A stretch of 64,000 nt of DNA from Eledone cirrhosa. Its lineage: Eukaryota. The notes below the pieces were generated by a model that saw only the letters and a program-made list of their open reading frames with translations, ran no database searches and was not told the DNA's origin. The position numbers and the translations under genes are program-made. The stretch covers positions 68,262,001 to 68,326,000 of the forward strand of contig OZ024744.1 in assembly GCA_964016885.1 (NCBI GenBank), written 5' to 3'. Below, one piece after another: positions 1 through 64,000 of this stretch; the first letter of the stretch is position 1; each line of letters starts with the position of its first letter.

Positions 1-867
1 AACAAAATGCTGGGAAGAGCACCTCCCTCTCTACCCTGAATTTCCTTTTCAAATGAAATTTGAAAAAGTTAATCAGGGCATCACCGAAGAGGTAAGTGCT
101 CGTCTTCAGCCCTTTCAAACGTGTCCACCATACTATCTCTTTCGCCATGGCCACCAGACAGATAAAAACTGCCTGCCCCTTCCCGGCTAAAGGAAGAGGG
201 CGGGGCAATCCTCACGATGGACTCAGCTGATAGTTGGATCCGTCCTACACGCGACAGGAGGTGTTCGACATAAACCCACACGTCAGCAATGCTCGGACAC
301 TGGACGAGTGCGTGCAGGACGGTTTCGTCGCCCTGCGCGCATCTCGGACATGCCCGGCTGACGGCACCTCCATGCCTGTAGAGTTTATCCCGAACTGGCA
401 AGGCTCCTCGGTAGCACTGCCAGGCCAGAGATTTCTGGAAGTTGTCCATAGGCCCTGGCCCGAAAGTACTTCCGAAGAGATTGGCTAGTTGATTTTCGTC
501 GACGCCTAGAGTTTCCCCAAGTACGCTCTTCCCCTCCACTAATCCTCTATAGAATGCCAAGGTGGGGTTTCCACCGATCACATTGCCCGATTGGTCGAGG
601 GCTGTGAGCGCCTGAAGACATTCCAGTCTCCAAGCGCTCCCTCTCGGTCTTCGCTTGACCCAGGACTGCAGCTCCGTCAAGGAGACGAGCTGGGGAAAGA
701 TGTGTCTAGCAAACGGCGACCACACCTGATCACCGTCGAAGAAGAGGTGGAGATGTCGTAGCCTGAGCGCGTGTCTTCGTATCATCAGCCACGGCATGCC
801 CAGCCCTCCACGTAGCGGGTGTTGACAGCAGATGGACCGCCTGACCATCGGAGCGCGTCCCTTCCAC
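1..867 (-). mobile_element. Tx1/L1-clade LINE, 5'-truncated ORF2 C-terminal fragment
   Basis: ORF 81..869 (RRSICCQHPLRGGLGMP, FQKSLAWQCYRGALPVR, CPRC..ETVLHALVQC) closely matches the ORF2 end of the element at 40072-45876. It abuts (AAT)n. Confidence 0.85.
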
Positions 868-1105
868 AATAATAATAATAATAATAATAATGATATATAT
901 ATATTTGTTTTTAAATATTATAATCAATATGCTGTATTAACTGGCCTACCAATGCACACTGTGAATTTATTTGCCCTAGGTGTCAGGAAGACACTCTGCA
1001 TATATCTCAGAAACAATAATTGTTTCTACTTTAGGCACAAGGCCAGCAATTACCCAGTGCATTACTGGTACTTTAAGAAAATAACAATAATAATGATAAT
1101 AATAA

Positions 1106-2140
1106 ACATGTTCCACAAGAGATAATAAACATGTTCCACAAGAGATCTGAAGGTGGAAGAGATCTTATCAGCACAGAGGACTGTGTTCAGATGGAGAAAA
1201 ACAACCTGCACAAATATGTGACTGACAGTAGGGAGCCAATGCTCAAAATTGTACTGAAGAAGAAGACAATAGACCAGGGTATGTCCAAGGAGGAAATAAC
1301 AACAAGGAGGAAGAACAACTTCATGAAAAATCCCTTCATAGTACCTTCTTTAAAAAAACTGAATTTAGAGATTCACATACATGGAACTGGTTAAAAAGAG
1401 GAGACCTTTAAAAAGCTAGAGAAGGAATGCTAATGGCTGCGCAAGAGCAAACTCTCAGAACGGAATGGGTTAAACACCATATTGACAAGGAGGAGGCTAG
1501 CTCACTGTGTAGGATCTGTGAAGAGAGAGAGGAGACTGTGGCTCACATTGTATCCGAGTGTAAATACCTAGCCCAACTCACTATAAAGGTGGTGACATGA
1601 TGTGATAGGCAGGTTGATCCACTGGCATCTATGCAAAGTAAACAATTTATCACATTCTGAAAAGTGTTATGAGCATAAGGCAGAGTCGGTGAAGGTGCTA
1701 TGGGATTTTAGGATACAGACGGACAAGAAATTAGAACACAATAGGTCTGACCTGGTGGTTTGGGACAAGGAAAAAAGATCGTGCCTGATTGTAGATGTAG
1801 CCTGCCCATTTGACACGAGAGTGCAAGAAAAGGAGAGGGGGAAAATTAACCGATACCAGGACTTAAAGTGGGAATTAAATAGGATTTGGAACTGCCATGA
1901 AATCAAGGTTGTCCTGATTGTCATAGGAGCACTAGGTACTATCTCAAACAGTTTCCAAGGATGGTTAAAGAAGATTAGTCCAGACCCACTTTTTGGAACA
2001 CTTCAAAAGACATGCTTGCTGGGAACAGCAAGAGAACCCTCCAATAAGTCCTGAATATCTGAGGCTGCAGGTAGTGGTTTGATGTTCATTTCAACAAACT
2101 TTCCAGTTAAATAACATCAATGACTGTGAATCAAAAAACA
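1106..2140 (+). mobile_element. R4/Dong-type RLE non-LTR retrotransposon, degraded 3' fragment
   Basis: The motifs LWDFRIQTDKKLEHNRSDLVV, VDVACPFD and IVIGALGT are present. It shares its 3' UTR with the copy at 58085-60505. Confidence 0.85.
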
Positions 2141-2397
2141 ATAATATATATATATTATTATTATATATTTTTTATCATTTTTTTATCATTTATTTTGTTT
2201 TGACCTGTTTAGCTTGATTTGCTTTTTGGCTTAGGTGGTTGATTCTTTCTTGACCACTATTTCAGTTTTGTATGGCCTCTTAACATATTGTTTAGCTCTG
2301 GTTTTTTAACTATCGAGCACTTGCCAGTACTATTTCTGATTTTTGCGTTTCGTTTCGCCGTTTCTACCCGCCGAAATGCGATTCTCGCTGAATCTAT

Positions 2398-2580
2398 ATT
2401 GTTTCTACTTTAGGGACAAGGCCAGCAATTACCCAGTGCATTACTGGTACTTTATTTTATCGACCCCGTAAGGATGAAAGGCAAAGTCAACCTCGGCGGG
2501 ATTTGAACTCAGATCGTAAAGGGACGTAACTATGCTGGAAAGCATGGCGTCCGACCCTCTACCGATACTGCCAATCTACC
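2398..2580 (-). mobile_element. tRNA-derived SINE (MetaSINE-like core)
   Basis: The reverse complement has the B-box GAGTTCAAATCC and the core GCCTTTCATCCTTACGGGGTCGATAAA. About 9 copies occur in the window. Confidence 0.85.
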
Positions 2581-2583
2581 AAT

Positions 2584-2657
2584 GCTGTGATATATATTTC
2601 AATGACGACACTGGCCACACTGTTCTGTGTGCGAGTGTTGTGACATCATCAGACAGC
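2584..2657 (-). ncRNA. Type I hammerhead ribozyme motif
   Basis: Minus strand reads GCTGT-CTGATGA-[imperfect extended stem II]-GAA-ATATATAT-C^ACAGC, with a perfect 5-bp stem I. Confidence 0.8.
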
Positions 2658-2997
2658 TTGTTACATAATAAGGTTATGTTTCCGAGGCAATCCAAGTTGA
2701 ATCGACATGGGAACGGACGAAGTGTGTGCTTTTGGTTTCTTCATCCGTTCCTCTGTGAGTACCAATTCACCCCCACCGGTCTGCGCAGGCGCATGTCCGA
2801 AGGAAGTTGACCATTAGCTACCGCAGATTTCAACGAAATTCGCTTAGTCAGTTCACTCTTTCAGCCAAACAATGACCCATTTAGGCCTGTACCATAGTTT
2901 ACTGCTACCCGTCCCGTTTGTGGCAGACAGCCGAAAGCCAGAGGGGATGGGAGAGTGTTAGTTTTTACAGGTCACAATACTACCTCTCACCCAGCAT

Positions 2998-3190
<193 letters not shown>

Positions 3191-3454
3191 AAAGGTAAAC
3201 AGAAATAACAACACAATCGGAACAGTATATGGAAAGAATATATTAAGTTAACGCTTGAAATAACAGGAAGAGGGTCTTAACGTTTCAGACGCTAGTCCTT
3301 CAGGACGTACATCCCACCCCAAGTACACACTATTTCTGTATTACCCGAACATTGAACCTCGTTCTTCCCCCAACTCTCATATTCACATCCACACACACAC
3401 ACGTACACCTACACAGATACACACACACCATCATCAGCCCTCCGCGCTCGGGCC

Positions 3455-4420
3455 CTGCTTGGTGAGGAGGTTGATTTTGGACACCTTGTGGGATGAAAAA
3501 CAAAACCAATCGAAGGCCGGAGCAAAAAAGGAAAGTTAACGGCCATCCGATAAAGTATTTTTTTTTTTTTTGTGGTGCAAGAGACTCCTAGTCTTCATTA
3601 AGACATCTCTCTAGTAGAAGGTCACTCTGATATAAAATCTGCGACTTCATTTCTATCCAATGATGTGGACCAGTTCTTCTTTGTGGGCAAATACATTCGA
3701 TGTTCAGAGAGTGGGATTAGCCCCGTGCAATGCCTTTCCTCACTTAAAAATGCTTGAAGCACAGGCATTGCGTGTTATGTGATATTTTTGGCGATGATGG
3801 TATTGCTGGACATGGGCAAGTCCCTAGCAGGGCTAAAAAGCTACGTCCTTGTAGTTCATGCTTAAGTATCAAATGATGGCATTACTCGAAATCGAGTTGT
3901 AGCAATCATTTTATCGGTAGAGGGTTGGACGCCATGCTTTCTAGCATAGTTACGTCCCTTTACAGTCTGAGTTCAAATCCCGCCGAGTTTAACTTTGCCT
4001 TTCATCCTTACGGGGTCGATAAAATAAAGTACCAGTAATGTACTGGGTATTTGCTGGCCTTGTGCCTAAAGTAGAAACAATTATTACTTCTATTATACCT
4101 TTCTAACACACTAATTAAGAAAAAAAATATCCTTTCTACGTAGCTTTAACTTCTATAACATGTATGTAGCACCTAAGAATGTGTTTAGGTAAATACACCG
4201 CTATTTCTTCCCAACCTACACAATAGATTCTGCAAACCTAAATGACTTCTTGCTATTTTTCACAAGTCTAAGTAGAGTTTTCCCACGCCGTATATAACTA
4301 GCAACCGAAACAACCAAATTAACTCCCCATCCATAAGACTTCTTTAGAACTCAATTCTTGTCAATGTAAATTTCAGGAATGTCGGATTGTCGTGCTGCGA
4401 AATTATTTCTCTACCGAAAG
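3455..4420. repeat. Dispersed repeat with an inverted copy at ~24525-25335; this copy is interrupted by a SINE
   Basis: It is near-identical to the reverse complement of 24525-25335, which lacks the SINE at 3914-4085. Confidence 0.75.
3914..4085 (+). mobile_element. tRNA-derived SINE (MetaSINE-like), 5'-truncated
   Basis: Has the B-box and GCCTTTCATCC core. The empty site is visible at ~24870. Confidence 0.85.
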
Positions 4421-4597
4421 AAAAAAACCTTTCTTCCTCAGAGATCACGTTAAAAAATTTCAGAAAATTTACGAAGTTTTGATAATCACTACTAAGTTGA
4501 AAGAAACTAATCAATTAAAGGTTAATTCAAAAAGCCTTCAAAAAATCCCTCAGAAAAGGCCCATTTAATATTTTTAATAAGAACCTCTCCCGAGAGG

Positions 4598-5692
4598 CCC
4601 TTCGAAGAATTAAAATTTTAGAGTGCCTTTAAGGATATATATAAACGAATTGAGGAAAATTATAAATTAAATGTTAAAAATTACGGGATTTGGGATATCT
4701 GAGGAATTTTCAAAGGGCTGCTTCAACAGATACAACTTAGGTATAATAGATAAAATAATTTAAGTAATTTAAGTAATTTAATTAGGGAGCAATTCAAAGA
4801 GCTTATCAAGTTGGGCAAGATTAAAGAAAATGATGAGTAAGAAAATACATAAGCAAAAAGACAATAATTATAAAATGTATTTTTAAGAAGGTATAAGGTA
4901 GCTTCAGTAATCTAATAATGTACTATCAAAAAATTACTATAAAATTATTAATACAGGATTAACAAAGACATAATAATATATTCCTGCCTAATTAACAAAT
5001 AATCAATAAACAATTAACAGTCAAGCAAAATTAGCTCAGGGATAACCCGCGCTCGGATACTTTACACACATACAGCAAAACATAGGATTAACAAAGACCC
5101 TTCGGAGAATTAAAATTTTAGAGTGCCTTTAAGGATATATATAAACGAATTGAGGAAAATTATAAATTAAAAGTTAAAAATTACGTGATTTGGGATATCT
5201 GAGGAATTTTCAAAGGGTTGCTTCAACAGATACAACTTAGGTATAATAGATAAAATAATTTAAGTAATTTAAGTAATTTAATTAGGGAGCAATTCAAAGA
5301 GCTTATCAAGTTGGGCAAGATTAAAGAAAATGATGAGTAAGAAAATACATAAGCAAAAAGACAATAATTATAAAATGTATTTTTATGAAGGTATAATCTA
5401 ATAATGTACTATCAAAAAATTACTATAAAATTATTAATACAGGATTAACAAAGACATAATAATATATTCCTGCCTAATTAACAAATAATCAATAAACAAT
5501 TAACAGTCAAGCAAAATTAGCTCAGGGATAACCCGCGCTCGGATACTTTACACACATACAGCAAAACATAGGATTAACAAAGACATAATGGTATATTCCT
5601 GCCTAATTAACAAACAATCAATAAACAATTGATAGTCAAGAAAATGTACTCAGGGATATCCCACGCACGGATACTTTACACACATACAGCAA
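4598..5692. repeat. ~500-bp tandem duplication plus a partial third unit
   Basis: CCCTTCG(A/G)AGAATTAAAATTTTAGAGTGCC occurs at 4598 and 5098. CTCAGGGATA...CGGATACTTTACACACATACAGCAA occurs three times. Confidence 0.85.
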
Positions 5693-6348
5693 GATGAACA
5701 ATACAGGTGGCCTTGTGGGTGCGATATCCATTGTGCGTATGTAGTCATCAGCATAGCTCCAGGCACAGTTGGTCTTGTTTAAAAGTTCCGAGTTCACGAA
5801 TCAACTGGGATTCACTATCAGCTGTGTGGACTCTCTGGGAAATGTACCTGTGGATCAAATAGCTAGTGGTTGCTGGGTGTGGTCCGTTCGATCTTTTAGT
5901 TTCGGGGGTTGCACGCTTTTGCGATAGATCAGCCTGCCGGTTCTAAATCCAAGGTCTCGCTGCATAGGATGTATTGGTTTACATGCTATATTGGTAAAAA
6001 AACCAGTGTGGATTTGACTGGGGTGGTATATTGCGTCTATCGCTAATATCACCTCCTCTCACGAACTCCAAGCACACACGCGACTGGTCAAATGCGAAGG
6101 GCTGTCCCCTCTTTGTTTGTTGTAGGGGTCGGTTCCAGCTTAGATGGTGGTCGTGTTATCCATATTCCGTCAGCCATGCATATTCAAGACAGATCAGGGT
6201 ATATATTTGCGGGTATGGTCCGGCGTCTACGCTATCCAAAGGGTCTTTCTGCTCTGCTTATACGTATAGAGCTTAACTAGCTACCGCCGCATATTTGGTA
6301 GGTCAGGCGTGATCATCGCGATTCACATACGACCTACCATACATCTTG

Positions 6349-6470
<122 letters not shown>

Positions 6471-6491
6471 CATATATATATACATATATAT

Positions 6492-7096
6492 ATCAGAATG
6501 GAGGCGGTAAAAACCAGGTCAGTTCCTTGCTTACCAGAGTACTTGATACTTGGGATAGTAGAGTGGGCAATATGAAATAATTCAGAACACCAATGGTTGA
6601 GCTCCGGCCGTTTCAACAGCTAGATCCGAACTGATGCCCCGGTATTCGAGCGACGGTAATTTAGCTTGTCTCCTCAGACAGTATAGTTCCAATGTGGGCA
6701 GACAGTCCTTGTATCTTTAAAGTTCTCTTGTTTGGGGAGTTTTTCGGGGTGTGGTGAGTGATCGGGGAGTTTTTACATTTATACACACAGACATTAGGCC
6801 CGTAGGTAAATGATTAACACTATAGCGTTAGCATTTTTAAAGAAAGCTACAAGTTAGCATTCAATTATTTTCTGTTGCTAAAGTATTGCGATGGCTTTGA
6901 TAAACTGATACAAAAACACTTTGAGGCATTTTTTATATAAAACAGGGAATTCATAATACTATAGATTCTTATCAAACCTAACGATAGCACGAGAACGAAA
7001 TTAACAAAAACTATCTTTAAGATTACTAATAGATTTACTGGTGTTTGAAATAAGTAAATTAGTGAACAAGGTGCCATTCCCGACCCACAGAGCTGT

Positions 7097-7099
<3 letters not shown>
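6492..7099 (-). mobile_element. ~610-bp non-coding element in (TA)n with a degenerate hammerhead-like motif (second copy 23621-24236)
   Basis: Two near-identical copies lie in opposite orientation, both bounded by (TA)n. Motif: CTGAGGA-GACAAGCTA...TAGCTGTT-GAAACGG. Confidence 0.7.
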
Positions 7100-7160
<61 letters not shown>

Positions 7161-7211
7161 ACAGCTGCGAGATACATATATATGTATCTCGGCCTTTTGG
7201 CTAAGATCAAA

Positions 7212-7248
<37 letters not shown>

Positions 7249-7400
7249 GCACAGCCAAAGAAACGACCAAGTAATTCGGGTCAAACAATAAAAATATATG
7301 TGATTGAAAAAAAATATATATATATATATATATTTTTTTTTTCAATCACATATATTTTTATTGTTTGACCCGAATTACTTGGTCGTTTCTTTGGCTGTGC

Positions 7401-7465
<65 letters not shown>

Positions 7466-7643
7466 TTTGATCTTAGCCAAAAGGCCGAGATACATATATA
7501 TGTATCTCGCAGCTGTTGATATATATATATATATATATCAACAGCTCTGTGGGTCGGGAATGGCACCTTGTTCACTAATTTACTTATTTCAAACACCAGT
7601 AAATCTATTAGTAATCTTAAAGATAGTTTTTGTTAATTTCGTT

Positions 7644-7645
<2 letters not shown>
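6995..7645. repeat. Large inverted duplication centred on the (TA)n at ~7325
   Basis: Three unique blocks separated by (TA)n are mirrored on each side. Part of one block recurs at 7696-7762. Confidence 0.85.
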
Positions 7646-7704
<59 letters not shown>

Positions 7705-7915
7705 TCAATCACATATATTTTTATTGTTTGACCCGAATTACTTGGTCGTTTCTTTGGCTGTGCGGATGTTTTGTTCAACCACCATCTCAGTGTGTTTGGC
7801 CTTTAACGTATGTTGTAGCTCTGATTCATCTGAATCATCTAGCGCTTGCCACACATCTCGGAAGTTGTTTTTCGTTAATTCCTAAGCCGAAATACGATTC
7901 TCGCTAATTTATATT

Positions 7916-7980
<65 letters not shown>

Positions 7981-8102
7981 ATATATGTATATATATGTAT
8001 GTAAAATATATGTATGTAAAAGGTAAAGAGAAATAACAACACAATCGGTACAGTATATGGAAGGTATATATTAGGTTAACGCTTGATATAGCAGGAAGAG
8101 GG

Positions 8103-8138
8103 TCTTAACGTTTCAGACGTCAGTCCTTCATCAGAAGA
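8103..8138 (-). ncRNA. Minimal type I hammerhead motif (PLE pLTR type)
   Basis: TCTT-CTGATGA-AGGAC tgac GTCT-GAA-ACGT-T^AAGA. A broken sister copy lies at ~3274-3304. Confidence 0.8.
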
Positions 8139-8874
8139 AAGAATGATTAATAAAATAGATTGAGGGGACGGCCGGGATGGGATTGGAAAAATGTAGGTCC
8201 ATATAAGTGAGAAAAACTTTATATATGGGAATACAGGCCAGACAGAAAAAATCATATTTTGGTTTTTCTCGTTTATATAAAGATCTCCCAAACATGGTTT
8301 CGTTGGCAGAAACAAATTATTGGAATTACCAATAATTGAAGAATCCGAGTACTCTTCAGGGAAGTTTAATTCTTCAAAGCTATTGATCGAGAAATTATAC
8401 ATACAGTTTCAATTGCTGAGATATCATACCGTCCAAAAAGCACGATTTGTTGTTGGATCATTAAATGATCAAACCTCTCTTAACATATTAGGACTAGGTG
8501 ATAGGCGCATAATGTAGCTAGAAATAGCAGCCAAAAGAACGTCGGATACAACTCGACAAATTAAGGAGTAGTTTAATATTAATTAAAGGTTAATTAGTCT
8601 CTAATACTTAAACATCTCAATGAGTGGATAAAATGTGTAGATAAGATATCACTTAGAGAAGCAATATGACATTAAATTTAAGTGAGGAAAACACTGACTA
8701 AAATATTTTAGTCTGTCTTCCATAAACAAAATCTTCTCACTTAAATTTAATATGTAATATTGCTTCTCTGAATAATATCTTATCTATAATCTATATATTT
8801 TATCCACTCATTGAGATGGTTAAGTATTAGAGACTAATTAACCTTTAATTTATATATACATATATATATATATA

Positions 8875-8946
<72 letters not shown>

Positions 8947-9042
8947 CTTAAGTACGTTAATGTAAAATCGAACCATCCTCATTCCATTATTAAATCTATC
9001 CCTAAAAATATATCCATAAGGATCTCCCGACTGTCGTCTAAT

Positions 9043-9981
9043 TTGCAGACCTTCAACGAGCATGCTGAATATTATAATGACGCACTTAGAAAAACTGGTT
9101 ACTGCGAGAAAATTGAATATCTAGACGATAACCACATAAGTACTATGAATAAAACACATCTAAGTCGAACTAGTATTGCACCACACACACACATCAATAG
9201 GCATACTAACAGGTGCAAACCAGCAAATAGAGTCAGACGTAGAGAGTACATATGGTATAACCCCGTGTACAATTCTTCTATTAGCACTAAGATTATCTCA
9301 CAATTCTATACACTAATCAATAAACACTTTACAACTTCACATAAATACTATAAAATCTTTAACTCGCGCACCATTAGACTCTCATACTCCACTGCACCTA
9401 ACATAGAACAACTAATTAGAAAACTCAACTCAGCAATACTGAATAAGTACATCCCTAATGACTCAGCGCACCAGCATAGCAACATGCAACGCACTAACAC
9501 GCAACTGCAACCCCACCAAACTATCCAGGATTCTACTGCAAAACATAAAAATAGTTGTAACTGCACCAAACCAGGTACGTGCCCACTGAATAACCAGTGC
9601 CTAGCACGCAATATTGTCTACCGGTGTACAATAAATTCCGGGACCAACAAATGGTATTACGTCGGATGTACCGCAACTTCTTTCAAGGCTCGCCTATACC
9701 AACATCGATCTTCGATCAGGCACGAGAAAATGCGCTCCGTAACAACCCTCGCCGATAAAGCCTGGCAGCTTCGGAGGAACAATCAAGCGTTCTCCCTTGA
9801 TTGGCAAATTATTGCAGCTGCGCCTGCATATCAGCAAAATCATCGATTCTGCAAGTTATGCAATTTAGAGATATACTGCATTTTAACGTCGGTAAACAAA
9901 CTTTTGAACAGCAAAATTGAACGTTCTCTATACTGTAACCATCGTTTGAAAACGACTTTTTCTTTTTTTAAATGCATATAA
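9043..9981 (+). CDS. PLE polyprotein C-terminal part with Cys linker and GIY-YIG endonuclease
   Basis: WYNPVY..IFNSRTIRLSYS, CNC..CPL..CL, IVYRC..YVGCT..FKARLYQH, CKLCNLE, LLNSK. Confidence 0.85.
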   Translation: MQTFNEHAEYYNDALRKTGYCEKIEYLDDNHISTMNKTHLSRTSIAPHTHINRHTNRCKPANRVRRREYIWYNPVYNSSISTKIISQFYTLINKHFTTSHKYYKIFNSRTIRLSYSTAPNIEQLIRKLNSAILNKYIPNDSAHQHSNMQRTNTQLQPHQTIQDSTAKHKNSCNCTKPGTCPLNNQCLARNIVYRCTINSGTNKWYYVGCTATSFKARLYQHRSSIRHEKMRSVTTLADKAWQLRRNNQAFSLDWQIIAAAPAYQQNHRFCKLCNLEIYCILTSVNKLLNSKIERSLYCNHRLKTTFSFFKCI

Positions 9982-10391
9982 TGTTACCTTTTTACACCAA
10001 CGTTTGCAAATTTCTGTCTTATATGTTTATACACTAGATATGACTTTCTATAATAATAGTACTAAACACTGTTTTTCTGGACCCCTTTAAAAATAACCTG
10101 CTACTATAATAGCCCTAATAACTTGTCTGTGACATTATACCACTTTGACCCCTCTAACTAAATTTTGTCCGAACAACACCACTAGAAGTATCTACTTCCC
10201 AGCCAACCTTAGCACGCCTCATTAAGCTAACTGCTGCCAAAACATTCTCTCTTCACAATCTCTGCTAGTCTGACAGTCTTAAACCCTAAGACTCCCTCCA
10301 CCTTACTCACTTCCCTCTTCCCCTTCTCTTCCTACCTCCTTCTTTATCTTTTATCTAGTGTATAAAATATTTTCATATCATTCTAATACAA

Positions 10392-10508
10392 AGGTCTGAT
10401 GACATGGTGTGTTGGCTTACAGTGTACTTTCGGTTTTTGATAATATTTGTGTATTATTCAAATAGCGAGGTATAGGTAACTCATACACTATAGAAACAAT
10501 TGTTACCT
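10392..10508 (+). ncRNA. Type I hammerhead motif with a ~90-nt stem II domain
   Basis: AGGT-CTGATGA-cATGGTGT...ACACTATa-GAA-ACAATTGT-T^ACCT. TATAAAA lies ~30 nt upstream. Confidence 0.8.
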
Positions 10509-10545
10509 AATAAATTCTATATACCCGCATTTCCATTTCGTAAAG

Positions 10546-10589
<44 letters not shown>

Positions 10590-10645
10590 CTATATACCTA
10601 TATATCTATATCTATCTATCTATCTATCTCTCACTCTCTCTCACA

Positions 10646-10693
<48 letters not shown>

Positions 10694-10749
10694 GATAAAA
10701 TGTGGAGAGGAAGCACACGAGTTAGGATATATATATATATATATATGAA

Positions 10750-13700
10750 AACAGGGAGAAAGAGACGATTAATAGGAAGAAAAATATATTTTTTTCTTTT
10801 TTTGTTTCTCTCTCTTTTTTCTGGGTTAGAAAATGATTAAAACGAAATGTTTTACTTTGTGTGAAGTGTTAAGGTATTAGTTGATTTATTTATTATTTAA
10901 CAATGGCATTTATTTATCTATTTATATATTTAATTATTGTCTCTTACCAGTTTCAGCATTTTTATGCATTATCAAATGATAGTGAAATGTATTAGTGTGG
11001 TGTCGCACATGTTAAAGAGAAGGTGCAGAAAGAATAATGTTATTTACAAACAAGGTTTATGAAGTGAAAAGAAAAAAGAAAAAGGAAAAAGAACGTGCAT
11101 AATGTAGAATATAAAAAGTCAATGAGGAAGAAAAAATAATGTTATTTACAAGCAAAGTTATTGAAGTTAAGCAGATCAAAGTGTGTTAATATAGCAAGAG
11201 TGCTTAGTTGATCCATGATTCCATGATGGAGGCAAATGGTAGACTGAGGTTTGATATGATTTCCCTTTTTAGAGAGTTAATATGCAGGGGAAGCAATTCT
11301 TGCTGGATGATATTTAATTTATTTAAGAAAAAGGATTAGGTAGGGTGTGAGGGAGGTAACTCTTTTAAATGTTTCATCGTTGTTGCAGTTTTAGATTGGT
11401 CCGATTTTTAGAGCATTAAGTAGGTGTTGGAATTTATTAATGAAATATGTTTCCTTATTGGTATGTTGGATGAAAGTAGCGTTGTCTATGAATTTGTAAA
11501 TGGGGAACATTTTTAAGTTTGGATGTTGGTTGTGAGCATAATTGGCGATATGTTCACTAAATGCAATCTTTCTGTATTCCTGTATTTTAATTTGTGATTT
11601 ATGGAAGCTCATACGTTGACGGAGGCTGTTTTTTGTCTATCCTATGTAGTGCTCTTGACAACCTGAGCAGGTCAAAACTTAGATAAGGTTTTCAGATGCA
11701 CATGTAAAGTTGTGCTTAACTGTGAAACGCTGTCCTTGTTTAAAATGGAATGTTGAACCTTCTATTAGATTTATGCATATGCCACAGGTCGGCCTTCCGC
11801 ATTTTGTTACTGTAGGTTTCATTGTGAGGGTTTGTTGGATTTTGGCTTGTGTGAGGATGTTTTTTATAGATTTAGGTTGTCTTTTGCTCTTTATGATGTT
11901 GTGTGTTTGGTGGATTTTGTTCATTCTTGGGTCTCTTTTCAGTAAAGGAATGTTCTGGAGGATGGTGTCGAATGCCTCATTGTTGAGGGGGTTATGTGTG
12001 GAGATGTATGGTAGAGTTTTTTGTTGCGGTTCATTCCTGGGTTTGGGGTGTCTGAGTTCCTGGATGTCTAGTTTTAGGGCACGTTGGAATCCATTGGTGA
12101 TTAGGGATGGTGGGTAGTTTCTGCTGATAAGTGTGTTTTTTAATTCTTCTAGTCGTGTGTAGCATGTGTATTTATTTCAAACTATTGTGCAGATCCTTCT
12201 GGCTAGGTTATAAGGAATTGCCATTTTGGTGTGTCTAGGTTGGCACGAGTTGAATGGAAGGTTTTGTTTGGAGTCTGTGGGTTTGTAGTATATGTCTGTT
12301 TCTATTTTGTTGCTTGTTTTCTTGATGAGGATGTCGAGGAAAGGGAGTTGTTCATGGCTGTAATCCATTGTGAATTGTAAGTTTGTGTTGTTGAGTCCAT
12401 TCAGAAGGGTTTTAAACTCAATCAGTTTATCTATACTTTCATGCCAGAGGATGAAGTTATCGTCCATATATCTCTTCCAGTTCTTTTCTATGTGTAGGTA
12501 GAAGTGGTTACCGTATTTGTCTAGGACTTTGCGGTAGAGAGGGGTTTCCAAATATCCCATGACAAGGTTGGCGTATGAGGGGGCCACTTTCGTGCCCATG
12601 GCTGTCCTAGATTTCTGTCTGTAGTATTTGGCATTGAATTCGAAGAAATTGTTTTCCAAGATGAATTTGAATCCCTCCAACACAAATTCTTTAGGAATGC
12701 GCTGTGGGAGTTTTACTAGGGAAATCTTCCATCCAGAATTGTATTTCTTCTATACCTAGGTTGTGTGGGATATTGGAATATAAATTGATGACATCAAAGG
12801 TTACTAGTAGGGTATGTTCGTTATTGAGTGTTGTTGGGAGGTGGTTGAGCATGTCAAGGTGGTCCCTTATGAAGCTTTTTATATGTTTTAGGAAAGGTTT
12901 AAGCAGAATATCTAGGAAGTTGCTTAGGCGGTGGGTTTCACATGTGGTGCCTGCTATTATGGGTCTTATTTAAGGTCATCAGGAAGGGGCTATATTGATG
13001 TAAACGTCTGTGGCTTGCTTGCAAGCCCTACCTATTACTTCGCTTTTGTGTGTCTTGGGGATACCGTAGAAGAGACTGGTTCTGCTTTTGAAATTGGTGA
13101 TGTGGTTGTATTCCTTGTTTGTAAGGCCTTCTTTGTAACGGGTTGTTAGGGATTTTAGGTTTCTCATTATTTTCTGTTGTGTGTAGTGATGGGCCTTTTC
13201 ATAATATGTTTCGTTTTCTAGAGTTGAGAGTACTAGAGTTGTGTAATAATCTGTCTCCATAAGGACTACTGTACTCCCTTTATCTGCCTCTTTGATTGTT
13301 AGGGTTTTGTCGTTTTTTAGACTGTTAAGACCATTCCATTCTTTTTTGCTTAGGTTTGGTTTTTGTTTATGTCTGTGTAGGTGGTGGTATGGGTAATTAG
13401 TAATGTGTTCGCAGAATTGATTGAGGAATTTATTCTTGCCTTTTGGTGGAGGGTAGTTGCTTCTATTTCTGGCTATTGAGTCATCCTCGTTGTATTTGTC
13501 GTATAGTTTTTCGCTGAGTCTTAGTTTTCTACAGAATTCTAATTCTTCATTTCGGGGTAGTTTGGTTGTTGGGGAGTTGGTGTAAATTTTAGACCTTTGG
13601 AGAGTATGTTGATTTGGTCTGTTGTTAATTCTTTAGAGGTTAAATTGACAATTTTTATTACATTTTGTGTCTCCTGTGTGTTTTGTGTTATTTTGTAATC

Positions 13701-14210
13701 CTGTGTCTGTGTCCTGTGTCTAAAAAATGATTACGGAAGTTGTGATGGCTGTTGAAATTTGGATGTCTCTTATAGTTGTATTGGCCCCTGCTGTTGTTGT
13801 AAGATGGTGTGTAGCTGAGGTGGTTGTTGAGTTTAGGTTGTATCGTGTGGTTGTATTGAGCCCTGCTGATGTTGTAGGGTGTGTAGATTTGATGGACGTG
13901 GTTATAGGGTGTGAAGTTATGGTGGTTGTTGAAGTTGGGTTGTAACGTGTGGTTGTGTTGAGCACTGCTGTTGTTGTAGGGTGTGTAGACTTGGTGGTAG
14001 TTGTATTAGGGTTGTCTTGTGTGGTCATATTGAGTTCTGTTGTTGCTGTTATATGGTGTGTGTGTAGCTATGGTGGTTGTAGTGGTTAGGGTGTCTCGTG
14101 TGGTTGTATTGTCCCCTGCTGTTTTTGTTGTAGTAGGATGTGGTTAGTGGGGAGGGTAGATTAGGGTTTCCTTATAGCTGGTATGTGGTTGTGAGGCCCT
14201 GTGTGACATG
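10750..14210 (-). mobile_element. Penelope-like element (Neptune-like), near full length, frameshifted
   Basis: ORF fragments include FYGIPKTHK, AMGTKVAPSYANLVMG, RYMDD, LPFLD, YYKPTDS, CGRPTCGIC and FTCASENLI. The N-terminus has Thr-rich repeats. Confidence 0.88.
10941..10980 (-). ncRNA. Degenerate hammerhead motif, U3-A8 core variant
   Basis: TTGATAA-tGCAT aaaa ATGCt-GAA-ACTGGT-A. Stem I pairs poorly. It sits at the 3' end of the PLE. Confidence 0.5.
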
Positions 14211-14477
14211 TATATATATATATCATAGATTGAGTTAGAAACTCAAAATAGTCTTTTATAATTAAATAGCTCAAGGAAGGGAATCTTTCCGAGCCGCGTA
14301 ATACAATTGAATATATGAGAGGGATACAAGTATACATGTGTTCGAATTGCAAATGACCAAGTTAGCTAGGTTGAAAAAATACTAATTTAAAACAATATGA
14401 TTTTCCTGTCTCTATTTAAAGTAATAAATCAATAAAAATAACAAATCTATATCGGGCAACTGCCTTTGACACCCGGA

Positions 14478-14835
14478 CAGATCTAAAATCTGTATCGCAA
14501 GAATTATTAAGGGAAAGCCACCATTCCTGTGCTCTTCTGCGGGTATCCAAGAAATTCGTACCTTTCACTTCAAAAGATCTAAGAATATAAATGTACTATT
14601 GATATAAAAGCACATGTTGCAGCGCCTAGCGCGTCTCATACTAAGGGTAGCTCTACGTATTGAGCCGAGAATATCATAGGTTGAAAAAATACTAATTTAA
14701 AACATGTGCTTTTATATCAACACATAGTTCAGTCTTCTTAGATCTTTTGAAGTGAAAGGTACGAAGTTCCTGGATACCCGCAGAAGAGCACAGGAATGGT
14801 GGCTTTCACTTAATAATTCTTGCGAAACAGATTTT
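14478..14835. repeat. Fold-back inverted repeat with ~135-bp arms
   Basis: 14478-14616 is the reverse complement of 14703-14835. 14368-14395 is directly repeated at 14678. Confidence 0.8.
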
Positions 14836-16106
14836 ATATTTCATATTTTTTTAAATGATATTCTTTTTAAATGATTTTTTTAAATGATATTTTCAAATAT
14901 ATCTTTTTTGTGAAGGTTTTAATGATGTTTCTGAATATGCTTAATATCATTAACATATGCATAGATATAAGGAATGCTATCTAAATACATATATAAAATA
15001 ATATTTATCTTAGAAAATATGTAATATATGATACTATAAAATCATATATAAAATAATATATAACATTTTTTTACATATATTTTGCATATATCTTAATTAG
15101 AATATTTTAAAAAGTAAATTCTAGAATAAACGGTAAATATAACTATTTTAACTAAAAAATATTTGAGTTATCTTCTCCTTTATAATGTAACACGCTTACA
15201 CATTTCTTCTAAGTAACAACTAAACTTTACATAAATATTAAAATTATTTTGGGATAATTTCGTTATTTTGGGATAATTTCGTTAAATTTTGTAAATTTTG
15301 TAAATTTTGTAAATGTTGTAAATGTATTCCTATCTTGATGCAAGTATTGAATGTACAAAATAATCTTCTATAATAAAATAGAACTACTTCCTTTTTCTTA
15401 AATATATATTGAAAATGTAAACAAGAAATTCATCGTAACTATTCACATATATAAAAAATATTTAAATTATCTATCTATTAATAAAAACAACATATATATA
15501 CTCACCAAAATTATTTATTTAAATATTTATATAAATAACATGTTGTAATATAATAAAATAAAATATACTTACAACCCTAATTCTTCATAAAATATACTGA
15601 TAAATATTATCTCTATAATATTAAAACTCACTATTAGAATAGACCCAATAATTAATAGTATCCCTCATTTTTTACAATTGATATTCTACCACTTCAACAC
15701 ACTTATAATTCTCATATTATATTATAAATACCACCAAAATATATAATTATATAATTAAATAAATAATTATAATTATTTCACTCTCTTTACACCATCACTA
15801 ATACGATACATACATATATTAATAATAATAGTCTATTTCTAACTATAATATACTTTTTTCTTACATTCTTTCCTTAAATTTTCTTACACCCTAATATTAA
15901 TATTAACCTCTCTCGCCTTAAAAAATAATCCTAATAATTATTTTAATTTACCTAGCGTCTAAATATGACGATCTTTTTCAACTTTACGTTATCCTCATTA
16001 ACATATTCATCCTAAGATTTGAATTTCTTTCATTATTCAAACAGAACTTCAAACGATAAGTTCTTGTTCTTGAACATGTCACTATCTATAAAACAACTTT
16101 TGTATT

Positions 16107-16160
16107 TTATCTGATGAGAGCGTACCAAAAATTTTGGTACCCTTGAAATATATATAATAG
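16107..16160 (+). ncRNA. Hammerhead-like motif (same family as 23130-23441)
   Basis: CTGATGA-GAGcGTACCAAAATTTTGGTACcCTT-GAAATATATA. The stem I register is doubtful. Confidence 0.55.
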
Positions 16161-16185
16161 ATTAAATATGGTTTTATAAAGATAA

Positions 16186-18375
16186 CACTGGTCTGCGTTT
16201 CAAAACTTTTTTAAAAAGGTCAAGTGTTTTCCAAATGATTTAGGACCCTGTTTGCATGCTGAATTCAAATATACAGTTTATTTTTCTGGGTCAGGTCTGG
16301 TTTCTAAGATATAGTCTATTTCTTTTCCAGCATATTTTTCTAAAATATCGCAATCCAAGCGTTTATGGGCTTTTCTTTTGCAAAACCGGGTCGTGGGTAA
16401 CCTTTAATAATTATTTTTATTTCTCTTTTCAGGTCTAGAAAAATGGATCGGAAGTGTAAAAACCATCCTAATAGGTTCTGTTATATCTGCGGACATGTGG
16501 TTCTTCCAGACCGTCAAGCAAAAATCACGGATTTTGTGAAGAAGGCATATCACGCTTACTTTGGAGTCAAACTAGGGGACCAGGATAAGCTATTCGCTCC
16601 CCATATCTGCTGCAAAACGTGTAGAGAACTTACGGGATTGGAGGAACAAGAAAAGGAAGAGTATGCCATTTGGTGTCCCAATGGTGTGGAGAGAAGGGAA
16701 AGATCACGTTACCGACCGCTACTTTTGCATGACAAATCTAAAAGGCATCAATCGCAAGAACAAGCACCATGTTCAATACCCTGATGTTCCTTCTGCCATA
16801 AAGCCAGTCCCCCATGGCCCCGATCTTCCTGTTCCTGAGCCAAATGTCACCATGGAATCTAGTTCTGATTCCGAATCTAGTGACATGATTGATACAGCTA
16901 AGTGTGATGAATACAGGTCAGAAGGGGACGACCAACCGGTGCCTTTGACCCAAGCCGAACTCAATGACCTTACACGAGACCTGAACCTTTCGAAGGAGTC
17001 TGCCAGCTACTGGGTTCTCGTCTTCGAGAGAAACGTCTACTGACGCCAGGAACAACATTCTATTGGTATCGGGACCACGAGAGAGAATTTAGAAAATTCT
17101 TCATGTTTGATGAAGCATCTTCACTGGTCTACTGTAGCAATATTGCTGACCTGATTGAATTACTTGGTCTGAAGTATGATGTTATGGAATGGAGACTTTT
17201 CATTGACTCATCTGACAGAAGTCTCAAAGCAGTTCTTCTGAATATCGGAAACAAGTTTTCATCGATCCCTGTTGGGCACTCAGTTGAAATGAAAGAATCC
17301 CACAAAAGCATGGAACGTCTGTTGTCTGCTCTGAACTACCAGAAACATAAATGGTTGATCTGTGGAGATCTTAAAGTTGTTGGACTCATCCTAGGACTTC
17401 AAGGTGGTTACACAAAGTATACATGCTTTCTGTGCTTATGGGATAGCCGTGCTGATGACCAGCATTATGTCAGACAAGAGTGGCCATTAAGACAAGGATT
17501 AAAACCTGGATCACACAACGTTTTGTCCCACCCTCTGGTTGAACCGAGCAATATATTGCTTCTAACCCTCCACATCAAACTCGGTCTTATGAAGAACTTT
17601 GTAAAGGCATTGGACAGGAAAGGTGGAGGATTTGCTTTCCTCCATCAGAAGCTTCAACGAAAAAGCATGGAGAAAATTAAGACAGGTATATTTAATGGTC
17701 CTCAAATTAGGGAACTCATCAAGGATACTAGTTTTTATGATGCACTGAATCCTGCTGAACTCTCTGCCTGGTTGTCCCTAAAGTCAGTCATTGCAAACGT
17801 CCTTGGCAACCACAGAAGTTCCCAGTATCAGAAGGTGGTTGATGAGTTAATGGAGAATTTCCGCCAACTTGGTGCGCACGTGTCAGTGAAAATGCACTTC
17901 CTCCGGTCTCATCTGGACTATTTTCCAGAGAATTCTGGAGACTTCAGTGAAGAACATGGTGAGCACTTTCACCAAGATATCAGTGTTATGGAGGAACGCT
18001 ATCAAAGCCGATGGGATGTCAACTTTCTGGCCGACTACTGCTGGTGCCTAAAGAGGGATGCGCAGTCTGCTCAGCACAAACGGAAGTCCCTGAAGAGACC
18101 ATTCATCCATGAGTAGCTTCCTTAGTTCATTATATTCTTCTTGCTATCTATTCAAAATATTTTGTAAGCCTTCTGTGAATAAATCAGTCTAATATTTTCA
18201 ATATTGCGTTTTATTCACCTACAAATAGATCGGAATTTAGGATATTTTTAATGTGCTAATATTTCATTAACCTGATCTGATTGAGTAAAATGAGCATGAT
18301 TTTTGGATTCAGTGCAAAAAACTGGCCTAAAATCATGTATTATATGTTAGACCTTGAAAACATCGCAGACCAGTG
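16186..18375 (+). mobile_element. Chapaev3-type (CMC superfamily) DNA transposon with both ends intact
   Basis: Has 12-bp perfect TIRs CACTGGTCTGCG and a 3-bp TAA TSD on both sides, plus imperfect subterminal inverted motifs. The family call rests on CAC ends, the TWA TSD and protein motifs. Confidence 0.8.
16443..18116 (+). pseudogene. Transposase with two frameshifts (~16620, ~17005)
   Basis: FCYICG..LGDQDK..APHICC, MPFGVPMVWRE, WRLFIDSS, GDLKV, LHIKLGLMKNFVKA, SEEHGEHFHQDI, ADYCW. Confidence 0.85.
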
Positions 18376-18473
18376 TAATTTTCATTTATTAATATTATTG
18401 ATATTATACTCCAGAAGAAACCTGTAGAGTGGGTTGAATCTGTAATAAATAGATTTGTTGAATAACCAACAGA

Positions 18474-19078
18474 GAAGAGAGTTCCCTTCTCAATGGAAAT
18501 CCACTCGGATTATCTGTTTATTCTGGGACTTGAAACCGCGGTAAAGACACATATAGTATGTACAGCGAATTTTTAAAAAATTTATTTTAAAACTTTTTCT
18601 CTATTTGCTAGACCTGGATTTCATATGTTCTGGCTTGTTAATTTAGAACCACATTGGCATACGGTTGGACAATACTTGTATCCCTATATGTATTTTTACA
18701 CGTAGGAACACATACTTTATTATTATTAATTTCCCCTAAGGTTGAGATAACACTTGGTCGTTTGTACTGCTGCTATTTCTAGTGGCAGGACATTGACCTG
18801 TCCACCCTGCCTTCTGTATTTGCACACGGCTCTAGACAAAATTGTCTCTTTCATCATTCACTCTCATCTGGGAACAGTTTTGTATGGCGTCAGTTTGTGA
18901 TTTAAACTCGGGAATTTTATATTCTCCGAGCGAGAAGAGCTATCTGAAAAGAGTTCCCTTCTCAATGGAAATGCGCTTGGATTATCCGTTTATTCTGGGA
19001 CTTGAAACCGCGGTAAAGGCACATATAGTAATTTTTTTTAATTTATTTTGAAACTTTTTCTCTATTTGCTAGACCTGG

Positions 19079-19080
<2 letters not shown>
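18474..19080 (+). mobile_element. Non-coding retrozyme-like unit with two tandem hammerhead motifs, 472 nt between predicted cleavage sites
   Basis: 18474-18619 is directly repeated at 18946-19080. Both copies have GAGTTCC...GGGACTT-GAA-ACCGCGGT-A. Cores are a truncated GAAGA and CTGAAAA. Confidence 0.7.
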
Positions 19081-19151
<71 letters not shown>

Positions 19152-19634
19152 TTGGAGTATGAGTTGGTTGCTTACCGATACTTCAGTATGCAGGTTAGAG
19201 CACTCAACGAAGTGTAAGTAGTGTAAGGTTAAAATTAAATTCGTTAATTCATATTCGCTACAATATATGTTTAGGTGATAACCATTATTCAGTAGTTATG
19301 ACCTCATCGGGCAGTTATAACTAGAACAGAAAAAAACCCAGAAATACTTAATGGTGGAACGTAGTTTACCTTGTTAATTCATTGATATGCGCTGATCCGA
19401 GGCGTGGTGTTGTTCACTTAAAGAGCCACAAGCTTTCTCTCTCTATATATACATATATCATTTGCATTCGGTTATATATATATATTTGCGCACGTGCACA
19501 ATTATAGCACTTTTTACAAAACGGTGTTTTTCCTTTTCAGGGAGACGCGATCCATCATCCAGTTTCGTAAAAAATATACTTTCCATATACTGTACCGATT
19601 GTGATGTTATTTCTGTTTACCTTTTACATACATA

Positions 19635-19724
<90 letters not shown>

Positions 19725-19726
<2 letters not shown>

Positions 19727-22596
19727 CACTACCTCGACCTTCGCCCCTCCTCCATCCCCTCCACCCCCACCATCCTTCGCCTCGCCGAGCTGGTCCTCAC
19801 CCTCAACTGTTTCTCCTTCTCGGGTGAGTTTTACCAACAGGTCACGGGGGTAGCCATGGGTACAAGAATGGGCCCAAACTATGCCAACCTTTTTGTTGGC
19901 CATGTTGAGGCCCAAATCTTTGCCCAGTACACCGGCCCCACGCCCGAACTGTACGGTCGTTACATCGACGACTGTATCGGAGCCACGACCCTCACCCGAG
20001 AACAGCTCGACTCCTTTCTCTCCTTCTTCTGCTCCTTCCACCCCTTCCTCCACTTAACCACCTCTATTTCCACCACCCACGTCCACTTCTTAGACATCTC
20101 CGTCGCCTTCGACCCCTCCCACCACTACGTCGTCACCTCTGCCTTCTTCAAACCCACCGACTCATTCTCCTACCTCGACTTCACCTCTTCCCACCCTACA
20201 CACACTAAACACTCTATTCCCTACTCCCAACTCCTCAGGATCCGCCGCCTCTGTAGCCGAGATGCTGACTTTGAGTCCCAGGCCCTTTCCCTAGTCAGCC
20301 ATTTCATCCGCAGAGGTTACCCCCCCCCCCTCTTTCGTCCACACCGCTCTCATCCGCGCCCGTACTGTCCACCGCTGCACCACACTCACCCTACGCCACC
20401 GCACACCCACCGTCTCCCCTTCCCCATCACCTACCACCCCTCCACCAAACCCCTCCACCGCACCATCCTCCGCCTCTTCCGACGCCTCCAGTCCGACCCC
20501 TCCACCTCCCATATATTCGCAGCCCCACCACTCCCCTCCTTCAAACGCGCACGCAATCTCCGCACCCTCCTTGTCCACAGCTCCCTACCCCCAACCTACG
20601 CTCCCCCCCGGTTCCCTTCTCTGTTCCAGGCCCCGCTGCAACACCTGTCCCCACATCACCAACACCACCACCTCCCAGGGTCCCAACGGCCACTCTCTCT
20701 CTGTCCGGCATGCCTTACGCTGCACCTCCTCCAACCTAGCCTACGTCGGACAGACTGGATGTCGCCTGGCGGACGGGTTTACCGAACACCTCCGAGATAT
20801 TCGTCTCAGTGGTAGTTCCCCCATCGCCCCTGGACATTCCGCACACCACCTCACAGTCTGTGGCCTACTCCGATACCACGGAACACCCGCCACTCTCCTC
20901 AGGGTCGAACAACGAACCATCTTAACCCTACAGACCCACACTCCCCCCGGCCTGAACTCACCACCCTTATTCCTTTAGCCTTCGACCGCCCCCCTCCCCT
21001 CACACATATCCCCACTAACACCACTAACACACCCCTCCTTTTCACCGCCCACCCCACAACTAACAATACTAAAACCTCCACCCCACACCCGACCACCCTT
21101 CCCCAACTACCATACTAACATCCCTCCCTTATTATCCCCCCTCCCCTTATTACACGCACACACCAACCGGTACATATATACACGCGCTCACACTAAACAC
21201 ACACCCTACTACCACCACTAACCCTCACCCCACACATCCACCCACCACCCCGCAATTAACATCACTAACACCCCCCACCCCACGCACACGAACACACACA
21301 CTCACTTACACCACCCACTCTACACGCAACTAACATCACTAACACCCCCAACCCTACGCACACGAACACACACACCCACTTACACCATCCACTCTACACA
21401 CCCTACCACCACTGACCCCCACTCACACCCGCATTCAACCCTTTCCCCACCTCCAGTATACTAACACCCACTAACACCCCCTTCACCGCACACACATTCA
21501 TCCAAACACGCACACACACACCAGTACACTACACTCCCTCCACCGGTCCCCACACCCTTCTCTCCCCGCTCCACCCACACCCTTTCTCACACATACACAC
21601 ATCCCACTAACACCTCTACTAATACACACACACACACCCTCCTCACTCCAACTTTCACACCTACCCATCCTCTCCCCTGTCCACCGCACCTCCGCATACA
21701 CTGACACACCGACTTTCTCCACTTACCATTCTACCCGACTGCTGCTATGCCCTTATCTCTGACCACTTCCCCGCACACACAGACACACAACCCTCCTCCT
21801 GCCTTGACCCTCTGACCACTTCCTGTTGCGCGCGCACCCCACATCTCCCCTCTTCCGACCAACAATGGATTACACATATTGAACATCGATCCCTAGAATC
21901 CACCACATCCCAAGGATATTACCCAGCATTCCACCACATCCTCTACGGAACTACCTTAAGGACTCACCCACTGACATACACTAAAAAAAATGTTTTCCCA
22001 CACGCCACCTACATCCACAACACGCATAAACACCACACACGTGCGTACCACAACATATTTACACACTCAGCCTCCGGAATCCTCTCCCCCACCCCTCAGA
22101 CTCCTCCCCATCCACACACGCATACACATACCGACCTACACCCCAACACACCTCTTTCTGAACATGCAACCCCGTTCTTCCCCCAACTCTTACTTTCACA
22201 TACACATACACACACACACACGTACACCTACACACACACACCACCTTCAGCCCTCCCCGCTCGGACACCCCGCCTCCCTCTCCCCACCCACCCGCCACCA
22301 CCCCTACACGCCCCACACTCTTCCACCACCTGTTTTACCTTCATGTTTATTTTTATTTTTATTATGCTTTTATTAATTTCATTTGTAACGTTTCCTCTCA
22401 CCCCCTTTTTTCTATATGTCTCTCCACCACTCCCCTACACACCCTTGGAACTCTCTTCTCACACTCTTTTCACCTGAAGAAGGGCTTATGCCCGAAACGT
22501 CGTTCCCCACCACCACCCCACTCTCAAGAGCGGCGTGAAACTAATAAACCTTTGTTCGTACTGCCTCTCTGTTTTGTTCCCATCCAATTTTTACTA
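19725..22596 (+). mobile_element. Penelope-like element (Neptune-like, C-rich), 5'-truncated
   Basis: AMGTRMGPNYANLFVG, YGRYIDD, HFLD, FKPTDS, CSRPRCNTC, YVGQTGCRLADGFTEH. The long C/A-rich 3' UTR ends in a hammerhead. (TA)n flanks both sides. Confidence 0.9.
22471..22503 (+). ncRNA. Minimal hammerhead motif in a PLE pLTR
   Basis: CTGAAGA-aGGGC ttat GCCC-GAA-ACGT-C. Stem I is only ~2 bp. Confidence 0.65.
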
Positions 22597-22996
22597 TATA
22601 TACACATATATATATATAAACATATATATATATATACAGATATAATTTAGCGAGAATCGCATTTCGGCGGGTAGAAATTAGCGAAACGCAACTTCAAAAT
22701 GTGCAGACAAGCGCTCCATGGATATGAAGAGGATAGCAGAGCTATAAACATAAGTTAAAATGGTCATACACGCTGAGACGATGGTTAAGAAGCCATAGCC
22801 ACCATAGCCAAAAAAGCGAACAAGCTAAACGGGTCAAACAAAATGAGATATGATTGACATAGTTACCCGGACCCTCGGGGAAGATGGAATACTCCGAAAT
22901 TTGGGTTTTTGCAACACCTAAATCAATAATACTGTCTGCTTATAAAAATAAAAATAAGCTTTTGGTATAATGATCGAACAAGGCATCACTTTCTCA

Positions 22997-23129
<133 letters not shown>

Positions 23130-23441
23130 CAATGATATTAAATAAATGGAAACTATATTTATAAAACCATATTTATTCTATTATATATATTTCAAGAGTA
23201 CCAAAACTTTGGTACGCTTTCATCAGATAAATACATAGTTCTTTTTGTAAATTTTGACATAAGCAAGAAAAAGATACCTTAACGCTTCAAAGGTATCTTT
23301 TTCTTGGTTATGTCAAAATTTATGAAACAAACTTTGTATTTCATCTGATGAAAGCGTACCAAAGTTTTGGTACCCTTGAAATATATATAATAGAATAAAT
23401 ATGGTTTTATAAATATAGTTTCCATTTATTTAATATCATTG
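23130..23441. repeat. Fold-back element (~151-bp arms, 9-bp spacer) with a hammerhead-like motif in each arm
   Basis: 23130-23280 is the reverse complement of 23290-23441. CTGATGA...GAAA lies at 23345-23381 (+) and is mirrored on the minus strand. Confidence 0.8.
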
Positions 23442-23532
23442 AATATTATACTGCAGAAATCTGTCGAGTGCTCTGAATCAGTTATAAACATTTATATTTG
23501 TTGAATTACCAACAAATTGAATATCCCTTTTG

Positions 23533-23620
<88 letters not shown>

Positions 23621-23625
<5 letters not shown>

Positions 23626-24236
23626 ACAGCACTGTAGGCCGGGAAAGGCACTTTGTTCACTAATTTACTTATTTCAAACACCAGTAAATCTATTAGTAAT
23701 CTTAAAGATAGTTTTTGTTAATTTCGTTCTCGTGCTATCGTTAGGTTTCCTAAGAATCTATAGTATTATGAATTCCTGTTTTATATAAAAAATGCCTCAA
23801 AGTGTTTTTGTATCAGTTTATCAAAGCCATCGCAATACTTTAGCAACAGAAAATAATTGAATGCTAACTTGTAGCTTTCTTTAAAAATGCTAACGCTATA
23901 GTTTTAATCATTTACGTACGGGCCTAATGTCTGTGTGTATAAATGTAAAAACTCCCCGATCACTCACCACTCCCTGAAAAACTCCCCAAACAAGAGAACT
24001 TTAAAGATTATTAATACAAGGACTGTCTGCCCACATTGGAACTATACTGCCTGAGGAGACAAGCTAAATTACCGTCGCTCGAATACCGGGGCATCAGTTC
24101 GGATCTAGCTGTTGAAACGGCCGGAGCTCATCCATTGGGGTTCTAAATTATTTCATATTGCCCACTCTACTATCCCAAGTATCAAGTACTCTGGTAAGCA
24201 ATGATCTGGCCTGGGTTTTACCGCCTCCATTCTGAT
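23621..24236 (+). mobile_element. Second copy of the ~610-bp (TA)n-embedded non-coding element
   Basis: Reverse complement of 6492-7099, with CTGAGGA at 24051 and GAAA at 24114. Confidence 0.7.
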
Positions 24237-24358
24237 ATATATATGTATATATATATATGTAGATAAATCTACCAAAATATACGGTAGTGTCCAATCCGTA
24301 TGAAGAACTCAATGTAATCCAAATACCATGAAAAGATAAGATGCATTATATATGTGTG

Positions 24359-24391
<33 letters not shown>

Positions 24392-25486
24392 GTGTATATA
24401 TATATATATATGTGTGTGTGTGTAAAAATTGTATCCAAAGTTGGCAGACCACTCAGTCCGAGGGACATGAGGTAATACATGGAATTAGGTTCAATTCAAA
24501 ACATTTCCATTTGACCAATATGCGCATTTCGGTAGAGAAATATTTTCACAGCACGACAATCCGACATTCCTGAAATTTACATTGACAGGAATTGAGTCCT
24601 CCTAAAGAGGTCTTATGGTTGGGGAGTTAATTTGGTTGTTTCGGTTGCTAGTTATATACGGGGTGGGATAACTCTACTTAGACTTGTGAAAAATAGCAAG
24701 AAATCATTTAGGTTTGCAGAATCTATTGTGTGGGTTGGGAAGAAATAGCGGTGTATTTACCTAAAAACTTTCTTAGGTGCTACATACATGTTATAGAGGT
24801 TAAAGCTACGGAGAAAGGATATTTTTTTTCTTAATTAGTGTGTTAGAAAGGTCTAATAGAGGTAATAATGATTGCTACAACTCGATTTCGAGTAATATCA
24901 TCACTTGATACTTAAGCATGAACTACAAGGACGTAGCTTTTTAGCCCTGCTAGGGACTTGTCCATGGCCAGCAATACTACCATGCATCGCCAAAAATATC
25001 ACATAACACGCAATGCCTGTGCTTCAAGCATTTTTAAGTGAGGAAAGGCGTATCACAGGGCCAATGCCACTCTCTGAACATCGAATGCATTTGCCCAAAA
25101 AGAAGAACTGGTCCACATCATTGTAGGGAAATAAAGTCGCAGATTTTATATCAGAATGACCTTCTAGAAAGATATTTTAATGTAGACTAGTAGTCTCTTG
25201 CACGACAACAAAAAAAAAAAAATATATATATACTATATCGGATAGCCGTTAACTTTCTTGATTTCTCCGGCCTTCGATTGGTTTTGTTTTTTATCCCACA
25301 GGGTGTCCAAAATCAACCTCTTCACCAAGCAAGCTTCGTGGGGTTGCCAGTTTTGTCGCCGTAGACTCGACACCATGCACTGGTTGTACTCGCTTACATG
25401 TTACTAGTAGCGCGGAAAAGTGACCGGGCATATAGAGGTAATAATACACACTTACACCCCCACCCCCACCCCCCACACACACACAT

Positions 25487-25592
<106 letters not shown>

Positions 25593-25594
25593 CA

Positions 25595-25777
25595 TATAAA
25601 ACTCAAATTATCTGTGTGTGTGTGTGTCCTAATTTTTACAAAGTCTATACAAATCCACATTTTTACTCCGATTGACTTCAAACTTGCATTTATATATTCC
25701 TTGCGGTCTAAAGATATTAACTGCAGCTTTTCTTTTTCAATTTTCTGTTGTTAAAGGCGTGTTAGGCGCCGGTTAGC

Positions 25778-25810
<33 letters not shown>

Positions 25811-26105
25811 AGATATATACATAGCTATAACGTCGCCCCCTTATAATATCTGTCTCTATGTCTGGCTGTCTGCATTACAACATTATGACAAAAATAGTTC
25901 TCATTGCTGACGTATTATCTTCGCTATTTTCCGTTCATTGCCAGGGAACGTCTTCACGAACCAAAATATCGCCTTCCTCTTTTCCTTCGGTTGCAGCATT
26001 TTTCGAAATATTTACTTCTGCGTTCACAAATTGATTTTTTTTAGTTTCAGAAGATCCAGTTAAGAGTGAAAGCAGCGATTCTTTGCTTAAACTTTAATCT
26101 GTTAT
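25595..26105 (+). mobile_element. Fragment of the non-autonomous Helitron-like family
   Basis: Reverse-complement similarity to 49420-49760 and 55250-55830. Confidence 0.55.
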
Positions 26106-26198
26106 TTATATATATATATATATATACATTATGAAGAGAGAAGAAACATTTAGATATAATTAGTAATAAAATGTATCATACCTAAACTGCTCCTAGAT

Positions 26199-26288
26199 TC
26201 CTCGACTACGTAGTTTCGTGGCATAAACAAAAACAATACATCATAAAGATATAGAGTCCTTGCGAGGTCTGCCGACTTATCAAGAGGA
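26199..26288 (-). ncRNA. Type I hammerhead motif, U3-A8 variant (mirror copy)
   Basis: Reverse complement of 26588-26677. Confidence 0.75.
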
Positions 26289-26587
26289 TACCTCATTTTA
26301 CTAGTCTCAAGAACGCGTCTACACGACGTGAGAAAGAATCCCAAAAGGCGGAGGAGGAGATAGTCACGCGATATAACGGTCGAGAAACAGAGCTAAGCCT
26401 CTTATAACCACCTCTTCTACGGCTTCGATATAAATACCCCCTCCGCCTCCGTGGTATTTTCTTCGGAGTTATAAGAGGCTTAGCTCTGTTTCTCGACCGT
26501 TATATCGCGTGACTATCTCCCCCTCCGCCTTTTGGGATTCTTTCTCACGTCGTGTAGACGCGTTCTTGAGACTAGTAAAATGAGGTA

Positions 26588-26677
26588 TCCTCTTGATAAG
26601 TCGGCAGACCTCGCAAGGACTCTATATCTTTATGATGTATTGTTTTTGTTTATGCCACGAAACTACGTAGTCGAGGA
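26588..26677 (+). ncRNA. Type I hammerhead motif, U3-A8 variant
   Basis: TCCTC-TTGATAA-GTcGGCA...TGCCAC-GAA-ACTACGTAGT-C^GAGGA. Confidence 0.75.
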
Positions 26678-26892
26678 ATCTAGGAGCAGTTTAGGTATGA
26701 TACATTTTATTACTAATTATATCTAAATGTTTCTTCTCTCTTCATAATGTATTTTTAAGTCTGGTTCAACCGGATTGGTCTGTCCCAGTCATTCATTGAG
26801 CAACATCGGTGAAGTTGGCACCCTTAACTCACGGTTGGGTGCGGATGCATTCATGTATATGTGTGTGTCCGCATGTATCTGTGTGTTTCTAA

Positions 26893-26929
<37 letters not shown>

Positions 26930-26935
<6 letters not shown>

Positions 26936-27708
26936 GACGTAAAATAAGAAAATATTTTTTTTAAAAAAATATTTTTTTAAAAAAATATTTTTTTTAAATT
27001 TTAAAAAAATATTTTCTTATTTTACGTCCTTTATATTATTGTTCTGCATTCTCCTGCATTGAACCACCTAGGTACTATGACATAACCTGTGTATTTGCTG
27101 GCATGGGCGTGCATCTGTGCGCTTATGTTAGTTGATATATTAAATTATCTATATTTATCTCCAAATCACTGATTTGTCGAGCAAACTTGTCAAAACCACT
27201 TCTAAAAAAATTTTTTTGGGGTGTTAGTAGGCGTCAGTCATCTTACCATCCCATTCCTTCTAACTAGCCTCTGTGTCACGTGATTGATTCTTTAGAATCG
27301 GCCATTTGACTTGAAGCAGTGAGAATTTCGGTACATAGAATCCAGTCCTCGCAAGCTGTTCGATCTACCGAATTATTATTATTTTTATATGAGCCGCCAG
27401 TGTCCGCGCATTGCCTGGAGACTTAACTGAGAATAGACTTCCTGATGACGCAATGAATTCTCGACAGTTGGATTACATAACTGTCTTTATCCCATTGCAG
27501 AAACTAATTAGTTGGAGTGAAAATTTAAGTAAGAAAAAAATTTTTTTTTTTAATTTTTTTAAAAAAAATATTTTCTTATTTTACGTCCTTTATATTATTG
27601 TTCTGCATTCTCCTGCATTGAACCACCTAGGTACTATGACATAACCTGTGTATTTGCTGGCATGGGCGTGCATCTGTGCGCTTATGTTAGTTGATATATT
27701 AAATTATC

Positions 27709-27712
<4 letters not shown>
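26930..27712 (+). mobile_element. Non-coding retrozyme-like insert: short 5' inversion plus a ~560-nt unit with terminal direct repeat
   Basis: ~27000-27152 is repeated at ~27558-27712. 26930-26965 is inverted, and (TA)n flanks both sides. Confidence 0.75.
27437..27518 (+). ncRNA. Type I hammerhead motif
   Basis: ACTTC-CTGATGA-cGCAATG...CATTGCa-GAA-ACTAATTAGT-T^GGAGT. Confidence 0.82.
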
Positions 27713-27739
<27 letters not shown>

Positions 27740-27753
27740 AATTAAGTTATTTG

Positions 27754-27825
<72 letters not shown>

Positions 27826-28016
27826 TATATAAGTAAGGAGTAAACTGTCAGTGATGCATGTGATTTCCGAACTGTTGACTTGTGTCAAAAGCAGTGGGAT
27901 TTTTCGGTGACACAGCGGCAATAACAATGACGATAAGCCGTCTGTGCTTTCGTGAAATAAATACGTTTGCTTATATTTTGTTTTTGTGTATGCAAAAATA
28001 TCTGTACACGAATATA

Positions 28017-28082
<66 letters not shown>

Positions 28083-28260
28083 AAAGAATAGAGGTGTTAC
28101 ACACAAGTTATTATATATTGGTAAACGGAATAGAAAATGCTGACAAATTGTTCACAGTTGAAAAATGGTTTAATTAGGAATAAAAGAGTATTAGTAATTG
28201 TATGGGTTAGTATTCAATTGTGGTTTTAAGTTTTTAAGTTTTTACCGGTTGCGCATTTTC

Positions 28261-28343
28261 AAAAATAATTTTGAGATAGAGTGTCCGTGTTGTTTGCTCT
28301 GATCAGAGCAAACAACACGACACTCTATCTCAAAATTATTTTT
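28261..28343. repeat. Spacerless ~83-bp palindrome
   Basis: AAAAATAATTTTGAGATAGAGTGTC...GCTCTGATCAGAGC...GACACTCTATCTCAAAATTATTTTT. Confidence 0.9.
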
Positions 28344-28356
28344 GCATAAAATAAGC

Positions 28357-29345
28357 ATAAAATAAGCTCCAAGAAGAATAGATGAATAGGTCCGAGCATT
28401 TTATAACAACTAGAAATTGATTAACATATAAATAAAGATATGAAACAATCACGGGGGATAATTTTTACAAGTGTGTAAGCACACACAGCTAAATAGGTAA
28501 CTAAATAAAGTTAACTAGAACTTCAAAAATAGATACCTTATAATATGATTAATCTTCCCTGTATATATTCCATTAAAGAAATATATTTCACCAATTAATC
28601 GAATGGTAAACCACGGATGCCGATACTTGGATTTTCAACAAGGAAGAAGTCGGACTGTCTGTGTTTACGCATTAAGTTCAAATCAGCGACTGGCCAGTAA
28701 CGCGTGTTGTATCTACTAAAAATACACACATTATACCAGCTTCGTCCCAGTGGCGTTAATAGGGTTATCGACAACTAGAAACAGCAGTCGAGTCCTTTCA
28801 ACAGAGTTAGCTCTACAATTAAGGAGCCGTATTTATATATCTATATCCAAAATTAAGATAAATCAAAATGAATTTAATCTAAATCAAAATTATGGGTGTC
28901 ATGCCACAAGGCATGCGCCATATCACCCGTAAAATAAGCTCCAAGAAGAATAGATGAATAGGTCCGAGCATTTTATAACAACTAGAAATTGATTAACATA
29001 TAAATAAAGATATGAAACAATCACAGGGGATAATTTTTACAAGTGTGTAAGCATACACAGCTAGGTAGGTAACTAATTAAAGTTAACTAGAACTTCAAAA
29101 ATAGATACATTATAATATGATTAATCTTCCCTGTATATATTCCATTAAAGAAATATATTTCACCAATTAATTTAATGGAATATATACAGGGAAGATTAAT
29201 CATATTTATAAGGTATCTATTTTTGAAGTTCTAGTTAACTTTATTTAGTTACCTACCTAGCTGTGTGTGCTTACACACTTGTAAAAATTATCCCCTGTGA
29301 TTGTTTCATATCTTTATTTATATGTTAATCAATTTCTAGTTGTTA
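28357..29345 (-). mobile_element. Non-coding tandem unit (~572-bp period) with a terminal inversion, retrozyme/PLE-like
   Basis: 28358-28598 is repeated at 28930-29170, and 29171-29345 is inverted. There is a weak minus-strand TTGAAAA-tCCAA...TTGGt-GAAATATAT motif at 28578-28638. Confidence 0.6.
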
Positions 29346-29747
29346 TATATATATATATATATATAATATATATGTACGTACGTACGTATGTATGTTCATC
29401 TGGTTTTATAATTTTATGAATTTTTACCAATAGAGAGAGAGTCGGTTTCTAACCTAGACACAACATCAAGTAGGTAGATATGTATACATGTCTGCATGCT
29501 TGCGTTTTTGTGCAGGTATGTGTGTTATTGTATGTGTGGATGTGGATGTTTTAAGTTATGTATGTGTGCATGTGAATATGTTTTGTATCTGTATATGTTT
29601 ACATGGAGTTATTACATGCAGAAGCTTTGGAATGGTTATTCGTGTGTGTATGTATATATGTATGTATGTATGTTTGTATGTATGTATGTATGTATGTATG
29701 TATGTATGTATGTATGTATGTATGTATGTATGTATGTATGTATGTAT

Positions 29748-30275
29748 GTTTTGTGTTTAGTCCTGCAGGATGTCCAAAGTCACCCTCCTCACCAAGAAAC
29801 CTTGGTGGGGTTGACAGTTTAGTCGCCAACGACCCGTCAAAGGGCAAAGGAGCTCTTAAGAGTCAATGGCCATCCAAAATCACCGGGAGAGAGACCCCTT
29901 AGCCTTTGTCAAGGCAGAATTCTAGGAGAAGGAAAACTCTGATGGTATCCAATGATGTTGACTTGTTCTTCTTTTTGGTAAATATCATCTTGGTTAAGAG
30001 AGTGGGACTGGCTTTGTGCAGTGCCTTTGCTCACTATAAAAGCTTCATGGCACAGGCATTGCTTTATATCTGGAGATCTTTCTGCACTTGTCGTCACAGG
30101 GTACCATGGGCCCAGCACTATGTGTCAATAATTGTCACAAGTGTAGTGTTTGTACCAGAGTTTTCAAGTCGCTGGCTGGACTAAAAAGTCACACTCGTTC
30201 AGCGCATCGGTAGGGGTTCTCCTACATGGATATAAAGTAGTGGCCGTACTCGAAAACGAGTTGGCAGCCACCACC
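29748..30275 (-). repeat. Dispersed repeat in (TATG)n, possibly an RLE LINE 3' end (second copy 37243-37638)
   Basis: Near-identical to 37243-37638 and adjacent to (TATG)n. The protein resemblance is weak. Confidence 0.55.
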
Positions 30276-30799
30276 ATGTATGTATGTATGCGTGCGTCTG
30301 TCTGTATGTATGTATATTTATATGTATGTATGTATCCACGTATGCCGTATAGCATAGTATATGCATATATAAGTGGAAAGTGGGTAAAGTGCATGTGTAT
30401 GTGTTTAGCATTGTCTGTATGTGTGTGTGTGTGCGTGTGTGTGGTTGTGGGAGTGTTAGGGTTAAAATCTGGTGGGGTCGGTCTTACTGGTAGTTTTAGG
30501 GATAACACCGAATCACATAGGCTTGTGTTTATATCACTTCTATTCTCAAGGCCGCTTATAAATAAATATCGCTATTTTGGGGAATATACACCACTAGGGA
30601 ACTCCTGAATATACACTTGTCACAACCAACTGTTAAGCCATAATGATCTCCCTTAACGCCAATACCAGACTTGTTTTCTTCTAAAATTTCTACACATGCG
30701 CAATAAACGCGTACACATGCACTTTACCCATACACTCATATATATATATACTTTTACCACACCTTCCCTACCCAGAATTATACACACACTGTAAATCAA

Positions 30800-31345
30800 A
30801 ACCACTACCATCACTACCACCACCACCACCACCACCACCACCAACTACTTACCTACCTACCTACCTACCTACCACCACCACCACCACCAAAACCTTAATC
30901 ACCACCACCACTACCAACAACAACAAGAACAACACCACCGCCACCACCACAAACCACCACAAACCACCACCTACCTACCTATCTACCAGCACCACCACCA
31001 CACCACCACCATCTACCTACCTACGACCACCGCCACTTAACTACCTACCTACCTACCACCACAACCACCACCTACCTACCACAACCACCACCTACCTACC
31101 ACTACTACCACCAGCACCACTACTATCACCACCACTACCACCACCTCCACAACCACTACCTAAAGCCACCCGCCCCACCAAAACCACCACCACCACCACC
31201 TCCACCACCACCACCACCACCAGCACCACCACCACAATCTCCACCTACCTACCTCCACCACCACCTACCTACCACCAGCACCACCACCATCACGACCACT
31301 TGCATGTCCACCTACCAAAACACCACCACCACCACCTACCTACAT
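30800..31345. repeat. Compound (CAC)n/(CCTA)n low-complexity tract
   Basis: Seen directly. Confidence 0.9.
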
Positions 31346-32152
31346 CTACATACTATGACGTGTTGCTCACTTAATGCCATACCTAAGTCACACTACCAAA
31401 CATTTATTCATTACTACTGCATACGCCCACACATACGTAGAAAACTTTTCTCACACAAACGATAGACGTAAACATACTTCACTTCATACATTGTCGTCTG
31501 CTTAACTTCTCAACTGCGCATTCACCATCTTCTGCTAAAAGTCGTCGTATTTTCTCTACTCATGTTCTGACGACCACATACTGTGTTATTGTTGTTGTTG
31601 TTTTTAAATTAAATTCCCCCCTTTTTCTCTTGATGAAAGGTAACTGTCCGAAACACAGGTTACTCATCTTTTACATTTTCTTCATTACGTAATTACATTC
31701 ATTTTTGTTTGCTGTCTGTTACCTGTTTTAGCCCGTGTCTTACCTGGATACACACACACCACACACGCACACACACACACACACACACACTCCATACACG
31801 CCACACACTCACACACACTCCACACACGCCACACACTCACACACACGCCCGCACACACATAGACGTACACACACACACACAGATATATATTAAAGAGCTT
31901 ACAATATGTTACAGTATGCTAGGAGTCACTGTCAAATAATGTCAGGAGACGAGGGTTAATGCGAAGAATACTTATTATTCATTAGCTAACATTTTAAATG
32001 CTTTGTCGAAAAGGCCATTTGTTTTGCTCGATTGAGCTTGTAAAATGAATCGAGTGAAATGATTTGTTTGACATGACCAGTCGAGTGAAAAAAAATTACT
32101 TATCACGAATTATTTAAAATTATATCTGATAAATAATTATATATATATATAT

Positions 32153-32461
32153 ATATAAGCATGTATACGTACATACATGTGTATACAGACGTAGAGTAGT
32201 ATGTATATATATACATAGATGCTCACATATATATATATTTACGTATGGGTTTACCGAACATTTATTATAATGCACGGTTTGTTTGACGATAGCTAATAAG
32301 CTTGAAACTAGTACATCGTTCCTTTGTCAGTGTTGAACAAATGAGCAACGAAGGTTGCTAAACACTGTACGGCTTAATTCGGGCTGTTTGTTTACAAACA
32401 CACCGAGCATTATAATAAATGTTCGGTAAACCCATACGTACATATTTATATGTGTGCATGA

Positions 32462-32539
<78 letters not shown>

Positions 32540-33040
32540 TACTGTACGTCTGTATACATATATGTATGTACGTATACATGCTTATATGTAAGTAACAGTC
32601 GTACTAAGAGTGAGAAATGAAATTTCGTTTCGTTTTATCCATTTATCGTTTTCGGTATGCCCGGCCGACTAACTCACGCGATATGCAAATTAAGCTGCTC
32701 AGTCGTTTATAAGCATAAGGAAAGTATATACTTTCAGGCGTTCAATCATCTGGCAGGAAGGTATACGATGCTGACGATAGCTAATAAGCTTGAAACTAGT
32801 ACATCGTTCCTTTGTCAGTGTTGAACAAAAGGGCAACGATGGTTGCTAAACACTGTACGGCTTAATTCGGGATGTTTGTTTACAAACACACCGAGCATTA
32901 TAATAAATGTTAGGTGAATCCATACTTACATGTATATATGTGTGCATGTATGTATATATATATATACATACTACTGTACGTCTGTATACATATATGTATG
33001 TACGTATACATGCTTATATTTAAGTAACAGCCGTACTAAG
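32153..33040 (+). mobile_element. Non-coding retrozyme-like element: 5' inversion plus two tandem hammerheads, 488 nt between predicted cleavage sites
   Basis: 32284-32608 is repeated at 32772-33040, and 32153-32283 is inverted. A third copy lies at 52850-53362. Confidence 0.8.
32765..32807 (+). ncRNA. Type I hammerhead motif
   Basis: ACGATG-CTGACGA-tAGCT aata AGCTt-GAA-ACTAGT-A^CATCGT, with a perfect 6-bp stem I. Confidence 0.88.
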
Positions 33041-33043
33041 GCT

Positions 33044-33146
33044 CCGATGATTTGATTAGGCATACACTGTATTGAAGGTTGAGTGGCACAACTTCAAGTG
33101 ATTAGCAATCTTTAGACATCCTAATCAATGAAACAATTGTTAATAC
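33044..33146 (+). ncRNA. 5'-truncated hammerhead motif with a long stem II
   Basis: CCGATGA-tTTGATTAGG...CCTAATCAAt-GAA-ACAATTGT-T. The 5' strand of stem I is missing. Confidence 0.55.
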
Positions 33147-33359
33147 TGTAAATAAACCCTTTTTGTACTATTGACCATGTCATTCTTCAATCTTTCACTA
33201 TTATTACTAAGATTAACCTGTATAGGAAATCCCGGGAACTCGCCACCTAACTAAGGAAACCTCTTGTTGAGTCAAACAACGCCGTACGTTAAAACTATCC
33301 ATAATACAGAGTACTCACAACCTCTAACTGGATTACCCATAACGATAATTTGTTATCCC

Positions 33360-33488
<129 letters not shown>

Positions 33489-33655
33489 TAGGACGAAACA
33501 TTGTTGGCTAATAAAGACTTTTGATGTATTGAAGCCTTCTTTGGTTTATTTTCTTGATTCTTCGGCTCTGTTTAATTACATTGGGCTATACCTTTACTGT
33601 CATTTCTATGATATGAAGAGGGTGTTTAACTCCAACACACTCTAGTATTTTAATT

Positions 33656-33723
<68 letters not shown>

Positions 33724-33724
33724 T

Positions 33725-33860
33725 ATAAGAAAATGTTCAAGACCCCGACGGCAGAGCTCAAGCCGTTTTGACGGCTATTTTTGGACTCAAAAGTAACCGT
33801 CCAGAAATAGCCGTCGAAACGGCTTGAGCTCTGCCGTCGGGGTCTTGAACATTTTCTTAT
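33725..33860. repeat. Fold-back (62-bp arms) carrying the 3' half of a hammerhead-like motif
   Basis: Arms are 33725-33786 and 33799-33860, with GAA-ACGGC...GCCGT-C. The downstream tail resembles 24158-24235. Confidence 0.75.
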
Positions 33861-34040
33861 TACCCACTCTACTACCCTAAGTATTGAGTACTCTCGTGCG
33901 TTATGGTCCACCTGGTTCCTTACCACATTTCCTTGGTTATATATATATATATATATTAAGATAAGCAGAACAAGTAAAATTCAATCAATTTTTTAAAATA
34001 CATTAAAAAATATAATATAAATATTTACCTCTCCTAGTGG

Positions 34041-34119
34041 CCCTTACTGATCAGTTTCGCTTTGTAAAACCTCATAAGTCCGATGGATTTATGATGGAAA
34101 ACCAAAGCTCATCAGAGAA
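34041..34119 (-). ncRNA. Type I hammerhead motif (mirror copy)
   Basis: Reverse complement of 34405-34483. Confidence 0.8.
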
Positions 34120-34404
34120 GCATTTTCCCTTCCTAGGGCTAAACGTCCCAGGAACGACAAAATATATAACCTCCTGCCAGCTAATAAAGGTCTGAAAGGT
34201 CGTAAAAGTGACCCGTATGTAAACTGGACCGAAGTAAAAGCGGGAAAATCAAAGACTTGCTGTCTACAATTACTACTAAAAAAATAGCAGCTATATAGAG
34301 CAACAGGATTGTTCTCAACGGACGGAGAACAGACCTTTATTAGCTGGCAGGAGGTTATATATTTTGTCGTTCCTGGGACGTTTAGCCCTAGGAAGGGAAA
34401 ATGC

Positions 34405-34483
34405 TTCTCTGATGAGCTTTGGTTTTCCATCATAAATCCATCGGACTTATGAGGTTTTACAAAGCGAAACTGATCAGTAAGGG
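34405..34483 (+). ncRNA. Type I hammerhead motif
   Basis: TTCT-CTGATGA-GCTTTG...CAAAGC-GAA-ACTGATCAGT-A^AGGG. Confidence 0.82.
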
Positions 34484-34671
34484 CCACTAGGAGAGGTAAA
34501 TATTTATATTATATTTTTTAATGTATTTTAAAAAATTGATTGAATTTTACTTGTTCTGCTTATCTTAATATTAAAGTTCTGGTGTATCAAATTAATACCA
34601 TTGAACAACCTTGAATCATAGACAACCTATGTATTTCTGGGGGTACCTAGTATCCCTGGACATATTAACTT

Positions 34672-34719
<48 letters not shown>

Positions 34720-34787
34720 CCTCCCCAAGTATAACAATATTTGTTTCGACACACGATTTCATATCAAAAACCTCGCAAAACTATATA

Positions 34788-34823
<36 letters not shown>

Positions 34824-34825
34824 TG

Positions 34826-37156
34826 TCTCTTTCTCTTCATTTCGAGTATATTTTTTTGGACCGGCCACCTTCCTGGTGGCAAGGTTGTAAAAGAAAAGAA
34901 ATTGTCATCCCTTCAATCGTAAGAATGTTTTGCAAATTTTGAAGGTGCCAGCTATCGCAGCCATTTGTAGACTATGAATTAGGGAGCTGCGCTTTTTGTC
35001 CGCAAATCCAAGTTCAGTCATACTTTGGTCCAAGCGGGTTGGTATATAACCCGTAGCTCCAATAATGATGGGTATGAAGCAAAAGGTGTATCTTGGATAC
35101 TGGATTTGTAAACTCCTCATCAATGGTCCGTAGATGTCCTCCTTCTCCTGTATTTTTCTGACAACGTTTACTCAAGTGGGCAGCTGATCTCCACAACAGA
35201 ACACGTTTTCAATGTGTGGTCCCAAACAACAATATCAGGTCGGTTGTGCTTTAATTTGGTGGCAGTTTTTATTTTCAGGTTCCACCAGTATTCCTTAGTG
35301 CCATCTGTCTCAATATATTCTTCCTCGTTTGTTGTTAATTTTGTTTTCCGAAGTGCGTTCCAGATGGTTCTAGCTACCCCATCTTGTCTCATGGGGAGGT
35401 AGTAGCGAGATGACATTCTTTCGCAGCTGGCAACAATGTGGCTTACATCCTCGATCTTTGTTTTACATAGCCTACATTTATTGTCAGCTGCTGGCCCTCC
35501 TCTTTTGTGCAGAAGATATTTGGCAGGGAGTTCTTGTTCCTGTATTGCATAGAGATATCCCTCAAGGTGTGATGTCATAAACTTGTCGGAACTCCATGCC
35601 AGGCTTTTTGAGTGGTTTATCCCCTCTATGGTCTGTGTTTTACGCCTCAAGTATCCATACACAACTTTTTCTGTAAATTGGTCAATTTTTCTATCTTGTT
35701 TGAACATTTAATAGGATCTTCCGATTTCTCTGGGTGAGAGATTTATATCAGGCTTTATTCCATATCTCTCCTCCAGATCAGTCGCTATTCTAATGATATT
35801 TTTTTTTTCATGCTCATAAACCTGGGCAAGATGGTTGCCAACCTTTTTCCTCTGTTGAAGGTGTTGCTTCAGTGTTACTATCCGGGTCTCATATGTTGTT
35901 AATATTGATTTTAGACCCCGGCCACCTTCCTTGCGTGAGAAGTATAGCCTATCCACATCACCATTGATGTTAAAGTTCCCAGTAACACTGAGAAGTTTTC
36001 AAGTTCTAACATCCATCTCACTTAGTTCTTGCAATGACCAGTTCAGCAGGCCAAATGTTGGCGTTAGAATTGGCACAGTATAAGTATTGTGGGCAATGTA
36101 TTTGTTGTATGCTGACAGTTCTGATGACCATATTTATTTTTTTTACTCTTCTGAGGTATTCAGTTCTGGTTCTCTCCTTATTTATGGGTCCATCATATCT
36201 GACATTCTCATCCTGTCCAAGATATCTGTAGTTGTCACCTGACTGCAGAGGTTGTATTGTCAGGCCGTTCATCTCTAGATTTCTAGAGGAGGGCACAGCT
36301 CTTCCACGTTTTATTGCCAAATATGCACACTTGGACTCACCAAATTTCATTTTGATGTCGGTTAAAAATTGTGTAATGAGGTCCAATTGTTTGTTGATGT
36401 CATTGATATTTGGCCCATACAACTTCAGGTCATCAACAAAGAAAAGATGGGAGATACTTCTGGGCCCACTTCTTTGTCCACCTTGTTTCCTGAGTAGGTA
36501 AGATAGTGGATTCAGTGAGAGAACGAAGAGTAGCACTGACAAGCTATCACCCTGAAATATGCCCTTCTGGTAATGTATCTTATCAGTCTTAACTTGCTCC
36601 TTCTCATCTCTAAGGATCAAATTGGTGTACCAGTTCTTGGTCAGGCGTTCAACAGCAGCTACGAATGGTTGTGGGACTTTAGCTAACTGTAAAGCCTTAA
36701 TAATCCACCCATGAGGTATACTATCAAATGATTTTTGATAGTCCAGCCACACCACAGACATGTTTCTGCGATTCTTTGTTGTTTTTTCCCGAATCATTTT
36801 GTTAGTTAGTTGGTGATCTATGCAACCCCACACCTCCCTCTTTCCACCAGTTTGCTCAGGTGTTATGATGTTGTTGGTAGCACAGTGATCTTGTAAGAAC
36901 AGGTTAAGGCACCCAGTATATAATTTATACATGATGTTTTCGCAGGCTATTGGGCGGTAATTTTTAACAAGGGTGGTTTGGCTATTTTTGGGAATGAGGA
37001 GAGTAGTGGCAGTTGATAACCATCTGGGCAGTTCTTCTGTGCCTTTAATGGTTTCTGTAAACAGCCGTATGAGATCTTGCCGATAGAAAGTGAAATTCTT
37101 CAACCAACATCCTGTAATGAGGTCTGGGCCTTGCGATTTCCTATTCGACATTTTCT
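34826..37156 (-). mobile_element. R4-type RLE LINE, 5'-truncated, inserted in (TATG)n
   Basis: RT motifs YRPIAC, LDYQKSFDS, GIFQGDSLS and LFFVDD, then CRLC..H...C and HNRPDIV. Several frameshifts are present, and (TATG)n lies on both sides. Confidence 0.88.
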
Positions 37157-37637
37157 GTATGTATGTATGTATGTATGTATGTATGTATGTATGTATGTAT
37201 GTATGTATGTATGTATGTATGTATGTATGTATGTATGTATGTTGGGAGAGATGACCCCTTAGCCTTTGTCAAGGCAGAATTCTAGGAGAAGGAAAACTCT
37301 GATATAACACCTGCAACCCTGATGGTATCCAATGATCTTGACTTGTTCTTTTTGGTAAATATCATCTTGGTTAAGAGAGTGGGACTGGCTTTGTTTAGTG
37401 CCTTTGCTCACTATAAAAGCTTCACGGCACAGGCATTGCTTTATATCTGGAGATCTCTCTGCATTTGTCGTCACATGGTACCATGGGCCCAGCACTATGT
37501 GTCAATAATTGTCACAGGTGTAGTGTTTGTACCAGAGTTTTCAAGTCGCTGGCTGGACTAAAAAGTCACACTCGTTCAGCGCATCGGTGGGGGTTCTCCT
37601 ACATGGATATAGAGTAGTGACCGTACTCGAAAACGAG

Positions 37638-37871
<234 letters not shown>

Positions 37872-38173
37872 GAGTGTTTGTGTGTAGACATATACATGTA
37901 CGTACATACATATGATACGTTTATACACACACACATACATATATATATATATTTTGTTTGTATATGCATGTATGTACTTGCGTTTGTGAGTGTAGTAGAG
38001 AAGACTGCAAATGTGAAACAAAGAAAATAAAAGCATGCACCGAAACATAAACGAAGAGACAATAGGTGGACAGAGAAATAGTTTGCTAGACAGATAGGAA
38101 AATATATTTGAAAACAATAAAATGGAACACTAGACGTTGGGATGATTAACATTATCTTAAGTGCATTATCTTA

Positions 38174-38367
38174 AGGGCAGTGGATTGGCAATATCGTTAG
38201 AACGTCAGACACTTTGCTTTGCAGAATAAAGTTACGGCCCTTTATGTTCTGAGTTCAAATCCCGCCGAGGTTAACTTTGTCTTTCCTCCTTACGGACTCA
38301 ATAAAATAAAGTACCAGTAATGCACTGGGATAATTGCTGGCCTTGTTCCAAAAGTAGAAACAATTAT
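38174..38367 (+). mobile_element. tRNA-derived SINE (MetaSINE-like) with an apparent ATTATCTTAAG TSD
   Basis: B-box, core and flanking duplication. Confidence 0.85.
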
Positions 38368-38521
38368 CTTAAGTGCTACCGAGAATTTTTTCCTGCACGT
38401 TGATCACTCGGAAACGAAAAGTTGAGAGTTTGATATAGCCGAACGGTTTGAGATAGATGCTTTTAATTTTATTAAAAAAACATTTTTCTTGTGTCATTTC
38501 TCATAGATGATAGTCTCTATA

Positions 38522-38920
38522 TAATCTGCTTGGAGGGTGTGATACATGGAAAGAGAAACAGAGGACCCTCCAATGGTAGATGGAGAGCCCAGGTAGTAAA
38601 ATGGTCTCAGAACTTAATGGAATGGCAATGAATAGGCGTTGGTGGGGTGTCTCTCTCTAAAATCTGTCTGGAGGTGTGTCATACCCTCGAAAAGGAAACA
38701 CAGGACACCCTCCAAAGGTAGATGGAGGAACCAGATCATAAATTTTAATGTTGATCAGAGCCAGAACAAAATGGAATGGCAATTAATATGGGTGGATAGA
38801 GTCTCTCCCTAAAATCTGTCTTGGGTGTGTGATACCCAGGAAAATGAAACAGGACACCCCAGTGGTAGATGCAGGGAGCAGATTCATAAAATATTCTTAA
38901 TAATAACCAGGGACAAAATA
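38522..38920. repeat. Diverged tandem repeat, three units of ~140-150 bp
   Basis: AATCTG..TGG..GTGTG.TAC...GAAACA..GGAC.CCC...GGTAGATG recurs at ~38523, 38661 and 38813. Confidence 0.75.
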
Positions 38921-39294
38921 GGAAGAAATGGAAGAAATATATTCATAATGTTTCGTACTTTGTTGTAAACGGAAATAACCATGGAAATAACCATATCATC
39001 ACTGGAAAATATTTGAAGCTTATTTTCACACAAAGCAGTTTTGTGGTGTTGCTCATTTACTAGGTTAGATAATTTGAAGGTATAAAAGCATTGGAAAACG
39101 AATGGGATTAGGAGAAGTTAGAAATAAGTTTTCAAAGTCCAAAAATCAGATTGTAAGCATAATCAAATGTCTGCTATAGCCCAAACCCAGTAATCACGCG
39201 CTATAGCAGAATGACTATGATATAGAAGGGAGACAATCGAAACTCAAACGTTCTCACACGAGACACTGTCGAAAAGGTCACTGAGAATTGTGAA

Positions 39295-39485
39295 GGCGCG
39301 TGGCTTACTGGTTAGAGAATTGGATTTGCAATCGTGGGTTTGTGAGTTTAATTCTCGGACCGGGTGAGCAAGACACTTTATTTCACGTTGCTCCTTCTGC
39401 CAGGAGTTGCAACCGATAGATAATATCAACAATGGAAAGACCAATGGATACATTGTTTACTTAGTCCGATTTGATGAGGTCCACC
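39295..39485 (+). mobile_element. Second tRNA-derived SINE family
   Basis: A-box GGCGCGTGGCTTACTGG, a B-box-like motif and GCAAGACACTTTATTTCACG. Sister copy at 54790. Confidence 0.75.
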
Positions 39486-40285
39486 CCACTCGGCGAGCGA
39501 ATGAGGACTGGGATTTTGTCGATCGATCAGAGCGAGAGAGAAGTCATTGTGAATGAAAAGTATACTGATATGGTTCCATGAATTAAGATTTATTCCTCTA
39601 TACATATATAACAATTGAATAGTTGAATGAATATAGTAGGTAGTTCTGAGGTAAACTCTTTCGTGGCAATGGATAGGACATTATTGAGTGCAATTTTCAC
39701 AATTGGTGACTGTGTATCTGGTAGTGATTCACTATAAACGTGTTTCCCTTCAAAACAGCTGCGTGGTAATATTGGGCAAGTGTCTTTTACACCGGTTTTG
39801 TGATTAGAATTTGTTAGTGGAAACAACCAATGTTTAAGTATCTGAATGAGTTGGATCAACGAGAAATAGTGTCTTACTCAAGGACACAACGCTCCAATTT
39901 GGACGGGATGCGAACTCTTAATGTTATGGTCGTGAGCCCAACGCTCACTTTTTCTCTCGATATACACACGCACATACACTCATACACACGGGCACAGACA
40001 CGCATACACACGCGCGCGCGCGAACACTCACACAGACACACACACATATATATATAATATAGATAGATAGATTTCTTTATTTACCATAAAGGCATAAAAA
40101 GAAGGGACAAATACAAAGGGGGAGTATAATATAATCGAGTAAAAAGGGTGTAACATGAAAATAATCGAAAATAACCTCAAAAGGGAGGGGACGTGATGGG
40201 GGTTGCACACACCCCCGAAAAAGTGTGCAATCCTTTGCCCGGGGAGCACATGGAGAAGGTGCTCCCCTCTCCTTTACTTCTTTAC

Positions 40286-43200
40286 CTACAGGATGGTATA
40301 CAGAGAAGGCCCATTTACACGAGCCATTCTCGCCACTATCACCCACCTTTCATAAAACTGCCTGTGGCCAAGCACCTCTCTCTCCATTCTTATCCTTCTT
40401 CCGAAGTGATATCGGAAGAAGTAGACCAGACTATGGCCAGAGAGGAAGTTGCCTGACCTCAGACCTTTCAATCATGTCCACCAAACAACCTCTTTCAACA
40501 TGGCTATTACGCACAGAAAAACCGCCTTTGCTTCCTTTGTGAAGAGGGGAGGCGGCTTGATTGTCACCACGGACTCGGCGGTCAATTTAATCGGCGCCAC
40601 CCGCGACAGCAGTCGTTCGGCGTAGCCCCACAGATCAGCCACGCCCGGACATTGCACCAATGCGTTCGCAACGGTTTCTTCGTGACGCACGCATCTAGGG
40701 CAAACCTTTTTTGAGGGATCCCTGCCCGGGCGCCCGTGTCTGTAGAGCCTCTCTCGAACGGGTAGAGCCCCCCGGTAGCACTGCCAGGCCAGTGACTTCT
40801 GGAAGTTGTCCATTGGTCCTGGGCCGAAAGTCCTACCGAACAGGCTGGCCAGTTCGTCTTCCTCCATGTCCAGCGACTCTCCAAGGGTGTCATCGCCCCT
40901 GCTAGCCACCAGCCCTCTATAGAATGATGAGGTGGATTCTCCACCGATGGCCTGACCCGCTTGCCAGAGAGCCCTAAGCGCCTGAGCACACTCAGTGTGC
41001 CAGTCTCCCAGTTTTCCGGATCTTTGCTTGACCCAGGACTGTAGCTCGGTGAGCGAGACGAGTCTCGGAAAGGCTCGTTTCACGAACGGAGCCCACACCG
41101 GTTGACCAGTGAGGAATACCTGTAGGTGCCGTAGCCTTAATGCGGGCCTACGCATCATCAACCACGGCATCCCCAGCCCTCCTTTCGAAGGTTGTTGGCA
41201 GCAGATGGATCTTCTCACCATAGGAGGGCGCTTCTTCCAAAGAAATTGGAAGAGCATGCGTTCCATGGTGGTGAGTGTTTCCTTAGGGCAAGGCACGACA
41301 GTCAGACGGTAGTAAGTGACGGACGCTATGTAAATGTTCGCCACCTCCGCCCGGCCTTTTAAGGACAGCTTACACTTGGCCCATTTCTGGGTTAGTGCAA
41401 ACACCTTGTTCGTAACCTCGTTCCAGTTCTTTTCCACCTGGAGGTCCGGTCCAAACCAGACCCCAAGCAACTTTACCGGGCCCTCCGTCCAGTGTCCGAC
41501 GACACCGTCAGGAGGCATCGGTCTGCCTCTCCACGTTCCGAGTTGCAGCCCGATGGATTTTTCCCGGTTCAGTTTCGCTCCTGACAACCTTTCGTACTCC
41601 TCCAGTAAGGTACCGATCGCCTCGATCTCCGAGTCGGTCGATACCATTACTGTTACGTCATCGGCGTAGGCCGACACCGCTTTGCTCAATCCTGGTTCCA
41701 GGGGGATACCCTGCAACAACTCCAACTTCATCAGTAAAGGCTCGAGAGTCAATACGTACAGAAGGGAGGAGAGAGGGCACCCCTGTCGAATGGATCGTGT
41801 GATTTCGAACGGCTTCGAAAGGTAGCCGTTCACCTTGATCCTAGAACAGATGTGGTTGCTATGTAAGGCAGTGATCCAGCCTCTGAAAACAGGACCGAAC
41901 CCAGCCGCCGCTAGCACCGCATCCAGGTAACCATGGTCGACCCTATCGAAGGCCTTAGACTGATCCAAGTTGATCAGGGCCCCACCGAAGCCGGGTTTGT
42001 TGCCAACCCTCTCTATGATGTATCGCATGAGGTGGAGGTTATCGTGAATGGACCTGGATGGGATAGCACATGTTTGCGCATCTCCCACCAGGCCACCCAC
42101 GACAAGCGCCAACCTCTTTGCTAACACCTTGGCCAAAATCTTTAACTCTGTGTTTAGCAGGATTATAGGCCGAAAATTATTTATACTATCTCCCTTGTTC
42201 TCGTCCTTCCTCACCAGCGTGACTACGCCCTTGGCTACAGAACAAGGAATTCTCCCGTTCTGCTGCCAATTGCAGTAGACCGCTTCGAGGAGTTCGGAGA
42301 AGAAGACCGGCATTGCTAAATAAAGTTCGTAAGGTATACCATCGAGACCTGGAGATTTGCGTCTGCTGCATTGGCTCAGCGCATCTCCGATCTCATCAGC
42401 CGAGATTGGTCCCTCGCAGGACTCTGCCTCTTCGCTCGAGAGACGCGGCATGCCGTCGAGGTATGGACCGAAATCCACGCCCCCGCCCGGACCCCCGCCT
42501 CCCCCGAACAATCGGGCAAAGTGCCTTTGAAAGGCCTCGCACATCTGCTTAGGCTCCCGGATCACCCGTCCATCTTCGTCTTGCAACGACCGGATGGTGG
42601 ATCGATTTCCACTCTTAGCTTCTGTCACGCGGGCCCAGCCAACGGCTTTGGCCCCCCTCATTACCTAGAGCACGTATTTTACTTCGAATGACGCAGCTTT
42701 CGTGCTTTGCATCGAAAAACTGGTTCAAGGCCGTCCTCGATGCCAGCACTCTGGCCACATCTTCGCTCTTGATTGCCTCTTCTAATTTACCTGTTAATTC
42801 TTTCTCGTTTCTATTCCTATCGGCAGCTAACATCTTGCTATAACTTATTGATTCTGTTCTAATCTCTCTTTTGAGAGATGCCCACCATCGGTTGTTGACG
42901 ATTGCACCCGTCAACCTCTCCTTAACTAATCTGCTAATCCGGTTTCTGTAAGTCTCTTTTGCCGGTAAAGACAAATTAAGTTTCCAGTAACCGGGACCCT
43001 GTCTATGTGTTTTCTCGAGATTGACTACGCAGGTCACTAATTTGTGATCCGTGTAGCCAACCGTGCGCATTTCTGGACAGCTTAATATGTCCCTATCCTT
43101 ACTTCTAACTAAGAATCTATCTAAGTACGATCTAGATTGACCACTGTGGTTTCTCCAAGTCCAGGTAGGCACAGTTGGAAAATCTAGTCGATATCTATCG

Positions 43201-43724
43201 ACCAAGTTAAAACGGTCGAGTAACCCCTTGAGGATGTTACACCCTCCTCTATTAGGACATGCTCCTGCATAGTCCCAACGTGCATCTAGGATGTCATTCC
43301 AATCCCCCGCTAGAAGCAGGGAACGCGACGTTCCCAGAAAAGTCTCCAAACGCTGGAAGAAGTCGGGTCGTTCAGCTCCGAAAGGGGAGTAGACGGCGAC
43401 CAGTCTCAAGGCCGCACTTTCACTACTGCCAACGTCTAGCACCAACAAACGACCCTCCGGGTCCGAGTGCACAACCTGTACGGCAAGACCCAGGTGTTTT
43501 TGCAGCAGTACGACAACCCCACCCCCACCTCCAAGTTGACAGAGAGATGCATGCACCTCAAAGTCATCGAAGGTGGGGGCCAGCTGCCGCACGACGCTGA
43601 TTCGAGTCTCACAGATAACCATTACATTTATACTACATGACCTGAGGTCATTTAGAAGCTTTGCTTGCTTCCAAGTTGAGCCCAGGCCACATGCATTCAA
43701 ACATCCTACTCTTAACACATCCAT
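40286..43724 (-). pseudogene. ORF2 (APE endonuclease and reverse transcriptase) with two frameshifts (~42660, ~40475)
   Basis: LNACGL, ICET, AGDWN, TW..SYLDRF, TDH; SPGLDG, FRPIILLN, LDQSKAFDRV, IRQGCPLS, YADD. Confidence 0.9.
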
Positions 43725-45476
43725 GTGGGCGGCAGAGCCAAAGGAGAGTGTAGAGACCTACCTTTCCGCTTCCCGGGGTTCGGGTTGCACGACTTCCATG
43801 GGGTCGGGGGTGTTGGGTGAAGGGGTGTCTTGTGGTGGTGTGGGGTCGTCAGTGTGTGGTGGGGTTGGGGTGTTTGGAGTTGTGTTGGGAGGGGAAGGGG
43901 AGGGGGAAAGCTTTTTAGTAGGACGCGGTTTATGGGTTTGACAGAGGGTGGTCCTACGTCCTCCTTAAAATCCTTTTTTAGTTTTTGGTAGAGGTTCATT
44001 GGGATCTTTATTAATTTTAAATGTGGGTAGTTTTCTGAAGAAACAAAGTTTACACCTTCGGTTTGTACCGAAGGATTATTGTATATGAGTTCATTTAATT
44101 TATTATTGTTTCTGTTGATGTAAGTATAGTGAAATGTCTTTTTTTCGGATGGTGTGAGTGTTTCGAAGAGGGGAGGGGCAGGTTTGGTTTTGTTTGTTGC
44201 TGGAGGGGTGTTTTCTGTTTTGTTGGATTGTGTTGAGATTTGGGTGGGGGTTGTTTGGCCTTGTGTGTTTTGCACATGTTTTCTTTTTTTCCTTTTAATC
44301 TGTCTGAAGGACTCCGTTTCTTCCTCCGAATTCGTTGGGTTATCTTCAGTGTTGGAGGGAAGAGGTATGTTTGCTGGTAATGTTTCCGTGTTGGTTTTCT
44401 TTGTGGGGGAGATGGATGTCACTATGTTAGACTGTGTTGTGTGTTGTGTCTGCGGTGGTTGTGTTGTTTTATTGAGTGAGAGGTTGGGTGGGCCTGTATT
44501 TTGTTTTGGGCTAATGTGTTGTGACTGTTTGTGTTGTGGTGGTGGTGTGGTTTTACTGAGGGACGGGTTGGGTGGGACTGAGTTTTGTTGTTTGTTTATC
44601 TGTTGTGGTGGTGGTGGTGGAGCTGGTGTTGGTAGCAGGGTTTTCTTTTTGTTGAGTTGGGGACAAGCGGCCTTCAGGTGCCCTCTGCCTGCACATATAT
44701 GGCAGGACGGCCTTCTCCCCTCCACGCTAATGTTTATATACCCGTGGTCCTCTAATAGGATTCTGTCGGGTATTTGGGCGATGCGTTCAGGCTTCATTTG
44801 CACTACCAGCTCTATACCTGTTCCACTGAACGCATTGCCTGTGGTTTTCCCAATGGAAATCACGTTGTCATTCACTGGATCGATGAAGCCAGCTATGAGC
44901 CAGCAGTAGTCCACATCTGGCATCATTGCATCCAGCCATATGCGTTGAGTTCTTTTCCCCATATAAGATGGATAAAAGGTAAAATTTTTCGAACGAATCG
45001 GTGACAAAGCACATTTTTTTGCCGCCGATTCGTTCTTCATGATAATTGCTAGGCTTCCATACAGTCTGTCTTTTCTTATGAAAGTGGTTTCATTAAGTAC
45101 TTCTGTGAGTACTGTTTTGATATCTGCTTGAGAAGGCTGTTCAGGTTTTTTTGTACTGTTGTTGATGGTCCGAAACTTGACCGTTCGGCTTTCAATGTCT
45201 GGTGAATTCTTGAGGCATTTTTACCGATAAAATACCATTCTCTCCTTCACTTATGTATTGTTTGGCGTCTGTGATCCTTCGTGCCACATCTGAAATATTT
45301 TCCGCTATATAAGTCAAAGATTTCTTTGTTTTCTGTGCAAATGAAATCTTGTCGTCTGCTTTGCTTTCTGTTATGGTGTTATTTTCAAATGTTATTTTTG
45401 TGTTTGTTGTGTCTTTGTTTGTGTTAGTATTGTCTTGCAATTTTTCAAATTTTTTTTTTTCGTTGTTGGAATCCAT
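43712..45476 (-). pseudogene. ORF1 gag-like protein, interrupted near 45192
   Basis: CHICAGRGHLKAAC zinc knuckle followed by a Pro/Thr/Gln-rich region. It overlaps the ORF2 ATG. Confidence 0.75.
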
Positions 45477-45910
45477 GTCCAGATTTGTGTTTTCGTCATT
45501 TTTTTTTTCCCGCAGATTCGTCTGTTTTTATTTTAATTTTTCCTTCCTTCTCTATGACGTTAGTTGGGAAGGAAGGGGGGACTAAAGCGTGCGAGCTTAC
45601 AACTCTTACCGTTGTCCCCCAACCACTATTTTCGTTCGCTGCGTTTAACATTTCTGTTAGACGATTGAAATTTTTTACACAAAATTTTTTAAAACAGGTT
45701 TTTCACCTCTAGGAGGGGTAAAGATGAGCTGACCCACCGCCTGACAGTTCAGACGGAGGGTCAAGCTACACAATTGTATCAAAATTAAGTTTGAACTCAC
45801 AAAATTTCCTCAATAAATTTGAACAAAACTTCTGTGCGAAGTGAATTACACCCACACTGTAGAACAGACGACAGCTAGATTATATATAATATAGATAGAT
45901 AGATAGATAT

Positions 45911-48460
45911 GTTTCTTTATTAGCCATAGGGGCACAAAAGAAAGGGACAAATACATAGGCGGAAGTTTACATGCAATAAAAACGTGTAAAATATTATCAC
46001 AAATGCAATTTAAAAGTTAATCGATTTTCCCCAATAGGGGGAGACATTACATAAGGGTAACACATACCCCGAACAAATGTGCAACCCTCATCTCCAAGAG
46101 TACGAAGAGTTTGTACTCCTTTCCTATCTTCTTCTTTTTCCTCAACCTACAGGCTGATATAGAGAGAAGCCCCATTCACTCGGGCCATTCTCGCCACTTT
46201 TACCCACCTTTCATAAACCATGCTGGGGTACAGCACCTCTCTCTCCATCCTGATTCTTCTTCCAAAGTGGTATTTGAAAAAAAGAATCAGTTGTTGGCCG
46301 GAGAGAAAGGTGTCTGACCTCAGCCCTTTTAACCTTGTCCACCATACAACCTCTTTCGCCATAGCTATCACACAAAGGAAAACCGCCTCTCCTTCGTTTT
46401 TGAAGGAGGGTGATGGTTTGATCATGACAATGGACTCGGTGGTCAACCGGATTGGTCCCACCCGCGACAATAGTCGTTCTACATAGTCCCACAGGTCGGT
46501 AACGCCCGGGCAGTGTATGAATGCGTGCGCGACGGTTTCTTCGTCTCGCACGCATCTCGGACGGATCTTTTTCGAAGGATCCCTGCTCGGGCGCCCATGT
46601 CTGTAGAGCTTGTCTCGAACTGGTAGAGCTCCTCAGTAGCACTGCCAGGCCAGGGACTTTGGGGAGTTGTCCATCGGTCCCGGGCTGAAGGTCTTATCGA
46701 ACAGATTGACCAGTTCGTCTTCCTCTACGCCTAGAGCTTCTCCGAGTGCGTCGTCGCACTTTCTGCGGATCAACCCTCTATAGAATGACGAAGTGGAGTC
46801 TCCACTGATCGCCGCGTCCGCCTGCCAGAGGGCTGTGAGCGCCTGAGAACATTCGATGTGCCAGTCGCCCATTTTCCTCGGTCTTTGCTTGACCCAGGAA
46901 TGCAGCTCGGTCAGCGAGACGAGTCGTGTGAAGGCTCGCCTCACGAAGGAGGCCCACACCGGTTGTCCGGTGTGGAATACGTAGAGATGCCGCAGCCTAA
47001 GCGCGTCTTTGCGCATCGTCAGCCCCGGCAACCCCAGCCCTCCGTTGGAAGGGTGTTTGCAGCAGATGGATCTTCTCACCAAAGGAGCCCGCTTCTTCGA
47101 AAGGAATTGGAAGAACGCGCGCTCCATTTTGGTGAGCGTTTTGGCTGGACAAGGCACGACGGTCAAGCGGTAGTAGATGACGGACGCTATAAAAGTGGTC
47201 GCCCCTCCGCACGACCTTTCAAGGATGGTTTACACTCGGCCCACTTCTGGGTGAGTGCAAACACCTTGGCCGTCACCTCGTTCCAGTTCTTCTCCACCTG
47301 GAGGGTCCGGACCAAACCAGACCCCGAACACCTTTACCGGTGTTTCCGTCCAGCGTCCGATGACGCCATCGGATGGTATCGGTTTGCTTCTCCACGATCC
47401 GAGTTGCAAACCGATGGACTCGTCCCGGTTCAGTTTCGCTCCTGTGGACCTTTCGTATTCCTTCAGTAAGGTGCCCACTTCCTCGATTTTCGAGGTGCTC
47501 GACACCATTACTGTCACATCTTCGGCGTAGGTCGACGCCGCTTTCCGCAGTCCCAGTTCCAGAAGGATGCAGCAATCCAACCCCTGAACACGGGTCCGAA
47601 GCCTGCTGCCTCGAGCACCGAATCCAGGTACCGATGGTCAACCCTATCGAAAGCCTTAGACTGATCCAAGTTGATCGGGGCCCCACTGAAGCCGGGTTTT
47701 CACCCTACCCTCTCTATGATGTATCGCATGAGGTGGAGGTTGTCGTGTATGGACCTGGTCGGGATTGCGCATGTCTGCGCTTCTCTCACCAGGATTTCGA
47801 CGACAAGCGCCAACCTCTTTGCCAACACCTTGGCCAAAATCTGTAACTCTGTGTTTAGCAGAGTTATAGGCCGGAAGTTGCCTATGTCATCCCCCTTATT
47901 CTCGTCCTTCCTGACTAGTGTGACTACGCCCCTGGTCACAGAACTGGGAATTCTCCCGTTCTGCTGCCAGATACAGTAGACCGCTTCCAGGAGATCGGAG
48001 AACAAGTCCGGCATTGCTACGTAAAATTCGTAGGGTAGACCGTCGAGACCTGGAGATTTGCGTTTGCCGCATTGGCTCAGCGCGTCCCCTATCTCAGCGG
48101 CTGAAATCGGCTTTTCGCAGAATTTCGCCTCGCTGTCCGAGAGTCGCGGTAGGCCGTCGATGTATGGACCGAAATCCATAGCACCGCACTGCCCGAACAG
48201 CTGAGCAAAGTGCTGCTGAAAGGCCGCGCATATTCACTTCGGCTCACGTATCACGCGTCTGTCTTGGTCCTTCAAAGACCGAATCGTAGACTTGTTGCCA
48301 CTTTTTGCCTCTGTCACCCGGGCCCAGCTAACAGCTTTGGCTCCCTCGTTACCCAGAGCACGTATTTTGCTTCTGACAGCGCAGCCCTCGTGCTTTGCGT
48401 CGAATAATTAGTCCAAGGCCGTTCTCGTTGCTAGCACACTGGCTACGTTGCCACTTCTAA
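45911..48460 (-). mobile_element. Second Tx1-type LINE, 5'-truncated with an internal RT deletion
   Basis: Its ORF fragments parallel ORF2 of the neighbour, but the RQGCPLS segment is missing at ~47575. (TAGA)n lies on both sides. Confidence 0.88.
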
Positions 48461-48540
48461 TAGATAGATAGATAGAAAAATAAATAGATAGATAGATAGA
48501 TAATAAATGTAATCTGAGTTTTTAGAATATTAATAATAAC

Positions 48541-48941
48541 ATTGGATTCGTTTTTAATTATGCAAACAGTCTCTTTTAAGCCATGTCAATAGAATGTGTC
48601 CCTCATTCTTGCTCTTGTTTTGGCATGTAAACAGAACTGCATGTAAGCTATTAGCTAGCTGATCAGTGGATCTGCTTATATACAAATCTGACTGACCAGC
48701 CAGTCTTCTAATATGCAAATCAGGCCGATCAGTCACTGTATATTTTAGAAATTATCATATATTTTCACTAGCTCTGACAGTTGGCAGGTGAACAATAAAC
48801 TGTACTGATGAAGGGTAATCACCCAGAAACATTAGTGTCTGCAGTTCTATTTACATGCCAACAAAAGAGCAAGAATGAGAGGTTCATTCTGCAGACATGG
48901 CTTAAAAGAGGCTGTTTGCATAATTGCAAACGAATCGAATT
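48541..48941. repeat. Fold-back element (~100-bp arms) containing a hammerhead
   Basis: 48541-48641 is approximately the reverse complement of 48840-48941. Confidence 0.85.
48798..48846 (+). ncRNA. Type I hammerhead motif
   Basis: AACTGTA-CTGATGA-aGGGT aatc ACCCa-GAA-ACATTAGTGT-C^TGCAGTT, with a 7-bp stem I and a GUC site. Confidence 0.88.
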
Positions 48942-48944
48942 TTG

Positions 48945-49130
48945 TGGATTGGCAGTATCGGTAGAGGGTTGGACGCCATGCTTTCCAGCATAGTTACGTC
49001 CTTTTATGATCTGAGTTCAAATCCCGCTGAGCTTAACTTTGCCTTTCATCCTTACGGGGTCGATAAAATAAGGTACCAGTAATGTACTGGGTAATTTCTG
49101 GCCTTGTGCCAAAAGTAGAAACAATTATTA
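48945..49130 (+). mobile_element. tRNA-derived SINE (MetaSINE-like)
   Basis: B-box and core. Confidence 0.85.
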
Positions 49131-49201
49131 ATATTTGAAAAACTCAGATGACATTTGTTGTATTCAGCCATGTAGAGCTATAACTTTTTTTTTAGTAATT
49201 A

Positions 49202-49531
49202 CTAGCAGAGTGGCCCGGCGTTGCTCGGGATTCTAAACATAGATTGGCATGTTTATCCCTCCCTTCTGAAACAATGCAGAGAAGTACGGAATACCTCGGC
49301 CTGCGGATGGTGTCTACATTTTGTGCTTATAAAAAAGAAATACGTTTCTTTTATATTTTGTTATTGTGTATGCAAAAATATCTGTACACGAATATATAAT
49401 TATATATATATATTAAAATAACAGATAAAATGTTAAGCAAAGAATCACTGCATTCACCCTTAACGCGATCTTCTGAAACAAAAAAAAATCAATCTGTGAA
49501 CGCAGAAGTAAATATTTCGAAAAACGTTACA

Positions 49532-49569
<38 letters not shown>

Positions 49570-49817
49570 TATATATATACATATATGCACACACACAGAT
49601 AGCGAAGTCAATGTTTTCATAATGTCGTAATGCAGACAGCCAGACATACAGACAGATATTATAAGGGCGCGACGTTATAGGTATGTATCTATCTAAAAAG
49701 ACAGACTAAGAAAGAGAGAGAGATCACTAATCGCTAACCGGCGCCTAATGCGGTCATTAGGGCATTGAACATTCGAAATATCTTTTGCTCAAAACACTCA
49801 CACGACCGTTTTTTTAG

Positions 49818-49825
<8 letters not shown>
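49202..49825 (-). mobile_element. Non-autonomous Helitron-like element
   Basis: On the minus strand a CCCGAGCAACGCCGGG hairpin precedes the CTAG 3' end. Internal similarity to 54623-55980. Confidence 0.7.
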
Positions 49826-49888
<63 letters not shown>

Positions 49889-50019
49889 GTGAGGTTTTTT
49901 TTACAAAATGAAAAATAACCGAGGTGTCCTACACGAGTGGAAGTATAAAGAAAAAGAGATGAAATCGAAAATGCAACTGAAGTCTTATTTTTTTTAAAAA
50001 TATATATATTTATTTGGTT

Positions 50020-50057
50020 CCTTTACCGGTTTCGCAGTTCTTCTGCTTTTCAAAAGG
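50020..50057 (-). ncRNA. Minimal type I hammerhead motif, U3-A8 variant
   Basis: CCTT-TTGAAAA-GCAG aagaa CTGC-GAA-ACCGGT-A^AAGG. All three stems pair. Confidence 0.8.
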
Positions 50058-50280
50058 TGAGTTGAGATGGAGGGTCTCTCTCTATATATATATATTGAGT
50101 TATTTTAATTATTTTGATTTTATATATATATATATATGAAACACAAGGGGAGATAATACTGCATGGTTGCACATGGATTATATATTATAAAATTAGTCCC
50201 TCATCAGTGATTTGCCAACCATCATTGGTATTTCATCGCATTAAAAATCATATATATATTGAGTTATTTTAATTATTTTG

Positions 50281-50324
<44 letters not shown>

Positions 50325-50371
50325 GTGACGAAAACATAAGTCAATTGCATGAACTTATAATCCTTTATTTA

Positions 50372-50420
50372 CTGCTATATATATTTCGATGATAGCCATT
50401 GAATGGCTATGACCTCATCA
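50372..50420 (-). ncRNA. Hammerhead motif truncated at C3 by (TA)n
   Basis: TGATGA-GGTcATAGCCA ttcaa TGGCTATcATC-GAA-ATATATAT-A^GCAG. A degenerate relative lies at ~19256-19315. Confidence 0.6.
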
Positions 50421-50429
50421 TATATATAC

Positions 50430-52693
50430 ATAGTGAAAAATGGAACGGGCACAAAACAGAGAGGCAGTTTATTAGTTTCACGCTCTTGAGAGTGGGGTGG
50501 TTGGGAACGACGTTTCAGGCATAAGCCCTTCTTCAGCGAAAAGTGTTTGGGAAGTGAGTTCTGAGGGTGTGTAGGAGAGTGGAGGAGTGTCATTTAGAAA
50601 GGGGTGGACGGTGGAAGGGGTACAAATAAAAATAAATATAAAAAAAATAAAAATAAAAATAAACATGAAGTTAAACAAGTAGTGGAAGGGTGTGGGGAGT
50701 GTAGGGGTGGTGGCGGGTGAAGTGGGGAGAGTGAGGCGGGGTGTCCGAGCCGGGAGGGCTGAAGGTGGTGTATGTGTGTAGGTGTACGTGTGTGTATGGG
50801 AATGTGAGAGTTGGGGGAAGAACGAGGTTCCATGTTCAGGAAAAGGTGTGTGGGTGGCTGTAGGTCGGTGTGTGCGTGCGCGTGTGGATGGGGTGGGGTC
50901 AGAGAAGTGGGGGAAGGGGGGAGAGAGGATTCCGGAGGCTGAGTGTGTATATATGTGGGGGTACGCACGTGGGTGTGGTGTTTATATGTATTGTGGATGT
51001 AGGTGGCGTGGTTCGAAAAAAAAATGTTTGTGAGTGTATGTCCGTGGGTAAGTTCCTAAGGTAGTTCCGTAGAGGATGTGGTGAGTGCCGGATATTTTCC
51101 TTGTGATGGAGTGGATAGTGGGAACGATGGCCAATGGTGTGAAATCCGTGGTTGTGTTGGTCGGAAGTGGTCAGAGGGTCAATGCAGGATGAGGGTAGAG
51201 GAGAATGACAGGTAGAGAGGGCTGTGTGTCTGTGTGCGGGGAGAAGTGGTCAGACGGTCAAGGCTTAGCAGCATTAGAGGAGAATGGCAGGTGGAGAAAG
51301 TCAGTGTGTCAGTGTGTACGGAGGTGCGGTGGACAGGGGAGAGGATGGGTAGGTGTGAAAGGTGGAGTGGGGAGGGGTCGTGCGGGGGGAGGGTGTGTGT
51401 ATTAGTAGAGGTGTTAGTGGGATGTGTGTTTGTGTGTGTTTGTGTGAAGGGGTATGGGTGGAGCGGGAGAGGGAGAGAAAGGTGTGGGTGGGGGTGTTAG
51501 TATTGTTAGTTGTGGAGTGGGCGGGGAAAAGGAGGAGTGTGTCAGGGTGTTAGTGGGGGATATGTGATGAGGTGGGGGGTGGGGGATACAGGGCGGTAGA
51601 AGTCTAAAGGAATAGAGGTGGGGAGTTCAGGCAGGGGGAGTGTGGGTCTGTAGGATGAAGATGGTACGTTGTTCGACCCTGAGGTGGGTGGCGGGTGTTC
51701 CGTGGCATTGGAGTAGGCCACAGACTGTGAGGTGGTGGGCGGAATGTCCAGGGGAGCCAAAGTGGCGGGCGATGGGGGGACTCCCGCTGAGACGAATATC
51801 CCGGAGGTGTTCGGTGAAACGGTCCGCTAGGCGACGTTCAGTCTGTCCGACGTAGGTTGCGCTACACTCCATGCAGCGAAGTCCATAGACTAGGTTGGAG
51901 GAGGTGCAGCAGAAGGCGTGCCGGACAGAGAGAGATTGGCCCTTGGGACCATGGAAGGTGGTGGTGTTGGTGATGTGGGGACAGGTGTGGCAACTAGGCC
52001 TGGAACAGGGAAGAGAACAGGGGGGGGGGGATTGGGTATAGGGAGCTGCGGACGAGGAGGGTGCGGAGATTGCGTGCGCGTTTGAAGGAGTGGTGGTGAT
52101 GGGAATATAGGGGAGGTGGAGGGGTCGGACTGGAGGCGTCGGAAGAGGCGGAGGAGGGTGCACTGGAGGGGTATGGTGGAGGGGTGGTAGGTGATGGGGA
52201 ATGGGGAGACAGTGGGTGGAGGGTGGTAGGTGATGGGGAAGGGCAGACGGTGGGTGGGTGTGCGGTGGCGTGGGGTGAGGGTGGTGGAGCGGTGGACAGC
52301 ACGCGCGCGAGTGAGGGCGGTGTTGACAGGGGGGGGGGGGGACGTCTGCGGATGAAATGGCTGACTGGGGAAAGGGCCTGGGACTTGAAGTCAGCATTTC
52401 GGCTGCAGAGGCGGCGGATCCGGAGGAGTTGTGAGTAGGGAATGGAGTGTTTGGTGTGTGTAAGGTGGGAGGAGGTGAAGTCCAGGTAGGAGTGGGAGTT
52501 GGTGGCTTTGAAGAAGGCGGAGGTGACGACGTAGTGGTGGGAGGGGTCGATGGCGACGGAGATGCCTAAGAAGTGGACATGGGTGGTGGAGATAGAGGTG
52601 GTGAAGTGGAGGGAGGGGTGGAAGGAGCAGAAGAAGGAGAGAAAGGAGCCGAGCTGTTCTCGGGTGAGGGCGTGGCTCCGATACAGTCGTCGA
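50430..52693 (-). mobile_element. Penelope-like element, sister of 19725-22596, with a hammerhead at ~50507-50538
   Basis: CSRPSCHTC, LVYGLRCMECSATYVGQTERRLADRFTEH and CTGAAGAAGGGCTTATGCCTGAAACGTC. Confidence 0.9.
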
Positions 52694-52849
52694 TATATAT
52701 ATATATGAAATGAAAATAATTAAAATAACTCAATAATCAGAGCTATTTATCAAATTACATAATGTGAAGAAATAATAGACAAAAGTATACCGATTTTGAA
52801 AATAAGTTTATTATCTCCTCATATTTTGTATATATATATATATATATAA

Positions 52850-53362
52850 ACGGAAAAAATGAAACGAAATTTCATTTTCCACTCTTAGTACGGCTGTTAC
52901 TTAAATATAAGTATGTACACGTTCATACATATATGTATACAGACGTACAGTAGTATGTATATATATACATACATGCACACATATATATACATGTACGTAT
53001 GGATTCACCGAACATTTATTATAATGCTCGGTGTGTTTGTAAACAAACATCCCGTATTAAGCCGTAGTGTCCAGCAACCATCGTTGCTCGTTTGTTCAAC
53101 ACTGACAAAGGAACGCTGTACTAGTTTCAAGTTTATTAGCTATCGTCAGCAACGTCAGCGTTCCTTTGTCAGTGTTGAACAAACGAGCAACGATGGTTGC
53201 TGGACACTACGGCTTAATACGGGATGTTTGTTTACAAACAAACCGAGCATTATAATAAATGTTCGGTGAATCCATACGTACATATATATATGTGTGCATA
53301 TATGTATATATACATACTACTGTACATCTGTATACATATATGTATGTACGTGTACATACTTA
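52850..53362. mobile_element. Fold-back copy of the 32153-33040 retrozyme-like family
   Basis: Minus-sense arm 52850-53155 is joined to plus-sense arm 53156-53362. Confidence 0.85.
53113..53155 (-). ncRNA. Type I hammerhead motif
   Basis: ACGTTG-CTGACGA-tAGCT aata AACTt-GAA-ACTAGT-A^CAGCGT. Confidence 0.8.
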
Positions 53363-53372
53363 TATATATATA

Positions 53373-53441
<69 letters not shown>

Positions 53442-53826
53442 GCAATAATGATGATGTATATATATATATGTGGGAATATATATGTGTATATATATATATA
53501 TTTGTGTACGTGTATAAATGTGTGTGTGTTTGTGAGTGTATGTGTACTTAAGTATATTTGCGTAACAAAAGTAATGAAAACGTGACAGTTAACAAACTAC
53601 GTTGACTGACGTTTTATATATTGAAATGTCCGCAAGTGCCCACTCACAAACGCACACGCACACATGCATACATCAAACAGACACACATACACACATACAC
53701 ACATACACTCATGCAGATGCACCTATGTATAATTTAGTGATTATTTTTTTACTATATACACACATGATAGAAAATATGCCATTGAAACGATATGATTAAC
53801 ATTCGCGCACATATCTCTTTGTATAA

Positions 53827-54170
53827 TAATTGTTTCTACTTTTGGCACAAGGCCAGCAATTACCCTAGTGCATTACTGGTACTTTATTTTATCGACCCAC
53901 GTAAGGAAGAAAGGCAATGTTAACCTCAGCGGGATTTGAAACCAGACCGTAAAGGGCCATAACTCCACGCTGCAAAGCATGGTGTCTGACGCTTTACCGA
54001 TACTACACTTCTGGGAGCAGGCCAGCAACGACCTCAGTGCATTACTGGTAATTTATTTTATCGACCTTGGAAGGAAGAAAGGAAAAGTTGACATCGGCGG
54101 GATTTGAACTCAGAACGTAAAGGGCCATAACTGAAAGCATGGTGTCTGACTCTCTACCGATACTGCCAAC
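53827..54170 (-). mobile_element. Two tandem MetaSINE-like copies
   Basis: GGGATTTGAA (reverse complement of the B-box) occurs at ~53931 and ~54099. Confidence 0.8.
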
Positions 54171-54289
54171 TAATACTGATAGGCAGTATAACTTTTGTCG
54201 TTATAATACAGTTTATGTATAGATTGGAAATGAAATCACAGCACTTGTATTTAATATCGTCAAATACTTATATATATAGTGAGGTTTAG

Positions 54290-54503
54290 GGTGGTGGATT
54301 GGCAGTATTCGAACGCCATGTTTTGCAGCATAGAGTTACGGCCCTTTGCGGTCTGAATTCAAATCCCGCCGTGGTTGACTTTGCTTTTCATCCTTACGGG
54401 GTCGATAAAATAAAGCATCAGTAATGCACTGGAGTCCACTTATTTGATTTTCATCCCCCTCCCTCCAAAAAAATTACTGGCATTGTGCCAATAATAGAAA
54501 TCA
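54290..54503 (+). mobile_element. tRNA-derived SINE (MetaSINE-like)
   Basis: B-box and core. Confidence 0.8.
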
Positions 54504-54622
54504 TGGGCGAAATTAAGTTTGCTTAACAGTAAAATATTATTTAAACTATACATTTTTAAAAAGTATGTATTAAAGAAGAATTTTTGAATGATTTGGATAT
54601 CATTTTTCATTTTTATATTTAA

Positions 54623-55617
54623 CTAGCAGAATGGCCCGGCGTTGCTCCTGATTTGCTCTAGGGTTCTTATATATTTGATATATATTTATCCTTATCGAGC
54701 CTCGTGAAATAAATACGTTTGTTTATATTTTGTTATTGTGTATGCAAAAATATCTGTAACGAATATATAATTATATATACATATTATATGGCGCTTGGCT
54801 GAGTGGTAAGAGAATTGAACTCTCAATCGTGAGGTTGTGAGTTCGATTCCTGGACCGGGCGATGCGTTATGTCCTTGGGCAAGACACTTTATTTCACGTT
54901 GCTCCTTCTACCTGGAGTTACGACCGATAGATAGTATTAGCAATTGGAAAGACCAATAGAACATTGTTTCCTCGGTCCGATTTGATGAAAGTCAATCGAC
55001 TATCATATATATATTAAAATAACAGATTAAAGTTTAAGCAAAGAATTGGTGCTTTCACCCTTAACGGGATCTTCTACCTAAAAGCAGTATGAAGTACACG
55101 AAGACTAACTGATGTAATCGTTGGCCTTGTTTGTTTATATTTTGTTTTTGTGTATGCAAAAGTATCTGTCAGTGATGCATGTGATTATGTAATCGCCGGC
55201 CTTGTTTGTTTATATGTGTATGCAAAAATATCGGTACACGAATATCTATATTAAAATAACATATTAAAGTTTAAGCAAAGAATCGCTGCTTTCAACCTTA
55301 ACGGGATCTTCTGAAACTAAAAAAATCAATCTTTGAACGCAGATGTAAATATTTCGAAAAACGTTGCAACCGAAGGAAAACAGGAAGACGATACTTTGGT
55401 TCGTGAAGACGTTCCCTGGCATAACATTATATATATATATATATATATAAATTAATAAAACAATGAATAAACAAAGAAACAGTTCCTTATATTAAAAAAA
55501 ATTCATCATTTTACGATCGTTTCTAGGATATATATGTGTTAGAGTTGGTATGCATATTCTATAGATCTATGTACTCATACGGATTGGACACTACCGTAAA
55601 CTTTTGGTAGATTTATC

Positions 55618-55656
<39 letters not shown>

Positions 55657-55980
55657 TATATACACATATATTAACACACACACCGCGTCATAATGACGTA
55701 ATGCAGACACCCAGGCATACAGAAAGATATTATAAAGGCGAGACGTTATATCTATGTATCTATCTAAAAAGAGAAAGACTAAGAATTATAGACAGAGATC
55801 GCTAAATCGCCTAATGCAGTGCCTAGGGCATTGAAAATTTGAAATTTTCTTTGCTCAAAACACGCACAGGACCATAAGTATTACATGTGTAAATTTTGAA
55901 AACACTCAATTGGGTGGTTCTCGAGCTTTAGTGATTGGACAGACAGACAAACAGACATTCTCTGTTTTAGTAATATATAT
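54623..55980 (-). mobile_element. Non-autonomous Helitron-like element with a nested SINE and (TA)n inserts
   Basis: Hairpin and CTAG end at 54623, with (GACA)n near the other end. Confidence 0.65.
54790..54990 (+). mobile_element. tRNA-derived SINE, second family
   Basis: A-box TGGCTGAGTGG, B-box GAGTTCGATTCC and TGTCCTTGGGCAAGACACTT. Confidence 0.8.
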
Positions 55981-56002
55981 GAAATCATTTAGATTTATTA
56001 GA

Positions 56003-56192
56003 TAATTGTTTCTATTTTTGGCACAAGGCCATCAATTATCTCAGTGAATTACTGGTACTTTATGTTATCGACCTCGTAAAGATGAAAGCAAAGTTAACCG
56101 TGGCAGGATTTGAACTCATATAGTGAAGGGGCGTAACTCTATGCTGCAAAGCATGGCGTCCAACCCTCTACCGATACTGCCAATCGACCGCC
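56003..56192 (-). mobile_element. tRNA-derived SINE (MetaSINE-like)
   Basis: Reverse-complement B-box and core. Confidence 0.8.
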
Positions 56193-56215
56193 TTATATAT
56201 TGTTATGTTTATCTC

Positions 56216-57682
56216 TCTATATATAAAACGGAAGATGTCTGTCTGTGTGTGTGTATGATTTTTATGCATTTCCACATTTCTCTACCGATTTTGATGATTT
56301 TTTTTCCAATGTGCTCCAAATTTACCAAGGTTGGTCAACGCGTAATAAAGTTTGCCAACAATTTCCTGATTCTATGAAAAAAAATCGATGAACCTAAATA
56401 CATGCAGTAACCTTCTCTCTTATACGTTTATTCACTCTCACTACTACCCTCAACAATCTATGAAACTACATACATGTTGCAACTCTCTTTAAAAGGTTCA
56501 TCCCTCCTTCTACTCCACTCTCAATCTCCTCTGCAACTCTCTTTAAAAGGTTCATCCCCCCCTTTACTCCCCCCTCAATCTCCTCTGCAACTCTCTTTAA
56601 AAGGGTACTGCCTCCGTCTACTACCCTATCACCATTACAATTTAGAACAGCGACAAAACTTCTTTTCAAGGAACGCGACACAAACTTTGAAAACTAAGCA
56701 ACACATCGATTTATACAACAAACATAGCTTTACTCTCTCTAAAATAGATTATTCTCCCTCTCTATAATTTAACTGCTTTACTCTCTTCATGCTTCAAGGT
56801 TTAACACATCCCCTTATTGTTTCTTAGCTTCACTCTCTCCGTCACTCTTCCCACTCTCTATAATAGATCATTCCCCCTCTTCGTTCAGGAACGCGAAATA
56901 AACTTTGATAACTAAGCAGCACATCAATTTATACAACAACAAACATAGTCATAACGACGCTCATACATCAAATAACAAAACTTAAAAAGCCGATAAAACT
57001 AAAATCATACTTCTCTCTCAACGTTACATTTTACACACTTACATTTTTTTTTTTTTTTGCATCAAATAACAAATATTCAAAAACAACAGATGAATTTATA
57101 AAACAACAAACGTAATCATAACGATGCTTAAGCACTCATTTACTTGAATCTCAACAAAGACATTATATTTTAATGTCCTTTTTGTAATTTTTTCTTCTTT
57201 GTTTTTCGCAATATGAGACAAAAAAATGATGAGAAAATTTTTTTCAGGAACCTCTGATTTCGATGATTTATTTTCCAGTGTGTTCCAAATGATCGCCCCT
57301 GTTTACGCTCTTTTGTGCTATAACTCAGACGGGCTAGGCTTACATGTTTGACCTAGTATTTGACGTGCATTCTTCATAGATCTTACTTAGTACTCACTTT
57401 CCACTTATTCACTGTTCAATTGAAATTTTTCGCTACTCACCCTTGACACCCAGCGGCATCAGGGTCACCATCTTGCAACTTTGGTCTGCTAAATTCGCTA
57501 TTGGAAGATTATTAACCCATCATTCATTGCCCAAAATGCTAATTGGTTCGTAACTTTTAATAACCTGTTCAACTGCTTTATGCACTTAATTGATAAGCTT
57601 ATTCGCTTTCAAGCCACGTTTACCTGTATAACATTTCATAGCAAATGAACAAACCCGAGCAACGCCGGGCTAGATTGCTAGT
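56216..57682 (+). mobile_element. Non-autonomous Helitron-like element with an internal 54-bp minisatellite
   Basis: 5' end TCTATATATAAAA; 3' end CCCGAGCAACGCCGGG hairpin plus CTAG|T. TGCAACTCTCTTTAAAAGG occurs three times in 56478-56604. Confidence 0.7.
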
Positions 57683-58084
57683 ATATAATAATTTATTATA
57701 TGATAATATATATTTACCGTGTTAATGGCACTGCCTGCCTACCTTACCTGCACATTTACACAATTTACCGGTTCAGTATCTGGACCTCTTTCTGACTTTA
57801 GAGTTATTATCATTATTCGTAACGCCTTTGCTGAAGCAGATATTATACCGACACTATCTCAAAAGCGTGAGCTATAGCCAATGGTTAAAGGTCCTTGGGG
57901 TCATTCCACCTCCGTCAATTTGTATCACCTTGCTTAGAATCCTTCTTGTTACTAGTAATGCTGTTTTCTGCAACACTCCTGTCCTGGTAAATTCCTAGCT
58001 TCTCAAGCCATGCGTCCAACCTTTTTATAATAATAATAATAATAATAATAACAATAATAATAATAATGATGATGATGTTGTTGT

Positions 58085-60505
58085 TTGGACAGCTTGAAGG
58101 GAAAGAAAGGGGCAACGACTTGATCCCTGAGGCGGAACAAACTAAGACATTCTGGAGAGGAATATGGGAGCAGGATGTTAAACATAATGACCAGGCAGTG
58201 TGGATTGAGACAGTACAAAATGAGATTAGTGAACAGGCACACCAACAAACAGATTTGAGTATCACAGTTGAAACTCTTAAGGGGCAGGCCAAAACAACTA
58301 ACCAACTGGAAATCACCAGGCTCAGATGGTGTGCAGGGGTATTGGATTAAAAATATAACATCCCTCCACCCGAAACTGACAACCATGTTCAATGACTGCT
58401 TGATATCAGGTGAGGCACCAGAGTGGTTGACAAAAGGTACCATAGTTCTGGTAATGAAAGACCGAATCAAGGGTAATGATGTTACCAACTATAGACCTAT
58501 CACATGTCTGTCCGTAATGTGGAAACTGTTGACAAGCATTGTGTCTGAGGAAATGTACCATCACCTGCACACAAACAACTTGTTACGGGACGAACAGAAA
58601 GGATGCCAAAAGAAGTCCCGTGGTACAAAGGACCAGTTACTTATTGATAAGATGGTAATGAGGAATTGCAAGAGGAGACACACTGGTCTTGCCATGGGAT
58701 GGATAGACTACAGAAAGGCATTTGACATGGTGCCTCATTCTTGGATCACCAAAAACCTAGAGATCTTCAGGGTGGCAGATAACATCAGACAGTTGTTGAG
58801 CAAAAGTATGAAGTCCTGGAAAACAGAGTTAACATCAGCTGGAGAATCCTTGGGAGGTGTGAAGATCAAGAGAGGTATCTTCCAGGGAGATAGTCGGTCC
58901 CTTCTGTTGTTTGTCCTTGCCCTGATGCCCCTGACCATTATACTGCGAAAGGTGAGAGCAGGATACAAGTTGGGAAATGGAGAGCTTACCATCAATCACT
59001 TCCTCTTCATGGACGATCTTAAGCTCTTTGGGAAGAGTGAGAAGGAGTTGGATGTGCTTGTTGACACTGTCCGTATTTTAAGCAATGATATATGTATGCA
59101 ATTTGGTATTAGTAAGTGTGGAGTCCTTGTGATGAAGAGGGGTAAATTGAGCAGAAGCAACGGAATCCAGGTACCAACAGGTGAGATGACAAAGGAAATT
59201 GACACTGAAGAAGGATACAAGTATTTGGGTGTTCTGGAGGCTGATGACATCAAGAAAAAGAAATGAAGGAATTGATAAGATCTGAATACATTCGGAGAGT
59301 AAGGAACGTATTAAAGTCACATCTGAACAGTAGGAATGCCATAAGTGCAGTAAATTCCCGAGCTGTGTCTATTATTAGGTACAGTGCGGGAATTCTGAGA
59401 TGGAATGTTGCTGAACAAAAAGAAATGGATAGGAAGACTAGGAAGCTATTGACTATCTACAAGATGTTCCACAAAAGGAGTGATGTCGATAGACTCTACT
59501 TAAGGAGATCTGAAGGTGGAAGAGGTCTTATCAGCATAGAGGACGTGTTCAGATGGAGAAAAACAACCTACACAAATACGTGACCGATAGTAAGGAGCCA
59601 ATGCTCAGAATTGTACTGAAGGAGAGGACAATAGACCAGGGGATGTCCAATGAGGAAATAAGAACAAGGAGAAAGAGCAGCCTTCATGAAAAATCCCTTC
59701 ATAGTACCTTCTTTGAGAAAACGGAATTCAGAGATCCACAGACATGGAACTGGTTGAAAAGAGGAGACCTTAAAAAGGCTACATAAGGAATGCTAATGGC
59801 TGCGCAAGAGCAGGCCCTCAAAACGGAGTGGCTGAAACACCATATTTACAAGAAGGAGGCTAGCCAACTGTGCAGGATCTGTGGAGAGAGAGAGGAGACT
59901 CACATTGTATCCGGGTGTAAACACCTAGCCCAGACTTACTATAAAGTCTGGAGACATGATGTGATGGGCAGGGTGATCCACTGGCACCTATGCAAAGTAA
60001 ACAATTTACCACATTCTGAGAAGTGGTATCAGCATAAGCCAGAGTCGGTGATAGAAAACGATCAGGTGAAGGTGTTGTGGGATTTTAGGATACAGACGGA
60101 CAAGAAACTGGAACACAATAGACCTGACCTGGTGGTTTTGGACAAGGAAAAAAGATCGTGTGGATGTGGCCTGCCTATTCGACACGAGAGTGTAAGAGAA
60201 GGAGAGGGAGAAAATTATCCGATACCAGGACTTAAAGTGGGAGGTAAAAAGGATTTGGAACTGCCATGAAGTCAAAGTGGTCCCGATTGTCATAGGCGCA
60301 CTAGGTACTATCTCAAGGAGTTTCCAGGGATGGTTAAAGAAAATTGGCCCCTTCACGATTTTTGGAACGCTTCAAAAGGCATGCTTACTGGGAACAGCAA
60401 GAACCATCCGATACGTCCTGAATATCTGAGGCTGCAGGTAGTGGCTTGATATTCATTTAAACAAACTTTCCAGTAAACTAACATCAATGACTGAGACTCA
60501 AAGAA
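58085..60505 (+). mobile_element. R4/Dong-type RLE LINE, 5'-truncated and frameshifted, between (AAT)n tracts
   Basis: KSPGSDG, YRPITCL, IDYRKAFD, GIFQGD, FMDD, CRICG, RHD, HNRPD. Confidence 0.9.
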
Positions 60506-60506
60506 C

Positions 60507-60568
<62 letters not shown>

Positions 60569-60569
<1 letters not shown>

Positions 60570-63349
60570 TGTTCCAAAAACAAAGGAATTCCCACAAGAA
60601 ATCTACTTGGCAAGATAACATCAATCGCCAAATAAACCTTCTCCGATCTGACATAGAAATTTTAACAAACTATAAAGTAGGTGAACATGTTAAACAAACT
60701 AAACTTAGAAAATTGAAAAAAAAGTACAGTATAAGATCAACATGTGACATAGACATGCTGATAGAAACAATCAAGCAAAAAGTGTCGGCCAAAGCTGCTC
60801 GTATAAGGCGCTTTGAAAAACGATCTAGATTCTATAAGGACAATAATATGTTCAAAAACAACCAAAGAAACTTCTACAGAAAAATTGGTAAGTCAACAAT
60901 AACTGCTAAATCAATACCACCCAAGGAGGAAGTGCAAGAATTCTGGGAAAAGATCTGGGCCGAAGAAAAAGTTCATAACATACATGCCCCATGGATAGAC
61001 AGACAAATGAAAGAAACAGCTCACCTTGAAGAACAAACATGGGAAAATATAACAGTTGAACAGCTGCGCTTGGCTCTAAGAAAAACCAGCAAATGGAAAT
61101 CCCCAGGAAAAGACAAAATACAAAACTTTTGGATAAATGCCTTCACAGAGTCTCATGAGCTGTTGGCCCAACTTTACAATGAAATAGTTAAGGAGCCAGA
61201 AAAGATACCATCATGGCTAGTTAACGGCATTACATTCCTGCTACCGAAGAATGATGAGACAAACAATCCCAAAAATTACAGACCGATAACCTGCTTGACC
61301 ACAATGTATAAAATTTTAACATCAGTCCTAACTGAATACACATATGACCACCTGATAACAAATGACCTATTTCCCATTGAGCAGAAAGGGTGTAAACGAG
61401 GCTCATATGGCTGTAAGGATCAGCTTCTGGTTAACAAAATGATACTGGAAGATTGTCATAATAGACACAAAAATCTATCGATTGCTTGGATAGATTATAA
61501 AAAAGCATTTGATAGTTTGCCACACAATTGGATTGAAAAATGTTTAGAGATTTTCAAAATATCCCCCGTTGTCAGGAGGTTTTTGTCATTCAGTATGAGG
61601 ACATGGAGAACGACACTCCTTTTGAATAGTGAAACAAAATCACTGGAAGCTGGAGAAGTTAACATTAATTGTGGAATTTTTCAGGGTGACTCTTTATCAC
61701 CGCTTTTATTCTGCATCGCACTTATACCATTAAGTAAAATGCTCAATGAAACAAAACATGGATATAGAGTCTATGACAAAACCATTAATCACCTGTTCTA
61801 CATGGATGACCTGAAACTATTCGCAAAAAATGATGAACAATTGCAAGGGCTATTATCCACTGTGAAGCAGTTCAGTGATGACATTAAAATGGAGTTTGGA
61901 CTGGATAAATGCGCCAAAGCAACGTTCACCAGAGGAAAGCTACTGAAGAGTTCAGACATTAATCTTGATCGGGGGAACGTGATAAGAGAGCTTGATCAAG
62001 AACAAACTTACAAATATCTAGGTGTTTGTGAAGGAGACGGAATCAAGCACTCGACAATGAGGGAAAGGATAAGGAAGGAATGTTACCGCAGAGTCAGAGC
62101 AATCTTAAGAACGGAATTGAATGCAAGGAATAGGATCGATGCCATAAACACGCTTGCCATACCAGTAGTAACCTACAGTTACAATGTCATCAACTGGTCA
62201 AGCACAGAGATCCGTAGGCTCGATACAAAAATCCGAAAATTCTTAACCATGCACAGAATGCATCACCCTAAGGCAGACATAGATAGAATATATCTCCCTA
62301 GGAAAGAAGGAGGACGTGGGTTAATCCAGTTAGACATTGCGTTGAAAACTGCAACAATTGGATTATCCACATATCTAAGGGAATCACATGATTGGATGAT
62401 CAAACTCGTTTTGAAACACGAAAGCACCAAAAGATCATATTCCATTACAAAAGATGCACAAAGATACAGTAATGGACTACAAATTTCAGAAGTCCCATTT
62501 ACTGCTGAAATGGAAAACACAGAAAAAGCAAAGCAGGTAAAAGTAACTGCAAAGAAAGAACTGCTACAGAAACTGGCTAAGAAATGGCAAGAAAAGCCTC
62601 TGTATGGAAAATACCCAGAGCGAGCTAACAATCCTGATGTTGACAAAACTTTAACCCATCAGTGGTTGGCATCCTCTGGACTGAAATCGGAGACTGAAGG
62701 ACTGATTATCTCCGCACAAGATCAGTGTCTGCCAACAAAAAATTACCAAGCCAACATAATAAAAAATGGGTGCAGCCCATTATGCCGTGTATGCAAAAAA
62801 CAACCAGAGACCATTGACCATATAATTTCAATGTGCAGTCCTATAGCTCCAACCGAATACCTAAACAGGCATGACAGAGCTGCACAATACATACATTGGA
62901 TAATGTGTAAGCATTTTGACCTGCCCCATCAAAAGAATTGGTGGGAGCATCAACCACTTCCCATACTTGAAAAAGATCACATCTCAATCTTGTGGAACTT
63001 TAGCATCCAAACAGACCGAAAAATAGATGCAAATAGACCTGATATAATATTGAAGGACTTTCAAAGGAGGGTATGCCTGCTAATTGATATGTCTGTTCCA
63101 ATAGACAAGAATGTATCTATAAAAACATTTGAAAAATTGAGCAAGTATAAGGACCTGGAGATAGAAATTGGAAAAATGTGGAAATTGAGAACTAAAACAA
63201 TACCAGTGGTTGTAGGCGCTCTGGGAATGATACCTAAGGGGTCTAACGACTACTTATCGCAAATCCCAGGAAACCCGCGTATAGGAGAAATACAAAAGAT
63301 AGTACTAATGGGAACTGCCCATATACTAAGGAAGATCCTGTCAATATAA
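60569..63349 (+). CDS. R4/Dong-type RT-RLE polyprotein, uninterrupted 926-codon frame (5'-truncated, no true ATG)
   Basis: KSPGKD, YRPITCL, IDYKKAFDS, GIFQGDSLSP, YMDD, CRVC..ETIDHIISMC, RHD, NRPDI..IDMSVP, KLSKY, VVGALG. Confidence 0.92.
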
Positions 63350-63489
63350 GTACATCACAAGTCTAAACACTAAGGATGCATGTGTGAATATGTGTGTTCT
63401 TTCTTGAACATGGCGGACCTTGTTGTCTCTTGAGGTCACTGGTTGTGACTTGGTGATAACTCGTATAAACATAAAGCAAGATAAATGCA

Positions 63490-63490
<1 letters not shown>
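60569..63490 (+). mobile_element. Dong-like LINE inserted in (AAT)n
   Basis: (AAT)n lies at 60507-60568 and 63490-63524. Confidence 0.9.
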
Positions 63491-63524
<34 letters not shown>

Positions 63525-64000
63525 GGGAAGAAGACGCACGAGGTGACGGAGGTCATGAAATCGCTCCCGTAAGTTTTGAATTTTTAACATATTTAAATCA
63601 TTTGTGAAATAACAACTCTTAGTACAAATGCTACGTAAAGCACCCGGCTTGAGCCCCCAAAAAATTCGGACCCAAAATATATTGTTATAAGGCTCAAATA
63701 TTCAAATATTCAACTTTGTATTGTACACTGTATATCCAAAAAAAAAATGGCTATAAATGGAAGAAGAAGAACCCCCCCCCCTCCTCTCCTCTGGCTACAC
63801 TATATAGGACAGCTAAACTCACCAACACCAGAAACTAGATACACCACCCACCCCATCATCTGTGTACACTAAACACAACAGCATTTTCACCTTCACCGCC
63901 ACCGCTCACTACGGCCATCATTACCACCACTATCCCATCACCGCCGCCACCACCCCTTGACTCCTTCACTGCTGCTGCCACCGCTACAGCATCATCACTA

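What the first reader, a model, noticed from the sequence alone, without database searches (positions are those of the whole stretch)
48541..48941. Second, unrelated family whose inverted arm begins exactly at GUC^
The hammerhead at 48798-48846 would cleave after C48839. The inverted arm 48541-48641 matches from T48840 onward and stops at that base. This repeats the pattern at 53156 independently. The match also coincides with stem I complementarity, which could have guided snap-back priming.
Basis: partly seen in the sequence, partly recalled or inferred. Interest (0 to 1): 0.75.

Follow-up and report, generated by a model that had tools for sequence, protein, structure and literature searches.

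The report
Hammerhead retroelement with inverted partial copy
This is a head-to-head double insertion of a very abundant non-coding retroelement that carries a hammerhead-ribozyme motif; its inverted arm stops at the base where the ribozyme would cut, which genome-wide is the upstream edge of a hot zone for copy ends and so likely, but not certainly, reflects copying of self-cleaved RNA.

Summary
Arms 48538-48641 and 48840-48943 are a 104-nt, 86% inverted repeat. It ends exactly at T48840, the base after the GUC of a hammerhead-like motif (48798-48846).

The locus is one compound insertion of a ~450-nt non-coding repeat with thousands of copies. Partial tandem copies, inverted 5'-truncated copies and microsatellite targets match the published architecture of Penelope-like elements and animal retrozymes.

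- The GUC^ position is the commonest single end, at 19 of 157. Two positions 7-8 nt inside the arm are nearly as common (18 and 16).
- Against a null that already has an edge at the site, the excess at GUC^ is weak (P about 0.04).
- The robust signal is a step. Ends are 3.7 times denser per base in the 11 nt after the site than in the 15 nt before it (P about 4e-15).

This fits reverse transcription running off ribozyme-cleaved RNA, followed by ragged joining. It does not prove cleavage. Rfam does not recognise the motif, no RNA data were available, and a related second family gave a mixed result. Stem-I snap-back priming does not explain this locus. The element is a new member of a known kind.

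The parts
48462..48503 (.). (GATA)n / AT-rich microsatellite flanking the outer end of the inverted copy. It is the likely target sequence.
   Evidence: Read. In more than half of the 30 loci, by eye, the copy's tail abuts (TA)n or (CA)n runs.
48490..48641 (-). Inverted, 5'-truncated copy of the repeat (profile positions 291-443). Its inner end at 48641 is the complement of the first base after the predicted cleavage site.
   Evidence: nhmmer hit 48641->48490, hmm 291-443, E 4.3e-38; inverted repeat.
48642..48654 (.). 13-nt filler between the two copies. 48639-48648 (GCATGTAAGC) repeats 48623-48632 (GCATGTAAAC), matching at 9 of 10 positions. I read this as a short template jump, which is an inference.
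   Evidence: Read.
48653..48943 (+). Forward copy of the repeat, 5'-truncated at unit position ~105. It contains the hammerhead motif and the right arm.
   Evidence: nhmmer hmm 105-398, E 8.9e-102; 90-93% identity to 39 other genomic copies.
48671..48749 (+). Internal long hairpin of the unit (profile positions ~67-193, self-complementary).
   Evidence: Weak miRNA-like hairpin hits on both strands. Opposite-strand self-hits at hmm 67-193 occur in most of the 30 loci.
48798..48846 (+). Type-I hammerhead-like motif: helix I 48798-48804 / 48840-48846; CUGAUGA 48805-48811; helix II 48813-48824 closed by an A:A mismatch (48812, 48825); GAAA 48826-48829; helix III ACA-UUAG-UGU 48829-48838; predicted cut after C48839. 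Helix I extends with mismatches to about 48780 / 48862.
   Evidence: Pattern match; fold with the long helix I and helix II hairpin, -29.4 kcal/mol, z -3.9; family alignment. No Rfam hit.
48840..48943 (+). Right arm: the part of the forward copy from the predicted cleavage site onward.
48944..49123 (+). ~180-nt tRNA-like SINE piece lying inside the right arm. It is absent from most copies of the repeat.
   Evidence: In most of the 30 loci, 48943 runs straight on to 49124. The piece is present at about the same place in L006, L012, L015 and L016, and occurs alone elsewhere. ARAGORN calls no tRNA.
49124..49201 (+). 3' tail of the forward copy (profile positions 397-448) followed by a T-run.
   Evidence: nhmmer hmm 397-448 at 49124-49176; sequence.

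Best explanation
The feature is a compound, head-to-head insertion of an abundant ~450-nt non-coding retroelement that carries a hammerhead-like motif. The inverted arm likely ends at GUC^ because reverse transcription ran off the 5' end of an RNA that the ribozyme had cut.

Shown:
- The repeat family, its unit, and the motif in every aligned copy.
- The architecture of partial tandem copies plus inverted 5'-truncated copies next to microsatellites.
- A genome-wide step in copy ends at the predicted cleavage site.

Inferred:
1. Unit-plus transcripts fold the hammerhead and some are cut, giving an RNA that begins at U48840-equivalent.
2. A Penelope-like element's reverse transcriptase/endonuclease opens both strands of a microsatellite target and primes cDNA from both ends, so two copies form in opposite orientation.
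3. The left cDNA reached the cleaved 5' end, made a short template jump (the 10-nt GCATGTAA.C duplication), and was joined to the right cDNA, which had stopped at unit position ~105.
4. Elsewhere the same ends are trimmed or joined by microhomology over the next 10-20 nt, which gives a hot zone rather than a single breakpoint.
For: Family. At least 3167 first-look candidates, and 40 of 40 scored copies are 90-100% identical. The unit is 449 profile positions. No ORF of 62 aa or more.

Architecture.
- 14 of 30 main copies are preceded by the tail of an upstream unit, and at least 9 of 30 have an adjacent inverted partial copy.
- Tails abut (TA)n or (CA)n.
- This matches the description of Penelope-like insertions: partial tandems, an inverted 5'-truncated copy at the 5' end, and microsatellite bias (PMC8557442, passages read).
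- It also matches the finding that a Penelope-like protein cuts and extends both DNA strands (PMC11167929, passages).
- GIY-YIG endonuclease matches are very abundant in this genome: 10,595 candidates, and 150 of 150 scored lie over Pfam's cut-off.

Motif.
- The core CUGAUGA / GAAA / GUC and three helices are family-wide.
- Helix III, ACAUUAGUGU, is a quasi-palindrome of the kind described for minimal dimeric hammerheads (PMC4209133).
- The related family keeps the core while helices I and II differ in sequence yet still pair. In that family 36 of 38 copies pair at a helix I position that switches between G:U (23), U:G (9), A:U (3) and G:C (1). Its cleavage triplet varies only between GUA and GUU.
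- A mismatch at the base of helix II is on record for an axolotl retrozyme hammerhead reported to self-cleave weakly (PMC7229834).

Breakpoints.
- Three pattern samples gave 78, 75 and 78 unique truncated copies.
- Their union over 276-301 is 157 ends, with 115 in 291-301 and 42 in 276-290 (ratio 3.7 per base, P 3.9e-15).
- Position 291 is the mode, 19 of 157.
- In the deep-anchor sample, 291 holds 8 of the 71 ends spread over 60 positions (P 2.5e-5). Density falls away from it: 2.0 per nt at 292-301, 1.25 at 302-313, 0.83 at 314-325.
- Head-to-head palindromes centred on the TGCA at 291-294 exist, for example L051 and L303.
Against: - No Rfam hammerhead model matches, even on 101 nt at E up to 10.
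- Positions 10.1/11.1 are A:A in all copies instead of the usual G:C. Cleavage is untested.
- The excess at exactly 291 is weak against a null that already has an edge there: 19 observed against 12.2 expected, P 0.036.
- In the third sample 291 is not the mode: 6, against 8 each at 298, 299 and 301.
- Several 291 junctions share one junction type and may not be independent.
- Helix I's 3' strand starts at the cleavage site by definition, so a structure-linked hot zone would have the same upstream edge.
- The second family gave no step, by eye, from the 100 of 168 rows listed. 10 rows end at the site, 7 end one base inside, and 17 end 5-6 nt upstream. Only 6 upstream positions could be assessed.
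- For one Penelope-like element, hammerhead mutants inserted normally in vitro and no RNA-seq reads ended at the site (PMC11167929).
- No autonomous partner sharing this tail was found next to 22 endonuclease loci.
Confidence: 0.5

Rival explanations
1. The same compound retroelement insertion, but the ribozyme plays no part. The first ~20 nt after the site are the 3' strand of a long, stable helix I. Reverse transcriptase pausing, template switching, or later erosion of palindrome centres there would create a hot zone. This locus's exact end would then be one draw (about 1 in 8) from that zone.
For: - Ends are spread over 291-313 and beyond.
- Positions 299 (18) and 298 (16) are nearly as frequent as 291 (19).
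- Many junctions use microhomology such as CAG, CA or TGCA.
- About 60% of truncated ends abut an inverted family piece: 45 of 69 and 43 of 71.
- The region folds strongly (z -3.9).
- The motif fails Rfam.
- Published in vitro work found cleavage dispensable.
Against: - Pausing at a hairpin is expected at its base (about position 313). Instead, density is highest at the top (291) and decays outward with no edge at 313.
- The drop upstream of 291 is abrupt: 5, 3 and 1 ends at 290, 289 and 288.
- TGCA-centred palindromes need cDNA 3' ends exactly at 291.
Confidence: 0.33
2. After cleavage, the cDNA end snapped back on the stem I complement and primed the inverted arm at this locus.
For: - Stem I is long, about 23 nt with mismatches.
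- At some other loci the inverted arm passes into the forward hammerhead through stem I homology, for example L043 at 291/257 and L168 at 298/248.
Against: - Here the inverted arm is followed by 13 nt of filler and then unit position ~105, not by the stem I 5' strand at 233-257.
- The arm carries its own tail and microsatellite end, as expected of a separately primed cDNA.
Confidence: 0.05
3. A DNA transposon or MITE whose terminal inverted repeats are the two arms.
For: A 104-nt inverted repeat with a 198-nt spacer.
Against: - Most copies are single-orientation, 5'-truncated at variable points, and share one 3' tail.
- The 'spacer' is part of the unit.
- Arm length and partner position vary from locus to locus.
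Confidence: 0.02

Closest known systems
Penelope-like element (PLE) insertions with pseudo-LTRs and an inverted 5'-truncated copy, and their non-autonomous derivatives (Craig et al. 2021, PMC8557442)
   Same: Heavy 5' truncation, partial tandems, an inverted truncated copy at the 5' end forming inverted repeats, microsatellite targets, and a hammerhead motif in the repeated part. PLE-type endonuclease matches are very abundant in this genome.
   Different: There is no ORF. No autonomous element with this tail was found. The hammerhead has a long helix I and a 3-bp helix III rather than the minimal form.
Animal non-LTR retrozymes (Cervera and de la Pena 2020, PMC7229834; bioRxiv 10.64898/2026.07.22.740005)
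   Same: A few-hundred-nt, AT-rich, highly self-paired non-coding unit with a type-I hammerhead, co-occurring with PLEs. A mismatch at the base of helix II is known there (axolotl).
   Different: Copies here are mostly 1 to 1.4 units and dispersed, rather than long tandem arrays. Circular RNA and self-cleavage were not tested. The related family in the window (32280-32950) looks more like a classical tandem retrozyme.
Ribozyme-defined 5' ends of non-LTR retrotransposons (HDV-like ribozymes of R2 and others). This is recalled; it is cited within PMC4209133.
   Same: [quoted passage not shown]
   Different: A different ribozyme class and a different element class. Here the evidence is only a genomic footprint.
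Twin priming in L1 insertions (recalled, not checked in a paper here)
   Same: Two cDNAs primed from the two DNA ends give an inverted segment next to a direct one.
   Different: In L1 the two segments come from one RNA and do not overlap. Here both segments contain the same arm, so two RNAs or a multi-unit RNA are needed.

Membership tests
Hammerhead ribozyme, type I | Conserved core: CUGANGA, GAAA, and a cleavage triplet UH (usually GUH). | tested here: met
   48805-48811, 48826-48829 and 48837-48839. The core is present in the main copy of all 30 aligned loci, with scattered point changes.
Hammerhead ribozyme, type I | Three helices around the core, with helix I open. | tested here: met
   Helix I is 7 bp, extendable to about 23. 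Helix II is 4 bp. Helix III is 3 bp plus a tetraloop, or a 10-bp quasi-palindromic duplex as a dimer (reading; fold shows helices I and II). In the related family, helices I and II have other sequences that still pair.
Hammerhead ribozyme, type I | G10.1-C11.1 pair closing helix II. | tested here: not met
   A:A in all copies, and U:U in the related family. A U:U mismatch at this place is reported in an axolotl hammerhead (PMC7229834), so the feature is usual rather than absolute.
Hammerhead ribozyme, type I | Score at or above the gathering threshold of an Rfam hammerhead model. | tested here: not met
   No hammerhead hit at gathering on the whole window, nor at E up to 10 on 801 nt or 101 nt.
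Hammerhead ribozyme, type I | Site-specific self-cleavage. | not testable with these tools
   No RNA run was listed. The only support is the indirect genomic step at the predicted site.
PLE-mobilised non-autonomous retroelement / non-LTR retrozyme | Non-coding, repeated, few-hundred-nt unit. | tested here: met
PLE-mobilised non-autonomous retroelement / non-LTR retrozyme | Partial tandem (pseudo-LTR) and inverted 5'-truncated arrangements, with an AT-rich or microsatellite target. | tested here: met
   14 of 30 with an upstream tail and at least 9 of 30 with an inverted partial copy. Flanks are seen.
PLE-mobilised non-autonomous retroelement / non-LTR retrozyme | Sequence shared with the pseudo-LTR or 3' end of an autonomous PLE in the same genome. 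| tested here: inconclusive
   22 GIY-YIG loci out of 10,595 candidates were scanned. Family copies appeared only in L196 and L207, and not in a position that links them to the ORF.
PLE-mobilised non-autonomous retroelement / non-LTR retrozyme | Expression as linear and circular RNA. | not testable with these tools
   No RNA holder was listed.

The most novel reading that the evidence does not exclude
The genome itself records hammerhead activity in vivo. In this family the ribozyme's cut sets the upstream limit of new copies and of their inverted arms. That means self-cleaved RNAs are real templates for Penelope-type retrotransposition, a role that has been proposed for a decade but was not seen in the one in vitro system studied.
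Probability: 0.45. Interest if true: 0.6.

Novelty: new member of a known kind. Interest (0 to 1): 0.4.

Why it matters
What hammerheads do in Penelope-like elements and animal retrozymes is still called unclear (PMC8557442). In the only reconstituted system, cleavage was dispensable and no RNA ends were seen at the site (PMC11167929).

A step in genomic copy ends at the predicted cut is cheap evidence that can be repeated in any genome, and it makes the question testable. The next test is to compare families with live and dead ribozymes, then map RNA ends.

I found no such histogram in two literature searches or in the passages read. The term 'cleavage site' is absent from PMC4209133 and from the 2026 preprint. 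This is not proof that none exists. Otherwise the locus is an ordinary repeat copy.

Tried and rejected
- **Rfam.** No hammerhead hit at gathering or at permissive thresholds. Only weak miRNA-like and other chance hits appeared.
- **RNA evidence.** No RNA holder was listed by the look-up of sequencing runs: 3 runs of unknown kind, kept as contigs. I did not lay them, because contigs cannot show RNA ends.
- **Earlier notes.** None exist for this genome.
- **First breakpoint scoring.** The log-odds version over-extended copies into TA-rich flanks. I replaced it with a match +1 / mismatch -2 rule. Counts come only.
- **Autonomous partner.** 12 + 10 GIY-YIG loci were scanned with the family profile. 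There was no linked tail.
- **ARAGORN on the SINE piece.** No tRNA was called.
- **Replication in the second family.** From the 100 of 168 rows listed, I first counted 19 by eye as ending exactly at GUA^C. One search showed a common GUU variant, so 9 of those rows are copies that run past the site. The count fell to 10, with no step, so I do not count this as support.
- **MITE/TIR reading.** Rejected; see the rival explanations.

Full report
**Observation**

The inverted repeat is real. Arms 48538-48641 and 48840-48943 are 104 nt long, 86% complementary and 198 nt apart. A further pair, 48502-48537 and 49124-49159 (36 nt, 89%), continues the same arms across a ~180-nt insert at 48944-49123.

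The repeat stops sharply. Only 1 of the next 8 base pairs is complementary (read).

- CUGAUGA 48805-48811
- GGGU/ACCC helix II 48813-48824
- GAAA 48826-48829
- GUC 48837-48839
- helix I 48798-48804 paired with 48840-48846

The predicted cut is after C48839, and the arm begins at T48840.

The bare sequence pattern is not beyond chance in 64 kb: 1 match against 0.95 expected. No Rfam hammerhead model matches at gathering score or at E up to 10, even on 101 nt.

**What the locus is**

The window's genome is about 3.0 Gb in 1796 contigs. The 302-nt query found at least 3167 first-look candidates, and all 40 scored were 90-100% identical.

Alignment of 30 loci defines a unit of about 449 profile positions. 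It contains:
- a self-complementary 5' half (positions ~67-193, the hairpin at 48671-48749)
- the hammerhead motif, with CUGAUGA at 257 and the C of GUC at 290
- an 'arm' from 291 onward
- a tail ending near 448, followed by a T-run

In the window:
- the forward copy covers 48653-48945 (positions 105-398) and 49124-49176 (397-448)
- the inverted copy covers 48641 down to 48490 (positions 291-443)

The 48944-49123 piece is a tRNA-like SINE fragment that most copies lack. No ORF of 62 aa or more overlaps the element.

**Architecture**

- 14 of 30 main copies start at profile position 2-3, meaning the tail of an upstream unit precedes them.
- At least 9 of 30 have an adjacent inverted partial copy. 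L014 and L022 are one segmental duplication.
- Tails commonly abut (TA)n or (CA)n.

This is the arrangement described for Penelope-like elements: strong 5' truncation, partial tandems forming pseudo-LTRs, often an inverted 5'-truncated copy at the 5' end, microsatellite bias, and non-autonomous derivatives (PMC8557442, passages read).

A Penelope-like protein cuts and extends both DNA strands in vitro (PMC11167929, passages). That readily gives head-to-head copies. GIY-YIG endonuclease matches are very abundant here: 10,595 candidates, and 150 of 150 scored lie over the cut-off. I did not find the autonomous partner. 22 endonuclease loci carried no linked copy of this tail.

**Is the motif a hammerhead?**

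For:
- The core and three helices are shared by the whole family.
- Helix I extends to about 23 nt, and the region folds far better than shuffles (-29.4 kcal/mol, z -3.9).
- Helix III, ACAUUAGUGU, is a quasi-palindrome that could form a 10-bp intermolecular helix with two G:U pairs (my reading). This is the design described for dimeric minimal hammerheads (PMC4209133).

The second family in the window has the same layout with other helix sequences. It occupies 32280-32950 and 52930-53360 and is distantly related by profile (E 5.5e-10). Its motif is CUGACGA, U[AGCU-AAUA-AGCU]U, GAAAC, UAGUA^C.
- In 38 of its copies one helix I pair switches between G:U (23), U:G (9), A:U (3) and G:C (1), with 2 non-pairs.
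- Its cleavage triplet varies only between GUA and GUU.

Against:
- Positions 10.1/11.1 are A:A here, and U:U in the second family, instead of G:C.
- Rfam does not score the motif.
- A U:U mismatch at the base of helix II is, however, reported for an axolotl retrozyme hammerhead (PMC7229834).

Cleavage itself is untested.

**The breakpoint histogram**

I sampled truncated copies without regard to where they break. Each search pattern required an exact 16-nt anchor inside the arm plus three 'not-C' positions where helix II should be, which excludes full-length copies.

| Sample | Anchor (profile positions) | Matches (control) | Unique copies from first 100 rows |
|---|---|---|---|
| A | 301-316 | 566 (2) | 78 |
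| C | 301-316, G variant | 258 (5) | 78 |
| B | 336-351 | 2529 (0) | 75 |

For each pattern I took the first 100 listed rows, fetched the DNA, and extended each copy from the anchor with a fixed rule.

Results:
- After removing 14 copies shared between samples, 157 unique ends fall in 276-301.
- The most frequent positions are 291:19, 299:18, 298:16, 301:14 and 293:12. Immediately upstream the counts are 290:5, 289:3 and 288:1.
- 115 ends lie in the 11 positions 291-301 and 42 in the 15 positions 276-290. That is 3.7-fold per base (P 3.9e-15).
- The excess at exactly 291 is modest: 19 against 12.2 expected, if true ends were uniform over 291-301 and flanks matched the next base by chance (P 0.036).
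- In sample C, 291 is not the mode.
- In the deep-anchor sample B, 291 holds 8 of 71 ends over 60 positions (P 2.5e-5). Density declines outward: 2.0, 1.25 and 0.83 per nt.
- About 60% of truncated ends abut an inverted family piece.
- Some junction types recur and may be amplified rearrangements rather than independent events.

**Reading**

The cleavage site is an edge, not a unique breakpoint. An RNA 5' end fixed at 291, followed by trimming and microhomology joining, or by later erosion of palindrome centres, predicts three things:
- an abrupt upstream drop
- a maximum at 291 with outward decay
- palindromes centred on the TGCA at 291-294

All three are seen. At the window locus the arm ends at 291 and is followed by a 10-nt near-duplicate of the arm's own sequence (48623-48632 and 48639-48648). 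I read this as a template jump from a template end.

The main rival is a structure-linked hot zone on the helix I 3' strand. By construction it has the same upstream edge. It fits less well because density is highest at the top of the helix rather than at its base.

Stem I-mediated junctions do occur elsewhere (L043, L168).

**Evidence that weakens the reading**

- The second family did not replicate the step. I tallied by eye the 100 of 168 rows listed, and corrected the tally after one search showed a common GUU variant. 10 rows end at the site, 7 end one base inside, and 17 end 5-6 nt upstream. Only 6 upstream positions could be scored.
- Published in vitro work found hammerhead cleavage dispensable, and saw no RNA-seq ends at the site for one element.
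- No RNA data were available here.

**Verdict**

The object is a new member of a known kind: a hammerhead-bearing, Penelope-type non-autonomous retroelement. Its value lies in the genome-wide step at the predicted cut, which makes ribozyme use in retrotransposition testable.

Noticed in passing
window 32280-32950 and 52930-53360: A second hammerhead-bearing repeat family: CUGACGA, U[AGCU-AAUA-AGCU]U, GAAAC, UAGUA^C. There are two direct units at 32.3-32.9 kb and a large palindrome centred near 53137, whose motif lies on the minus strand. An exact 25-mer spanning its cut site has 2945 genomic matches. Its copies are 94-97% alike and often tandem or head-to-head. A helix I pair covaries between G:U and U:G, and the cleavage triplet is GUA or GUU. 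It is distantly related to the studied family.
   Followed up: partly
window 48944-49123; also L004, L005, L011, L012, L016, L020: A ~180-nt tRNA-like SINE piece lies inside the arm. It recurs at nearly the same arm position in L006, L012, L015 and L016 with different 5' ends. Elsewhere it occurs followed by the same tail as the hammerhead repeat. This suggests either a shared 3' tail and mobilising enzyme, or template switching between the two RNAs. ARAGORN calls no tRNA.
   Followed up: partly
profile position 280 of the family (= window 48829); family 2, 5-6 nt upstream of its cut: A secondary pile-up of copy ends. In the studied family, 8 of 157 ends fall at position 280, the outer edge of the helix III quasi-palindrome. 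In family 2, 17 of 100 listed rows end at or just past the centre of the helix III palindrome ACTAGT (by eye). I have no explanation.
   Followed up: no
L114, L123, L290 (and rows): A recurrent variant of the repeat has a ~26-nt internal deletion that removes the hammerhead core and helix II (junction AATGT|GTACAG). It could serve as a natural dead-ribozyme control.
   Followed up: no
L204 (minus strand, ~9198) and L205 (plus strand, ~8986); L198, L203, L207: Near long GIY-YIG ORFs there is a canonical minimal hammerhead motif (CTGATGAG..GGACGAAAC..GTC). There is also another recurrent hammerhead-like motif with a U:U mismatch at the base of helix II (CCTGATGATTTCTAAAGAATGAAAC). Its helix I did not pair convincingly by eye.
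   Followed up: no
L228, ~1800-1845: A micro-tandem triplication of a 14-nt segment spanning the family-2 cut site (GAAACTAGTACATC, three copies).
   Followed up: no
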